DNA of 59,325 nt, the filler included. It is 7 parts of 7 records of this genome, joined end to end, with 100 filler letters (N's around TTAATTAATTAA, not from the genome) between each part and the next. Parts side by side here need not be neighbours in the genome. Positions count along the whole stretch, not along the records: positions 53,596 to 59,325 come from SRR31156797_50401; 6 more parts are not named here. The stretch is one strand, 5' to 3'. Positions 1-59,325 of the stretch are shown here, piece after piece; within the stretch, counting starts at the first letter, position 1, and every line of letters begins with the position of its first letter. The position numbers and the translations under genes are program-made. Under the pieces are notes generated by a model that ran no database searches, was not told the DNA's origin, and saw only the letters and a list, made by a program, of their open reading frames with translations.

Positions 1-1
1 G

Positions 2-1645
2 CGGTGCGGGTATGACGGCATCTTTGTGCGGGGGATCAGCAAAACGCCGGTGATCCTTTATATTGACGACCAGGTGACAGAATTGCGGGATGCCTCGGAG
101 GTGTGGGGCAAGGACACGGTGGAGACCGAAGCCCATTTTCGATCCAATTGGCAGGGCCGCCATCTGGGCATCGCCTGCATCGGCCCCGCCGGGGAGAAGG
201 TGTCGCTTATTTCCGGGGTATCTACGGATAACGGCCGCATGGCCGCCCGTTCAGGCCTGGGCGCGGTGATGGGTTCCAAGCGGTTGAAAGCGGTGGTTCT
301 GGCCGGCAATAAACGGATTGTGCCCCACAACCGCAAGGAGATGAAGCGCATCAGCGCCATCTGCAACAAATGGGTGCAGTTCCAGCCCCCCTTTATGACA
401 GCGGCCATGATGGCCGGAACCGGGGTGTTGATGCGCCTGCTGCCAAGCGTCATGGCCCAGGACGGGCTGCTCTACAAGATGATGCTGAAAAAGTGGGGCA
501 CGGTCTCCATGAACCAGATGTCCGTCGAGATGGGAGACTCCCCCATCAAAAACTGGAAAGGAACCAACAGGGATTGGGGGATTTTTAAAACCCACAGCTC
601 CAACCCGGATGTGTTCACCTCCTGCGAGCAGGTAAAGTACCACTGCTATTCATGCCCCCTGGGATGCGGGGGGATCTGCTCCACCAAGGGCAAGTTCCGG
701 GAGACCCATAAGCCCGAATACGAGACGGTGCTCTCCCTGGGAGGGCTGCTGTTAAACAAGGACATGGACGCCGTTTTTTACCTCAACGAGCTCTTGAACC
801 GGGCAGGCATGGACACCATCAGCGCGGGTCATGCCGTGGCCTTTGCCATTGAATGCTATGAGGATGGCATCCTTACCCGGGAGGATACGGACGGCCTCGA
901 GCTGACCTGGGGCAACACCAAAGCCATTGTCACCCTGATAGAGAAGATGGTGGCCCGGGAGGGCTTCGGCCACCTTCTGGCCGACGGCGTCAAGCAGGCG
1001 GCCCACCGGATCGGCAACGGAGCCGGGGCCTTTGCCATCCATGCAGGGGGCCAGGAGCCGGCCATGCACGACTCACGGAACGACCCCGGGTTTGCCCTTC
1101 ACTACTGCGTGGAGCCCTCCCCCGGTAAGCATACCGTGGGGTCCGGCCTCTATTATGAAATGTTCAAACTCTGGCAGGTGGTGGACGGCCTCCCCAAGGT
1201 CCCCCCGTTCTATATGAAAAGCAGCAAGTACAAGGCCGACGAGGAAAAGGCCCGGGTGGGGGCCGCCAATAGCCAGTTCATGAACGTGGTCAACGGAACC
1301 GGGCTCTGCCTTTTCGGCTCCTTTCTGGGGGCCCGGCGAATCCGGGTGTTCGACTGGATCAACGCGGCCACGGGCTGGTCCCTTACCCCAAATGAATACA
1401 TGGCCATCGGGGCCAAGGTACAAAACCTGCGCCAGGCCTTCAATGTGCGCCACGGGATTGAACCCAAGGATTTCAAGCTCTCGGACCGTGCCCTGGGACG
1501 GCCGGCCCAGACCAAGGGGGCCAATAAGGGCCGAAGCGTGGAGATTGAGGTGATGATGCAGGATTACTGGACGCAGTTCGGGTGGGACCCCCTCACGGGA
1601 AAACCCTCCAAGGAAACCATCAAAGAGCTCGAAGCCGGGTTGTAA
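2..1645 (+). CDS. Tungsten aldehyde:ferredoxin oxidoreductase (AOR) family protein, 5'-truncated
   Basis: Frame is open from position 2 (RCGYDGIFV, matching the AOR GYDGI motif). Also carries AARSGLGAVMGSKRLKAV, CxxCPxxC, PEYET and GMDTIS. Confidence 0.93.
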   Translation, partial: RCGYDGIFVRGISKTPVILYIDDQVTELRDASEVWGKDTVETEAHFRSNWQGRHLGIACIGPAGEKVSLISGVSTDNGRMAARSGLGAVMGSKRLKAVVLAGNKRIVPHNRKEMKRISAICNKWVQFQPPFMTAAMMAGTGVLMRLLPSVMAQDGLLYKMMLKKWGTVSMNQMSVEMGDSPIKNWKGTNRDWGIFKTHSSNPDVFTSCEQVKYHCYSCPLGCGGICSTKGKFRETHKPEYETVLSLGGLLLNKDMDAVFYLNELLNRAGMDTISAGHAVAFAIECYEDGILTREDTDGLELTWGNTKAIVTLIEKMVAREGFGHLLADGVKQAAHRIGNGAGAFAIHAGGQEPAMHDSRNDPGFALHYCVEPSPGKHTVGSGLYYEMFKLWQVVDGLPKVPPFYMKSSKYKADEEKARVGAANSQFMNVVNGTGLCLFGSFLGARRIRVFDWINAATGWSLTPNEYMAIGAKVQNLRQAFNVRHGIEPKDFKLSDRALGRPAQTKGANKGRSVEIEVMMQDYWTQFGWDPLTGKPSKETIKELEAGL

Positions 1646-1657
1646 GGGGGAAACATC

Positions 1658-2083
1658 ATGTCGTATTTCATTACCCAAACATGCACAGGGTGCGGTGCCT
1701 GCCGCCGGATTTGCCCCACGGGCGCCATTGCCGGGGAGAAAAAGCAGCTCCATGCCGTAACGCCGGAGCTCTGTATCGAGTGCGGCAGTTGCGGCCGGGT
1801 CTGCCCGGCCGGGGCGGTTCAGGATGCATTCGGCATTGTGCCCGAACGCGTCAAAAAGAAAGCATGGCTCGCCCCGGTGTTTGATAAAAAAACCTGCATG
1901 GCCTGTGTCATCTGCCTGGATGCATGCCCCACCGGGTGCCTTGCCCTGGGACAACCGGAAGGAAAGGACCCCAATGGGTATCCCCTCCTGGCGGAGATGA
2001 AAAGCTGCCTGGGATGCGGGCTCTGTGTGGCGGAATGCCCTGCCGATGCCATCCTCCTTGAGCCACGGCCCGTGGCGTCCTAG
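1658..2083 (+). CDS. Polyferredoxin, 4x[4Fe-4S]
   Basis: Four CxxCxxCxxxCP motifs; purine-rich SD (AAGGGGG) 12 nt after the AOR stop. Confidence 0.93.
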   Translation: MSYFITQTCTGCGACRRICPTGAIAGEKKQLHAVTPELCIECGSCGRVCPAGAVQDAFGIVPERVKKKAWLAPVFDKKTCMACVICLDACPTGCLALGQPEGKDPNGYPLLAEMKSCLGCGLCVAECPADAILLEPRPVAS

Positions 2084-2314
2084 ACGCCCTGCCCCAGTAA
2101 GGCGTGTGCGGAGGGATTTTTGCCACCACCGCGCCTTTATCCTTCCCTTCCCGGCTCAGCAAAAGATTGTGGACACAATGTTTCGAATTCTATATGCTCG
2201 TTGCCGGCAGGCGGAGGAATCTTGAATTGAAATCCAATATTGACAACCTGCAATTCCGTAGCGGGCAAAGTTGCCTTTCAACGGTGGTTGCAAAGCATTC
2301 AAAGGCAGGTTAAT

Positions 2315-2893
2315 GTGAAACGGGGTCTTAAAAAAGGCGAATGCAAAGAACTGATAATCGCCTCGGCACAGCAGTGTTTCAGTGAAAAATCGGTGGATAA
2401 AACCACCCTTACCGATGTGGCCAAACGGGCCGGCATCAGCAAAGGGACCCTCTATTACTACTATCCCACCAAGCATGACCTCGTATTTGACATTGCCGGT
2501 ATTCACATGCTGGATATCACCGAAAATGTGTTCGCCATGCTGGATAATGACGGCGCTCTCCCTTCCTGGAAGGAGATCCTCGCGGCTCTTTTTGAACGGC
2601 TCCTGGGATCAAAAACCCGGAGCAGACTCCACCTTTACCTCATCCATGAATCCCTTTCAGGTGGTCAGGCATTAAAAGACAAGCTGGAAGCCACCTATGA
2701 AAACTGGTTCAACCTCATTGAAGAGATGTATTGCAGAATGGGAAGGAAAGACCCGTTACCCAAGGGGATCGCCCGCATTTGGGTGGCCATGCTGGACGGA
2801 TTGGTCATTCAGTCCGTGGCCTGCGAAAACCGCCTGGACTACAAAGCCCTTGCGGAGGTGGCCGCAGTGCTCGTGGTGAAGGGCGTCGATTAG
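2315..2893 (+). CDS. TetR/AcrR family transcriptional regulator
   Basis: TTLTDVAKRAGISKGTLYYYYPTKHDL HTH. GTG at 2315 is a more plausible start than the TTG at 2240. Confidence 0.9.
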   Translation: MKRGLKKGECKELIIASAQQCFSEKSVDKTTLTDVAKRAGISKGTLYYYYPTKHDLVFDIAGIHMLDITENVFAMLDNDGALPSWKEILAALFERLLGSKTRSRLHLYLIHESLSGGQALKDKLEATYENWFNLIEEMYCRMGRKDPLPKGIARIWVAMLDGLVIQSVACENRLDYKALAEVAAVLVVKGVD

Positions 2894-2991
2894 TACTTTT
2901 CCCGCCCCTAAGCATCTTCCCATGGTGCTGACAATACCCTCCGGAAGCGGACATTGATCATTGTTTTTCATACAGTAAGTTCTTATCCTTC

Positions 2992-3020
2992 TTGACAGGA
3001 GCGTATTTGTTGGGGATACT
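2992..3020 (+). promoter_or_regulatory. Sigma70-type promoter
   Basis: TTGACA-17 nt-GATACT, 46 nt upstream of the 3067 start. Confidence 0.6.
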
Positions 3021-3066
3021 TTGCCCCATTTAAAAAACGGGTGTTAACGAAATCAACGGGGGGACT

Positions 3067-4725
3067 ATGCGCGGGTTTGGGAGAAAACTAGTGCCGGTGG
3101 TCATCGGTATGCTTTTGTTGTCGCCGCTGCCGTCATCTGCTGAGACGGTGAGAAGCGGATTGAAAAAGACCCTTGAGGGAGCGGGCGTTGACCATGCGGA
3201 CGCCGTGATTCAAGGGCTCGAGGGACCGCTGGGAAGCGGTTTGGACGGCCCCCTTCACGATTCGGTGGATTTTACCGCCTTTCCCACTGCCCGGCTGGGC
3301 CTGAAAAAACTATCGGCACCGGCCGTCCTGGTTCTGCCGCCTTCCACGGTGAATTACGTGTTCCAGGGGAAGCCGGACTCGTTCCAGGGTTCCTTCCGCA
3401 CCTATGAATTTCACCTGGGCCAGGGGATACAAAAAGCCTCCCACATGGTTTTTCCCCAGGTCTTTCAGCGAATCCGGGCCGCCAACGCCATGGCCCAGGC
3501 AGCCGGCGGGGAAATCGCCGTGGTGCCGGAGCTTTCCGAATTCAAATTCCGGTGGGGCGGGTCCTTTATCCCCGCCATGTACGTGACCCTGAAGATGAAG
3601 GTGACGCTCTTTGCGGACGGCAATCAGATCTTCCAGAAAACATATGTGGAAAAAGATGTGAAGGAAGGGGCCGGCAGCCTCTTTCCCAATGAGGACCAGG
3701 AGCACAAGGCCATATCCCGGGCGCTCATCGGCGCCCTGAAGCAGAGTGCCGCGGATATCGCGGCCTCCCCTGTCCTTTTGGCGTATGGGAAACGCAAACC
3801 GCCGGAACCACCCGCGCCGGGACATGAAAAGATCGATATGGACGCCATTCTTTTCCTGGCCGGCACATGGGAGCAATATGATAAGAACAAGGGACGGCTG
3901 ACCCTGCTTGAAAAACAGGTGGCGACCCGTTTTCTCCGGTTGCAGGATGCCTGGGAGAATAAGGATACGGAACGGCAGCAGGAGCAGGTGGCCGCTTTGA
4001 TCCGCCATGCGAAGAAGCTGGAGCCGGTGTCCAGGGGGGAGCTTTTGGAGGAGCTGCGGTACCAGAAAGGCTACACGGACCGGCAGATTGCCGAGGAAAA
4101 CGCCGCGGAAAACCGGATCTTCAATTTTGCAGGGAATCACACCGATACCGTGCTGGACTATGCCGGACTGGGCATCGACCTGGCCAAGGTCAGCGTTTTG
4201 GCCGCAGGGTGCATCGCCTCCTCGGGCGCCACCTGCCTTGCCCTCTCCACCACCATGGCCCAATGGGACATGGCGGGCACCATCAGTGAAGGGATCGGGG
4301 CGGCCTCCGAGGAGTATTTTCATAAAAGCGGGGATGTGGGTACCGCTTTGTTCGCGGGGGTAAAGAGCTCCCTCATCGATTATGGCGCCGGGAAGATCGG
4401 CGGGGATCTCGCCGAAGCCACGGCGGGCAAGTTTGGTACCAAGGTGGCCAAAAACATGGCGGAATCCGCGGCCTCGGCAAGCGATACCCTGGCCAAAAAG
4501 GCGGGCAGGGTCCGGGACGATGTCTTTGTCAATGCCATGGAGATTTTTCAGCGTGGGCCGGAAAACGCGGCGGCGGCGGTTTTCAAGGACAGCGCCAAGC
4601 GGCTGGAGGCGAAGACCGAGGATATAATCTTGAAGGAAATGGTCGAAATGAAGGCTCTGAAAAACACGGCCCCGACGTTTGAAGCGATGCCGGGCGATGC
4701 CTTTGATTCGCTCAGTGAACTGTAA
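3067..4725 (+). CDS. Hypothetical exported protein (552 aa)
   Basis: Long ORF with signal peptide (...LLLSPLPSSA); Ala/Gly-rich hydrophobic C-terminal half; no family recognised. Confidence 0.7.
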   Translation: MRGFGRKLVPVVIGMLLLSPLPSSAETVRSGLKKTLEGAGVDHADAVIQGLEGPLGSGLDGPLHDSVDFTAFPTARLGLKKLSAPAVLVLPPSTVNYVFQGKPDSFQGSFRTYEFHLGQGIQKASHMVFPQVFQRIRAANAMAQAAGGEIAVVPELSEFKFRWGGSFIPAMYVTLKMKVTLFADGNQIFQKTYVEKDVKEGAGSLFPNEDQEHKAISRALIGALKQSAADIAASPVLLAYGKRKPPEPPAPGHEKIDMDAILFLAGTWEQYDKNKGRLTLLEKQVATRFLRLQDAWENKDTERQQEQVAALIRHAKKLEPVSRGELLEELRYQKGYTDRQIAEENAAENRIFNFAGNHTDTVLDYAGLGIDLAKVSVLAAGCIASSGATCLALSTTMAQWDMAGTISEGIGAASEEYFHKSGDVGTALFAGVKSSLIDYGAGKIGGDLAEATAGKFGTKVAKNMAESAASASDTLAKKAGRVRDDVFVNAMEIFQRGPENAAAAVFKDSAKRLEAKTEDIILKEMVEMKALKNTAPTFEAMPGDAFDSLSEL

Positions 4726-4739
4726 AGGGGGAGATAAAG

Positions 4740-5690
4740 ATGCACCGGAACACCATAAAAACGTTCATGACCATCACACTGTTGATCTTGATTATGCTGA
4801 CCGCCGGCTGCGTATCCACGCCGGTGGAGCCGAAAAAACCGGCCATTCCGGTCCCCGCCCCGGAAGCAACCGCCCCCGATGTACTCCCCCCCATTGAAAC
4901 GGCGATCCCGGCGGATCTTGAACCCTATACCACCGGTATGGACGGGTTACGCCTGGACCTGTCCGCCGTTATCCAGGCGATTTCCTACCGGCTCACGGGA
5001 AGCGGCTCCCAGGCCATGGGACCGGTTTATTTTGCAGATGAGGTTGGGCCCCTCACCGACGGTACCGGTATCTCCTTTGACGATTTTGCCCTGCGCGGCG
5101 TCAGCGTCCGTGTGGACCAGGCGGCATCGGAGGATCCTTTTCACCGACGGTTGGAGGCGGTTCTCAAGCTGGAGGATGCCCTGGGTCGCCAGGCCTATGC
5201 AGCCGCCGCCGCGGACTACCTGATCGGTGACGAACGCATCCTGGTACGCCAGGCTGTGGTAATCCCCCACGATCCCGGGTTCTCGGACATTCGCTTCCTG
5301 GTGGTCCCCGCCAACAGGTTGCCATCCCTAAGGTCCCTGAAACGGCTGCCTTTGGATGAACTCTATCGGATCGTAAGTGAAAATGCCATGGACAGGGAGG
5401 AACTCGCCCGGCTCAAGGGAAATGAAAGCAGGCGATACAAACTGGTGGCGTTCAACATGGTCCGGGGCAAAGCCGACGACCGGCTGAAGATCTACATCTC
5501 CGGAAAAGAAACCGCAAGTCGCGCCACGGGTCGGGACCGAATTTCCCTCAACGAAAACGGATGGTCCGCTGCCGTGGTGGACGGCAACTTCCAGTTCAAC
5601 TCCATGCCCGCCTACACCCTCCACGTGGGAGTGGATCGGGAAGGTGCGGTGACATCCCTGGGCCGTTTCCAATCCGTCATCCGGCGTTAA
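4740..5690 (+). CDS. Hypothetical lipoprotein
   Basis: SD GGGGAG, lipobox LTAGC, Pro-rich linker. Confidence 0.75.
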   Translation: MHRNTIKTFMTITLLILIMLTAGCVSTPVEPKKPAIPVPAPEATAPDVLPPIETAIPADLEPYTTGMDGLRLDLSAVIQAISYRLTGSGSQAMGPVYFADEVGPLTDGTGISFDDFALRGVSVRVDQAASEDPFHRRLEAVLKLEDALGRQAYAAAAADYLIGDERILVRQAVVIPHDPGFSDIRFLVVPANRLPSLRSLKRLPLDELYRIVSENAMDREELARLKGNESRRYKLVAFNMVRGKADDRLKIYISGKETASRATGRDRISLNENGWSAAVVDGNFQFNSMPAYTLHVGVDREGAVTSLGRFQSVIRR

Positions 5691-5765
5691 AGGAACGGGA
5701 GAGGTTCCATAGAACCGATGCCGCGAAGTCCCAAGAACACTGCCCCGTTCCATTGGGTGAAGTTA

Positions 5766-6338
5766 TTACGTATTATTGAACCGCTTTCTTCCAAATTTTG
5801 CAAAACAGACCATGCCGAGGCCTAATAGAATCAGTGTGGCTGGTTCGGGGATGGGTTGACTTTCGGCAATATAGCCGGAAATATTGCCAAGGGCTCCTTC
5901 GTCGTTCCATCTCCCGTTGGAGCCCCACATGGCAAGATGTTGCTCGGAACCATCTCCGTACGCATCATTGGGTTCTCCGCCGTTCCAATTTGCATACATA
6001 CCCGTACCGCCATTATTCCAAAACTGGCCTTCACCATTTACCCACCACCAGCCAGCTCCTTCCATGGGTTCGGTAATTGGCGCCTGGGATCCACCAAGCC
6101 AGTACTCTCCACCACCAACGAGAGAAGCGACGAAAGCTTGCTCTGCCGCAGAGGTGATCGTTGCCAGATGGTAATGGCTACCTAAGGTTGCCGTCATATC
6201 TGCCGTGGCATTATCCCAGCTCTGGCCGCTAAAGGATATGACCCGATAGTCGTGGCCATTGAACACAACAGCACTTGCAGTCCCCACCGTGCCGACGATC
6301 AATAGTACCAAACTAAACACAATTAAAAATTTTTTCAT
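5766..6338 (-). CDS. PEP-CTERM protein with C-type lectin domain
   Basis: SD AAGGAGG before MKKFL signal peptide; HLATITS/YWLGG/GEPND/WND C-type lectin motifs; C-terminal IPEPATLILLGLG-TM-RKR. Confidence 0.9.
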   Translation of the reverse strand: MKKFLIVFSLVLLIVGTVGTASAVVFNGHDYRVISFSGQSWDNATADMTATLGSHYHLATITSAAEQAFVASLVGGGEYWLGGSQAPITEPMEGAGWWWVNGEGQFWNNGGTGMYANWNGGEPNDAYGDGSEQHLAMWGSNGRWNDEGALGNISGYIAESQPIPEPATLILLGLGMVCFAKFGRKRFNNT

Positions 6339-6522
6339 TTTAGATACCTCCTTAATAAAACAAAACTGCAATACCCGGATGCGGTCCTGAATGTTATGTA
6401 CCACCTCCTTTCTTTGTTAACCGCACATTTAGCAGGGCTCATCATCTCAAATGGTTAATGAGGAGCGAACCTGCCCTGATTGTCTCTTTTTCTAAAAAAA
6501 CGTGAAGATAAGAACTTCATAA

Positions 6523-6538
6523 AGCATGAGGCGTGCCA
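6523..6538 (-). promoter_or_regulatory. Sigma54 (-24/-12) promoter of the PEP-CTERM gene
   Basis: Minus strand reads TGGCAC-GCCTC-ATGCT (GG-N10-GC). PEP-CTERM genes are known sigma54/PrsR targets. Confidence 0.7.
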
Positions 6539-6807
6539 CGGCATTCTCCACACAAAGAAACACCATTAGTTACAGGGGGGTTACCAAATCCAGCAACAAT
6601 AACATGCAGAATATGGATTACCTCATCAGTAGAAAGCTATCTAAAAATGAGAAAATAATTTCATAGAAATAGATTCAAAGGAGATAGAGCCGGAAGAGAT
6701 TCAACCGAAGACAGATGATCCCGTATGGCGCCTACCCCCTTTCTTCAGGGATGGAACCGAACATGGCCTGATCTGAACCGATAGCTGTCAGGCCTGGTGA
6801 ACAAACG

Positions 6808-8640
6808 TCAAATGATCCCGTAAAGCTCCTGGCCTTTTTGGCCCAATCGGTCCACCCGCTTCTCAACGTCGGGGTCATTGACAAGGGCAGGTGCGTGAAA
6901 GGGCTTTGTCCTTGCGTCGATGATCAACGGGCCCCGGCACCCCCAGTGCTTGTGGCGGGTAAAGCTTCCCGCGCCGTGGATGTCGTGGGAGGGGTTGGAC
7001 CTTGAAAAGGTGGTCCATAAAAAGGCGGCAAAATCCCTGGCTGCGAACTCCGGGTCATCCGCGATCACAAACAGGGGAAGCCCCGTCATGGCGTCGGTTG
7101 CGGCGAGCATTTCCGCAAGCTGTGAGATCTCCTCATGGGCCTGGTCGTACTCCGTGAAGGCGGGTCCCTTGACAACCGCCATGCCGGGAGCGGCAAGCCT
7201 TGGGTTGGAAAAGGGAGAGGGAAGGTCCGCCCCGGAGGATGGGTAGGCTGTCAAAAGGGTTCTCAGCTTTTCGCCCGCCGCGGCAATCACCACCTTGGAC
7301 CCCGTGTTCAGCCCCTCTGAGGAATAGTCCAGGGTGTCAATGGTGGTTGAGGTGTGGAAATGAAGATCCCGGGTGAAATCCACCCGTTCCAGGCAATGGA
7401 CGAAAAAGGCCATCTCGTCGGAGATGTCGAGGCCGGGATTGTCTTCGTGGGCCGCGATAAACAGATACTTGGCAAGGGACAGCTGACCGGAGCCAAGGAT
7501 GGCGCAGGCGTGGGTCAGAAGCTCCCGGGGCTGTTTGGGCTCATAGGGGGTATACCGCTCCCGGGCCTTGGCAAGGAGAAGGGGATGGACCCCGGCGGCA
7601 TCAACGGCGTGGACCGCCGTGACCCCGGGAATGGTGACGGGAACGGCGGGTTCGGTCATCTCGTGGATGAGCCGTCCGAACACCGAGTCCTCCTGGGGGG
7701 GCCGTCCCACCAAGGTAAAGGGCCATACGGCATCGTTGCGATGGTAAACCGTGTCCACCTCGAGATAGGGAAATTCGTGGCAGAGGGAATAGTAACCCAG
7801 GTGATCCCCAAAGGGCCCCTCGGGTTTGGTACCCATGGCAATGGTGCCCGTAATGCAAAAATCAGCGTCCAGGGAAATCACGTACCCGTCCTTGATGGTG
7901 TAGCGGAACCGCCTGCCCGCAAGGGCGCCGGCAAAAGCGGGCTCGGGAAGATGCTCGGGCAGGGGCATGACGGCGGCAAGGGTGTGGGCCGGCGGTCCCC
8001 CCACAAAAATGCTCACCTTGAGCTTTTTCCCCTGCTCAAGGGCCTTTGCGTGGTGGTTGGCAATACCCCGGTGAATCTGGTAATGCAGGCCGATCTCCCG
8101 GCCCGGGACATACGCGTTGCCGGAAAGCTGCACCCGGTACATGCCCACATTGGAATGGAAAATCCCCGGCCGGGCCGGATCCTGGGAACAGACCTGGGGA
8201 AGAAGAATAAATGCACCGCCATCCTTTGGCCAGCACCGGACCATGGGCAGATCTTCTATCCCTGCCCTGTTGTCCAGCACGGAGCCCGCCGGCCTCTTCC
8301 GGGGCAAGGCATGGACAAGTCCGGGCAGGGCCTTGAACGCCTTCAGGGGCGATTTGAGGGCCTCCCCCGGCTCGGATTGAACCTTTACCAGGGTCTTGAC
8401 CGTCTCAAGTTCCTTTCCCAGGATCTTTACGGCCCGCTCATAGGTGCCAAAAAGGTTTGACACGGCAGGGAACTTCGATCCCTTGACCCGCTCGAACAGG
8501 ATGGCAGGGCCGTTGGCCTCAAACACCCTGCGATGGATCTCGGCCATCTCCAGATCGGGATCCACCTCCTGTTTGATCCTGACGAGCTCACGCTCCCTGG
8601 AAAGAAAATCAATACACTGGCCAAGACTTGAAAAACTCAT
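6808..8640 (-). CDS. UbiD family (prFMN-dependent) decarboxylase
   Basis: GPAILFERVKG, NLFGT, NVGMYRVQ, EGPFGDHLGYY, GRPPQED, DTLDYS, IIDAR motifs. Confidence 0.92.
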   Translation of the reverse strand: MSFSSLGQCIDFLSRERELVRIKQEVDPDLEMAEIHRRVFEANGPAILFERVKGSKFPAVSNLFGTYERAVKILGKELETVKTLVKVQSEPGEALKSPLKAFKALPGLVHALPRKRPAGSVLDNRAGIEDLPMVRCWPKDGGAFILLPQVCSQDPARPGIFHSNVGMYRVQLSGNAYVPGREIGLHYQIHRGIANHHAKALEQGKKLKVSIFVGGPPAHTLAAVMPLPEHLPEPAFAGALAGRRFRYTIKDGYVISLDADFCITGTIAMGTKPEGPFGDHLGYYSLCHEFPYLEVDTVYHRNDAVWPFTLVGRPPQEDSVFGRLIHEMTEPAVPVTIPGVTAVHAVDAAGVHPLLLAKARERYTPYEPKQPRELLTHACAILGSGQLSLAKYLFIAAHEDNPGLDISDEMAFFVHCLERVDFTRDLHFHTSTTIDTLDYSSEGLNTGSKVVIAAAGEKLRTLLTAYPSSGADLPSPFSNPRLAAPGMAVVKGPAFTEYDQAHEEISQLAEMLAATDAMTGLPLFVIADDPEFAARDFAAFLWTTFSRSNPSHDIHGAGSFTRHKHWGCRGPLIIDARTKPFHAPALVNDPDVEKRVDRLGQKGQELYGII

Positions 8641-9047
8641 ATTTCCACCCTCTTCCTGGAACCAAACCCGAAACGGTTGTCCATATAGTATATTTCTTCA
8701 GGAACAAACCGGTAAAAGCTTGCCCTGTATTGCGTTGTGAGTGCAGCCAGGGCATTCCCGGCATTGATCCTGATTTTATATTTCTTCACATAGGCCCCTG
8801 CCGCGGCAAGGGCTTCGACATTCATGGAAACAGGCGCTATCCGTCCCTGCATCTGCAGGCCCCGGAGCTCCTTCACCTCGTCCGAATCATGGAACACCGA
8901 CGCCGCGCACCCGCCTTCCCGGGCCTGGGCATCCCGGATATGACGGGAGTCGGGGGATGAAAAAAAATAGAACCCGCTGTTTTTGCAGAGATAATAGACC
9001 GGCGCGGACCAGCACCCCTGGGAGCCTCCGGTTGCCAGGGTCATCAC
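8637..9047 (-). CDS. Pyridoxamine 5'-phosphate oxidase-like FMN-binding split-barrel protein
   Basis: MTLAT...SAPVYY...FFSSPDSRH...RGLQMQG...MDNRFGFG (YhbP-like). ATGA overlap with ubiD-family gene; true start uncertain. Confidence 0.8.
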   Translation of the reverse strand: MMTLATGGSQGCWSAPVYYLCKNSGFYFFSSPDSRHIRDAQAREGGCAASVFHDSDEVKELRGLQMQGRIAPVSMNVEALAAAGAYVKKYKIRINAGNALAALTTQYRASFYRFVPEEIYYMDNRFGFGSRKRVEI

Positions 9048-9135
9048 CCTGGCATCCGCGGCAAGCTTCCTTGCTTCAAGAGCAAGCTCTTTTATTTCGG
9101 GAGCATGCTCCTTGTCCAGCCGGTCAGGATTCCGA

Positions 9136-10452
9136 TCAGAGATAGCCCCACTCCTTCAGGCGTTTGTAGGCATGGCTGGCATAATTGCCCTGTTGCACCT
9201 CTGACAGATACTTTTTGTAGAATTGAGCGGCCGTGTCGGTCCTGTGCATCCCCTCCTGGCAATATCCCTTGAAAAAGAGGGTGCCGGGATTGCCCGGGAG
9301 CAGGCGGCCGTAGGTGTTGAACCGCTCATAGGCCCGGTTGAACTGTTTGAGTTTGATATGGGCAAATCCAGCCACATGATGGCCCTGGGCCTCCTTGGGA
9401 TAGAGGCTTACGGCAAGATCGGCATAGGTGGCGGCCCGTTTGAACTTATCGCTTGCAAGCAGGCATTTGGCCATCATCACATGGGCCGCGTAATCCTCTT
9501 TGGCGAGCTTTATGGCCTTTGCATAGTGGGTCTCAGCCGTCCCATACTGTTTCTTTGCCATGTAGCGATCGCCCTCCTGGAGGGCCTCGATGGCGCCCCT
9601 GATGGCCCTGAGGGATGCGATCCGGTCCATATACCGCTCCCGGTGGAGCGGATACTTCGCTGAATACCCATAGGGATCATGGCTCTTGGACACGGCGGTG
9701 TCATACCGCTCATCGCTCATGGGATGGGTGGCGAACAACATATCGGCGGCCGAGGCCTTTGATTTGTTCAGATTGTTCAGGATGGACATGAGCCCGACAA
9801 AGCCCTTTGACGAATACCCGGATTCAACCATGTAACGGTTCCCCAGGGCATCGGCCTCCCGCTCGTTATCCCGGCTGTACCGGGCGAGCAAAACGCCCTG
9901 GCCCAGCATGCCCAGCTTCTGGGCAGCCTCCCCGAGGCCCTGGCTCTGGGTGCCGATGGCGGCGGCCACCCCGCTCACAAAGATGGACGACAGGGTGGAC
10001 TTGGAGATCTGTTGGGCCGAGTGCCGGGCATTGACATGGCCCAGCTCATGCCCGAGCAGGGCCGCAAGCTCGGCCTCGTTGGACATTTTTAACAGGATCC
10101 CGCGGGTAACGGCAATACTGCCCCCTGGAAACGCATAGGCATTGATATAGGTCGCATTGACGCACCGGAACGAATAGGGCATATGGGGCCTGTGGGTACG
10201 GCCGGCAAGCTTCCTGCCGACCTCGGACACATAGCTGTTGAGCCCTGAATCCAGCACCGCTCCGTAATCCGCGGAAAACTGGTGGGGAGACTGGGACTTG
10301 TCCATGGAGATCTCCTGTTGTTCGGAGACCATCATGAACTGTTTCTCCCCGGTCACAGGGTTGACGGCGCATCCCGCAAAAACAAGGCCTGCCCCCGCAA
10401 GCAGGGATCCGTGGACAAACTGACGGCGGGTCATTTGGGTATCGGGTTTCAT
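9136..10452 (-). CDS. M48 family metallopeptidase lipoprotein with TPR repeats (BepA/YfgC-like)
   Basis: Tat motif TRRQFV, lipobox FAGC, NAYAFPGG, HELGH, YSRDNEREAD, THP; C-terminal TPRs. Confidence 0.92.
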   Translation of the reverse strand: MKPDTQMTRRQFVHGSLLAGAGLVFAGCAVNPVTGEKQFMMVSEQQEISMDKSQSPHQFSADYGAVLDSGLNSYVSEVGRKLAGRTHRPHMPYSFRCVNATYINAYAFPGGSIAVTRGILLKMSNEAELAALLGHELGHVNARHSAQQISKSTLSSIFVSGVAAAIGTQSQGLGEAAQKLGMLGQGVLLARYSRDNEREADALGNRYMVESGYSSKGFVGLMSILNNLNKSKASAADMLFATHPMSDERYDTAVSKSHDPYGYSAKYPLHRERYMDRIASLRAIRGAIEALQEGDRYMAKKQYGTAETHYAKAIKLAKEDYAAHVMMAKCLLASDKFKRAATYADLAVSLYPKEAQGHHVAGFAHIKLKQFNRAYERFNTYGRLLPGNPGTLFFKGYCQEGMHRTDTAAQFYKKYLSEVQQGNYASHAYKRLKEWGYL

Positions 10453-10514
10453 AAAAATTTCCTTATGGATTCAAATTCTCTTTCACGGCCATATTGTCAC
10501 CGCCCGGCTATTGG

Positions 10515-10793
10515 CTATTTTCGGAAAATAGCGCCAAACAGAAGAAAAGCAACACCTGAGGCCAGAAGCAGTTGATAGAGGGGAAGGTCATAGGCCAGGT
10601 AGTGAAGCCCCTTTTCCATGAACTCAGCGGGCATGGCTTCGACAATACCCGCGACACGGTCGTTTGTAACCGAGGCAAGGGTGATATTCCGCCAGACATT
10701 TTGGGTATCCATGAGTGATTTCAGCCCCTGGTATCCCAGGACACCTCCGCCGCCCGCGCATAAAACAAGTCCTGTCAAAGTAGATGTGTTCAT
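10515..10793 (-). CDS. Hypothetical small membrane protein
   Basis: 92 aa with two hydrophobic segments; tightly spaced with neighbours. Confidence 0.65.
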   Translation of the reverse strand: MNTSTLTGLVLCAGGGGVLGYQGLKSLMDTQNVWRNITLASVTNDRVAGIVEAMPAEFMEKGLHYLAYDLPLYQLLLASGVAFLLFGAIFRK

Positions 10794-10797
10794 AATT

Positions 10798-11133
10798 TCA
10801 CCTGCAATCCATGACTTTGAGTATCGCCCCCCCTTCGTCCATGATCACGATCTGCTTCTTAAGCACGCTCCTTTCATACCGGTTCTTGACCCGGAACCGG
10901 ACCGTCACTTTATAACGACCGTTATCAAGACGCCGCACCGGGGTCCATGACAGATATTGAATCGAACGGGGTTTTGCCTCGCTCTCCAGGTGATACATGA
11001 CCACCTGTTCAACGGAATCGTCCCGGGTATCGTTATGGGGAGCTTTGGCCCGGGACGTTGCCGGGGGAACCATCCATGCACAGACCAGCAGCACTAACAT
11101 CGATTTTACAAGCAAACGAAAAAATGATTTCAT
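10798..11133 (-). CDS. Hypothetical exported protein
   Basis: Signal peptide MKSFFRLLVK...; start moved to the ATG at 11133. Confidence 0.65.
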   Translation of the reverse strand: MKSFFRLLVKSMLVLLVCAWMVPPATSRAKAPHNDTRDDSVEQVVMYHLESEAKPRSIQYLSWTPVRRLDNGRYKVTVRFRVKNRYERSVLKKQIVIMDEGGAILKVMDCR

Positions 11134-11234
11134 ATTTTCTTTATATTCTGCCCACGGCCCCCAAGTCAAACCCTTTCCAGGGCTTTTTGCTTTTCTTTGG
11201 CGCTTCTTTGTGGTAATCCTTGCGCCACCAAATT

Positions 11235-12806
11235 ATGACAAAGAAAAGCTCAACATTCAAACAGGTGGGATTCGCCTCGATCATCATGATGGCATCGGTC
11301 TTTGCAAGCCGGATCATCGGCCTTGCCCGGGAAATGGCCATTGCCTTCTCAGGAGGCGCCGGCGGAGAGGTGGATGCCTACCAGGTCGCCTTTATCATCC
11401 CGGAGATCCTCAACCATATCGTGGCAAGCGGGTTTCTCTCGGTGACCTTCATACCCATATTTTCCGCCTACCTTGCAAAAAACCAGGAGGCCGAGGGGTG
11501 GAAGATCTTCTCCATCGTGTACAACACCTTTGGCGCACTGCTCCTCACGGTAACCCTCCTGGCCCTCTGGCTCGCCCCCGAACTTGTGGCCCTGCTCGCC
11601 CCGGGCTTTGAGGATCCCGCGCTTTTTCAGCAGGCCGTGACCATGACCCGGATCATCATCCCGGCCCAGCTCTTCTTTTTTTCAGGCGGGCTTTTCATGG
11701 CGGTCCAGTTCACAAAGCAGCGCTTTATGATTCCGGCCCTGGCGCCCCTGATCTACAATCTCGGCATCATCATCGGCGGCCTTGCCCTTGGCCCCTGGCT
11801 CGGCATGGAGGGATTTGCCTGGGGAGTCCTTGGCGGGGCCTTTGCCGGCAATTTCCTGCTCCAGTATTACGGGGCCAAAAAGATCGGCATGGACCTCAGG
11901 TTCATCTTTGGAATCACCCATCCCGAGTTCATCCGCTATCTCCTGCTCACCCTGCCCCTGATGGTGGGACTGACCATGACCTTTTCCACGGAGATCCTGC
12001 TCAAATACTTTGGCTCCTACCTGGCCGAGGGGAGCATCGCCGCCCTCAACTACGGGTTGAGGATCATGTTCATCCTTGTGGGGCTGTTCGGCCAGGCCGT
12101 GGGTGTGGCCTCCTATCCCTTCATGGCAAAGCTTGCCGCCCAGGGGAAGACCGATGAACTCAACAACCTGCTCAACACCACCATGAAATTCCTGCTGCTG
12201 GTGATCCCGGTTTCCGTGCTCTTCATGGTGCTGAGGCAGGAGATCGTCCTCATCCTCTTCCAAAGGGGGCGCTTCGACCTGGAGGCCACCCGGATCACCT
12301 CCCAGGTCCTGCCGTTTCTGCTGTGCGGCACCTTTGCCTTTGCCGCCCAGACCGTTGTGGTGAGGGGGTATTACGCCACCCAGAACACCTGGTTTCCTGC
12401 TCTTGTGGGCACCCTGTCCGTGATCCTCACCCTGCCCCTGTTCTACGTTCTCATGACCGTCATGGACGCAAGGGGGGTTGCCCTTGCCCTGTCCCTGGCC
12501 GCAACGGCCCAGACCCTGATCCTGTTCGAGCTGTGGAACCGACGGAGCCAAAACCGTGCCGGCGGATCGGTCTACCGTTTTTTAGTCTCCATGGTGGTTC
12601 TAAGCGCAGGCATCGGTTTTTTACTATGGGAGTTCGCGACTTTCCTGAAAAGCGTCATCGATCCTTCCACCCTGCCGGGCGCGCTTCTGGTCTGCATTGT
12701 CACGGGGCTTCTCTTTGTGGTGATGTTCACCTTGGCCGGCACCCTGTTCAAGATCGAGGAGATCAACCGGTTCAACCAAAAAATTCTTCAAAAATTGCGA
12801 CGATAA
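11235..12806 (+). CDS. murJ: Lipid II flippase MurJ (MviN)
   Basis: SRIIGLARE, DAYQVAFIIPE, FIPIF, LFQRGRF motifs; about 14 TM segments. Confidence 0.93.
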   Translation: MTKKSSTFKQVGFASIIMMASVFASRIIGLAREMAIAFSGGAGGEVDAYQVAFIIPEILNHIVASGFLSVTFIPIFSAYLAKNQEAEGWKIFSIVYNTFGALLLTVTLLALWLAPELVALLAPGFEDPALFQQAVTMTRIIIPAQLFFFSGGLFMAVQFTKQRFMIPALAPLIYNLGIIIGGLALGPWLGMEGFAWGVLGGAFAGNFLLQYYGAKKIGMDLRFIFGITHPEFIRYLLLTLPLMVGLTMTFSTEILLKYFGSYLAEGSIAALNYGLRIMFILVGLFGQAVGVASYPFMAKLAAQGKTDELNNLLNTTMKFLLLVIPVSVLFMVLRQEIVLILFQRGRFDLEATRITSQVLPFLLCGTFAFAAQTVVVRGYYATQNTWFPALVGTLSVILTLPLFYVLMTVMDARGVALALSLAATAQTLILFELWNRRSQNRAGGSVYRFLVSMVVLSAGIGFLLWEFATFLKSVIDPSTLPGALLVCIVTGLLFVVMFTLAGTLFKIEEINRFNQKILQKLRR

Positions 12807-12966
12807 TCCCTGCCGCCCGTTTTTTTTCTTGACACCCGTCCATCGCCGGTAATAGGAATAAGAAAATGAATCGCATTTTTTCCTACTGATGGCGACCTGT
12901 TCCGGAGCACGAAAAAAGGCCTTGATTCGCTAACCTTCAGCCCGGAGAGATCCGCAGGGGAGGCCC

Positions 12967-13917
12967 ATGAAAAAAACCGGCTACGTATACGACCAGAAAT
13001 ACCTTCTCCATGATACAGGCATCTATCACCCGGAGACGCCCGACCGGCTTGTCGCCATCCATGACGGCATCAAAAAAGCAGGCCTCCTGGACCAGCTGAC
13101 CGTGATCCCGGCATCCAGGGCCGACCAGAAACATATCCTTGCCGTCCACGACCATGCCTATGTAAGACGGTTCGAAGAGGTGTGCCTGTCGGGCAACCGG
13201 TTCTTTGACGATCCCGACAACCAGATCTGCGTGGAAAGCTATGAAACCGCCTTTCTGGCCGCGGGCGGCGTCCTTGACGCCACAAGGATGATGATGGAGA
13301 AAAAGATCGACAACGCCTTTTGCGCCGTACGCCCCCCCGGCCACCATGCCGAACGGGACAAGGCCATGGGGTTCTGCTACTTCAACAACATCGCCGTCGC
13401 CGCCCGCTACCTCCAGGCGGAATGGGGCATCCAACGGGTGGGGATCATCGATTTCGATGTCCACCACGGCAACGGCACCGAGCACATTTTTGAAAAAGAC
13501 CCCGACGTCTTTTATTACTCCATCCACCAGCATCCCTCCTTCGCCTATCCCGGCACCGGCAGGGCCTTTGACGAAGGGGTCTACGAGGGAAAGGGATTTA
13601 CAAAAAACTGCCCGGTGCTTCCGGGCCGGGGGGATGACAACTACAAGAGCCTGATCAACAAGGAGCTGCTGCCGGCCTTTGAGCAGTTCAAGCCCGAAGT
13701 GATCCTGGTCTCCACCGGGTTTGATGCCCATTTTGACGATGATATGTCGGACATCATTCTCACCACCGAGGGATTTTCCTGGATCATGGAAACCGTCATG
13801 GCCCTTGCAAACGATCATGCACAGGGAAGAATTGTTTCGATCCTGGAGGGGGGATACTCCCTCAAACGATTGCCCGAGCTTGCCGCCGACCATGTCTCCA
13901 TCCTGCTCAAGGGGTAG
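12967..13917 (+). CDS. Zn-dependent histone deacetylase family (AcuC-like) protein
   Basis: HPETPDRL, RPPGHHA, GFC, DFDVHHGNGT, GFDAH, LEGGY; SD GGAGG. Confidence 0.95.
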   Translation: MKKTGYVYDQKYLLHDTGIYHPETPDRLVAIHDGIKKAGLLDQLTVIPASRADQKHILAVHDHAYVRRFEEVCLSGNRFFDDPDNQICVESYETAFLAAGGVLDATRMMMEKKIDNAFCAVRPPGHHAERDKAMGFCYFNNIAVAARYLQAEWGIQRVGIIDFDVHHGNGTEHIFEKDPDVFYYSIHQHPSFAYPGTGRAFDEGVYEGKGFTKNCPVLPGRGDDNYKSLINKELLPAFEQFKPEVILVSTGFDAHFDDDMSDIILTTEGFSWIMETVMALANDHAQGRIVSILEGGYSLKRLPELAADHVSILLKG

Positions 13918-13971
13918 ACAGCGGCAAGCCCAAAGGTTCCATCAACGCCACCAACGATTTCGGAGGATTTT

Positions 13972-14667
13972 ATGTTTGTCAGCAGCTCCATGGTAAAAAA
14001 GGTCATCACCATTGATAAGGACAGGTCCGTGTTCGACGCCCAGGAGACCATGACCGCCCACAATATCCGTCACCTTCCCATCCTCGATCCGGAAAACCGG
14101 GTCATCGGCATCATCACGGACAGGGATATCAGGAGCGCCATGCCCTACCGGCTGTTGAAGGAGCCCGAAAACCAGGAAGAACGAAATAAACTGCAGGCCC
14201 TCACCGTGGGGGAGATCATGACCACCGATCCCAAGACCATCTCCCCCATGGACACCATCCAGGACGCCCTCCTGAAGATCCAGCGGGATAAGGTGGGCGC
14301 CTTTCCCGTTGTGGATGATCAGAACGTACTCAAGGGCATCCTGTCGGTCCGGGACCTGCTGCGGGCGTTCATCAACGTCATGGGCATAGGGGAGCCCGGC
14401 ACACTGATCGGCATCATCGTGGAGGAAAAGGTCGGTCAGCTCAAAAAAATCGTTGATGTCGTCACCCAGGAGAACATCTCCTTCGGCAGCGTCCTTGTGG
14501 CCCGCTACTGGGACGAGGGCAAGCGGGCCGTGTTCGCCTATCTTCTGACCAACAACGTGGTCCGGGTCAAGGCCAGACTAAGGGACATGGGCTTTTCCCT
14601 GCTGGACCCCATGGAGTGGTACCTGGACCAGCTGCCCGAAGGCCCGGGAAAGACGGATCAGCCCTAA
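13972..14667 (+). CDS. CBS+ACT domain protein (AcuB-like)
   Basis: Tandem CBS (IRHLPI, GIITDRDIR, VGAFPVV, GILSVRDLL) plus C-terminal ACT-like region; SD GGAGG. Confidence 0.88.
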   Translation: MFVSSSMVKKVITIDKDRSVFDAQETMTAHNIRHLPILDPENRVIGIITDRDIRSAMPYRLLKEPENQEERNKLQALTVGEIMTTDPKTISPMDTIQDALLKIQRDKVGAFPVVDDQNVLKGILSVRDLLRAFINVMGIGEPGTLIGIIVEEKVGQLKKIVDVVTQENISFGSVLVARYWDEGKRAVFAYLLTNNVVRVKARLRDMGFSLLDPMEWYLDQLPEGPGKTDQP

Positions 14668-14742
14668 CCTGGCCAAGCCAGAACCAAAAAGCTCTCTTTG
14701 ATTTTCTTGCCCAAATAATACGAAAATCAAAGATAAGAACCT

Positions 14743-14842
14743 NNNNNNNNNNNNNNNNNNNNNNNNNNNNNNNNNNNNNNNNNNNNTTAATTAATTAANN
14801 NNNNNNNNNNNNNNNNNNNNNNNNNNNNNNNNNNNNNNNNNN
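14743..14842. other. Artificial contig spacer
   Basis: 44 N + TTAATTAATTAA (stops in all six frames) + 44 N. Confidence 0.99.
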
Positions 14843-15531
14843 TTGCATCGGTGTATATCCGGGCGAATCATGTGGAGAATGCGGAGGTGGATCATACGCC
14901 GAACGCAGAGAAAGACTGTCGCATGGGTAGTCAACTCGGCCACGGTCCTTCCGATGAGCAAACTCCAGATTCCACAGCCCCAGTATAGCAGCCCACCAGA
15001 CAAACACAGAGTCGTGATACGGGCGAGCAGCCCTCGATAATTGACCAAATCCATCCGCCCCAAACCGGACAATGCTCCTTCAAACATCTGGCCTATGAGA
15101 ACGTATACGCTCAGAATGGCGACGTGGGGTAGCAGCCATAGGGCTGTTTGAGCATTCTCACTGCTTAGCGCGAATAATGCGACGATCTGTCTCCTAAGAA
15201 CGAATAGGGTAGCGAGAACCACAAAGCCGCTTATGCACAACAGAACAAAGGCGGTCGCGACGTATCGTTGGATCGCGAGAAGATCACCTCGTCCGTGTTC
15301 TTCCGCCACCAATTTCGTCACGGCCGAACCGATGCCAAGAGTGCCCAACTGGGTGAACGTCAGTACCGTGGTCAGAACAAGCCAGACGCCATACTGCTCA
15401 TAGCCGAGGAAGTGCAGATAGAGAGGGTACGCTATAGCCAGAACGGCTGTATTCACAATGGATGTCCCCATGCCGGAGACCATGTTGATCCGGAGTTGGG
15501 ACGAGAATAATCGCCTAACTGCCATTTCCAT
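14843..15531 (-). CDS. Wzx-type oligosaccharide flippase, 3'-truncated
   Basis: PLYLHFLGYEQYGVW...LGIGSAVTKLVAE, typical of polysaccharide-export flippases. Confidence 0.85.
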
Positions 15532-16253
15532 TACATACCCGTTAGCTGCAAGCACCTGCGTTGGATGAACGGTTCAAAGGCCAGGGAAAGATGGGTACCC
15601 ATTGATTCACAAGATGCGCAACTCCATGGGGCCTGCGCGGTCGGCCGACGCATCACCCTGAGTTGCCCGACCATTCCGATCGCAGTCGGCGCAGTCAGAG
15701 TTGGGATTGCATGCGCACAAGAATACATACATGCACCAATACGCGCGGCAGGCTTAGACTTGGCACAATGCATCCCGCTGTCTTCTCCTGTCTTTCGAGA
15801 TGAATTGGCAGTGTTGTCTTCGTGTCGGTTTCATTGTGCCTCGTTCAGCGGCGACCGTCCATATGCCGCGTGTGTTTCTTCGGGCTGGCAGGTCAGGATT
15901 CTCCGTCTCTGGGGACCGCCTTGTGAGAACCGGACCCTCGACAGCTGGCTGGACTCCGTCCCCGTCGGTGACAATCCGACATTCTCTACAAAAGCTCTTT
16001 TCGACCTCGTGTTATCCAGTAGACGGCAACGTCTTTGCGGTCTTCACGTCGATGTCGCCCCGAGCGCGCTACTCAGCGAACAGGCCAACCTAGACGTCAA
16101 TCATGCCGCGGGCAGATCCGTGCCTCGCGGCCGCTTGCTCTGCGCCGTATGTCCATACAGCCAACGTGGTTATCATCTGGCCGCAGGGCGCACACCGTCC
16201 GCGCGTCGCGTTCTGGGCAGACCCCTCGCGCCTGGAATTGAGTAGAAAAGTGC

Positions 16254-16282
16254 TTGACACATCATGAATGATGTGTTAGAAG
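16254..16282 (+). promoter_or_regulatory. Sigma70-like promoter with overlapping operator palindrome
   Basis: TTGACA-17-TAGAAG; perfect IR ACACATCAT-ga-ATGATGTGT at 16257-16276. Confidence 0.5.
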
Positions 16283-16875
16283 GTGATCTATCATCCTAAG
16301 GGCGCAGAAAAAGCCCCTTGGGTCTGATCGGGCGGACCAGCCGTTGCTTTCGACGGCTGTTGGCTGGTCCGCCGTCCTTCTATCTATCTGCACGGTTCTC
16401 TCGATTCGCTATGAGCGCGCAGTCTGTCCACAAATCTATGTATTCACCGAATTCTGTTTCCGCCCAGAAGAAAGGCGGTCGAGTTACTGTGTTGCCCTCC
16501 CCTTTTGTCCTCTCGATCTAGCAGTTCAGTGCTGCGATCTGAAGTCGCGACGCACACCATCCACTGGGTGCTGGAGTAAAGTAGCAACTGCTTTCTCGCT
16601 GGTTTTTGTATTGGCTACCCTCATCCTCCTGGTTCATGCGGGGCTTGAGTCGTCTCGATTACTCCAAGCCACCTATCGCAAGATGCTCAACGACAAGTCA
16701 CCAGTGACATTCGATTCTACCTGTGGCGGCGAGTCTGTCAAGTCTTTAAATCGGAATTTGCAAAAAAAACTACCCTTCACGTAATTACGGAGGTAGTATA
16801 CCCAGAACATCGGCCGTACTGCATCTTGGGGTGTGCGCCGGAACGTCCAGGTCAGGAAGCTGCCGGTGTCGCCCG

Positions 16876-17045
16876 AACGCCGATCATGTGCATCGGTCGG
16901 AGGGACAGCTGCAGCAATCGCAGCAACCGGGGGGCCGCCACGCAGATGATTCTCATGAATGTCTTGACCACCCTCGAGCAACGCGGCCTCAATCCGGTCA
17001 ACACGCTGGAGCAAGCCCTGCGCCTCTACATCAAAACAGGCCAAC
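16876..17045 (+). pseudogene. IS66-family transposase C-terminal remnant
   Basis: Translation ...GRRDSCSNRSNRGAATQMILMNVLTTLEQRGLNPV...ALRLYIKTG resembles the IS66 TnpC C-terminus (RK.S.G.RS..GA....ILMS...T...RG.NP). The rest of the gene is absent. Confidence 0.65.
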
Positions 17046-17321
17046 GGTTCATCCTAGCCACAATCGCCACCGCGAAACGCCAGGGTGTTTCCAGGATTGC
17101 CTATGCATTGGTTCTGAAGGAACTTGGTGCGCGGTGTCCAAAGGTGAACCGACCATAGCAGACTCCGCAGGCTGGAGACTTTCTGAAAGATCTCCAATAC
17201 TGCCGGTTGATCAGTGGTGTTCAGGAAGGGCGATGTCTGTGCCCTGTGGCGACAGTTGGACGTTGATCACGCTGCGGGTATGGCCACGAGTCGCAAGGGC
17301 GAATATCGATTCTGAGAAACG

Positions 17322-19271
17322 TCATCGCCCCTTCCTGTGAGGCACTTCCAGCCTGACGGATACGTTGTCAGGAGTTCCGTCGCAGTCGATCGTGTACGTG
17401 CCCGGACCGGCCAGCCGTCTCGCCACGGTCCTGAGCTGGTTATCGATCCGGTACTGATGTACGACTTTCAGATCGTCTTTAGAGGCGTGCCTGGGCAACA
17501 GATGCAGGCAGGCACGGATTGTGTTCAGGCCCGTATTGGCGGTGTACTTGACGTAGACGACGTCGGCGGGCTGTGGGAGAACAACATCTCCATCCCAGTT
17601 GTACCGCCAGTGGTTGACCCAGGTGGGCACTTGTGATCGGTGGATCTCTCGGAAGTTGTCGGGTTTGCCGACAGCGTAAGCGATGTGGTTGTCGGTTTGG
17701 CTTGCCTGCTCACCTTGATGTGTACGGAAGGCCCCACCTGTGGTGAACCATGATATTGTGGTTTGCGGCGGGGCGGCGAGGCGCACGATGACTTCGCCGC
17801 GTATACGAGACGTATGGCGCGACGGGTCGTAGTTGGCAGGCATGTGCAGCAGGTATCTGGCCAGGTCATTTGGGTCGGCCGTGTTGGGATTGATCAGCAT
17901 GGGAATGGTCTGCCGGTCGTAGCGGTCACCGGTGTCGTAGTGAAATGTCGTCTTGCCTCTCTTCAAGGCAGGCAGGCTGATCGGTGCGACCTGAACCCAG
18001 GTCCTGACGTTGAGTGAATTGACTGCGACTGCACCTGCGGGTCCTACTGTCTTGAACTTCAGGAGGTAGCCATAGGTGCCGCTGACGAGCGGGGTCAGAT
18101 CGATCGCGGTCGCGGACCCTGGCTCGACCCTGTCAGAAGTCTTCCACGTCATGCCGTGATCCAAGGACACGCATACATCCAGCGGTAGAGTCCCTCGGAC
18201 GTTCACGACGGAAGCTTCCTCATTGTCGTTTGGGTTGTCGAGATCGTTGATCTTCGGGACGATGATGTAGGGCGTGAAGACTTCAAAGGTGATCTCTGCT
18301 TCGCCATCCCGGATGAGTTCCAATCCTGTGTCACCCGATCGCAGGTTGCTCACATGATAGTAGCCGTCTTCAAAATCGGTGGAAGCGCTCGTCAGTATCG
18401 GCTGGTATTCAAAGAGTCCGTTCCCGTGATTCCATCGCGTGAACTCCCGGTGGTTTGGCTTGGGGCCGCGCGGCTCCTGCTCGATCAGATCGCGGATCCA
18501 TTGTGTCTTGGCGTAGCGGGGCAGATGGTGCCAGCGTCCGCCTTGCGGTGTCCAGAAACGCGTGAACGATTCGCCGGCTCGCAGACAGAGGTCCATGGTG
18601 TGGCCCATCTCGAACCAGCGGTAGTTGTAGTTGACACGGCTGTCCTTGTAGATGTCAAAAACCCTGGACTTGTCGGGATCTTTGGGAAAGAAAGGCTTGA
18701 GGGTGCCGGGCGGGTTGACCCAAAGGCTTCGGTTCTTCTGTGCTTCGGCGAGATCTGCCACGACGCCGTCGGGGCGGACCAGAGTTCCACGGACGTCAAG
18801 GTCAAGATAATGCCAGCCGTTGTCGTACCAGACTTCCGTCGCGCAGTGGTTCCACGCCTCCAGGCCGAAGGAGCGACCTGCTTCGAAACCGACGCCATGG
18901 TATATGCCATCCAGGACGGGACCAAAGATGCCGCAGTAAGCCATGTTGTAGGTGTTGAGAACCTTGAGCGGATCGCGGACCGTCGCATACTCGTCAAATG
19001 GGTCGGGGCCTTCGAGGATTTCATTGAAATGGTAGAGGCCTGTCTCGTAGTCGCAGAGGTACTTCCAGATGGCCAGTGCCAATTCATTGCCTGTCTTGTC
19101 TTTCCATTCGTGGAATTGCCGGAATCGTCCGAGGTCTGTTGTATCGGCGATATGGTTGCTGGTCAGTCTGATGCAATTGACGCGGCTAATGGCCGGATTG
19201 GGCATGAGCAAGCAGATTAGAGCGGCTGTTACGACAAGGACGTATAAGCTGAATATCTGCCGCGTAGTCAT
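17322..19271 (-). CDS. Secreted protein with transglutaminase-like domain
   Basis: SD AGGAG, signal peptide; AYCG ... HCATEVWYDNGWHYLD gives a Cys-His-Asp triad pattern. Confidence 0.7.
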   Translation of the reverse strand: MTTRQIFSLYVLVVTAALICLLMPNPAISRVNCIRLTSNHIADTTDLGRFRQFHEWKDKTGNELALAIWKYLCDYETGLYHFNEILEGPDPFDEYATVRDPLKVLNTYNMAYCGIFGPVLDGIYHGVGFEAGRSFGLEAWNHCATEVWYDNGWHYLDLDVRGTLVRPDGVVADLAEAQKNRSLWVNPPGTLKPFFPKDPDKSRVFDIYKDSRVNYNYRWFEMGHTMDLCLRAGESFTRFWTPQGGRWHHLPRYAKTQWIRDLIEQEPRGPKPNHREFTRWNHGNGLFEYQPILTSASTDFEDGYYHVSNLRSGDTGLELIRDGEAEITFEVFTPYIIVPKINDLDNPNDNEEASVVNVRGTLPLDVCVSLDHGMTWKTSDRVEPGSATAIDLTPLVSGTYGYLLKFKTVGPAGAVAVNSLNVRTWVQVAPISLPALKRGKTTFHYDTGDRYDRQTIPMLINPNTADPNDLARYLLHMPANYDPSRHTSRIRGEVIVRLAAPPQTTISWFTTGGAFRTHQGEQASQTDNHIAYAVGKPDNFREIHRSQVPTWVNHWRYNWDGDVVLPQPADVVYVKYTANTGLNTIRACLHLLPRHASKDDLKVVHQYRIDNQLRTVARRLAGPGTYTIDCDGTPDNVSVRLEVPHRKGR

Positions 19272-19568
19272 ATCTTCGCTCCTTTGAGGATAAGGCCTGA
19301 ATCTTAGATCTTCATTGTACGCAGACCAAGGTTTCGTGGCAACCGCGGCCTGAGAGACGCAAAGACGGTCGGGGCGAGAACTTCCAGGGTTGCTTGCTAC
19401 CGGACATTTCCATAGAATTCACACGTGAGCGCCACTCAGGGAGCTTACACAAGCGGTTGAAACCAAACAAGTGCGGACAGTTGAGTGGGACAGATCGCCA
19501 TGGGCCGTTGGTCACTGTTGGTTAGAGATCGGACCGACGGCGACCGGTTGCATGTCACGGAGTCTACT

Positions 19569-21596
19569 ATGAAGAAAAGAGATGTCACAATACTCATTGT
19601 CGTGTCGGCATTCGCTCTCCCGACTGTTTTGGCGTACGGTGAGGAGGCTACGCGTTTGTTTGCCGGGGAGTCTCTCCCTGGCGGATGGACCTGGAAGCGG
19701 GAGAACCCGGATGCCTGGCGGCTGCGGGACAATGGGTTGGAGATTAGGATCGAGCCAGGAAATATGTGGGGTGGAAAGAACGACGCCAGGAACGTGCTGC
19801 TGATCCCCATAGCCGAAGATCGACAAGAGTTTGGGACGAATGTTCAGGTGACGTTGGCAAATTCTCCAACCCGGCGCTGGGAGCAGGTTGATCTGGTGTG
19901 GTATTTTCGGGACAGCCACATGGTGAAGATCGGCCTGGAACTGGAGCATGGGAAGAATTCGGTGGTCATGGGACGTGAAGAGAATGATCGCACGCGCACG
20001 ATCAAGATTGTTCCCATAGAGAAAGATCAGGTCACAGTCCGACTTGAGGTCGCGGAAGGACAAGTGCAAGGATATTACCGCCTTGCCGCTGAGGATGAGT
20101 GGACAGACGTTGGGACCTGCACGGAACCAAGGCCGACTAAAGGTCATGATGAACCTCAGGTGAGTATCCAGTGCTATCAGGGAGATCCGAAGAATCCGCA
20201 CTGGGCACGCATCACGGATCTTAGGATTGGTGCGCTCGAAGAGACCGACGCCGAGCGTGACGCACGCATGCAATGGTGGCGTGATGCCAAGTTTGGCATG
20301 TTCCTTCACTGGGGTATCTATGCCGTCCCGGCCGGAATCTGGAACGGTGAAATTGTAGATGCCAAGCATGGTTCGGAGTGGATTCAGTGCGACGCACTTC
20401 TGACGCGGGCCCAATACGAGCCTTGTGCCAGGCAGTTCAATCCCGTTCAGTTTGATGCGATCGAATGGGTGAACATCGCCAAGAAGGCAGGAATGAAGTA
20501 TCTGGTGATCACTGCGAAGCACCACGATGGTTTTAGTCTCTATGACACGAAGGCAAGCAACTACGATATCATCGATGCGACGCCCTTCACCCGTGATCCA
20601 CTCAAAGAGCTGTCTGTGGCCTGCAGGAAAGCAGGGGTGCGCTTCGGAGTGTATTACTCCCAACTCGATTGGCATCATCCGGCCCAGGAGAACAATCCCG
20701 AGCGCGACGGACGCCACGCCTATCGTTTCAATCGGATTCGCCCCGGCATGAAGGAGCGGTATGTTGCTGACATGAAGATTCAGTTGCGGGAACTCATTGT
20801 GGACTATGGTGTGGAGGTCCTGTTTTTCGATGGGGAATGGGTGCCCTGGTGGACCCAGGAAGACGGCCGAGAGTTGCTGCGCTATGTACGGTCCTTGAAT
20901 CCGAACATCATCGTGAACAATCGCATTGGCAAACGCAAAAGGGAAGACGGCGACTACGGTACACCCGAGCAGCGGATTCCCCAGGCCGGCCTGGACTATG
21001 ATTGGGAAACCTGCATGACCATGAACGGTACGTGGGGATACAAGAACTACGACCACAATTGGAAGACAACCACGGATCTCGTGCAGAAGCTGGTGGACAT
21101 CGCCAGTAAGGGAGGCAACTTCCTGTTGAACGTCGGGCCCACGGCCGAGGGCATCATCCCTGAACCCAGTGTAGAACGACTGCGCGAGATGGGCCAGTGG
21201 ATGCAGACCAATGGCGAGGCGATCTACGGCACGCGACTCTGGAATCCCAATGCCAAATACGATCCCGCCGCAGAGGCGGTCGCTTTTGGACCGGGGCCGG
21301 AAGAGAGACCCGTTGAAGAAGTTGATTCGCAGATTACCACCAAGAAGGACGGCCTTCGCTACACTCTGAAGGATAACACACTCTACGCAATCTTCTTCAC
21401 CTGGCCAGGCAATGGCCTTGTCACGCTCAAAGAGTTGGCCGCCGGAAGAATTGCGGATGAGATTGGGGAAATTGAAATGCTGGGTTCCAAGAACGAAATC
21501 AAGTGGTCACAGAACAGCACCGGTTTGACGGTTCGTCTTCCTGCGACTCAGCCATGCCGGCATGCATTCGTCCTGAAAATTTCTGTGGCAAAGTGA
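19569..21596 (+). CDS. GH29 alpha-L-fucosidase with N-terminal ConA-like beta-sandwich domain
   Basis: WWRDAKFGMFLHWG, AKHHDGF, FFDGEW, WETCMT, GGNFLLNVGP, NGEAIYGT; signal peptide from MKKRD. Confidence 0.92.
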   Translation: MKKRDVTILIVVSAFALPTVLAYGEEATRLFAGESLPGGWTWKRENPDAWRLRDNGLEIRIEPGNMWGGKNDARNVLLIPIAEDRQEFGTNVQVTLANSPTRRWEQVDLVWYFRDSHMVKIGLELEHGKNSVVMGREENDRTRTIKIVPIEKDQVTVRLEVAEGQVQGYYRLAAEDEWTDVGTCTEPRPTKGHDEPQVSIQCYQGDPKNPHWARITDLRIGALEETDAERDARMQWWRDAKFGMFLHWGIYAVPAGIWNGEIVDAKHGSEWIQCDALLTRAQYEPCARQFNPVQFDAIEWVNIAKKAGMKYLVITAKHHDGFSLYDTKASNYDIIDATPFTRDPLKELSVACRKAGVRFGVYYSQLDWHHPAQENNPERDGRHAYRFNRIRPGMKERYVADMKIQLRELIVDYGVEVLFFDGEWVPWWTQEDGRELLRYVRSLNPNIIVNNRIGKRKREDGDYGTPEQRIPQAGLDYDWETCMTMNGTWGYKNYDHNWKTTTDLVQKLVDIASKGGNFLLNVGPTAEGIIPEPSVERLREMGQWMQTNGEAIYGTRLWNPNAKYDPAAEAVAFGPGPEERPVEEVDSQITTKKDGLRYTLKDNTLYAIFFTWPGNGLVTLKELAAGRIADEIGEIEMLGSKNEIKWSQNSTGLTVRLPATQPCRHAFVLKISVAK

Positions 21597-21628
21597 CGAC
21601 TTTCGGTGAACCTTCTCGCCACAATGCA

Positions 21629-22483
21629 TCACGGCACTTCCACGTCCGCCTGAGGCGTCGTGAAAACCAAACGGTCGCCCGGATGCGTGGATACTTGGAC
21701 GATTCTCTGGGCGTTCGGTGTGAGGGATCGAGGCGGTGTTTCTGCAGAGGGACGAATGGCGATCTCCATCCACGGACTGACCAGTCGCAGCGGTCCTCCC
21801 ACAGTAGACTCCACCTCAACCGAATCGATCTTGCCGGCTGCGAGGCTTGACGACACCAGGAATCCACCCTGGGTACGAAGGTGCCGAAAGCGGGCATCTT
21901 TCTGCCTGGGCCACGCCGGAAACACGCGGATCACGTCATCGACGCTCTGGAGCAGCAGTTCGGACAAAACCATTGTGGCTCCGAACTGCTCGGTGTAGTG
22001 GCCAAAGCTATTGAAGCGGGCACCGAGGCGGTTCAGTGTCAGGGTGCCATTGGGTCGCAGCCGGGCCTTGACTTCCTCCCGCATCCAGTCGAGCGTTCCC
22101 GGCATATCCAGTCGGGCCCGCGCGACACCGAGCATCACCATCGAGTTGTTGCCATTCCATTGGATGGACTCGATGGTGCGCGTGAACAGTTCGCGCTGCC
22201 CGGCCGAGGACTGCCAGGTAACGACATCGCACGGAAAAACCGGCGTCGTGGGCACGACGATGTTGTAATTGATCGGGGGTGCACCCTCTACATCGACAAC
22301 GACGGGCGCCTCGGCCTGCGTACAGGGATAATCGGGCAGCAGAGCCAGCGCCCGCCGGAAACGCGTCACGAGTTCCGGGTCACGTCGCAACGTCGTTGCC
22401 CCCTCAATGGCAGCCTGGAGGGTATAGCGTGCCATGGCGATGTCGAACGTACAATTGCGGTTGCGCTCGAAGTTCTCGGTCCA
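21629..22483 (-). CDS. GH95-like glycoside hydrolase, C-terminal part (5'-truncated)
   Basis: ELLLQS...IRVFPAWP...FRHLRTQGGFLVS C-terminal signature; frame open to the contig edge. Confidence 0.75.
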   Translation of the reverse strand, partial: WTENFERNRNCTFDIAMARYTLQAAIEGATTLRRDPELVTRFRRALALLPDYPCTQAEAPVVVDVEGAPPINYNIVVPTTPVFPCDVVTWQSSAGQRELFTRTIESIQWNGNNSMVMLGVARARLDMPGTLDWMREEVKARLRPNGTLTLNRLGARFNSFGHYTEQFGATMVLSELLLQSVDDVIRVFPAWPRQKDARFRHLRTQGGFLVSSSLAAGKIDSVEVESTVGGPLRLVSPWMEIAIRPSAETPPRSLTPNAQRIVQVSTHPGDRLVFTTPQADVEVP

Positions 22484-22485
22484 GC

Positions 22486-22585
22486 NNNNNNNNNNNNNNN
22501 NNNNNNNNNNNNNNNNNNNNNNNNNNNNNTTAATTAATTAANNNNNNNNNNNNNNNNNNNNNNNNNNNNNNNNNNNNNNNNNNNN
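22486..22585. other. Artificial contig spacer
   Basis: Same 100-nt N/TTAATTAATTAA linker. Confidence 0.99.
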
Positions 22586-22586
22586 C

Positions 22587-23525
22587 AACTTCCTGGCCGC
22601 CCGCGCTCTCACGGGGGACACTGACTGCTGCCATAAGAACTACTACTTCTATCGCGACACCGGCCGCAGCAACGAGTGGCAGATGTGGCCCTGGGACGTC
22701 GACCTGAGTTTTGGGCGGCGCTGGATCAGTTCGCTAACGTACTGGGATCAGAACCTGATTCCGGACACACCGCTGTTCATCGGTGGCAACAACAGCGTGC
22801 CCGACGCAATCTTTGACACGCCCGAGACGAGACAGATGTACCTGCGGCGTATCCGCACGCTGATGGACGAACTGCTCAAGCCGCCAGGGACAGCCGAGGA
22901 GGATCTGCACTACGAACCCCGCATGGACGAGTTGGCGGCCCTGATCGCCCCGGACGCGGCCCTGGACGCCGCCAAGTGGAACTCGCATGCTTGGGGCAAC
23001 GGCTCGACGGGATTCTGCTGCCCGCAGACACTGCTTGAGGCCGTCGACGAGATGCAGGAATTCTATCTGCCCGAACGGCGGGAACAATTGTACTACGGCC
23101 TGACCTCCGGTGCCCGCGAAATCCCTGATGCCCAGCCGGAACGCACGGCCCTTGTTTTTGGCGGTGTCGAAGTCAATCCCGCCAGTGGTAATCAGGACCA
23201 CGAGTACATCGAACTCCTCAACGAAAGCAGCATCGCCGTTGATATCTCGGGCTGGACCCTGAATACGGGCCTCGATTCGCAGACGGTGATCTTCACCTTC
23301 CGCGGCGGCACCGTCATCCCCGCCCACGGCACGCTCTACGTCGCCGCCAACCGAACGGCCTTCCGCACACGCGAGACGTTCCCCACCGGTGGCCAGGCCC
23401 TGTTCGTCGTGGGCGACTACACCGGACGGCTCTCGGTGCGAGGCGAAACGATCCGACTGATCAATCGACAGGGAGCGCGCGTCGATGGGATCACTACACC
23501 GCCGCTGCCCGGCGAGCATGACTGA
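22587..23525 (+). CDS. CotH kinase family protein with lamin-tail domain, 5'-truncated
   Basis: D..HKNYYFY...W...PWDVDLSFG (CotH); EYIELLN...VDISGWTL...F..GTVIPA (LTD). Confidence 0.85.
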   Translation, partial: NFLAARALTGDTDCCHKNYYFYRDTGRSNEWQMWPWDVDLSFGRRWISSLTYWDQNLIPDTPLFIGGNNSVPDAIFDTPETRQMYLRRIRTLMDELLKPPGTAEEDLHYEPRMDELAALIAPDAALDAAKWNSHAWGNGSTGFCCPQTLLEAVDEMQEFYLPERREQLYYGLTSGAREIPDAQPERTALVFGGVEVNPASGNQDHEYIELLNESSIAVDISGWTLNTGLDSQTVIFTFRGGTVIPAHGTLYVAANRTAFRTRETFPTGGQALFVVGDYTGRLSVRGETIRLINRQGARVDGITTPPLPGEHD

Positions 23526-23555
23526 GGGTGGCTACCTGAGCCGCCTGCTGCCACG

Positions 23556-23933
23556 CTACTCCTTCCAGAAGTTGGTGACGACCCCGTCGGCAATCTCGAA
23601 GTAGTACACGGTGCGCTCTTCCCGTTTCTCGTCGAAATCGAGGAACAAAAAGACATCGAGGTCGCTGTCGATCTTCTTCGTGTAGACATACTTGAGAATT
23701 TCCGTCCCTTCGGGCGTCGCCGTCGCACTACTCGGCGTGCCCAGCGTCCCCAGGACCCATTCCTTGCTGGTCTGCCCGATCTCGATTTGCCGGATGGTCT
23801 CATGCCCGACCGCCGGCCCCTCCGGGCCATACCGCACATCCGAGCGCCCCGAGATGCACCCACTCAAGACCAGCCCCAGCACCCCACACAGAACAACCGT
23901 GCTCACTGATGCGCCAATTCTCCGTCCGCTCAT
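23556..23933 (-). CDS. BamE/SmpA-like outer-membrane lipoprotein
   Basis: SD AAGGAG, lipobox LSGC, IEIGQTSKEWVLGTLGTP. Confidence 0.75.
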   Translation of the reverse strand: MSGRRIGASVSTVVLCGVLGLVLSGCISGRSDVRYGPEGPAVGHETIRQIEIGQTSKEWVLGTLGTPSSATATPEGTEILKYVYTKKIDSDLDVFLFLDFDEKREERTVYYFEIADGVVTNFWKE

Positions 23934-24197
23934 AGCTCTCGTCTCCTTAGTTCGATTCGCCATTTTAGATGTCAACACGTTCCGCACCGCAGATCGTAAC
24001 ACGGTCTGCGGTCCTGAACAAGGTTACCTACACACCTAATAGGCACAACGCGGGCCGGGCGGTCACGCAGAATCTGCACGCGTTGGTCACGATCTGTCCA
24101 TGGAGACCGAAGGCCCGAACCAATAAGGCTGCTGTTTTTGTTGCGGGTTCTCCCCCGGAAGAGCGTTATAATGGAAACAGTCATGAGGAGCCGAACT

Positions 24198-25733
24198 ATG
24201 GGAGAGCCGAAGAAACCTGAGAACGCCGAACAGCCACATCCGGCACAACAATGTCGCAATCGCTCTATCAGGAGGATCACCGTACGAAGCCTCTTGGTCA
24301 TCGTGATTGTCCTTCTGGCGCTGATCCTGTACGTCGTCTGGTTCACCATAGGCACGCCGGAACCGACCACCGACTATGTCGCCATGTTGAACGAGATAAC
24401 CCGACCGGACGACCTGACCGCAGAGACCAACGCCTGGCCCTACTATGAGAGGGCGTTTCAATTGTACTGCCCGTATCGGTCCACCTTATTGACGGATCAT
24501 ATCACAGGCGGCAGGACCCGCTGGTTCGACGATCTCAACGAGCCCGCCCAGATAGCAGCCGAAGAGTGGATTGAGGAGAATGAAACGGCCTGGCAAGAGT
24601 TCGTCCGAGCAGCGGATAAGCCCTACCTCTGGAGACAGTACCGCGTACTCCCGGCGTCAGATTCTGCCATCGGCCCGGGCACACCCATGCTCAACCTCGA
24701 TATGCGGCATTTGAAGCCGCTTCGCATGCAAGGGTCTCAGGCGATCTGGCGCATTCGCTGCGAGGCGCACGCTGGCCAGACGGCGGCGGCGCTGCACGAT
24801 TGTCTTGTCCTGATGCGCGCCGGGGCCCAATGGAGCAATACAGGCTCTTTACTCGATTCGATAGTCGGCGTCGGTATGGCTGTGACGGGTCACCGGGAAT
24901 TCCTGAAGGTCCTTGCCCGGGCGCCCGCCGACGAAATCGATTGGCCAGCACTCCAAGCGGGCCTCGCCGAAGCATACAGCGCCGGAACTCCTGCAATGCG
25001 AATGGAACAGGAGAAGCTGATGTCCCTGGATCTCGTGCAGCACACCTTCACGCGCGGCGGCATTGGCGGTGGCCACCTGACCCCGCGCTATGTTTGGCCT
25101 TTCATCCAAATGCACAGCACCGTGATCACGCTGAGTCCCCTTCCGAAAAAAACCAGTTGGCGACAGCGCGGGCTCTACCTGGCCATGAGCCTGGCCCACG
25201 CCCGGCGCAATGCCACCGTCGCGGAGTGTCATTCCCGATACGATCGGATAACACAGATCCTGGCGCTGAATCCCTATGAACTCTCGCGAAGCGAGATCCC
25301 CATAACTGATGACCAGCTCAACATCTTCAACAACAGAATCCGTTTCAAATCCTTCTTCCGAGACACGCGCTACTTCACAATCGAACTGTCCACCGAGGCA
25401 GCCCAAAGGATATCCGAGAAACAATGGCAGTGGCGTACCTGGCACAACGCGACGAGCGCTGTCCTCGCCATCAAGCGTTGGCAGAGCGAGCATGGTCAGT
25501 ACCCTGAGAATCTGGAACAACTCGTTCGGGCTGGTTTCCTGGAGTCACCACCCCTGGATCCCTACAGTGACACAGCATTGGTCTATCGCCGGACCGACGA
25601 CGGATTCACACTCTACAGCCGGGGCCGAAATATGAAAGACCACGGCGGCGTGTCCCTCATCGATCCGAACGACCCCTGGAAGACTTGGGGAACGGACGAG
25701 GGCGGCGACGCCATCTTCTGGCCTGTGCGGTAG
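24198..25733 (+). CDS. Hypothetical membrane-anchored protein with GspG-like C-terminus
   Basis: SD GAGGAG; N-terminal TM; YPENLEQLV...PLDPY...FTLYSRG.N..D.GG tail. Confidence 0.7.
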   Translation: MGEPKKPENAEQPHPAQQCRNRSIRRITVRSLLVIVIVLLALILYVVWFTIGTPEPTTDYVAMLNEITRPDDLTAETNAWPYYERAFQLYCPYRSTLLTDHITGGRTRWFDDLNEPAQIAAEEWIEENETAWQEFVRAADKPYLWRQYRVLPASDSAIGPGTPMLNLDMRHLKPLRMQGSQAIWRIRCEAHAGQTAAALHDCLVLMRAGAQWSNTGSLLDSIVGVGMAVTGHREFLKVLARAPADEIDWPALQAGLAEAYSAGTPAMRMEQEKLMSLDLVQHTFTRGGIGGGHLTPRYVWPFIQMHSTVITLSPLPKKTSWRQRGLYLAMSLAHARRNATVAECHSRYDRITQILALNPYELSRSEIPITDDQLNIFNNRIRFKSFFRDTRYFTIELSTEAAQRISEKQWQWRTWHNATSAVLAIKRWQSEHGQYPENLEQLVRAGFLESPPLDPYSDTALVYRRTDDGFTLYSRGRNMKDHGGVSLIDPNDPWKTWGTDEGGDAIFWPVR

Positions 25734-25774
25734 TACGGTGAACTCATCATAGCTTCCGGTCGCATAACTTTGGC

Positions 25775-26458
25775 CTACGCTTTCTGGGCGACGAGGAGGA
25801 AGACGGGGTAGGCTTGGGGGTCGGCGCCTTCAGTTGGTGGACGTCGGATCGTGTGGACGGTCTGGATGGTCTTGGTGGTGAAGCCGACGGCCTTCAACTG
25901 AGATGCCAGCGCAGCGGGATCGATCCCGTGGTGAACAACACCGCGCGTGTCATGATGAAACGTGCCATCTTCCGGTTCGAGGTCCGCCAGGGCCACCCAG
26001 CCGCCCGGCCGGCACCACTGAGCGAGATGCTGCGCCAGCTTCGGGATATCGTCGATGTGGTGCAGGACCATACTGCTGACGATGGCATCGTACATCTCGC
26101 CGGCATGAGATTCATAACCGGCATCCAACGGCAGCGGTCGAATGCCGTCCAGACCCGCTGCTTTGGCCTTGGTCTCAAGTACAGAGAGCATCTCGGTCGA
26201 GGTGTCGGCCGCAGCCACGGAAGCCACCTTCGGCGCCAGCGCGCGGGCGATCAATCCCGTCCCGCTCCCGAAATCCATGATCTGCATCTCCGGCCCGAAC
26301 GGGACCTCGCGCAATATTCCCTCCGCGACGGCGGCCGCCAACTCCACGCGAACCGGATTATCGTCCCAACTCTGCGCCGCCTCGTCGAAGCGAGAAATCG
26401 AATCGCTCGTCGCGGGTGAATTCTTTTCGCGTTTCGGATCTTTCACACTGTCGCTCAT
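25775..26458 (-). CDS. Class I SAM-dependent methyltransferase
   Basis: MDFGSGTG motif I; SSMVLHH; PGGWVALAD. Confidence 0.9.
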   Translation of the reverse strand: MSDSVKDPKREKNSPATSDSISRFDEAAQSWDDNPVRVELAAAVAEGILREVPFGPEMQIMDFGSGTGLIARALAPKVASVAAADTSTEMLSVLETKAKAAGLDGIRPLPLDAGYESHAGEMYDAIVSSMVLHHIDDIPKLAQHLAQWCRPGGWVALADLEPEDGTFHHDTRGVVHHGIDPAALASQLKAVGFTTKTIQTVHTIRRPPTEGADPQAYPVFLLVAQKA

Positions 26459-27396
26459 CGCTGTCCATTCCCCAAATAGCTTCCGGCAGTGGCATCAACT
26501 GCCCTTTCGAATTCCCATTTCACCGAAGGCGTCACGCGCCCCGCCAGGTCTCGTTTCAAATCGAGAACGTAGCGGTACCATTGTCCCTCGATCGCCTCGA
26601 TCTGTCCAATATGCTTCTCGAAAGTCGCCAGATCAGCACCCTCGGCGAGCAGGTGACGCAATCCCGTCCGGTAGACTCCGTCCTGGTATTCCATCAGGAA
26701 ATGGGCCAGGCTCCACCAATGCAAATAGTAGAGGTTGACATGGTCGTCGAGGTCCGGACCGCCCCGCCCCGAGATGATCCGCCGCAACGGGATCACTGCC
26801 ACGCTGCCTTTGTCGGACTTCAGGTTTCCCGAAGTCGCCATCGTATCGAACCACCAGACCGGATACGTGTTGGTGTCAATCTGGCCGAGGGCCAGCGAAC
26901 GATCGACAATGCGACTGGTGGAGACATAACAGGCAAGGCCTTCATCGAGCCATTGCGGCAACTTCAGATACGCCGCTTCGGCGTTGAGTTGGTGCGTCGC
27001 CTCGTGCATCATCCAGTGGTAGGGATGGATCTCGTCGGCGGAGTAATACTGATAGCAGTATGGCTTGCGGTAGAACGCTTCGGCCCAGCCTGCCATGCGA
27101 TTGCAGTGGCGAAACTCTTCGCGATCCTTAAACAGCTTGATCTTCAGTTTCGGATGCGGCTGGATTTCGCACTCCAACTGGTCCGCCAACTGCCGATAGC
27201 CGGCGTAGACAACCTCTGCAACCTGGCCAATCTCGGTCGTCTGCTCCGGCGTAGCCGTGGAGTGAATCATGTAGTGCTCCGTCTCCTCGACCAGATCGGC
27301 AGACCAGTGGCGACGAGCCGTATCCCAACCCAGGACGGCCAGAAAAACCGCCAGGTAGGCGAGCATGCGCTTTTCTCGAGCTATCAGCATTCTCAT
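26455..27396 (-). CDS. DUF1570/peptidase MA-like zinc metallopeptidase
   Basis: HEATHQ...PQWLDEGLACY gluzincin pattern. Confidence 0.75.
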   Translation of the reverse strand: MRMLIAREKRMLAYLAVFLAVLGWDTARRHWSADLVEETEHYMIHSTATPEQTTEIGQVAEVVYAGYRQLADQLECEIQPHPKLKIKLFKDREEFRHCNRMAGWAEAFYRKPYCYQYYSADEIHPYHWMMHEATHQLNAEAAYLKLPQWLDEGLACYVSTSRIVDRSLALGQIDTNTYPVWWFDTMATSGNLKSDKGSVAVIPLRRIISGRGGPDLDDHVNLYYLHWWSLAHFLMEYQDGVYRTGLRHLLAEGADLATFEKHIGQIEAIEGQWYRYVLDLKRDLAGRVTPSVKWEFERAVDATAGSYLGNGQR

Positions 27397-27419
27397 TCGC
27401 TTGTCCTAAGATGACTCGT

Positions 27420-28226
27420 TTACTGGTCTCGGCGGGCGGCGAGAAAATCCAGGACCGCCGCGTTGAAACGATCCGGATCTTCCATGTTGGCCATGTGCCC
27501 CACGCCGGGCAGGACAATCAGATGGGCCTCGGGGATGCCCTCCGCCAGAATCCGCGCGATGGCGTGGAAATCGGGCACATCGAGCTCGCCCACCATCACC
27601 AGCGTCGGCGCCTTGATCCGGTCCAACCGTTCGATAGCGGGCGGATCGAGGCCGCGAATGCAACCGCCATCGACCCATATCGGCCATCCCGCATAATCGG
27701 TCACCATCTGCGTCAGGCGTGCTGCCACCCCCGGCAGTTTCAACGCGGGAGCAAACACCGCATCGGCCAGCCAGCGTTCTCGCGCCGCCTCGGTGCCACC
27801 GGTGCGCCACGTCGCCTTCACCTCGGCGACCGATTCACCAAAATCGGTCCACGGAAATCCTCCCAGCGCCGCATCGACCAACACCAGAGCATCGACCGCC
27901 TGCGGATAGGTCAGCGCAAAATCGATGGCGACCCGCCCTCCCCGCGACAGCCCCAGAACGTGGGCTTTCGGAATATCGAGGTGACGCATCAGCGCCATCA
28001 AATCGTCGGCCGGGGCATACTCACTCGTAGGCATGGCGGATCGGCCGTAGCCGCGCATGTCGTAGCGGACCACGCGATACTGTTGCGCGAATGTCTCAAA
28101 CTGATCGTCCCACATGCGGGCATCGAGACTCTGGCCATGGATGAGCACCAGCGGCTCCCCGGCCCCGGAGACCTCGTAGTACAGGCGCGTGCCGTTGATC
28201 TCCGCCAGGCCACTGTGTTTTGGCAT
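27420..28226 (-). CDS. Alpha/beta fold hydrolase
   Basis: LIHG, YDMRGYGRS, GLSRGG nucleophile elbow, GELD, GHMANME. Confidence 0.92.
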   Translation of the reverse strand: MPKHSGLAEINGTRLYYEVSGAGEPLVLIHGQSLDARMWDDQFETFAQQYRVVRYDMRGYGRSAMPTSEYAPADDLMALMRHLDIPKAHVLGLSRGGRVAIDFALTYPQAVDALVLVDAALGGFPWTDFGESVAEVKATWRTGGTEAARERWLADAVFAPALKLPGVAARLTQMVTDYAGWPIWVDGGCIRGLDPPAIERLDRIKAPTLVMVGELDVPDFHAIARILAEGIPEAHLIVLPGVGHMANMEDPDRFNAAVLDFLAARRDQ

Positions 28227-28252
28227 AGGCCCTCTCCCTTCCGTCGTGCGAT

Positions 28253-28990
28253 CTAGAGATCCTGCGTCGTGGGCCGGATCAGCATTTCATTGACATCGAC
28301 CTCATCCGGCTGGCCGATAGCATACGCGATCGCATCGGCGATCGCGCGAGGCGAAATCGCGTGTTGCGCGTAGAACGCCTTGACCTGCTCGCGGACTTCC
28401 TCGACGTTCGTCGAATTCTCCAACTCCGTGGCGATCAGTCCGGGCGAAATGATCGTCACGCGGATGTCCGGGTTCTCGGCGCGCAGCCCTTCGGAAATCG
28501 CGCGGACCGCGTGCTTGGTCGCGCAGTACACCGTGAAATTCCCGAGCACCTTGTGGCCGGCCACGGAAGCGACATTGATGATGTGGCCGCACTTGCGCTG
28601 GACCATGTCAGGCAGGACGGCCGCGATGCCATAGAGCAGGCCCTTGATGTTGACGTCGATCATCTGATCCCATTCGTCCACGCGGACCATCGCCATGGGC
28701 GCCACCGGCATGATCCCGGCGTTGTTGATCATGACATCCACCGGCCCGAATTCGTCCGTCGCCCGCTGCACCAGTCGGTCCACGTCGGCGCGCTGCGTCA
28801 CATCCATGGCCTGCGCCAGAGCCGTTCCGCCGCTGGTTCGAATGGCCTGGGCCAGCGCTTCCAGGCGATCCTGGCGTCGGGCGCCCAGCGCAACCTTGGC
28901 CCCCTGCTCGGCCAGCACCCGGGCGGTTTCGGCGCCGATGCCACTGGAGGCGCCCGTAATCACAACTACTTTGCCTGCAATATTATCCAT
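28253..28990 (-). CDS. SDR family oxidoreductase (YdfG-like)
   Basis: TGASSGIG, NNAG, YCATK; SD AAGGAGG before MDNI. Confidence 0.93.
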   Translation of the reverse strand: MDNIAGKVVVITGASSGIGAETARVLAEQGAKVALGARRQDRLEALAQAIRTSGGTALAQAMDVTQRADVDRLVQRATDEFGPVDVMINNAGIMPVAPMAMVRVDEWDQMIDVNIKGLLYGIAAVLPDMVQRKCGHIINVASVAGHKVLGNFTVYCATKHAVRAISEGLRAENPDIRVTIISPGLIATELENSTNVEEVREQVKAFYAQHAISPRAIADAIAYAIGQPDEVDVNEMLIRPTTQDL

Positions 28991-29205
28991 GATCTGAGAC
29001 CTCCTTATCCTGTTGTGAGCATGCCTCACTCTGTCCCATTCTCACCCCGTCGATCGCCGAAGAACGCCCTGCGTCTGCTATCGGGCGATCTGAAGGGCCC
29101 GCTTGATGATAGCGGCGCCGGTACCGAGCCGCAATCGCCACATGCCCCCCCCGGAAACAGTTGGTGCCCTCCGTAAATCCCCTGCCAAGAACTATGTTTT
29201 CATCT

Positions 29206-29273
29206 GGAAATTGGGTTCGTTTGTCGGCGCAACCTCGTTTCTGAGCCAGAAACAAAGGAAATTGGGTTCGTTT
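29206..29273 (+). repeat. 17-bp direct repeat GGAAATTGGGTTCGTTT x2
   Basis: Copies at 29206-29222 and 29257-29273 with a 34-nt spacer, next to the contig end. Confidence 0.8.
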
Positions 29274-29289
29274 TGCATAATTGATTACA

Positions 29290-29389
29290 NNNNNNNNNNN
29301 NNNNNNNNNNNNNNNNNNNNNNNNNNNNNNNNNTTAATTAATTAANNNNNNNNNNNNNNNNNNNNNNNNNNNNNNNNNNNNNNNNNNNN
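29290..29389. other. Artificial contig spacer
   Basis: Same 100-nt linker. Confidence 0.99.
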
Positions 29390-30129
29390 GGTGTGTCTGT
29401 AATTGTAAATGAAAGCTCATTTAGTGTGGCAGAGTATATTTTATTCATGTATTTCTTATAATCTTTAAGCTTATCCTGTTCGCCAAGAAGAACTGTGATC
29501 GATGAGTTCTCGTGCATCAGTGCAAGGTGAACACATTGCTGGCTCATTTCACCATTTGTTCTATCTGCTTCGTTGCAGTAAGAATTCCTTTCAGTTTTAT
29601 CAGCTTCGCTAAGCTCGCAAAAAGTATCAATGTTCTCAATGACCATTTTGGTTCCGCCATCCACAAAAGTGTTGTCATCAACAAAGTCACAGATAGAAAA
29701 AGTAATGCTTTCGCTAAAGGTGTCATTTTGAGGCTGCTGACCGGGAACTGTTATCACTGCATTAAAAACTATGGTCTTTGTTGCAGTTGCTCCAGTAATA
29801 AGACTGAGAAAATCATCAACATCCAAAATAGGATAGTCAACTGTGAAATCTACCTGAGCGTTTGATCCGAACTGGGTGGCAAGGTCCTGTTCGATCGTTG
29901 CCTTTGCAGGTCCGGCAACGGCATCAATAACTCCTTTTGTCTGAGTTTTAAGAACGGTATCTATCATTGTCATTCCGTTCTCTATCTCAAGAGTATATTT
30001 CGATGGACTTGTTGCCTGATCGTCTGAAAAAGGATACTCAACAGTTATCGGTATAAGCAGAAATTCTGAGCAGGAGACCATCGACAGTGTAAGCAGTAAG
30101 ATAGCTGTTACTTTTACTTTAATCTTCAT
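29390..30129 (-). CDS. Hypothetical lipoprotein, 3'-truncated
   Basis: Lipobox MVSC; start overlaps the prfB stop. Confidence 0.7.
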
Positions 30130-31240
30130 TACTTTGCCCCATTTTTAGTAAATAATTTTCCATGAAATTATCCAGAACTTCCTCTCCGTCAAGGACTGCA
30201 TCAGCGTTGCCAGTTTCAAAATTTGTCCTGTGATCTTTAACCATTTTATATGGATGTAGAACATAACTTCTTATTTGACTTCCAAAATCAATTCCCATTT
30301 TCTGTTTTTCAGATTGAGCTGTTTCTTTCATCTTCTTTTCCATTTCAGCTTCATACATTTTTGAACGGAGAATTTTCATCGCGGTAGCCTTGTTCTTATG
30401 TTGGCTTCTTTCATTTTGACACTGAACAACGATTCCGGTTGGAACGTGGGTAATTCTTATTGCTGAATCTGTTGTGTTAATATGCTGTCCCCCAGCTCCG
30501 CTAGCACGAAAAGTGTCAATCTTAAGATCCTTTTCTTCAATATCTATTTCAATTGAATCATCTATCTCTGGTGTGACAAAAGCACTTGAAAAAGATGTGT
30601 GTCTTCTTTTATTTGAATCAAAAGGTGATATTCTGACCAGTCTGTGAACTCCAATTTCGGCCTTGAGGTATCCAAAAGCGTAATCACCTGATATGATGAA
30701 GGTTATGCTTTTTATTCCAGCGGCGTCATCACCTGTTACTTTGTCAATTATTTCAACCTGGAAGCCTTTTCTTTCTCCCCAGCGAAGATACATTCTTGAA
30801 AGCATTACTGCCCAATCCTGAGACTCTCTTCCACCGGCGCCTGCATTAATATTGATAATTGCGTTCAAGTGGTCTGTCTTTCCGCCAAGCATTTTCTGGA
30901 ACTCAACTTTGCCAAGGATCTTTTCAGTAGTTTCGAGTGCTTTTTGAGCCTCGTCTTCCATTGTTTCATCTTCTTCGAACATTTCTTTTGCCAGCAGAAG
31001 TTCTTCAAAGATATTCTCAAACTGAACAAAAAGTTTTATGCTGTTTTCCAGAACTCTTTTTTCCTTGTTTACTGCTGCCATTCTGTTGTTATCTGACCAC
31101 ATTTCAGGATCGTTCAAAAGTCCGTCAAGATCAGTAAGTCGACTCTTTTTTTCTTCAATACTCAGAGAAGTGTATAAAATGTCTGCTTTTTTCCTGTATT
31201 CATTTATCTTCTGACTCAGTTCTTTCAGGCTTATGGTCAT
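30119..31240 (-). CDS. prfB: Peptide chain release factor 2 (single reading frame)
   Basis: GVHRLVRISPF (SPF), GAGGQHIN (GGQ), QIRSYVLHPY. Confidence 0.97.
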   Translation of the reverse strand: MTISLKELSQKINEYRKKADILYTSLSIEEKKSRLTDLDGLLNDPEMWSDNNRMAAVNKEKRVLENSIKLFVQFENIFEELLLAKEMFEEDETMEDEAQKALETTEKILGKVEFQKMLGGKTDHLNAIININAGAGGRESQDWAVMLSRMYLRWGERKGFQVEIIDKVTGDDAAGIKSITFIISGDYAFGYLKAEIGVHRLVRISPFDSNKRRHTSFSSAFVTPEIDDSIEIDIEEKDLKIDTFRASGAGGQHINTTDSAIRITHVPTGIVVQCQNERSQHKNKATAMKILRSKMYEAEMEKKMKETAQSEKQKMGIDFGSQIRSYVLHPYKMVKDHRTNFETGNADAVLDGEEVLDNFMENYLLKMGQSNED

Positions 31241-31242
31241 CT

Positions 31243-32076
31243 TTACTCCCAGTCAAGATTGTTCAGGTTAATTTTTGCACCGTATTCACGTATCATTGTG
31301 TTTTGATAACTGTTCCATTTTTCCTGTCCTTGAGAATTTACAAGTTTCTCAATTATCAGCGGGTAAGCTCTTAAAAAGCTCAAGTTGCGTTTGTATGCAT
31401 ACCCTGCGATCTCAATGATGGTATAAAAATTATCACTGTCAAGATAAGGCCCGAGAATTTCGCCCGGAAGACTGGAAAGAACATCTTTTTTCCAAAGATC
31501 GTCCATCACATCACGGCTGAAAAGTCCCCAGTCGCCATTATTTCTTGAAAGTGAGTCATCATCAGAGAATCTTGCTGAAAGCATTCTGATGCTTGCACCA
31601 CTTCTAAGCTGCTCAAGAATAGCATCGGCGGATTTTTTTGAAAGTGTTCTTATTGCATAGAGCCTGTAGAGTTTTTCACGATAGAACATTTCTTTATGCT
31701 CAAGATAATATTTCTTAACAGTCTCATCATCAATAGAAAAAAGTTCTTTTTTTGTTTTTTTACGCATGTAGTCAATGACAGTTCTACGCTTAAAATCGCC
31801 TATCTTTTGAGAAACTTCGGCAATTTTGACAATTCCTTCTTTCATTCCCGCTTCATAAAGCAGTTTGTCAGAAAGTTCACGCATAAGATAGTTGCGTCTC
31901 ATTTCCTTTGAGTCATCAAGCCCGTTTCTTCTAAGCCACAGAGTGTACTTCCCCTTAAAATCTGAAACGGATACGACCTTTCCTTTGAAAACATACATTA
32001 TGTTGGAATCGTTGTTCCTTCCGCATGAAAAAACCAGTGCGATAAAAACAAAGAAAAAAGCAATAACCCTTTTCAT
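31243..32076 (-). CDS. Parvulin (PpiC)-type peptidyl-prolyl isomerase/chaperone lipoprotein
   Basis: Lipobox VFSC; EQLRSGASIRMLSARFSDD...NNGDWG...GEILGP rotamase pattern. Confidence 0.8.
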   Translation of the reverse strand: MKRVIAFFFVFIALVFSCGRNNDSNIMYVFKGKVVSVSDFKGKYTLWLRRNGLDDSKEMRRNYLMRELSDKLLYEAGMKEGIVKIAEVSQKIGDFKRRTVIDYMRKKTKKELFSIDDETVKKYYLEHKEMFYREKLYRLYAIRTLSKKSADAILEQLRSGASIRMLSARFSDDDSLSRNNGDWGLFSRDVMDDLWKKDVLSSLPGEILGPYLDSDNFYTIIEIAGYAYKRNLSFLRAYPLIIEKLVNSQGQEKWNSYQNTMIREYGAKINLNNLDWE

Positions 32077-32177
32077 TTTCCCCCCTAAAAAGTGGCTATC
32101 ATTCTACAATAAATAATAAGACATTACAAGTTGATGTTTCAACCCTCTCAAACACCTATTAATATACTAAAACATTA

Positions 32178-32206
32178 TTGAATTTAGAGGTGTTTCATGG
32201 TAAAAT
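32178..32206 (+). promoter_or_regulatory. Sigma70 promoter with extended -10
   Basis: TTGAAT-17-TAAAAT with a preceding TG. Confidence 0.55.
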
Positions 32207-32246
32207 GCGCACCTTAATTTAGTTGTATGTATTTTGGGGGAAAGTG

Positions 32247-35200
32247 ATGAGCCGTTTAATTAAGTTCGTAATGATCGCTATTTTAGCGTTCACTGTTCTA
32301 TCCTGTGAGATGTTCGATACATCGGCAGGTTCTTTTCAGATCAAGTTTCAGTGGCCTGAAGAAGGCAAGCCTGATTTTGAGCAAAAGGAATACCACCTTT
32401 GGGTAGTTCTTGAACAGTGGAAGGATGGTGATGATGAAAAAGCATCCATTGTTATGCAGACGGCTCCGACAAAATTCAGTGTAGATGGAAAAGCTAAGGT
32501 TGACCTTAGCGATGTCAAATACGCTGAAGATCTTGTCATAAAAGTTGAGATAAGAGGAAGTACGAAGACTCAGGATAGAGTTCTCTACTACGGAAGAAGT
32601 GAGCTTTTCACATTTAAGAGCAGCGACAAGAACAAAGAGGTCAAAGTAAAACTTCAGACTCAGGCTACCCCCGGCACTGGATCTGCGGATGAAAGCGGCA
32701 TCTCTTTAAAAATAGTTCAAAACGGCAAAGAAGTCACAAAGATAAATGATACAGTTGTATCTGTTAGAGTTAGAGTTGTAAACGGCACAAAAGTCATCAT
32801 TGCTAACTCCCTTTCAATTCTTGAGCAATATTTAAATGATAATAGCTCCGTTACCGATGGCGTTATTGAAAAACCTGTTGCAGAAATGACCGAAGCTGGT
32901 GAAGAGATTTATGATCTTGAAGGTTGGGACCTTAATACCGGTCTGGCATTTTCAGACAGTGACGGTGGTGAGCGCGTTGTTTTTGGAAAACTTGTTAATG
33001 ATGAAGGATATGTTTCCGAGACCATTCAGGCAACGGTGGCTGTTGATAAGACTGCGCCAGTTATCATTAACCCCACAGTTTCTCCAAATCCTGCAAAACT
33101 TGATGATGTTGTTACAGCAACTTTCAGTTTCAGTGAGGAGATCGACCCTGACACTCTTGAACTTAACTGGGATGGACTTGGTTTTGTGGTTGATGACAGT
33201 ACCGAAGGAAGCATTATTAAATACACATATACAGTTAAGCCTGCAGATGAGGAGAAAACATATACTTTAACTGGTTCTGCAAAGGACCTGATAGGAAATG
33301 GTCCAGTCGAATTTCAGTTGGGTGAGCTTCTAATTGACAGAACTAAGCCGTCTGTAAAAAACGAAACTGTTGCGGTGACCGATGATAAAAGTTCAATAAG
33401 ATCAGGAGACACTGTTACTGTCACATTTGAAGTTAGTGAGGAGATCGAGGGTTATCCACAAGTGTCGGTGGATGGTAAGAATTTTGACAGAGTGGGCGAA
33501 TCTATAGAGCCGTATGAATTTACCTATCTTGTCAGTGATAGCGATCTTGACGGGACAAAAACAATTCTGGTCTCTTTGACAGATAATGCTGGAAATTCAG
33601 ATGTTGTTGAGCTTGGGACAACTGTGAAATTTGACCTTTCTGCCCCTGAGATCGTAAATCCGATCGTTACTCCTTCTGGAGATCCGGGACTTGCAGCACT
33701 TGGCAGCAGGATAGAGATCAGATTTAATATCAGTGAAGAAGTTGAAGAGCTGAAGTTTTTTGTTAACGGTGCACAAAATACTGATACTTTCACGGAATCT
33801 GTTGATGGATTGACATATATTTATTCAAGAACAGTGGACTCAAGCGATTCAGCTGTTCCTGCCTATGTTTTTTCAGTTTCTGCAATTGATTCAGCTGGAA
33901 ATTCACTTGATGAGCAGTCTTTAGGAACGGTCAATGTTGATGTTGTTAAACCGGAAATATCTACACATGCTATTTCAAAGAATAAGGTTAAGTTGCTGGA
34001 ATCATTTAGTGTTGAGCTTAACATTTCCGAGGCGCTGTCATCTGTTTCACTGCTTGTGGGATCAAAAGACATTTCTTCAACATGTGTTGCTTCAACAACA
34101 GTTGATAATCAGTATCTTTGCACTCATATAGCCAACAAGGATGATGATGAAGGTGATGGTGTTAAGCAGTTCAGTGTTATGATGTCAGATCTAGCCGGAA
34201 ATTCATCAACCGTTCAGTTAAAGGATGGAACCGGAGCAAATGAAACAATAGAATATGATGTTACACCTCCCGATGTTGTTAATCCGGTCGTTGCTCCTGA
34301 AAAAGCAAACCTTGACAGCACGGTAGATGTGAGATTCAGTTTTACGGAAAATGTTGATGGTCTGGTCGTAGACTGGGGTGATCTTGATGGAAAGTTCATT
34401 CGAGATAATGAAGAAACCAATAAAAAACTGTTTATCTATAAGCATAAAGTTGTTGAAGCGGATGAAGAAGGCGTTTTTCCTGTTACTATTACAGCAGCGT
34501 TTGATGAAGCAGGAAATGCTATCAGCGGAAATATTCTTATTGGAAATGTTGAAATAGACAACAGTGCTCCTGCTGTTTTTCAAACCGACATAAAGGTAAA
34601 TGATGACTCTTCAAGAAGTTATGTTGTGACAGATGACGAAGTGAAGATCATCTTTGAAGTGCATGAAGAGATCAGTGATTATACTGCACGTATCGGGCTT
34701 CTTAAAATTGAGACATGTTCGCAGGAAGTTGTTACAGAAGGAACAAAATATACATGCACTTACTCCACTCCTTCTGCAGATGATGGTGAAGGAACAAAGG
34801 ATGTTACCGTCGAAGTTAAGGATCTTGCTGGAAATGCAAAATCACATCCAATTGGCCAGTTGACCTTTGATATGAGTGATCCTGAGATCTCAAGCTCTAT
34901 TGTTATTCCTGAAAAAGTTAATCTTTCAAGTAGTGATGTTCAGGTTAAATTTTCTTTTTCAGAAGATGTCAGTGTTCTTAGCGAAGATGTGACAATGGTT
35001 GCTGACCCGGGCTCTGCTGATGCACTAGCTTTGAGTTGCAACACAGGCACTGATTATAAAAAACAGTTTACATGTACTGCAACTTTTGACGGGGCTGATA
35101 CAAGAGTAGCAGATTATGCAATAACAATCGCTGCCCAGGATAGAGCAGGGAACAGAGTTGAAAATCTTTCTGTAGGTACAGTTAGTATGGACCGCGAAAA

Positions 35201-37696
35201 GCCAACTATAACAGAAAGTAACGTCAACCCTGAATCTGTTAAGAGCGGGGAGCCTTTTGAAATAAGCTTTACTGTTAATGAAACTCTTGCTGCAGCTCCT
35301 ATCGTAAAAGTTGGAGATAAGGAACTGCCGGGAACAGAATGCAGCGAAACCACAGAAAATAGATTCAGTTGTAACCACATAGCTAATAATGATGGTGATG
35401 AGACGGATGGAACAAAATCTATATCTGTCAACCTTAGAGATCCAGCTGGAAACATCAGCACGGAAGTTCTCGCAAAGACAGTATCATACGACGCGACTAG
35501 ACCGACTGTTATCAATACGATCATTATTCCTGAATCTGTAGCTAATCAGTACGATTCTGTGATACAGGTGCGTTTTAGTTTTTCTGAAACCATAGATTAC
35601 CCGACGAAATTTGATTTTAAAGCATCTTCAAGAGATGGGCTTGCTACTCTTCCGACCTTTTCCTGTAGCGCATCTTCTGCTAGCAACCAGTCTTTTATTT
35701 GTGAAGGATCTTATCTAGCTAGTGATGAAACTATTGATGAGCTTACTTTCAGTGTTAAGGCATCTGATGTTGCTGGAAACACTTTGGAAGAAAGTGATGC
35801 TTATAAAGATCTCGGGTCTCTTGAAATAGATAGAAGGCCTGCAGCAATAACGTTTGGTGATGTTACTCCGGGAAGTGTGAATAAATCGGTGACAGAAGTG
35901 ATCGTGGAATTTACGGTTGATGAAGTTCCTCAAGAAGATCCAAGAGTTTATCTGGGTTCTATCATGAAGGTGGTTCCTGAAAGCTCAACTCCTGAGGGAG
36001 ATTCTGTAAAATATACATATAGATTTACGGACCTTTCCGAACTTGGTGACGGAGATGTCAGCGTACTTGTAGAGGTTTCTGATCCTGCGGGGAACATTTC
36101 TTCAAATGAGTACTTAAGTGCTCTTGTTGTTGATAGAACTTCTCCTTCAGTAATGACTTCAAGTCTTTCTCCAAAAATTGTAAATAAGCAGACTGAGGAG
36201 CTCCAGATATCGTTAACATTCTCTGAGCCGATCAATAGTTTCACAGGAGCTGATATAACTTCGGTCCCATCTGTTTTTACCGGATGGACTTGTATGGATC
36301 CGGATGCTGGTGGACAGAATTTTATATGTAGCCATGATCTCAGTGCTTTAACCTTGTCAGATGTTAACTACGAATTCTTTGTCGTTGCGGACGATATGTC
36401 AGGAAATCCGCTTGAGACATCGCCTTTTACTCTTGGAAGTATTCTGGTTGATAAAACTGATCCAATAGCTACTTTCACTTCCGTGTCGCCTGGTTCTGTT
36501 AACAAGGCAAGTGGTCTTATCTCTGTTTCATTCACGGCAAGTGAAGAGCTTGATAGAGATCCTGTTGTTAAGATCGGAAGCGATCTTTTTTCTTCCACAC
36601 CTGCATCTAAATCAGGGTTGGATTATGTTTATGAATTTACTGATCTCAGTGGTCTTTCTGATGGAAACAAGTCTGTAGAGGTTGTTCTGACCGATATGTC
36701 AGGCAATGAGTTTGCATCCACGTATGAATTTGAGATTCTGGTTGATAGAACATCTCCAACTGTTACTCCGGGAGGTGTCGCACCGGCTATAGCAAATGAA
36801 AATACTGACAATGTTACCGTTTTCTTTAGTTTTTCTGAAACTGTAACAGGTTTTGATAACAACTCAATAACAGTTACCCCATCCGGAGTTCTGACAAGCT
36901 ATAACTGTACAAATCCTACAGGTGATAATCAGTCATTTAAATGCGTTTTTGATTGCACTGCTTCTCCTGCTGAAGGAACTTACGAGTTCTTTGTTGAAGC
37001 AACTGATGATGCGGGAAATGATATGGAATCAGCGCCTGTAAAGGTTGGCGAGGTCCTTCTTGATACAGATGGATTTGAAGTTACATTTGATACAGTTACT
37101 CCAGATCCACACATAGTTAATATAGGAACAGGATCAATTACAGTAATTTTTACGACCGAAGAGGTTCCGGGAGGTAATCCTGTTGTAAAGGTAGGAACTG
37201 AACTTTCATCAAGTAGTCCGCTAAATGTTACAAATGGTGGAAAGACCTTTGAATATGCTTTTAGTGATTTTGACGGGGTTTCTGACGGACCAAAGGGTAT
37301 CTTTCTGGAGTTAGAGGATGATTCCGGTAATAATTTTACAGCCTCATGGAGCGGAATAATTCATGTTGATAGAACGCTTCCTTCTATTATTTCATCTTCT
37401 GCAGGACCTGATTATGTAAATGCAATAACTGATCAGATCAGTTTGAGCATTAGTTTTTCTGAACCTGTTGATAGCTTCTCCGGAACAAATATTACTGTTT
37501 CTCCATCAGGGGTGCTTGCTGCCTTTAACTGTTCCACATCAGATGATCAGACATTCTCATGTTCATCCAATACTTCCGGTCTGACCTCGGCTGCAGATGG
37601 CAACTATGAGTTCTCTGCTTTAGCTCAGGATGTAGCAGGAAATGTAATGAGTTCTACTGAACTGATCGGTGATGTTACTATTGATAGAGATGTGCC
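32247..37696 (+). CDS. Giant surface lipoprotein with tandem bacterial Ig-like repeats, 3'-truncated
   Basis: Lipobox VLSC; 15 DxxGN...vDxtxP repeats of about 100-110 aa; acidic, Ser/Thr/Val-rich. Confidence 0.88.
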
Positions 37697-37796
37697 NNNN
37701 NNNNNNNNNNNNNNNNNNNNNNNNNNNNNNNNNNNNNNNNTTAATTAATTAANNNNNNNNNNNNNNNNNNNNNNNNNNNNNNNNNNNNNNNNNNNN
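37697..37796. other. Artificial contig spacer
   Basis: Same 100-nt linker. Confidence 0.99.
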
Positions 37797-38179
37797 AGGT
37801 CATAAATGGCAATGGCAAACATCCCCCTTAGCTTGTTCCAAGCCTCATTTCCCTGGTCCTCATAGAGATGGAGTATGCACTCCAGGTCACCGTCCGTATT
37901 AAATTTATGGCCTTTCTTCAATAGTTCTGAACGTAATTCATTAAAATTATATATTTCCCCGTTGCCGATGAGGATTAATCGTCTGTTTTCATTGAAAATC
38001 GGTTGCGGTGAATTTTCCAAATCGACTATGGGGAGTCTTCTTGACCCCAAGGCCACCGTACTGTTCGACCAGGTAGCGTCGACGGTACCCCGATGTTGAA
38101 TCGAGTCCAACATGGTTTCGATGTATTCGTTGGGCCGAGCCGCCGATTTCAGATTATAAACACCCGTGATACCACACAT
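37797..38179 (-). CDS. asnB: Asparagine synthase-type amidotransferase, N-terminal fragment
   Basis: MCGITG, HRG, RRLPIVD, QP, NGEIYNF, LRGMFA. Confidence 0.88.
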
Positions 38180-38370
38180 ACCCTTTACCCTTCCTTTCCG
38201 TGGTCATTTTTTACCTGAATGAAGATACTTAATCAAGAACCAAAATATGAGGGTAATCCGCCAATGTTCGTACAGTATCGGCCCCAGGGCCGATACATTA
38301 CTATTTTGCCCATAAAAGAGAACAACGGCGCAATAGCCAGGGCGATCATAATGATATTTACATCCATTGA

Positions 38371-39690
38371 TTGGATGTGATAATTTCCAAACCGCTTTAT
38401 CATCGTTCATATGCTTTATTTAAAATATTTCTCCAGGGAGTTGGCAGCTTGAAAATTCCATCAAACAGAAATCCCAATGGAAAAACAATTTATCTCTGTG
38501 GGGCAGGGGGCAAGGGGAACATCGGGGCTGAAGCGATCATGCTTTCGATCATTAAGCTCTTCCAGGAGCGCTATGAAAATGTGCACTTCATCATTAATTC
38601 GTGGCACCCTGATCGAATCCGTGAACTGTTGCTTCCATTGGATGGTGATTTCACCTCTTTCAGCCTTAGCCGTGAAAGCATCCTGGCCAACCCCCTTACC
38701 ATAGCAAAAGCGGATATCTTTGTTATATGTGGCGACGTCTCCATCAGTGAGACGGTAATCTCCTTTCTCCCCCTGTACTATGCAATACGAACGGTCGCGC
38801 CCAGGATGCTCGGCAAACGGGTCCTTTTTCTTGGAATAGAGGCTGAAGAAGTCAAGAGAAGGATGAATGTTTTTGCTTTGAAATATTTAATACGCTGGAC
38901 TACCGATTTTCACTTATTGCGAAATGAAATGTCCTTCGCCAATCTGAAGCGCTTCTTCCCTGATGAAAAGCCCCTTCTTCTCGGCTGCGAACCCAGCCTG
39001 ACTTTTTTCCCCGAACACCTTGAAGGATTCGAGTATTGCGACCATAGGATTTCCAACGCTAAACTTCTCGTGGGATTTGGTATCAGGGATTTTTTTTCAA
39101 CTGCCCTCAAGCTGGACATTACAAAGATGAAACTGCGGAGACGCGACGTTCCCACCGGTCGGATTACGGAGAAGATGCGTCAGATCATTAGATTTACCGC
39201 CCGTATTGCAGATTATCTCGTGGAGAAATACGATGCTCAGCCTGTATTTGTTCCACATCATTTTTTGCCTGAACATGACAGAGTCATATTACCCGACTCC
39301 CATATTGCCGAAATGATCATCAATGAAATGAAAAAACCCAATGACGCCGTCATACTCAAAAACAATCTGCACCCATTTCAGATCATCAACTTCTACAAGC
39401 GGTTCGACCTGGTTTTCTCCATGCGACATCATACAAACGCGTTCGCCTATTACAGCGCCGTGCCAACCTTCGGATACGGGATTTCTGAAAAAATATTCAA
39501 TTTTTTTGATGAAATTGGCCAAGATAACATGTTGATAGATCCGTACAACTCCGAAATGGGTGAAATAAAGCTGCGCATAGATGAAGTACTTCAGAGCAAA
39601 GGGGAAATCTCGAAAAAACTAAAGGCCGAAATGGCAAAATCCAAACAGCGTATGATTCAGGCGCTGGATACGGCCCTGGAAGGGATGTAG
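38371..39690 (+). CDS. Polysaccharide pyruvyl transferase family protein (true start probably the TTG near 38449)
   Basis: GNIGAEAIM, LRNEMS, FVPHH, SMRHH...A....VP motifs. Confidence 0.78.
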   Translation: MDVIISKPLYHRSYALFKIFLQGVGSLKIPSNRNPNGKTIYLCGAGGKGNIGAEAIMLSIIKLFQERYENVHFIINSWHPDRIRELLLPLDGDFTSFSLSRESILANPLTIAKADIFVICGDVSISETVISFLPLYYAIRTVAPRMLGKRVLFLGIEAEEVKRRMNVFALKYLIRWTTDFHLLRNEMSFANLKRFFPDEKPLLLGCEPSLTFFPEHLEGFEYCDHRISNAKLLVGFGIRDFFSTALKLDITKMKLRRRDVPTGRITEKMRQIIRFTARIADYLVEKYDAQPVFVPHHFLPEHDRVILPDSHIAEMIINEMKKPNDAVILKNNLHPFQIINFYKRFDLVFSMRHHTNAFAYYSAVPTFGYGISEKIFNFFDEIGQDNMLIDPYNSEMGEIKLRIDEVLQSKGEISKKLKAEMAKSKQRMIQALDTALEGM

Positions 39691-39778
39691 GCGATCTTAG
39701 GGGATCGGGGCCATTGTTCAAAAGATGCGCCATGAATGGCAATGAGATCCTTTCACCGCCTGAGCCATTCCGCATAAA

Positions 39779-40480
39779 TCATGGCAACCGGGCCCCAATA
39801 GCCTGATGGACCTTGTCCATTAAACGCGGGATGTCCTTCTTGCCATACCCTGAAAGGGGAATGGGTTCGCCGATGTGGAGGCTGTAGGATCCCTTGTTGA
39901 TACGGAGACTCCCTTTTGTGGCAATACGATGGCTTCCGTTGATGACCACCGGTACGATGTCGCAGCCGGACTTGAAAGCCAGGTTAAAACCTCCCCGTTT
40001 GAAAGATTGCAGTCGGCCGTCCACGCTCCGGGTCCCTTCCGGAAAAATAAGCACCGAGGCCCCATCCTTGATCCGTTTTGCCGCAAGAGCAATGCTTTTC
40101 ACCGCTTTTCTGGGATCTTTTCTTTCGATTCCGACATACCCCGCCCGGGTCATGGCGGGCCCGAGAAGAGGGATGTTCATGAGCTCCTGTTTCAGGATGA
40201 ACTTGAAATCCACCGGAAGAAACGCCAGCAGGGTCCAGATGTCGAAAAAACTCTGGTGGTTGCACATGTAGATGCGGGGTATTTTGGGGCGCACATTTTC
40301 CAGGCCGCTAACGGCCACACGAATGCCGCAGACGCGCAATATGACTCTGGCCCACGGCACGGCGCAACGAAAATGAACGGTGCGTGCCGTACCGCCAAAA
40401 ATGGAAAGCACCAGCCCCCATAAACACATGACAATGGAAAAAAGACCGATAAAGGCGTTTAAAGCAACATATCTAAACAT
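39779..40480 (-). CDS. plsC: 1-acyl-sn-glycerol-3-phosphate acyltransferase
   Basis: NHQSFFD, FPEGTRS, FKRGGF, IVPV. Confidence 0.9.
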   Translation of the reverse strand: MFRYVALNAFIGLFSIVMCLWGLVLSIFGGTARTVHFRCAVPWARVILRVCGIRVAVSGLENVRPKIPRIYMCNHQSFFDIWTLLAFLPVDFKFILKQELMNIPLLGPAMTRAGYVGIERKDPRKAVKSIALAAKRIKDGASVLIFPEGTRSVDGRLQSFKRGGFNLAFKSGCDIVPVVINGSHRIATKGSLRINKGSYSLHIGEPIPLSGYGKKDIPRLMDKVHQAIGARLP

Positions 40481-40493
40481 TTTATTTCTCCCA

Positions 40494-42704
40494 TCAACCA
40501 AGCGACACAATCGGCAATTCTATTCTCAAAACCACATCTTCTCCATCCCGGAAAACATCCACCTTTCCACCGTGCCGATGGATCACCACCCTGGCCAGGG
40601 GTAAATCGTGAATGGTGGTTTCGGCTTTCCCGGTAAAACGGGGGTAAAAAAACTGGCTCAGGTCTTCATTGGCCAGACCGGTTGCATCATGCCGGATGGT
40701 GGTGACCACATTGTCCACTTCACTGCCGGTTGAGAGGAACAACTTTCCTCCTTCCGGCATGTTGATCACCTCGTTTTTTAAAATACAACCGAAGGCCCGT
40801 TTCAAAAAAATCCCGTCTCCCTGAATGTTCGGGATGGACGGGGATAATGCGGTTTCAAGTTCGATTTTCTTTTCTGTTATCCGGTTTTTCTCTTCACCCA
40901 GGGAGGCAAGGATGGTTTCATTAATGTCCACGGTAACGATGTTGAGTGAAAAAGGCTTTATGGATGATAAAATGCTTTTCAGGATATCTTCCAGCCTGGC
41001 CACCTCGTCCACAATAATTTTTGCGAACATTTTCTGCCGTTCATTTTTCAAAAAGGAATCCTGCAGCCGATGGGCAAATCCGCCTACCGTCGCCAACGGG
41101 TTCCTCATTTCGTGGGCGAATCGCGCGGATATCTCTCCCAGGAGACGAACCTCTTCCGTTCGCAGGGCCTTTTCCTGAAGCCTTTTCAGTTCGGTAATAT
41201 CCACTATGATCCCCTCGAACCAACGGAGATCTCCGGATTCATCCCAAAAGGGAATGGCCTGGTCCATAAATACGTGCTTGCGGCCCTGCTTGTCTTTCAC
41301 CACCCTTTCCACACGAAACCCTTGAGAATTCTTTTTCAAGTCGGCCATCATTTCTTCACTCTGAGCCTTGTTGCATCCCCAGACCTTTTCCTGCCAAAAA
41401 TACCGATGCCCAATCATGTCATGGGGATCAAAACCCAATGTGTTGATCAAATAGGGATTGATAAATTCGATGGTGCCATCGCTTAAAATCCGGTACACCC
41501 CAAGGGGCAGGTGATCCACGAGAGTTCTGTATTTTTCCTCAGACGATACCAGGTCAGCGGTCCTTTCCCGAACCCTTATTTCAAGGGTCCTGGCATGCTC
41601 CTCAATCTGTAAGCGTCGTTCCTTGAGGGAGTTGAGCATGGTATTGAGGGAACGACCCAGCACGCCGATTTCGTCATTGGGGCCGAGTTTCAGGCGTGTT
41701 TCCCGTTTGCCATTGGCGATTTCCTGGGCGCCTGCGACAATTTCCCTGATGGGGCGTATAAACAAAACCGCGACAATCCACACCAGAAAAAAGGAAACAC
41801 AAATGCCCACCAGACCCACAACAATCATTAAGGTCCGTGTCCGTGATAATCGGTCGGTAATGGCCGACCGGTTGACTTCGATTTCCACCAGGGCCACCAC
41901 ATCACCCCGGTAGTCCCGTAACGGCCCCACCAGCAGAGCCACATTCGGAAAGTTGGGAGGTGCGATGAAAATCCGGGTCTGCTCCATGGAACCGGGAACC
42001 GGTGATTCCGTTAATGAGAAGGTTTTCCCGGGGCCGTTTGTGGATGCCAACAGGGCATAGGTACCAGGGCTTTTCTTTTCGTAAACCGCAAAACCGGGGC
42101 CCCAGTGTTCTTTGAGATTTTTAAGAAAAGAGCGGCCAAAAGGGTAGCCGATTTCCAGGCTCCCCACCAGTTCACCCTTTGAGGATACCGGAATAACCCC
42201 ACGAATGCCCAGACCCGAGAACCCCCATTCAAGCCCCTTCACGCCTTTGCCGCTTTTCAATGCATCCATAATGCTGGTCCGGTAGGCAATCATCTCTCCC
42301 CATTGATCCGGCTTGTGGACCCGCAGAAAGGATTTTCCGGGCGAAACATGAAAGTGCAGTTGACTGATACCGAATTTTTTTTTCAGCTTTTCAAACAAGG
42401 GTTGAACATAATCCAGAAGCCTTTTCCGGTTTCCCTCCCGCAACAGTTTCTTTATCATGGGATTTTCAGCAATAATGGTTGCCATGGAAAGGGCCTGCTC
42501 CCCTTTCTGACGAACCGACGCTAGAAAGAGCTCATAAAAACGGAACATTTCCATTTTTTCCTCTTCCTTGATAATGTCCTGCTGGGAACTGAGGCCTATA
42601 TAGACCAGAGACGTTGTTCCGGCGAATGAAAAAAACAGGAAGGGGATCAGAAGCTTCCACTTCAAGCTGATACCCTGCACGCGGTTTATGACATCGGAAA
42701 ACAT
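40494..42704 (-). CDS. Cache-HAMP-PAS sensor histidine kinase-like protein with degenerate ATPase domain
   Basis: SFLRVHKP..GE (dCache), NDEIGVL..SLNTM (HAMP), PAS, H-box AHEMRNPL; G1/G2 boxes eroded. Confidence 0.85.
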   Translation of the reverse strand: MFSDVINRVQGISLKWKLLIPFLFFSFAGTTSLVYIGLSSQQDIIKEEEKMEMFRFYELFLASVRQKGEQALSMATIIAENPMIKKLLREGNRKRLLDYVQPLFEKLKKKFGISQLHFHVSPGKSFLRVHKPDQWGEMIAYRTSIMDALKSGKGVKGLEWGFSGLGIRGVIPVSSKGELVGSLEIGYPFGRSFLKNLKEHWGPGFAVYEKKSPGTYALLASTNGPGKTFSLTESPVPGSMEQTRIFIAPPNFPNVALLVGPLRDYRGDVVALVEIEVNRSAITDRLSRTRTLMIVVGLVGICVSFFLVWIVAVLFIRPIREIVAGAQEIANGKRETRLKLGPNDEIGVLGRSLNTMLNSLKERRLQIEEHARTLEIRVRERTADLVSSEEKYRTLVDHLPLGVYRILSDGTIEFINPYLINTLGFDPHDMIGHRYFWQEKVWGCNKAQSEEMMADLKKNSQGFRVERVVKDKQGRKHVFMDQAIPFWDESGDLRWFEGIIVDITELKRLQEKALRTEEVRLLGEISARFAHEMRNPLATVGGFAHRLQDSFLKNERQKMFAKIIVDEVARLEDILKSILSSIKPFSLNIVTVDINETILASLGEEKNRITEKKIELETALSPSIPNIQGDGIFLKRAFGCILKNEVINMPEGGKLFLSTGSEVDNVVTTIRHDATGLANEDLSQFFYPRFTGKAETTIHDLPLARVVIHRHGGKVDVFRDGEDVVLRIELPIVSLG

Positions 42705-42740
42705 GGGTTTAATCTCAAACGCTTTTAAAAAATCGACCCG

Positions 42741-43484
42741 TCATGAATTATTCTTTGGCAGCTGCATTTTATGCATGTCCTTAAGGATCCGCTTCTGACG
42801 ACTCAGCACCCGGGCATTGGGTTTTACGGGGGACCAGCGATGGGGGCTGGGCAGTATGGCCGCAAGGAGCGCTGCCTGGCCTTTGGAAACGCTATGGGTG
42901 GAAACATGAAAGTATTTTCTCGCGGCTGCTTCAACACCCCTGATCCCTCTCCCCCAATCCACAGTATTGAGATAAACTTCCAGAATTCTTTTCTTGGAGA
43001 GAAAGAGTTCAAGCAATACCGTATAATACGCCTCAAGCCCCTTCCTGATCCAGGTCCTGGCAGGCCAGAGAAATACGGTCCTGGCCACCTGCATGGTGAT
43101 GGTGCTGGCGCCACGGTACCCTTTTCCCGAAGCCATATCCTTCAATGCATGGTTAAGCTCGATAAAATCAAAGCCCTTATGGGTTAGAAAGCGTTGATCT
43201 TCAGCTGCTAGGACCGCCTTTTTTACATGGGGCGATATCTGCTTAAATGAACGCCAGTGCATGGATATTTCCGGTGTTTGTGTGCTGAGGACCTTTGCCA
43301 TGGATTTAAACGGTGCTATCAGAAAAAAAGGGGGATCCATGTACTTAAGTGACAATACCTGGCAAATGCTCACAAAAACCAGCATCACAAGCAGACCGCA
43401 TCCCCACTTTACGATCCCATAAGATCGCTTACGCTTTTTTGCCCCATTCGACTTTTTTATGCCTGCCTTTTTACCGCTTCCCAT
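42741..43484 (-). CDS. mtgA: Monofunctional peptidoglycan transglycosylase
   Basis: AAEDQRF..H.GFD, GASTITMQVAR, RKGLE, RILEVYLN, LAAILPSP. Confidence 0.93.
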   Translation of the reverse strand: MGSGKKAGIKKSNGAKKRKRSYGIVKWGCGLLVMLVFVSICQVLSLKYMDPPFFLIAPFKSMAKVLSTQTPEISMHWRSFKQISPHVKKAVLAAEDQRFLTHKGFDFIELNHALKDMASGKGYRGASTITMQVARTVFLWPARTWIRKGLEAYYTVLLELFLSKKRILEVYLNTVDWGRGIRGVEAAARKYFHVSTHSVSKGQAALLAAILPSPHRWSPVKPNARVLSRQKRILKDMHKMQLPKNNS

Positions 43485-44260
43485 GCCCCATTCATCTGAT
43501 CCGGGGTCGCTTTTTCAAGAGAAACGCCGCCCTGGTTTAAATGATTCTCCATCTGTTCAAAACGGTTTAGGAATTTTCGGTTCGCCGATCTCAAAAGGTC
43601 CTCTGCGTTCATGCCCCAGTGCCTTGACAGGTTGACCAGGCTGAAAAAAAGGTCCCCCATCTCCTCGTATGCAGCCTGTTCATCATCGCTTTCCACCGCG
43701 CACCTCAGTTCTTCCACTTCTTCCAGGACCTTTTTCCATATCTCCCCCCTGTCGGCCCAATCGAAACCTGTTTTGGCAGCCCTTTCGCTCAATCGATGGG
43801 CTCTCAAAAGCGCCGGCAATCCAATGGGCACATGTTTAAGGGAAGCGGAAACAGGCTCGGCCTCATCCGCCTCTTCCCGCTTGATTCTGGCCCAGTTGAC
43901 GGCCACCTGGTCGGCGGAATCCACCTTTGCGCCCGAAAAGACATGGGGATGCCGACGAATCATTTTATCGGTTATCTTTTCTACCACCTTGGCAAAATCA
44001 AATTCCCCGTTTTCTTCCGCAAGGGCAGCCAAAAAAACAATTTGAAACAGAAGGTCCCCCAATTCTCCACAGGTTTCATCGGATGAGGCGTTTTCAATGG
44101 CATCCAGTACTTCATAGGCTTCTTCGATGAGGTAGACCTTAATGGTGTGATTGTTTTGTTTTGCATCCCATGGGCAGCCGTTTGGGGCGCGAAGCCGTCT
44201 GACCAGAGACAACAATTCACCCATGGCCCTGCCCAGCTTATCCGTATCGATGGTTTTCAT
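43457..44260 (-). CDS. mazG: Nucleoside triphosphate pyrophosphohydrolase MazG
   Basis: GCPWD, EEAYEV, ELGDLLFQ, RRHPHVF, GFDW, EEMGDL. Confidence 0.95.
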   Translation of the reverse strand: MKTIDTDKLGRAMGELLSLVRRLRAPNGCPWDAKQNNHTIKVYLIEEAYEVLDAIENASSDETCGELGDLLFQIVFLAALAEENGEFDFAKVVEKITDKMIRRHPHVFSGAKVDSADQVAVNWARIKREEADEAEPVSASLKHVPIGLPALLRAHRLSERAAKTGFDWADRGEIWKKVLEEVEELRCAVESDDEQAAYEEMGDLFFSLVNLSRHWGMNAEDLLRSANRKFLNRFEQMENHLNQGGVSLEKATPDQMNGAWEAVKRQA

Positions 44261-44268
44261 TGATGCTC

Positions 44269-44811
44269 TCAAATTTTTCCCTTGACGACCTCCTGGAGAT
44301 TATTTTTTTGTTGATCAAATGTTTTCTTCAGTTTTTCATGAAAACCCGGAGGGATGAGCCCGACCATGGTCTGATAGGAAGTGATGATGAAAGGCGCCAG
44401 CCGCGATTGTGTAACAAGGGGCGACCCTTGGGGCGCCAGGAAGGTTACCAGCACAATAATTAAATAACTGAGGACAACACCCTTCAAAAGGGCCAGACAG
44501 GCCCCCAGGATCCGATCAACCCATCCCAGGAATATTTTTTGAAAAAACTTTTTGAATAACCATCCCAGCACATTGCACAATACGAGAACCACCAGAAAAA
44601 TCAGGGCAAATGCCATGAGGGGGAGATAGTTGCCCGGCGGGATGAGACCTTTCAGCAGATCGGCCAATTGAGGATGATAAGCATTGGCCAGCCAGATACC
44701 CAGGACAACTCCGGCCAGGGACCCGATTTCTCGAACAATCCCCCTGAAAATACCGCGAATGAGGAAAAAAACAACCGCCGCAATAATAATGATATCCAGA
44801 ATATTCATCAT
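44269..44811 (-). CDS. cvpA: CvpA family membrane protein
   Basis: DIII...RGIFRG.VREI, DRILG...KG, S.LAP. Confidence 0.88.
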   Translation of the reverse strand: MMNILDIIIIAAVVFFLIRGIFRGIVREIGSLAGVVLGIWLANAYHPQLADLLKGLIPPGNYLPLMAFALIFLVVLVLCNVLGWLFKKFFQKIFLGWVDRILGACLALLKGVVLSYLIIVLVTFLAPQGSPLVTQSRLAPFIITSYQTMVGLIPPGFHEKLKKTFDQQKNNLQEVVKGKI

Positions 44812-46385
44812 GATTCCTGACCGTCGGCGGGCTGATGCTCTTTCCTGAGAAGGTCGTTGACGGTTTTTACGGGATTAAATGTGATGGCGGGCACTTCAAC
44901 GAAAAGGGTAATCCAGTGGGCCATGGCCCCATTCCAGAGCCCCGGGTGTTCCAAGGCTTTGAGTTCCTGTCCATCTTTGGATTTCAGGGAAATAAAAACA
45001 GTCTCAGGGTCCACATATTCCCGCAAATCAAACGGTTCGCCCCGCCAGTCCCGAACTCCGCACACCAGGTCCACGGGATTGAAATGGGTGGCACCGGCCA
45101 GGAGGGCCAGCTGTTCCTTGTCATCCGGGTCAATCTGGGCCGTTTCAACGATCTGGCGTGATTTTTCACCCGATTTGTCTTCAACCCAGAAGGGTCCACC
45201 ACCCGGTTCGCCCGTATTCTTTACCATACCGCAGATGCGAACGGGGCGATTGAGTCGGCCCATGATCCAGTGTCTCCTCTCGTCGGGATCTGCTGTTTTA
45301 ACAGGGAGGGGCATGGTAATCAAAAGATCGTTCTCCAGGAAAGCGGTTGCCGTATTCAGCAGTCCCGTATCAGTTGATCCCGAGGTCAGTTCCTTCATGT
45401 AATGGGCGATCCGGTTTTGTATGGAAATCAGATAGCCCCCCGTAATTTTTTTCCATGCGTAGGTTTCATTTTTAAGATAATCGGGAACGACGTTATCAAT
45501 ATTTTTGATAAAAATAATATCGCCCTGGAGATCATTGAGGTTCTCAAGCAGTGCACCGTGTCCTCCCGGCCGAAACAAAAGCCGGCCGTTTGCCAGGCGA
45601 AAAGGCCGGTTTTCCAAATCCACCGCAAGGGTATCGGTGGCGGCTTTCTGCATGGAAAAACCTATCTCGTAGGTTACCTGAAATTGCTTTTGGTAGGTGG
45701 GTCCAACGTCTTTCAAACAGGCCTGAAATCGCTTCAAATGTTCAGGGGAAACCGTAAAATGCATGGAACACCGGTTTGCGGCGTCACAGGCGTATGCAAC
45801 CGCTTCCACCAGGTGTTCTTCGAAGGCCGTGCGGTTTGCTTCCGGATATGCGTGAAACATGAGGAGCCCCTTGGGTAAAGCCGCATAACCTAAGCCATCT
45901 TCCCTCAACAATAAGGAAATGATGTCCCTGAACAGGCCCTTGCGCAACAGTTCTTCCATGGACATACCCTTCTTGGAGAGGGTCAATGACAGATCCTGAA
46001 AAAAAGCGAATCGGGTGATACCTTCCATGAAAACCGACAGTTGTTTCGCCGATGCCTGTCCGGCCCGAGCCTCCCGGATTATGGTATCCCGTTCAATTTC
46101 CCCCGGCTCGTTCAAGTACCCCGATGGAACTTTGAACATCCTGGACGCCGCGCCCGAAGCGGGAACGAATTTGATACAGGAACGTTTCTGCTTTTCTTTC
46201 TCATAAAGTGCCATCAGGGATTTTTGCTCATCACGGCCGAAAACGGCGATCCCTTTTCCGGGAACACACGGCCCCGCAAGCTTCAGATACGGCCTGGCGG
46301 TTTTGAAAAGGGTCACCTGTCTTTCCGTCTCCGCCAGGGAAATCCCGTGTGCATTCATCTGCTGAATATCTTTTTCATTGAACAT
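44808..46385 (-). CDS. DUF4301 family protein (nucleotidyltransferase-like)
   Basis: KFVPASGAASRMFK, PKGL, FEEHLVEA, RPGGHGAL, KNIDN, GEPGGGPF, THFNPVD, FNPVKT. Confidence 0.9.
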   Translation of the reverse strand: MFNEKDIQQMNAHGISLAETERQVTLFKTARPYLKLAGPCVPGKGIAVFGRDEQKSLMALYEKEKQKRSCIKFVPASGAASRMFKVPSGYLNEPGEIERDTIIREARAGQASAKQLSVFMEGITRFAFFQDLSLTLSKKGMSMEELLRKGLFRDIISLLLREDGLGYAALPKGLLMFHAYPEANRTAFEEHLVEAVAYACDAANRCSMHFTVSPEHLKRFQACLKDVGPTYQKQFQVTYEIGFSMQKAATDTLAVDLENRPFRLANGRLLFRPGGHGALLENLNDLQGDIIFIKNIDNVVPDYLKNETYAWKKITGGYLISIQNRIAHYMKELTSGSTDTGLLNTATAFLENDLLITMPLPVKTADPDERRHWIMGRLNRPVRICGMVKNTGEPGGGPFWVEDKSGEKSRQIVETAQIDPDDKEQLALLAGATHFNPVDLVCGVRDWRGEPFDLREYVDPETVFISLKSKDGQELKALEHPGLWNGAMAHWITLFVEVPAITFNPVKTVNDLLRKEHQPADGQES

Positions 46386-46755
46386 CTTACCCCCCCTTTA
46401 TGGATACTCAAACATGCTGTATGGGCAATATGAATTTCAACGCATCCGGATCAAGACGGCCTCAAAAACATCTTCCGGGGACGGAACCGATTCAATCATC
46501 CACACCAAAATGCTGTGGGATGATCCCGAATGTCAACAAAAAAATCAAGCCTCCAGCATCATGGGAAGCAGGCTGGTCAGGCTCTTTTAGATAAAGGATT
46601 TATAATTTTCTATGGAATTTGGGAAAATTGTAACTATAATGGTAAAATTGTGTATGGGAAGCCCTGTTACAGTGTTTAATTGATCCGGCATTGATTGGCC
46701 CTTTATATGGGGGTTCCCTTGTGACCGGCAGTCTTTTCATGGAGGTGACAGACTA

Positions 46756-47116
46756 TTGAATCCATTCTATAAAAATCTCGCTTTGTGGCTTGTCATTAGT
46801 TTAATGATGGTCATGCTGTTTCAAATGTTCAAACACCCTGACAGAAGTAAAGTCAACATCAGTTACAGCGATTTTCTGAACATGGTGGAGAACGGCGGTG
46901 TAAACCAGGTGACCATTCAAGGGGAAAATATCACGGGCATGTCCGGCCAGGGGCCGTTTAAGACGTATGCCCCCAAAGATCCTGAACTCATCAGCATGCT
47001 CAGAAGCAAGGGCGTTGCCATCACCGCCAAACCCATGGAAGAATCACCCTGGTTTCAGGTATTTTTATCCTGGGTCCCCATGCTGTTGCTCATCGGGGTA
47101 TGGATATTTTTCATGC
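46756..47116 (+). CDS. ftsH: ATP-dependent zinc metalloprotease FtsH, N-terminal fragment
   Basis: MNPFYKNLALWLVI...ISYSDF...WVPMLLLIGVWIFFM; SD GGAGG with TTG start. Confidence 0.9.
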
Positions 47117-47216
47117 NNNNNNNNNNNNNNNNNNNNNNNNNNNNNNNNNNNNNNNNNNNNTTAATTAATTAANNNNNNNNNNNNNNNNNNNNNNNNNNNN
47201 NNNNNNNNNNNNNNNN
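47117..47216. other. Artificial contig spacer
   Basis: Same 100-nt linker. Confidence 0.99.
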
Positions 47217-47217
47217 T

Positions 47218-50200
47218 GGTGACGGGATCATTGATACTGGTGAAGAATGTGATGACGGTATTTTAAATAGTGATACGAATCCTGGAGCATGTAGAACAAA
47301 CTGTATTGCATCAAAATGTGGTGACGGTGTAGCAGATCCGGGAGAACAGTGTGACGATATGAACACTGTGGATTATGATTCATGTACAAACCTATGTCTT
47401 AATTCCAGATGTGGTGACAACATAAGAAAGACCATTGATTCAACAACTGGTGAATACTCATGGTCTCCAAATGAGACATGTGATGATGGTAATACCAATA
47501 ATAATGATTACTGTCGCTCAGATTGTATGCAGGTTACAGGTTATTGTGGTGATGGAACTATTCAGACTGGACACCCTGCTAGTGAGGCTTGTGATAATGC
47601 TTCAACAGGCGATGGTATTGGTGCCTATTGTACTGGTCCATGTACAGGCTCAGGTGCATCAAAAACTTGTTCTGTCGGATGTACATTGAATCACGGTGCA
47701 TGTGGTGATGGAGATATTGATTACATTGCAAGTGAAATATGTGATGATGGAAATGCAATAAATGGAGATTATTGTTCTTATCCGAACTGTCAGATCACCG
47801 GTTACTGTGGTGATGGAACAGTTCAGATCAATGAGGCCTGTGATAGTGCCGACTCAACTGTTGGTGCGGGACAGGGAATTGGTGGATACTGTACAAACAG
47901 CTGTCAAACGAATCTGGGTTCATGCGGCGACGGAAAGATCCAGGGTCTTGGATATACAACTGCTATGTATGGCGGAACACTTCCTACGGGAACGGGATGG
48001 TCACTTGACGGTCCTGAATACTGTGATACTTCAGATCCTAGGGTCTTAAGTCTGGGTACTGCTTTTAATATTGGTTGTGACGGATGTCAAAGAGAAGGAT
48101 CTTGTGGTGACGGTATCAGACAGTTGCGTTTTGAGAGTTGTGATACAGGAACGCTACCTTCTCCAATTTTTAATTTAGAAATGGATGAAACATCCGGAAC
48201 AGTAGCATCAGATTCTTCTTCTAATGGATACGATGCCACTGTCTATAATGGCGCAGTATGGACTCCCGGAGTTAACGGGAATGCCTTGAAATTTGATGGA
48301 TCAAACGATTATGCCATAATAAATGACAATATCGTTGGCACCCCATCAGTTTTAACAGTTGCTGCATGGGTGAGAAATGACGGTAATGGATCGACTTATG
48401 AGTGTGCTGTTCACAAAGGAAACGGTGCAAGCATAGGAGCTAGTGAATACTGGTTAGGTTTTGAAACGGGGACTGATAACCTCGTTGCCACAATTGGTGC
48501 GGGTACAGGTGTCGGCTGGGCAGCTGGAAGAACATCGATTCCTGCAGTTGTAGGAGTCTGGTACCATCTTGCAGCAAGTTGGGATGGATCTAACGTAAAA
48601 GTCTATGTTAATGGTAACTTGGAAAAAGAGTACGCGCTTAGTAGTTACAACAATTTAACGACACCGACAAGGATCGGTGCTTCTTCAGATGGTGCAAACT
48701 ATCAGTATAATGGTGCAGTTGATGATGTAAGGATCTACGATAAAGCTTTTTCAGCAGTAGATATTCTTTCTCTGATGAGTAACGAATCTCCACTGTTGCA
48801 TTTGAAGATGGATGAAGCTTCTGGAACTATAGCATCGGATTCATCTGGAAAAGGATATAACGCAACGGTAAGTGGTGCAGTCTGGGTTCCTGGACAGTTT
48901 GACAATGCCTTGAAATTTGATGGCACCAACGACTATGCTATAGTAAATGATGTCGTTGTTGTCAATCCATCAGCTTTAACTATTGCAGCATGGGTCAGGA
49001 AAGATGGAAACGGTGCAAATTACGAGTGTGCTATTCATAAAGGGGCAGACACTTCCATTGGCGGTAGCGAATATTTTATTGGTTTTCAAGATGGAACAGA
49101 TAATATTATTGCAACAATTGGAGCAAGGACTGCTGCTATTTCATGGACTGCGGGTTTGACATCAGTTAAAGCTAATTGGGGAGTCTGGTATCATGTAGCG
49201 ATCACATGGGATGGATCAAACGCAAAAGTTTATGTGAATGGTAGTGTGGTAAAGACTTATGCTCTAAGTACATATTCGAATTTAACAACTCCGACTAGGA
49301 TCGGTTCGTCAGGAAATGGTACAGGATACCTATTTAATGGTGCGGTTGATGATGTCAGGATATATGACAGAGCTTTTTCAGATGCAGGAATAACCTCTTT
49401 AATGAGTAATGGAACAGATAGCTGTTATCCTGGATGTATGAGTGATCCTAAGGGTGCTCTTAACGGTGCCGGCAGAACTTCGATCAACGGTTGGGCTTGT
49501 GACCCGGACCATTCAATGACTCAGAATGAAGTTAAACTGATATTTACCGATGTAGATGGTGATCTGATCTCAACACAGACATTTAATACCTCAGTAGCTA
49601 GTGAGTCTCAGATAATAGATATTTGTGGTGGTGGAGCTAATCACAGATGGGATTTTGATCCAAATGCAGGTACGATCAACTGGGTTGGATTTCAGCAGCC
49701 TTTTACAGTTAGAGCCTATGCTTTAACTCCTGATGGCGTTCCTGAAACAGATGTGTTTATCGGGGCGAGAACTTTTACAATGGCAGATATCTGCGGTGAT
49801 GGAGTTCATGAAGGTGATGAAGAATGTGATGATGGAAATAGTGTAAACACTGATAATTGTAGAAATGACTGTGATCTTCCAAGTTGTGGTGATGGCGTTG
49901 TTTCAAGTACTGCAACGGGAATATACAATGAAACATGTGAGCTTGGACAGACTACAAGCTGTAATGCTGTAGGCGCTACTGGAGGTAGTGGAGCTCCTGC
50001 TTGTCAGACAGATTGTAAAGGCTGGGTCACAGCACCAAATGTCTGTACAAAGACATGGGGATGTGCTGCAAGGCCACAGGTTCACTCTTCAACCGAAACC
50101 GGTTGGAACAGTGTTGCCAGTTACAATCAGGTTTGGGATGGAACAAAGTGGGTCCCATCTGATTCTCCTACGGTTTTTAGTAATTTCTCAAGTACGACAG

Positions 50201-53200
50201 AGTGTCGATTCAGATGTGGTACGAATTTTGGATATGACAGTGCGACTCCTGACTGGAAAAACCCAGCTGCATGGAGTACTTCTTCAAAAGTTTCTTGGGA
50301 TTCAGGTCAGAATGCTCTGAAGTTTACAGGATATGCATGGAATTATCTTAACACTTATATTCCGATAGACACATCAAAAGAGTATTATCTTGAATACGAT
50401 ATAATGGTTCTAAATGGAGACGGATCAAGAACCTACGGTGGAACAAGATCTTTCAACTCTTCTTATACCTCTCTTCCGGGACATCCCGGATCATATGATT
50501 ACTTTACAGATTCCGCTTCAACAGCTGGTGGAACTTTCACCCCTGGAGTATGGTATACAAGGAAGAATTCAGTAATTAGTGGAGCTCCTAGAACTGGAGA
50601 GTCTTCAACAACTAGTGATAGAGCAAAGTGGCATACAGGAACCAAATATGCGAAAGTTCTCATAATTCATGGGTACAGTACGGGAACAACACAGGTAACT
50701 TATATAAGGAACCTTAAGTTTTATCCTGTTGGTGCCAGTGGAAACTGTGTAGGTACTTCAAGAAGGTTCACTTGTAATGCTAAGCCTGCTACTGGTACAG
50801 CTTGGACTTCTCCTTCCTACTATGATCAGACATGGACATGGAATGGATCTGCTTACAACTGGTTGCCGACAGCTGATTCGGATACAAATTACAACACAAC
50901 TTATGCTGCTAACCAGTGTCAGTTCGAGTGTCTTTCAACATACCATTGGAATGGATCCTCTTGTGTTTCTAATTCTGCTACATGGACTTGTCCTGGAAAA
51001 CCTGCAAACTCTGTTTGGAATTCCGTGTCAAGTTATGGACAGAGTTGGAATGGCTCAGCCTTTATTCCTGCAAGTGACTCAACTACAGAATATAATGTGA
51101 TCCCAAGTACTTCGTCATGTCGCTACAAATGTGCTCCTGGATATTTTCATTCAGGTGGAGTATGTTATCCGACATCATGTGGAGACTCTATAACTACGGA
51201 TACGGGAGTTGCATTTACAGATGAAAAAGTATATTTGACAATGGATGAAGGAGTGGGATCTATAGCCTATGATTCTTCAGGAAACAGTAATAACGGAACG
51301 ATTTCCGGTGCAACTTGGACAAGTGGACAATTTGGTAGTGGCTTGAATTTTGATGGTTCAAATGATGAGATAAATATTTCATACACACTTCCAACCAACA
51401 ACTTTACAATGATGGCATGGGTTAATCCGGATACTACACACCAGATAGATTCGCAATCTAATTCTTCTACAACTGGAACCGGTGGACAGAAATATCTTTT
51501 CTATCCTGATAACCAAAGCACTAATGGTGGTGCAGGTGTATCTGTAGGTACAAATGGTGTTTCGGTTTATGAACATGGAAGTGGCTATATGCCTCCTCTT
51601 GCTGTTTATGACAACCCTGTAGTCGGATGGAATCATGTTGCTGTAACATATACGAACAAGCAACCTCGGATCTATGTAAACGGAGTGCTTAAGGCGACAG
51701 GATTTACCTCTCCAAAGGGTACTGTTTATGCTCCGGATAATGTTGGTGGTGGAGGTTACGGGCATTTTGACGGACAGGTTGATCATGTGAGAATAATTGC
51801 TAAGTCTCTTTCTCAAGCTGAAGTTGTTCAGGCAATGGGTGAGTTTTGTGACCAGGGCGCAAGTAATAGTGATAGCTGGCATGCTTCTCCAGTGTGTAAC
51901 ACTTCTTGTACTGGCTGGAGTCCTTACTGTGGAGATGATACTACAACTTCACCGGAAACATGTGACTGGGGAGATGGTGCTGTTTCTACTACTTCATGGA
52001 CACTAAATGCTTCATGTGATACGGCATGCACAAGCAATAGGTACTGTGGTGATGGTACAGATGATGCAGAGGAGGCTTGTGATAAGAGTCGGTCGTATAC
52101 TCCTGATGCCCTTTGTGATAAGCGTTACGGTTCAAGAAATTACTATGACTGGTCAACTAGTTCTTGTGGATCCACCTGTGCGATTGGAGGTACCTGTTAC
52201 TACTGTGGTGATGGTGCAGGAACATCAACCTCTAATTTAAAGATGCACCTTGGGTTTGAATATGAACTTAAAGATAACTCCTTGAGTGGAAACCATGCTT
52301 CAGGTACTGCTTATTACATAGCAGGTGCGACAGGCACTGTAAATACCGGAAGAGCTCTGAATGTTACTTCAAGTAATGTTACTGTTCCTCATTCCTCAAG
52401 TCTAAATCTGCCAAGAAATATGAGTATAGAGTTCTGGATCAACACCAGCCAGTGGGTTAGCTCTACTGTTACCCCTATACCTATTCTGGTTAAAGGAACA
52501 GCAACTACATTGAACTATGCTTTTTGGCTTGAACCTCTTAGAGGAACTCTTCCTAATGGACATATTTCATTTGTAACGTATCCAACTACTGCCGGATGTG
52601 GTGTTCATACCAGAGCAAGGATCTCCGGTGGTGGATGGAAGCATATTGTAGGAACTTACGATGGCAGTACAATGAGAATATATGTTGATGGTGTGGAAGA
52701 ACCGGGAAGCGCTGAAAGCTGTTATAAGGCTTCAACTACATATTCTTCAAATCCGCTCTATATTGGTCGCTGGTCAGGATATTCTAACTTTTCAGGGTAC
52801 CTTGATGATATAAAACTGTATAACAAAACTCTAAGTGCGACTGAAATTAGGCGTAATTTTAAGGAACGATGTGATGATGGAAACAACACCAATGGTGATG
52901 GCTGTTCATCAACATGTACCGTTGAGAGATACAATAGATGTTCAGGAACGTCTACTTCAAGTTGTTCAGTTCCAACCTGTTCTCACAGGATCGTTCTTTA
53001 CGATAGTTACGGTGATGGATGGCATGGAAACAACAGCGTACGAGTCTATGTTAACAATGTCTTGCAAGGCACATATGCTTTGACTACTGGCGGTTATGGC
53101 CCGCAAACGTATTATTTTAATGCATATCAAGGGGCCCCTATCAGGGTGGAATATACAGCAGGGTCATATCCCGGAGAATGTTATTACTACCTTTATAACG

Positions 53201-53277
53201 GTTCAGGAGGAACAATGGCAAGTAGCTACTATCCAAATACAAGTGGAACTTATAACGGTACGGGATCCTGCCCATAA
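47218..53277 (+). CDS. Giant Cys-rich surface protein with Myxococcus Cys-rich (DUF4215-like) repeats and four LamG domains, 5'-truncated
   Basis: Frame open from the contig edge (GDGIIDTGEECDDG); many CGDG..ECDDGN repeats; LamG motifs ALKFDG, WYHLA..WDG...YVNG, GAVDDVRIY; ends TAA TGA. Confidence 0.9.
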   Translation, partial: GDGIIDTGEECDDGILNSDTNPGACRTNCIASKCGDGVADPGEQCDDMNTVDYDSCTNLCLNSRCGDNIRKTIDSTTGEYSWSPNETCDDGNTNNNDYCRSDCMQVTGYCGDGTIQTGHPASEACDNASTGDGIGAYCTGPCTGSGASKTCSVGCTLNHGACGDGDIDYIASEICDDGNAINGDYCSYPNCQITGYCGDGTVQINEACDSADSTVGAGQGIGGYCTNSCQTNLGSCGDGKIQGLGYTTAMYGGTLPTGTGWSLDGPEYCDTSDPRVLSLGTAFNIGCDGCQREGSCGDGIRQLRFESCDTGTLPSPIFNLEMDETSGTVASDSSSNGYDATVYNGAVWTPGVNGNALKFDGSNDYAIINDNIVGTPSVLTVAAWVRNDGNGSTYECAVHKGNGASIGASEYWLGFETGTDNLVATIGAGTGVGWAAGRTSIPAVVGVWYHLAASWDGSNVKVYVNGNLEKEYALSSYNNLTTPTRIGASSDGANYQYNGAVDDVRIYDKAFSAVDILSLMSNESPLLHLKMDEASGTIASDSSGKGYNATVSGAVWVPGQFDNALKFDGTNDYAIVNDVVVVNPSALTIAAWVRKDGNGANYECAIHKGADTSIGGSEYFIGFQDGTDNIIATIGARTAAISWTAGLTSVKANWGVWYHVAITWDGSNAKVYVNGSVVKTYALSTYSNLTTPTRIGSSGNGTGYLFNGAVDDVRIYDRAFSDAGITSLMSNGTDSCYPGCMSDPKGALNGAGRTSINGWACDPDHSMTQNEVKLIFTDVDGDLISTQTFNTSVASESQIIDICGGGANHRWDFDPNAGTINWVGFQQPFTVRAYALTPDGVPETDVFIGARTFTMADICGDGVHEGDEECDDGNSVNTDNCRNDCDLPSCGDGVVSSTATGIYNETCELGQTTSCNAVGATGGSGAPACQTDCKGWVTAPNVCTKTWGCAARPQVHSSTETGWNSVASYNQVWDGTKWVPSDSPTVFSNFSSTTECRFRCGTNFGYDSATPDWKNPAAWSTSSKVSWDSGQNALKFTGYAWNYLNTYIPIDTSKEYYLEYDIMVLNGDGSRTYGGTRSFNSSYTSLPGHPGSYDYFTDSASTAGGTFTPGVWYTRKNSVISGAPRTGESSTTSDRAKWHTGTKYAKVLIIHGYSTGTTQVTYIRNLKFYPVGASGNCVGTSRRFTCNAKPATGTAWTSPSYYDQTWTWNGSAYNWLPTADSDTNYNTTYAANQCQFECLSTYHWNGSSCVSNSATWTCPGKPANSVWNSVSSYGQSWNGSAFIPASDSTTEYNVIPSTSSCRYKCAPGYFHSGGVCYPTSCGDSITTDTGVAFTDEKVYLTMDEGVGSIAYDSSGNSNNGTISGATWTSGQFGSGLNFDGSNDEINISYTLPTNNFTMMAWVNPDTTHQIDSQSNSSTTGTGGQKYLFYPDNQSTNGGAGVSVGTNGVSVYEHGSGYMPPLAVYDNPVVGWNHVAVTYTNKQPRIYVNGVLKATGFTSPKGTVYAPDNVGGGGYGHFDGQVDHVRIIAKSLSQAEVVQAMGEFCDQGASNSDSWHASPVCNTSCTGWSPYCGDDTTTSPETCDWGDGAVSTTSWTLNASCDTACTSNRYCGDGTDDAEEACDKSRSYTPDALCDKRYGSRNYYDWSTSSCGSTCAIGGTCYYCGDGAGTSTSNLKMHLGFEYELKDNSLSGNHASGTAYYIAGATGTVNTGRALNVTSSNVTVPHSSSLNLPRNMSIEFWINTSQWVSSTVTPIPILVKGTATTLNYAFWLEPLRGTLPNGHISFVTYPTTAGCGVHTRARISGGGWKHIVGTYDGSTMRIYVDGVEEPGSAESCYKASTTYSSNPLYIGRWSGYSNFSGYLDDIKLYNKTLSATEIRRNFKERCDDGNNTNGDGCSSTCTVERYNRCSGTSTSSCSVPTCSHRIVLYDSYGDGWHGNNSVRVYVNNVLQGTYALTTGGYGPQTYYFNAYQGAPIRVEYTAGSYPGECYYYLYNGSGGTMASSYYPNTSGTYNGTGSCP
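48160..49410 (+). repeat. Tandem intragenic duplication of a LamG domain (627-nt period)
   Basis: ATGGATGAA at 48181 and 48808, with many shared runs (e.g. AATGCCTTGAAATTTGATGG). Confidence 0.85.
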
Positions 53278-53339
53278 TGAATGTTTTAGGTATTAATGAT
53301 ATTTTGTTTTACTATTAATTTTTTTGTAGGAGTGTGGAA

Positions 53340-53495
53340 ATGAAAAAACTTTTTATTATTGCTTTGGCAATGATGATGTTCGTTCTTGTCGGATGTGACA
53401 AGACAACCCCGGAAAAAGATGATGATGTTTTAGACAACGACAAAGATGTCATTGTTGATGACACAGAAAATCCGGATGAAGCAAAAGATGACACA
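53340..53495 (+). CDS. Lipoprotein with acidic linker, N-terminal fragment
   Basis: SD AGGAG, MKKLFII...LVGC, Asp-rich tail. Confidence 0.75.
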
Positions 53496-53595
53496 NNNNN
53501 NNNNNNNNNNNNNNNNNNNNNNNNNNNNNNNNNNNNNNNTTAATTAATTAANNNNNNNNNNNNNNNNNNNNNNNNNNNNNNNNNNNNNNNNNNNN
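53496..53595. other. Artificial contig spacer
   Basis: Same 100-nt linker. Confidence 0.99.
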
Positions 53596-53820
53596 AAAAC
53601 CACTTAAAAAATGACCCTTAAAAAACCCTGATTTATCAAGGATTTTATGATTGTTGACAAAAATACAAGATTACTGTTATATCAACGTTTTAAAGCACTA
53701 TTTTTGAAAAAACACCTCTCAGATGCAATGAAATTTTTTTTGTGGGGAATTACTCACTAGATTTAATCTGAGAGGTGTTTTTTTGTATGTAAATATATTT
53801 GAAACTTAAAAAAACGTTGA
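53596..53820 (+). repeat. Left terminal inverted repeat
   Basis: Gap-free reverse-complement match to 59101-59325. First 30 bp identical; 173/225 identical by manual count. Confidence 0.95.
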
Positions 53821-53881
53821 TGTACCAAAGTTTTTTAAGATTTTAATCTTGCTAAGGAAGTAATAGAAATATGGGTGTTAT

Positions 53882-53895
53882 AAAAGTCGACTTTT
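53882..53895. promoter_or_regulatory. Palindromic operator candidate
   Basis: Perfect 14-bp palindrome AAAAGTCGACTTTT upstream of the HTH-rep promoter. Confidence 0.4.
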
Positions 53896-53945
53896 TGATT
53901 AAAATACACCTATTATTTTTTGTTGTCTGATTATGTTAGATTTAC

Positions 53946-53975
53946 TTTACTTCAGTTGGTAAATTATGATATAGT
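53946..53975 (+). promoter_or_regulatory. SigA promoter (extended -10) for the HTH-rep operon
   Basis: TTTACT-18-TATAGT with TG at -15/-14. Confidence 0.55.
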
Positions 53976-54026
53976 CCGGCAATGATAATTAAAAAAATAA
54001 TATTTATTATAGGAGGTTATAACAAC

Positions 54027-54254
54027 ATGGTTACGATTGAAGAAAAGCAGATGTTTATTAAAGAAAAGTTGAGTATTTTAAAGGAACAATATGGGGTAAA
54101 AATGAATTTCATAGCTGAAAATGTAGGATTGCATACGCAAAATTTGCATAATTTTCTAAAAGGGAAAATAGGGATAAGTGAGAACAAGACAGATTTACTT
54201 GTGGAATTGTTAGTATCAAAATACGGAAAACTGTTAGATTTGGAGGATAAATAG
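54027..54254 (+). CDS. XRE/Cro-like HTH DNA-binding protein (75 aa)
   Basis: SD AGGAGG; YGVKMNFIAENVGLHTQNLHNFLKGK HTH pattern. Confidence 0.8.
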   Translation: MVTIEEKQMFIKEKLSILKEQYGVKMNFIAENVGLHTQNLHNFLKGKIGISENKTDLLVELLVSKYGKLLDLEDK

Positions 54255-54255
54255 T

Positions 54256-56187
54256 ATGAAGATTGAATTATGTATAGAAAATTTTTTAAGGAAGAGTAAA
54301 CCTAATCCAGATGAAATTAGAATGATTCAAAATGTGTTATATAAAAAAATACAAAAGAAAGAAATTGAAGATGTTGCTAAAAGTATTGCTGTTAATGGAA
54401 AAACAAGTATGTTAGCAACGTATTTTGAAACAGAAGAATTTTCTGAACGCATTCATTCGATTAATTTTAAACAGCAACAACTGATTATGCTTGATTTTGA
54501 TAATTCTAAAGTGGATATAGAAAAATACGGTATAACCACTTATGACTATGTAAGAAATCATGAATTTATTAAACAAAATGCTTGTTTCATGTATCGAACC
54601 TTCTCTGATAAAGAAGCAATAGTTGATAAATTTAGAGTCGTTTTTGTGTTGAATGAATCAGTAAAAGATTATTTACTGATAGGGAATATCTATACTAAAT
54701 TATTTCGTTTATTCCCATCTGCTGATAGAAAATGTTCCAATCCTAACCGGTTATTTTTTGGAAGTAATCGAGGGTATGAAGAAGTTCATTTTTCCAATCT
54801 TTTAAATGTTAAAGAATTTACAAGCGATATTGTGCCGATGAAAAAACAGTCAAACAAAATAGTAAAATCAGAAATTTATAACGAACAATATGAAATTCAA
54901 GATAGAAAGCTGGTTTGGCAACTAATTAAAGAAAATACGCAAGAATCAATTGATGAGGCAAGAGCGATTATCCTAGATAAATTCGATTCAGAAATTTCTA
55001 AGGTTTATCCTTCGTATACAAATGCAAGAGTCATTTTAAGACAAACGATTGATATGAGAGAGTTTTTAGAACTACCTAAATCAGAACCGTTTCATGATAT
55101 TTTAGAAAAAGATGAAAGTCCAAGTGCAAGCGTGATTCAATGGGAAGATGGCACACAAATTTACCATCGGTTTAATAAGGATTCTTTTGCCAATTTAGAT
55201 ATTTTGCGAGTAATTTCTAAACTGTTAAATCTAACAGGGTATGAAGGAAGTTGTAAATCCATCAATTTGCTATTATATTTAACTGGAAGTAGTTTGGATA
55301 GAACTTCTGAATCAGCAGAACAAATCGATAAAATTCAATTTTTTAGAAAAGTATTGAAGAGTGAAAAATTAGCTATTGAATACCCTAAATTCAGAAAATT
55401 TCTAGGAAGTGATTTGAATATATCTATCGCATTATTAGATATGCTTTCTGAGTATATGTATGAAGATTTTAAATCAGGGGAGGTTCGACACTTACTATGT
55501 CTAACGAGTGAAAACATTGCAAAAGAAATAAATATTGTTTTGGGAACAAGCTATGATAGTAAAAGAATTCAAAGGGTAATTAACAAACTTGCGATTACAG
55601 AAAATATTGAAAAGCTAGAAGAATCACAAATACCTACTGAATTATTTGAAAAATACACAGAAAATTCTTATGAAAAAATAACTAACAATAGATACCATCA
55701 TACAAATTTTATAGAGTTTAAAAATGCTGACATAGAAAAATCGGAGAATATATCTAAAGAATTGTATGCTAACAATTATACATTGAGTGTTTTGAATTTT
55801 GAAGGAATTGCTAGAATTCTAGGAAAAGATATTGCTAGTAATGTATTTAAGCAAAGAGAAACAACTGTAGCATCTAAAAAAATTAAAGTAGATGAAAATC
55901 TATTATCAAAATCAAAAAAGGAAAATGAGTTGAAAATAGCCAAATTCATTTTAAGAAAAATAGAAGCCCAATGCTATGTTGCTGAAAGAGATATAATCTT
56001 TTATGTTTATAAATATCTATTAAAGAATAAAACAAAGAAAGATGCCGAATATTTGGTAAAACAATGTCGAGCAAATATCTGTAAAGACTATGATTTAGAG
56101 CTTATCAGAGTAACTAATAGTATTAGAGACTATTATAAAATATCTAATGAAATAACGAGTAGAAGAATCATATATGTAAAGAATTAG
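54256..56187 (+). CDS. AEP-superfamily primase-polymerase-type replication protein
   Basis: SD GGAGG; AEP motifs MLDFD, YRTFS...KFRVVF, ADRKCSNPNRLFFG; then a CHC2-like and a winged-helix-like segment. Confidence 0.75.
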   Translation: MKIELCIENFLRKSKPNPDEIRMIQNVLYKKIQKKEIEDVAKSIAVNGKTSMLATYFETEEFSERIHSINFKQQQLIMLDFDNSKVDIEKYGITTYDYVRNHEFIKQNACFMYRTFSDKEAIVDKFRVVFVLNESVKDYLLIGNIYTKLFRLFPSADRKCSNPNRLFFGSNRGYEEVHFSNLLNVKEFTSDIVPMKKQSNKIVKSEIYNEQYEIQDRKLVWQLIKENTQESIDEARAIILDKFDSEISKVYPSYTNARVILRQTIDMREFLELPKSEPFHDILEKDESPSASVIQWEDGTQIYHRFNKDSFANLDILRVISKLLNLTGYEGSCKSINLLLYLTGSSLDRTSESAEQIDKIQFFRKVLKSEKLAIEYPKFRKFLGSDLNISIALLDMLSEYMYEDFKSGEVRHLLCLTSENIAKEINIVLGTSYDSKRIQRVINKLAITENIEKLEESQIPTELFEKYTENSYEKITNNRYHHTNFIEFKNADIEKSENISKELYANNYTLSVLNFEGIARILGKDIASNVFKQRETTVASKKIKVDENLLSKSKKENELKIAKFILRKIEAQCYVAERDIIFYVYKYLLKNKTKKDAEYLVKQCRANICKDYDLELIRVTNSIRDYYKISNEITSRRIIYVKN

Positions 56188-56210
56188 TATTATTGAACAG
56201 ATTATATAAG

Positions 56211-56414
56211 TTATACACCATTAATATTGAAGTGTAACTTTCATTCAATTTCCTCAATAAAATCAAGGGTAATTAGCATCTTTTATAATCATACCTTAAA
56301 TAACTTATTATTTATATATTCTTATTTAAGGTATGATTATAAAATCTGTAAAAACACCCCATAAAAAGAGACTTTTTTGGATGAAGTTTCCAATTCAATA
56401 TTAATGGTATATAA
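56211..56414. repeat. 204-bp nested palindrome (putative replication origin)
   Basis: Outer arms 56211-56248/56377-56414 (32/38) and perfect 23-bp inner arms 56281-56303/56322-56344 share the same centre. Confidence 0.9.
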
Positions 56415-56451
56415 TATGTAGTTTTATAATCATACATACTGATTAAGTACC

Positions 56452-56552
56452 AGCAAAGCTCCGCTTTGCTTACTTTTAATAGGAATATTGAAATTTAAAA
56501 AGAGGATGTTTTCTTCTCTTGTTTTTAGGTAGTAGCAAGTCAAAGACTTGCT
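56452..56552. repeat. Pair of AGCAA..TTGCT triloop hairpins
   Basis: AGCAAAGC-TCC-GCTTTGCT (56452-56470) and AGCAAGTC-AAA-GACTTGCT (56534-56552). Confidence 0.8.
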
Positions 56553-56719
56553 TATTAAATAGGGATTCTAACTTTAGTCAAATAGCTAAAATTTGCTGCC
56601 TAGAAGGTTATATGAAATCTTCCTAGAGTGAGAAATAAAAGAATTATTCAAAATAACTTTCAGAAAATTAGAGCTGATAATAATATAAATATGATATTAG
56701 GAGAGAATAGGTATTAATG

Positions 56720-56749
56720 AAACAGGTAGGAATTAGTACCTGTTTTTTT
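56720..56749 (+). terminator. Intrinsic terminator
   Basis: AAACAGGTA-8 nt-TACCTGTTT followed by a T tract. Confidence 0.65.
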
Positions 56750-57488
56750 ATATTTTAAATAGTAATTTTCAGATAATTACTTATTGTCAATAGATTATTT
56801 ACATGAAAACTAATAAGATACATAAAGAAAGTCCCCATAAAATCTAACTTTTATTGACCAAAACGTTTTATAATAATATATATATATTCTATTGTTATAA
56901 AACGCTACACTTAATTTTGCCCCTTTTTTCCTGATAAATTTGGATGTTTTCTCTAAAAATCGTTTAAAAAATTTTATTATACTTATTCTTCAAAACGATG
57001 AGGTTAAAAAAAGTCAATAAAATCTAGGGTAATCTACCTGTTTTCACATATATCTTTACGCAAAAATAACTTTACACTTGGTAGTAGTGTGATTGAAATA
57101 GCTATAAAACGTTGATATACCAGTGTTCGTATTTTTGAGTTCCAGCAATATTTCTCTTTATATTTATTAGTATAACAAGTTAGCTATTTTTAATCATGAA
57201 TTCTAGTCTGAATATATTTTGAGGGAGCATCCTTAAACATCATCAAACCAATAATATATCATTAAAGATATATTTTATTGTGTATTAAATGTCCATGTGT
57301 ATAAATAACGAAAAAAGCGTTTTGAACAGTCTAACTTTACCCATGAGTGGCTTGAAAATGATTTTCGATGAATTATACTTAAAAATTTATAATCGCTTAG
57401 AACGCAATTTAAGCAGCATAGGATTTATTTTGAATTTTTAGCACAGAAATTACCATTGATTTTAGTAGTCAATAAGATTTGAGAAGTA

Positions 57489-57797
57489 TTAATCTGTGAT
57501 TTGACTATCAGAGTTCATTTTTTCAATTTCAACCATTTGTTGTTCATAAAATGGCGAGGTAGCTATTTTAATCTTTTTCTCTGTTGAAATCGTTAAAGAT
57601 GAAATATAGTGAGGAGTTACTGCCACTTCAGCAGATGTTTCTGATAACGTAATTAATAATGATTGATTGTCGCCAAAAGTAGCATATTCCGAAACAATAG
57701 CAACTAAGCCATCTTTATTTGTTAGTATCGACAAATACTTAGGTGCTTCGATAGTCCATCCAAATTGCATCTGGTGAGTGTTCATTTTGAGTCCCAA
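57489..57797 (-). CDS. Hypothetical protein (~100 aa)
   Basis: A 102-codon ORF in very AT-rich DNA is unlikely by chance; start is TTG 57797 or ATG 57785. Confidence 0.6.
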   Translation of the reverse strand: MGLKMNTHQMQFGWTIEAPKYLSILTNKDGLVAIVSEYATFGDNQSLLITLSETSAEVAVTPHYISSLTISTEKKIKIATSPFYEQQMVEIEKMNSDSQITD

Positions 57798-57910
57798 CTT
57801 TCTATTTTTTATCGTTACTACAATACTAACATGAAAAAATCAAATATTATCAAATTACCTGTAAATATAACCAATTAATTGCTCTCTAAATACTTTAAAG
57901 TAATAACGAC

Positions 57911-57935
57911 TTTAAATTCTAAATTAGAATTTAAA
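57911..57935. promoter_or_regulatory. Operator-like palindrome between divergent genes
   Basis: TTTAAATTCTAA-A-TTAGAATTTAAA, perfect 12-bp arms. Confidence 0.45.
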
Positions 57936-58075
57936 ACGTTAACAGCATCCTGAAATTTTTATGTATTAGTGCTTAATAAATAACGTTATATACAATTTAA
58001 AAATAATTTAGATGTTAAGTGCTATCCTTAAAAATGAAATTTGTAATGGCTAAAATTTTAAAAAGGAGTCGGAAA

Positions 58076-59004
58076 ATGGATAAACAAAATTTAGATTGCC
58101 TCAAAGATTTGAAGAAAAAACTATTAGGTAGCAATTATATTACTGGAAAGAATAATTCTATCAAAAATATACTAATGGCAAAGGAAGGAAAATATTATCA
58201 GGATAAAGAAGGAAAAGTAATAAAAGGTCATATAGAAAAATATGGAGTAGTTGATAAGGCATTCGAAAAATTAACTGACGGAAAACCTATCGAACATACT
58301 GATGTATTGCACTCTTTCTGGCATACATATAAAGCATTGATGCAATTAGAAAGACCAGATTTATTTAGACCTTCAGGTTCTTTAAAAGAAGGCAATGTTA
58401 TATCTTTAGAAAAACCAGATACAATGAATCCACCTGAAATTGATAATCGTTTCCCACCACATGCTTCCGATAGTTATTCAGTTATTCACAAAAAATATAT
58501 TAAATACTATCAGCATTATTTTCCAGAGTATTTACCCAATGAGGTTCCTAAAAAATACACATGGATAGATTTTCTACTATACAACAATGATAAATTTAGT
58601 GAAGTATATGACAAGTATCCTAAACTAAAAGATTTTGCAAAATTAACTCATAGCATTGGAAATATTATTGTTGTGCCTAAAGGATTTAATACTGGTCGAG
58701 GAGCGAATGACTATGGAGATTTTGCATTAAAAAGTTTAAAGACATTTTTGGATTCATTTAACACTTGGGAAGATTATGTAACCCAGTTTCATTTAGAGTC
58801 GTTCTTAAATTCAGATGAAAATCAGAGTGAAAAATACTCTCCGATTTCATTATGGAATGGTCATTTAGAGGGAAAGGCAGGCTCTTTTCCAAAAATAAAA
58901 CTGAAATAAAAGAATTTCTAGAAATTGTAACAAGTTCTATTGAAGAAAGAGAAAAAATTCTATTAAAAAAAGTAAAAGATAAATCTTCAGAAATAGAAAA
59001 ATAG
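58076..59004 (+). CDS. Putative His-Me-finger-like nuclease (DUF6994/DUF1524-like); frame 0 stops at 58909, -1 frame continues to 59004
   Basis: SD AGGAG; HSIGNIIVVPKGFNTGRG..D motif; -1 frame encodes NKTEIKEFLEIVTSSIEEREKILLKKVKDKSSEIEK. Confidence 0.55.
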
Positions 59005-59100
59005 TCCATGCTAGATTTTTAAGTATGAATATTTTTAGATTTTTATAGAAAGTTATATCCAGCTAATATTTTCTTAAATATTTAATTAAATATTAATATA

Positions 59101-59325
59101 TCAACGATTTATTGACTTTACAGTTTAAATCCATAATAAAAAACACCTATCAGACAAAAATAAGCGTAGAATTACCCATAAAAAAAGTTTCGTTGCATCT
59201 GAGAGGTGTTTTTTTTAAAACACATTGAAAAATCGTTGATGTTACAGTAAGTTTGTATTTCTGTCAACAAGTATAAAACCCTTGATTTTACTGGCTTTTT
59301 TAAGGGTCATTTTTTAAGTGGTTTT
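59101..59325 (-). repeat. Right terminal inverted repeat
   Basis: Reverse complement of 53596-53820; ends exactly at the last base of the contig. Confidence 0.95.

Follow-up and report, generated by a model that had tools for sequence, protein, structure and literature searches.

Plasmid pAMbeta1 uses a processed rep transcript as its primer and replicates by a Pol I-dependent, unidirectional theta mode. In pRN1 of Sulfolobus, a small repressor and an AEP rep share one operon, and a stem–loop of ~100 nt downstream of rep is described as required for replication; this stem–loop is movable, needs an intact stem, is conserved in structure and variable in sequence, and lies between conserved flanking blocks, and BIP-1-like phages are mentioned in the same account as having a similar arrangement (PMC4234260). 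In the SaPI origins as presented in one source, 6–12 iterons of 5–6 nt, pointing in opposite directions, lie on the two sides of an AT-rich centre just behind rep, and the Rep that reads them with its C-terminal winged helix is itself a self-loading helicase (PMC9371898). In RSF1010, according to the descriptions at hand, the primase RepB′ primes on the hairpins ssiA and ssiB, which as inverted repeats present the same structure on both strands, and the plasmid needs a separate iteron binder, RepC, and a separate helicase, RepA (PMC8567376; PMC4234260).

The locus that we compare with these systems lies on an Enterococcus contig of 5730 bp and ~28% GC. It forms part of a 59,325-nt window, by which we mean the whole stretch of DNA that was analysed, in which seven unrelated records ranging from 61% down to 24% GC are joined by N44-TTAATTAATTAA-N44; features must not be read across these joints (Table 1). 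An earlier note on this DNA had pointed to a 204-bp concentric palindrome just downstream of rep and proposed for it a Rep-loading origin or cruciform, with a structured RNA or a resolution site as alternatives. We conclude that the palindrome is probably the core of a Rep-specific replication origin serving the Rep encoded just upstream, in a design nearest to the origins of pRN1 and the SaPIs. The replication-module family of Enterococcus that it represents is previously undescribed; the origin design is already familiar.

Architecture of the locus

Table 1. Coordinates of the features discussed, in window positions unless another locus is named
Feature	Position	Strand	Remarks
Joints between records	14743–14842, 22486–22585, 29290–29389, 37697–37796, 47117–47216, 53496–53595
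Promoter-plus-hairpin module, inverted copies at both record ends	53596–53835 and 59090–59325	+ (53596–53835)	~190–240 bp
Small HTH protein	53982–54254	+	90 aa; weak HTH_60 match, E 5e-4
Rep	54256–56187	+	643 aa; AEP primase fold and winged-helix domains (predicted structure)
Left outer arm	56211–56248		32/38 complementary to 56377–56414
Left spacer	56249–56280	+	Carries motif CAATAAAATCAAGGGTAAT
Left inner arm	56281–56303		Outer 14 nt (56281–56294) are iteron copy 1
AT-rich centre	56304–56321	+	18 nt; candidate unwinding or priming site
Right inner arm	56322–56344		Iteron copy 2 at 56331–56344 on − strand
Right spacer	56345–56376	+	Carries CACCCCATAAAAAG motif
Right outer arm	56377–56414		Holds promoter-like site 56387–56415 (TTTCCA, 17 nt, TATAAT; 10/12)
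Iteron copy 3	56422–56435	+	Exact 14-mer copy
8-3-8 hairpin	56452–56470	+	AGCAAAGC/GCTTTGCT; called terminator-like
Second 8-3-8 hairpin	56534–56552	+	AGCAAGTC-AAA-GACTTGCT; inside distal block 56509–56605
Orphan second origin-like module	56650–57123	+	Lineage G; palindrome 56864–56878 / 56890–56904
Cargo ORF, 102 aa	57489–57797	−	No family
Cargo ORF, 296 aa	58019–58909	+	No family
Cargo in other loci	L043 8444–8926; L026 1543–2550, 9602–10171; L051 11163–13700; L047 11315–12496

All coordinates given in the earlier note were borne out. The left outer arm begins 23 nt behind the rep stop (56187), and a recount finds the outer arms complementary at 32 of 38 positions (84%) and the inner arms at 23 of 23 (100%) around a single centre, 56312/56313. 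The spacers are as poorly complementary as had been described (9 of 32 positions between left and right, the chance level), 18 AT-rich nucleotides lie between the inner arms, and a third arm copy at 56422–56435 is complementary to 56331–56344. When the outer-arm geometry was imposed on 5507 other centres in the 5730-bp record, the mean was 11.3 matches (sd 2.8) and the maximum 22. The 14-mer that opens the inner arm, TTTTATAATCATAC, occurs three times exactly and once with two mismatches in the 59-kb window, against 0.36 copies expected, and four copies were reached in 0 of 100 shuffles. Two of these 14-bp sites face each other in inverted orientation across a very AT-rich core of 36 bp, the third copy lies 78 bp to the right, and the local GC minimum (12.5%, in the 40-nt windows 56280–56319 and 56300–56339) falls at the palindrome centre. 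Folded as single-stranded DNA, 56205–56440 reaches −41.4 kcal/mol, as compared with −15.3 ± 2.8 for 200 shuffles (z −9.3).

Several shorter elements surround this core. The motif AAAATCAAGGGT recurs at 59278 (−), at 57019 (+, one mismatch) and at 57452 (−, one mismatch), and other lineages have it next to their palindromes, on the + strand. In lineages B, F and G, a motif like CACCCCATAAAAAG lies to the other side of the palindrome, and the right spacer has a direct-repeat partner at 56828–56857, beside the second palindrome. The hairpin at 56452–56470, whose stem is invariant, loop variable and T-run weak among relatives, is possibly the rep terminator, or else a protein or primosome site; its stem and that of the hairpin at 56534–56552 resemble each other. 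The distal block 56509–56605 is conserved across Rep lineages, recurs after other reps and ends at a mosaic junction. No DnaA box was found in 56188–56610, and their count in the whole window is at chance. Two small ORFs within the palindrome (56227–56364, + strand; 56312–56437, − strand) were considered as genes and rejected on account of a 1-nt loop indel among relatives.

Might the palindrome instead act as RNA? As the 3′ UTR of the rep mRNA, it could provide a stabilizing or regulatory hairpin, or a processed primer transcript of the kind used by pAMbeta1. Between the rep stop and the palindrome there is no terminator-like site, the first being the hairpin at 56452–56470, and the RNA fold of 56205–56480 is far stronger than that of its shuffles (z −10.2); against an RNA element, the stems are AT-rich and lack a U-tract, and 53000–59325 has no Rfam match at E up to 1. 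We consider such a role unlikely, and return to it below with the comparative evidence. Among contigs of sequencing runs, none contained half of the sampled words. A 376-nt contig of depth 4.1 from an RNA-library run spans 56039–56414, from the 3′ end of rep through the palindrome; DNA may be present in that run and a contig does not reveal transcript ends, so transcription is not implied.

The two ends of the record are inverted repeats, perfect over the first 30 nt and ~85% identical over the following 190–230 nt, and each carries a module in which a promoter-like site is followed by an 18-bp-stem hairpin flanked by A and T runs. In the right-hand inverted copy, the promoter-like site is on the − strand (TTGACA, 17 nt, TAACAT; 10/12), and a matching site was read by eye in the left copy, which is likely the promoter region of the HTH–rep operon. 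A linear plasmid with terminal inverted repeats was considered and rejected: in module copies at other loci the similarity runs ~20 nt past the first base of the record, so that the record end is an assembly break at the exact 30-nt inverted repeat. Across related Enterococcus loci the module is present many times and in both orientations (8, 1 and 3 copies in three Enterococcus genomes, always near these loci) and seems to bound cassettes of variable cargo; it might act as a promoter with a small RNA, as an insulator or as a recombination site. The neighbouring, unrelated record consists mostly (47359–53277) of one 1972-aa cysteine-rich repeat protein.

Rep and its relatives

The record encodes only four ORFs, namely HTH, Rep, the 102-aa ORF and the 296-aa ORF. 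The 90-aa HTH protein is a putative regulator of the operon, its ORF ending 1 nt before rep starts, and a small ORF stands ahead of rep in every lineage. Rep itself belongs to no Pfam or NCBIfam family, its relatives are annotated only as hypothetical, and its sole family match is phrog_25531, of unknown function; none of 16 family members matched PriCT or another Pfam family at E up to 1. An AlphaFold model built from a 16-sequence alignment has a mean pLDDT of 69.7 and is confident at residues 1–190 and 555–643. In this model, residues 2–191 match the AEP domain of the PrimPol of cyanophage S-2L (6zp9_A; Z 9.6, 141 aligned, rmsd 3.7) and the RSF1010 primase RepB′ (3h25_A; Z 7.6, 145 aligned), with other Prim-Pol enzymes also matching, and residues 546–643 match winged-helix domains (Z 7–8.5), Z values below 8 being only moderate. 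A Foldseek search of the PDB returned nothing at E 0.001 or better, its best match being an AEP domain at E 5e-3, and the Rep profile had 0 matches at E up to 1 among the sequences of solved structures. Three aspartates, D80, D82 and D157, are invariant. The Walker A pattern [AG]xxxxGK[ST] is present in 0 of 16 and 0 of 24 homologues and Pfam finds no helicase family in Rep, where residues 191–350 are modelled with low confidence and a divergent fold is possible; nor does the 5730-bp record encode a helicase or loader. No HUH nicking Rep family was matched, whereas a nicking Rep of this type would be expected beside an ssoA-type rolling-circle single-strand origin; the predicted fold is that of an AEP instead.

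A protein search yielded 173 proteins at E up to 1e-5. Close relatives, at 86–94% identity, come from Enterococcus, many of them on contigs of megabase size; intermediate relatives (P0005, P0007–P0012) share 43–61% identity, and at ~28% stand homologues on Bacillus licheniformis pTAB7B (L076) and S. aureus pWBG758 (L077). PLSDB holds seven records with a Rep match, none of them from Enterococcus, and a scan of viral_contigs with Rep gave 14 pattern matches and no relatives. Both pTAB7B and pWBG758 are circular and filed as plasmids, but each is a complete siphovirus-like genome that carries ParA or AAA-ATPase genes, and is hence a phage-plasmid. Neither has an annotated replication gene, and in each the Rep homologue, labelled hypothetical, lies a few genes from the ParA/AAA-ATPase genes and is a candidate initiator. 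“Rep” is a reasonable name for the 643-aa ORF, for which we infer this function. Literature searched under AEP/Enterococcus origins, EFAR repeats and EfCIV583 contained nothing on this Rep family.

Conservation among close relatives

Eight loci of the same type as the record, here called A-type, match record positions 1 to ~3010 at 81–96% identity. The similarity stops 410–426 nt past the rep stop, at record positions 3002–3018 (window 56597–56613), and the record and these loci make up a 9-sequence alignment. In 134 Enterococcaceae genomes, the A-type block was found at full length only in three that were already known, the remaining matches being short pieces.

Within this alignment, the 14-mer of both inner arms is invariant in all nine sequences. 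The last 13 positions of the third copy are identical in eight of the nine; it is variable at its first position, and a further change is seen in L010. In the inner 9 bp of the stem the two arms vary together, taking the forms CCTTAAATAA/TTATTTAAGG, CAATAAATAA/TTATTTGTTG and CCTCAAAGAA/TT(A or C)TTTGAGG. Over the 23 inner pairs, 98.1% of cells are paired and four pairs are changed on both sides (8 cells), which, as the nine sequences are related, may amount to as few as ~3 independent events. The covariation score of the inner stem is 0.130 as against 0.053 for shuffled alignments, was reached by 0 of 500 shuffles, and falls to 0.043 or less when the register is slid. Read from the alignment, these changes point to selection on the inner palindrome as a palindrome.

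The outer arms present another picture, with 78.9% of cells paired, no compensatory pairs and scores equal to those of shuffles in the same nine sequences. Their mispairs are balanced (21 G.T cells vs 19 A.C cells) and favour neither strand. The right outer arm and the proximal half of the left are conserved in sequence, while the distal left arm diverges uncompensated. On this evidence the outer arms are conserved sequence blocks in inverted orientation, set off by asymmetric spacers. The whole 204-bp palindrome does not behave as one folding structure, the outer arms having neither covariation nor a wobble bias towards one strand. The same balance of mispairs speaks against an RNA element, whereas one inner pair that is T.G on the rep-sense strand in three of the nine sequences speaks for it.

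The alignment also bears on the idea that the locus is regulatory, with the HTH protein or some other regulator binding the 14-mers as operators, and with divergent promoters in the outer arms controlling the downstream cargo or an antisense RNA. HTH dimers typically bind palindromic sites, and the promoter-like site in the right outer arm (10/12) is followed by the third copy and a hairpin. Its −10 hexamer, however, is not conserved in four of the nine relatives; promoter-like sites occur in the record at chance frequency (33 found vs 36.6 expected), the half-sites are 36 bp apart, and there is no copy of the 14-mer near the operon promoter. We therefore hold an operator or promoter to be very unlikely, a judgement to which the distribution of HTH variants described below contributes. 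A short RNA started from the promoter-like site of the right arm was a further candidate, and is weakened by the same non-conserved hexamer.

Palindromes of other Rep lineages

For the distant relatives, we compared 33 loci with a full rep followed by 300 nt of N-free sequence. Left out were L008, L013, L024, L036 and L055, in which the contig ends sooner, L054, which is masked, L020, whose rep frame is interrupted from the start coordinate used, L001, with 205 nt to the record end, and partial rep matches. In 28 of the 33 loci, the best inverted repeat exceeds the maximum of 20 mononucleotide shuffles, the other five being L012, L032, L052, L053 and L002. The earlier note had suggested looking for conservation and covariation downstream of Rep homologues, and in that comparison palindromes follow rep in 28 of 33 loci, and the inner stem covaries in the A-type. 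Eight further Rep lineages, ~30% identical to the A-type Rep, each have their own AT-centred palindrome after rep. Across the nine lineages A–I the palindromes lie 70–245 nt past the rep stop and have AT-rich centres and differing stems, for example TCATTATACACATCTA (B), TCATTAGATACCTCTA (C), ATTCATTTTAGGGGTATA (E) and CGTTTTATAATAATA (G). In several lineages, a second tier of symmetry lies 55–100 nt from the centre. On the rep-sense strand, ATATTC stands immediately to the right of the centre in lineage A, and ATATTC or ATTC occupies this place in B, D, E, F and G. The phage-plasmid homologues of Bacillus and Staphylococcus have no strong palindrome after rep.

In every one of the eight other lineages, a third arm copy lies ~100 nt to the right of the palindrome as a direct repeat of the right arm, and thus cannot compete for pairing. 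Of the two roles that had been offered for the third copy, a competing arm or an iteron, the latter is therefore the better reading. Its arm orientation differs across lineages, which fits protein sites better than a fold and also counts against the RNA element.

Which part of the locus does the palindrome belong to? Its type tracks the clusters of Rep identity. The HTH gene tracks neither palindrome nor Rep type: at least three HTH variants, at 46–54% identity, occur within A-type loci, one variant is common to A, B, C, E, F and G at 82–92% identity, and another is common to D, F and G at 89–91%. This shuffling of HTH genes is reminiscent of swappable repressors. Recombination has thus parted HTH and rep, and likewise the cargo and the block behind rep, but in our sample never rep and its palindrome. 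Considering that the palindrome follows Rep rather than HTH and that homology ends at record positions 3002–3018, rep and the ~420 bp behind it are inherited as a unit within a mosaic. Since HTH variants shuffle independently of palindrome type, the tie of the palindrome to Rep argues against an HTH operator.

Where sister lineages differ in their stems, conservation of Rep is lowest at residues 588–600, in the C-terminal winged helix, and at 184–199; the values for 588–600 are 58% for B–C, 25% for D–E and 29% for F–G. The divergence at 588–600 fits a Rep-specific cis site that is read by the C-terminal winged helix.

A probable Rep-specific origin and its nearest counterparts

From these parts and their co-inheritance, which are observed in the sequences, we infer binding, opening and priming as follows. 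Rep would bind the 14-mers, that is, the inverted pair and the third copy, through its C-terminal winged helix. Binding, together with supercoiling, may then open or extrude the AT-rich dyad, and the AEP domain could lay a primer on the exposed strand, after which the helicase and polymerase of the host would take over. For the outer arms and the conserved distal hairpins we suggest a role as auxiliary double-stranded DNA sites for Rep or host factors. The Rep-linked origin of the earlier note is the best-supported reading, given the compensated inner palindrome and the tracking of Rep by the lineage palindromes; the 204-bp unit as a single fold is not supported.

Several points were counted against the origin reading. 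First, linkage alone makes neighbouring DNA diverge with its gene. Second, the independent compensatory events may be as few as three, and the outer arms are uncompensated. Third, 5 of the 33 loci, as well as the phage-plasmid homologues, lack a strong palindrome. Fourth, the Enterococcus homologues sit on chromosome-sized contigs and none of the seven PLSDB matches is from Enterococcus, which makes the Enterococcus elements at most putative autonomous replicons. Finally, the record has no helicase or loader, and the region no DnaA box.

Of the described systems, pRN1 resembles the locus in its operon of a small DNA-binding protein gene and an AEP-type rep, in a stem–loop downstream of rep whose structure is conserved, sequence varying and flanks conserved, and in the C-terminal winged helix of its Rep. 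It differs in that ORF904, with which the comparison was made by description rather than sequence, carries an SF3 helicase, whereas the Enterococcus Rep lacks a Walker A motif. The Enterococcus locus further differs in the invariant outer 14 bp of its stem and their third copy, in its second, concentric arm pair and in its bacterial host. With the SaPIs and other PICIs it shares a putative origin immediately after rep, repeats that face opposite ways across an AT-rich centre, a winged helix at the C-terminus of Rep, apparently specific Rep/origin pairs and a chromosomal context; unlike them, it has three copies of a 14-mer, a compensated stem and no recognizable helicase.

The likeness to RSF1010 (IncQ) would lie in the AEP-fold primase, as far as the predicted structure goes, and in a palindrome that could offer a hairpin on both strands. 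On the other side, none of the four ORFs of the record has a RepC- or RepA-like family match, and RepB′ has a helix-bundle domain where the Enterococcus Rep has winged helices. With pAMbeta1 and the Inc18 plasmids, which occur in the same host genus, the locus shares the order of HTH regulator, primase-related Rep, a region after rep that would hold the origin, and recombinase. It is nevertheless not a member of the pAMbeta1 family, to which the earlier note had likened it: hhalign of the Rep profile with RepE, a primase C-terminal domain protein, gives a probability of 0.3% (E 0.2, 18 columns), leaving only the gene order (HTH, Rep, downstream origin) alike. Moreover, no comparable palindrome was seen by eye in the 540 nt after repE, and the Enterococcus plasmids in PLSDB have no match to this Rep family.

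If the origin reading is true, the palindrome provides both the origin and the specificity of a replicon family that is widely distributed in Enterococcus and Vagococcus and whose Rep has so far had no Pfam or NCBIfam model. Likewise, a helicase-less AEP initiator would be added to the few primase-type initiators working at hairpin origins. With its nine natural Rep/palindrome pairs the family offers a ready-made specificity series, and the low mosaicism inside the rep–origin unit, as compared with the strong mosaicism up- and downstream, suggests a natural definition of the minimal replicon.

Mosaic context, second module and cargo

Behind the A-type block, the record carries a second, origin-like module that belongs to lineage G (Table 1). 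Its palindrome has 15-nt arms that are 93% complementary and a GC content of 10% at the centre, and the same palindrome lies 155–202 nt past the G-type rep in L026 and L034. Record positions 3093–3528 match L026 at 91% directly after its rep; overall, the module at 56650–57123 is ~90% identical to the G-type post-rep block and has its own third copy, with no G-type rep. The same tandem arrangement of two modules occurs in L044. The range 56190–57100, which the earlier note had treated as a single unit for cloning, therefore spans two separate origin-like modules, the second from lineage G. The orphan module has no rep of its own; a Rep from a co-resident element could replicate it in trans or be titrated by it.

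Recombinases near these modules suggest one more alternative, namely that the small serine recombinases use the palindrome for resolution or crossover; the mosaic junctions would then be accounted for as well. Near some loci there are small serine recombinases and a fragment of a tyrosine recombinase, resolvase-family genes (188–206 aa) lie <6 kb from rep in all four loci scanned (L051, L026, L047 and L005), and in pAMbeta1 a recombinase gene comes after the post-rep region. These facts have to be set against the tracking of Rep lineage by the palindrome, against the position of the mosaic junction, which is ~190 nt beyond the outer edge of the palindrome and not inside it, and against the search for an integrase or recombinase, which found none in the 5.7-kb record or among the 12 largest of 30 L043 ORFs. 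We consider a recombination site very unlikely.

A broader scheme, which we put forward as a speculation that is rather improbable as a whole, would place the Rep-specific origin within chromosomal, recombining Enterococcus replicon cassettes, each composed of a promoter module, a shuffled HTH, a helicase-less AEP initiator, a hairpin origin and anti-phage cargo. In such cassettes, the initiator might prime by itself on the extruded hairpin, in a manner like pRN1 and RSF1010 with a single polypeptide, and orphan origins might be served in trans or might titrate.

The cargo of related loci is mostly defence-like, comprising ToxN, Abi_2, a PemK-like toxin, a Type ISP restriction enzyme and a Ser/Thr kinase. 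LPXTG proteins also occur near rep modules. In the record itself, the only match for the two cargo ORFs is a weak one to DUF6994 (E 0.004). The region of the 102-aa ORF recurs at 82–94% identity in other loci and at 88% in the Enterococcus phage record OR846597.
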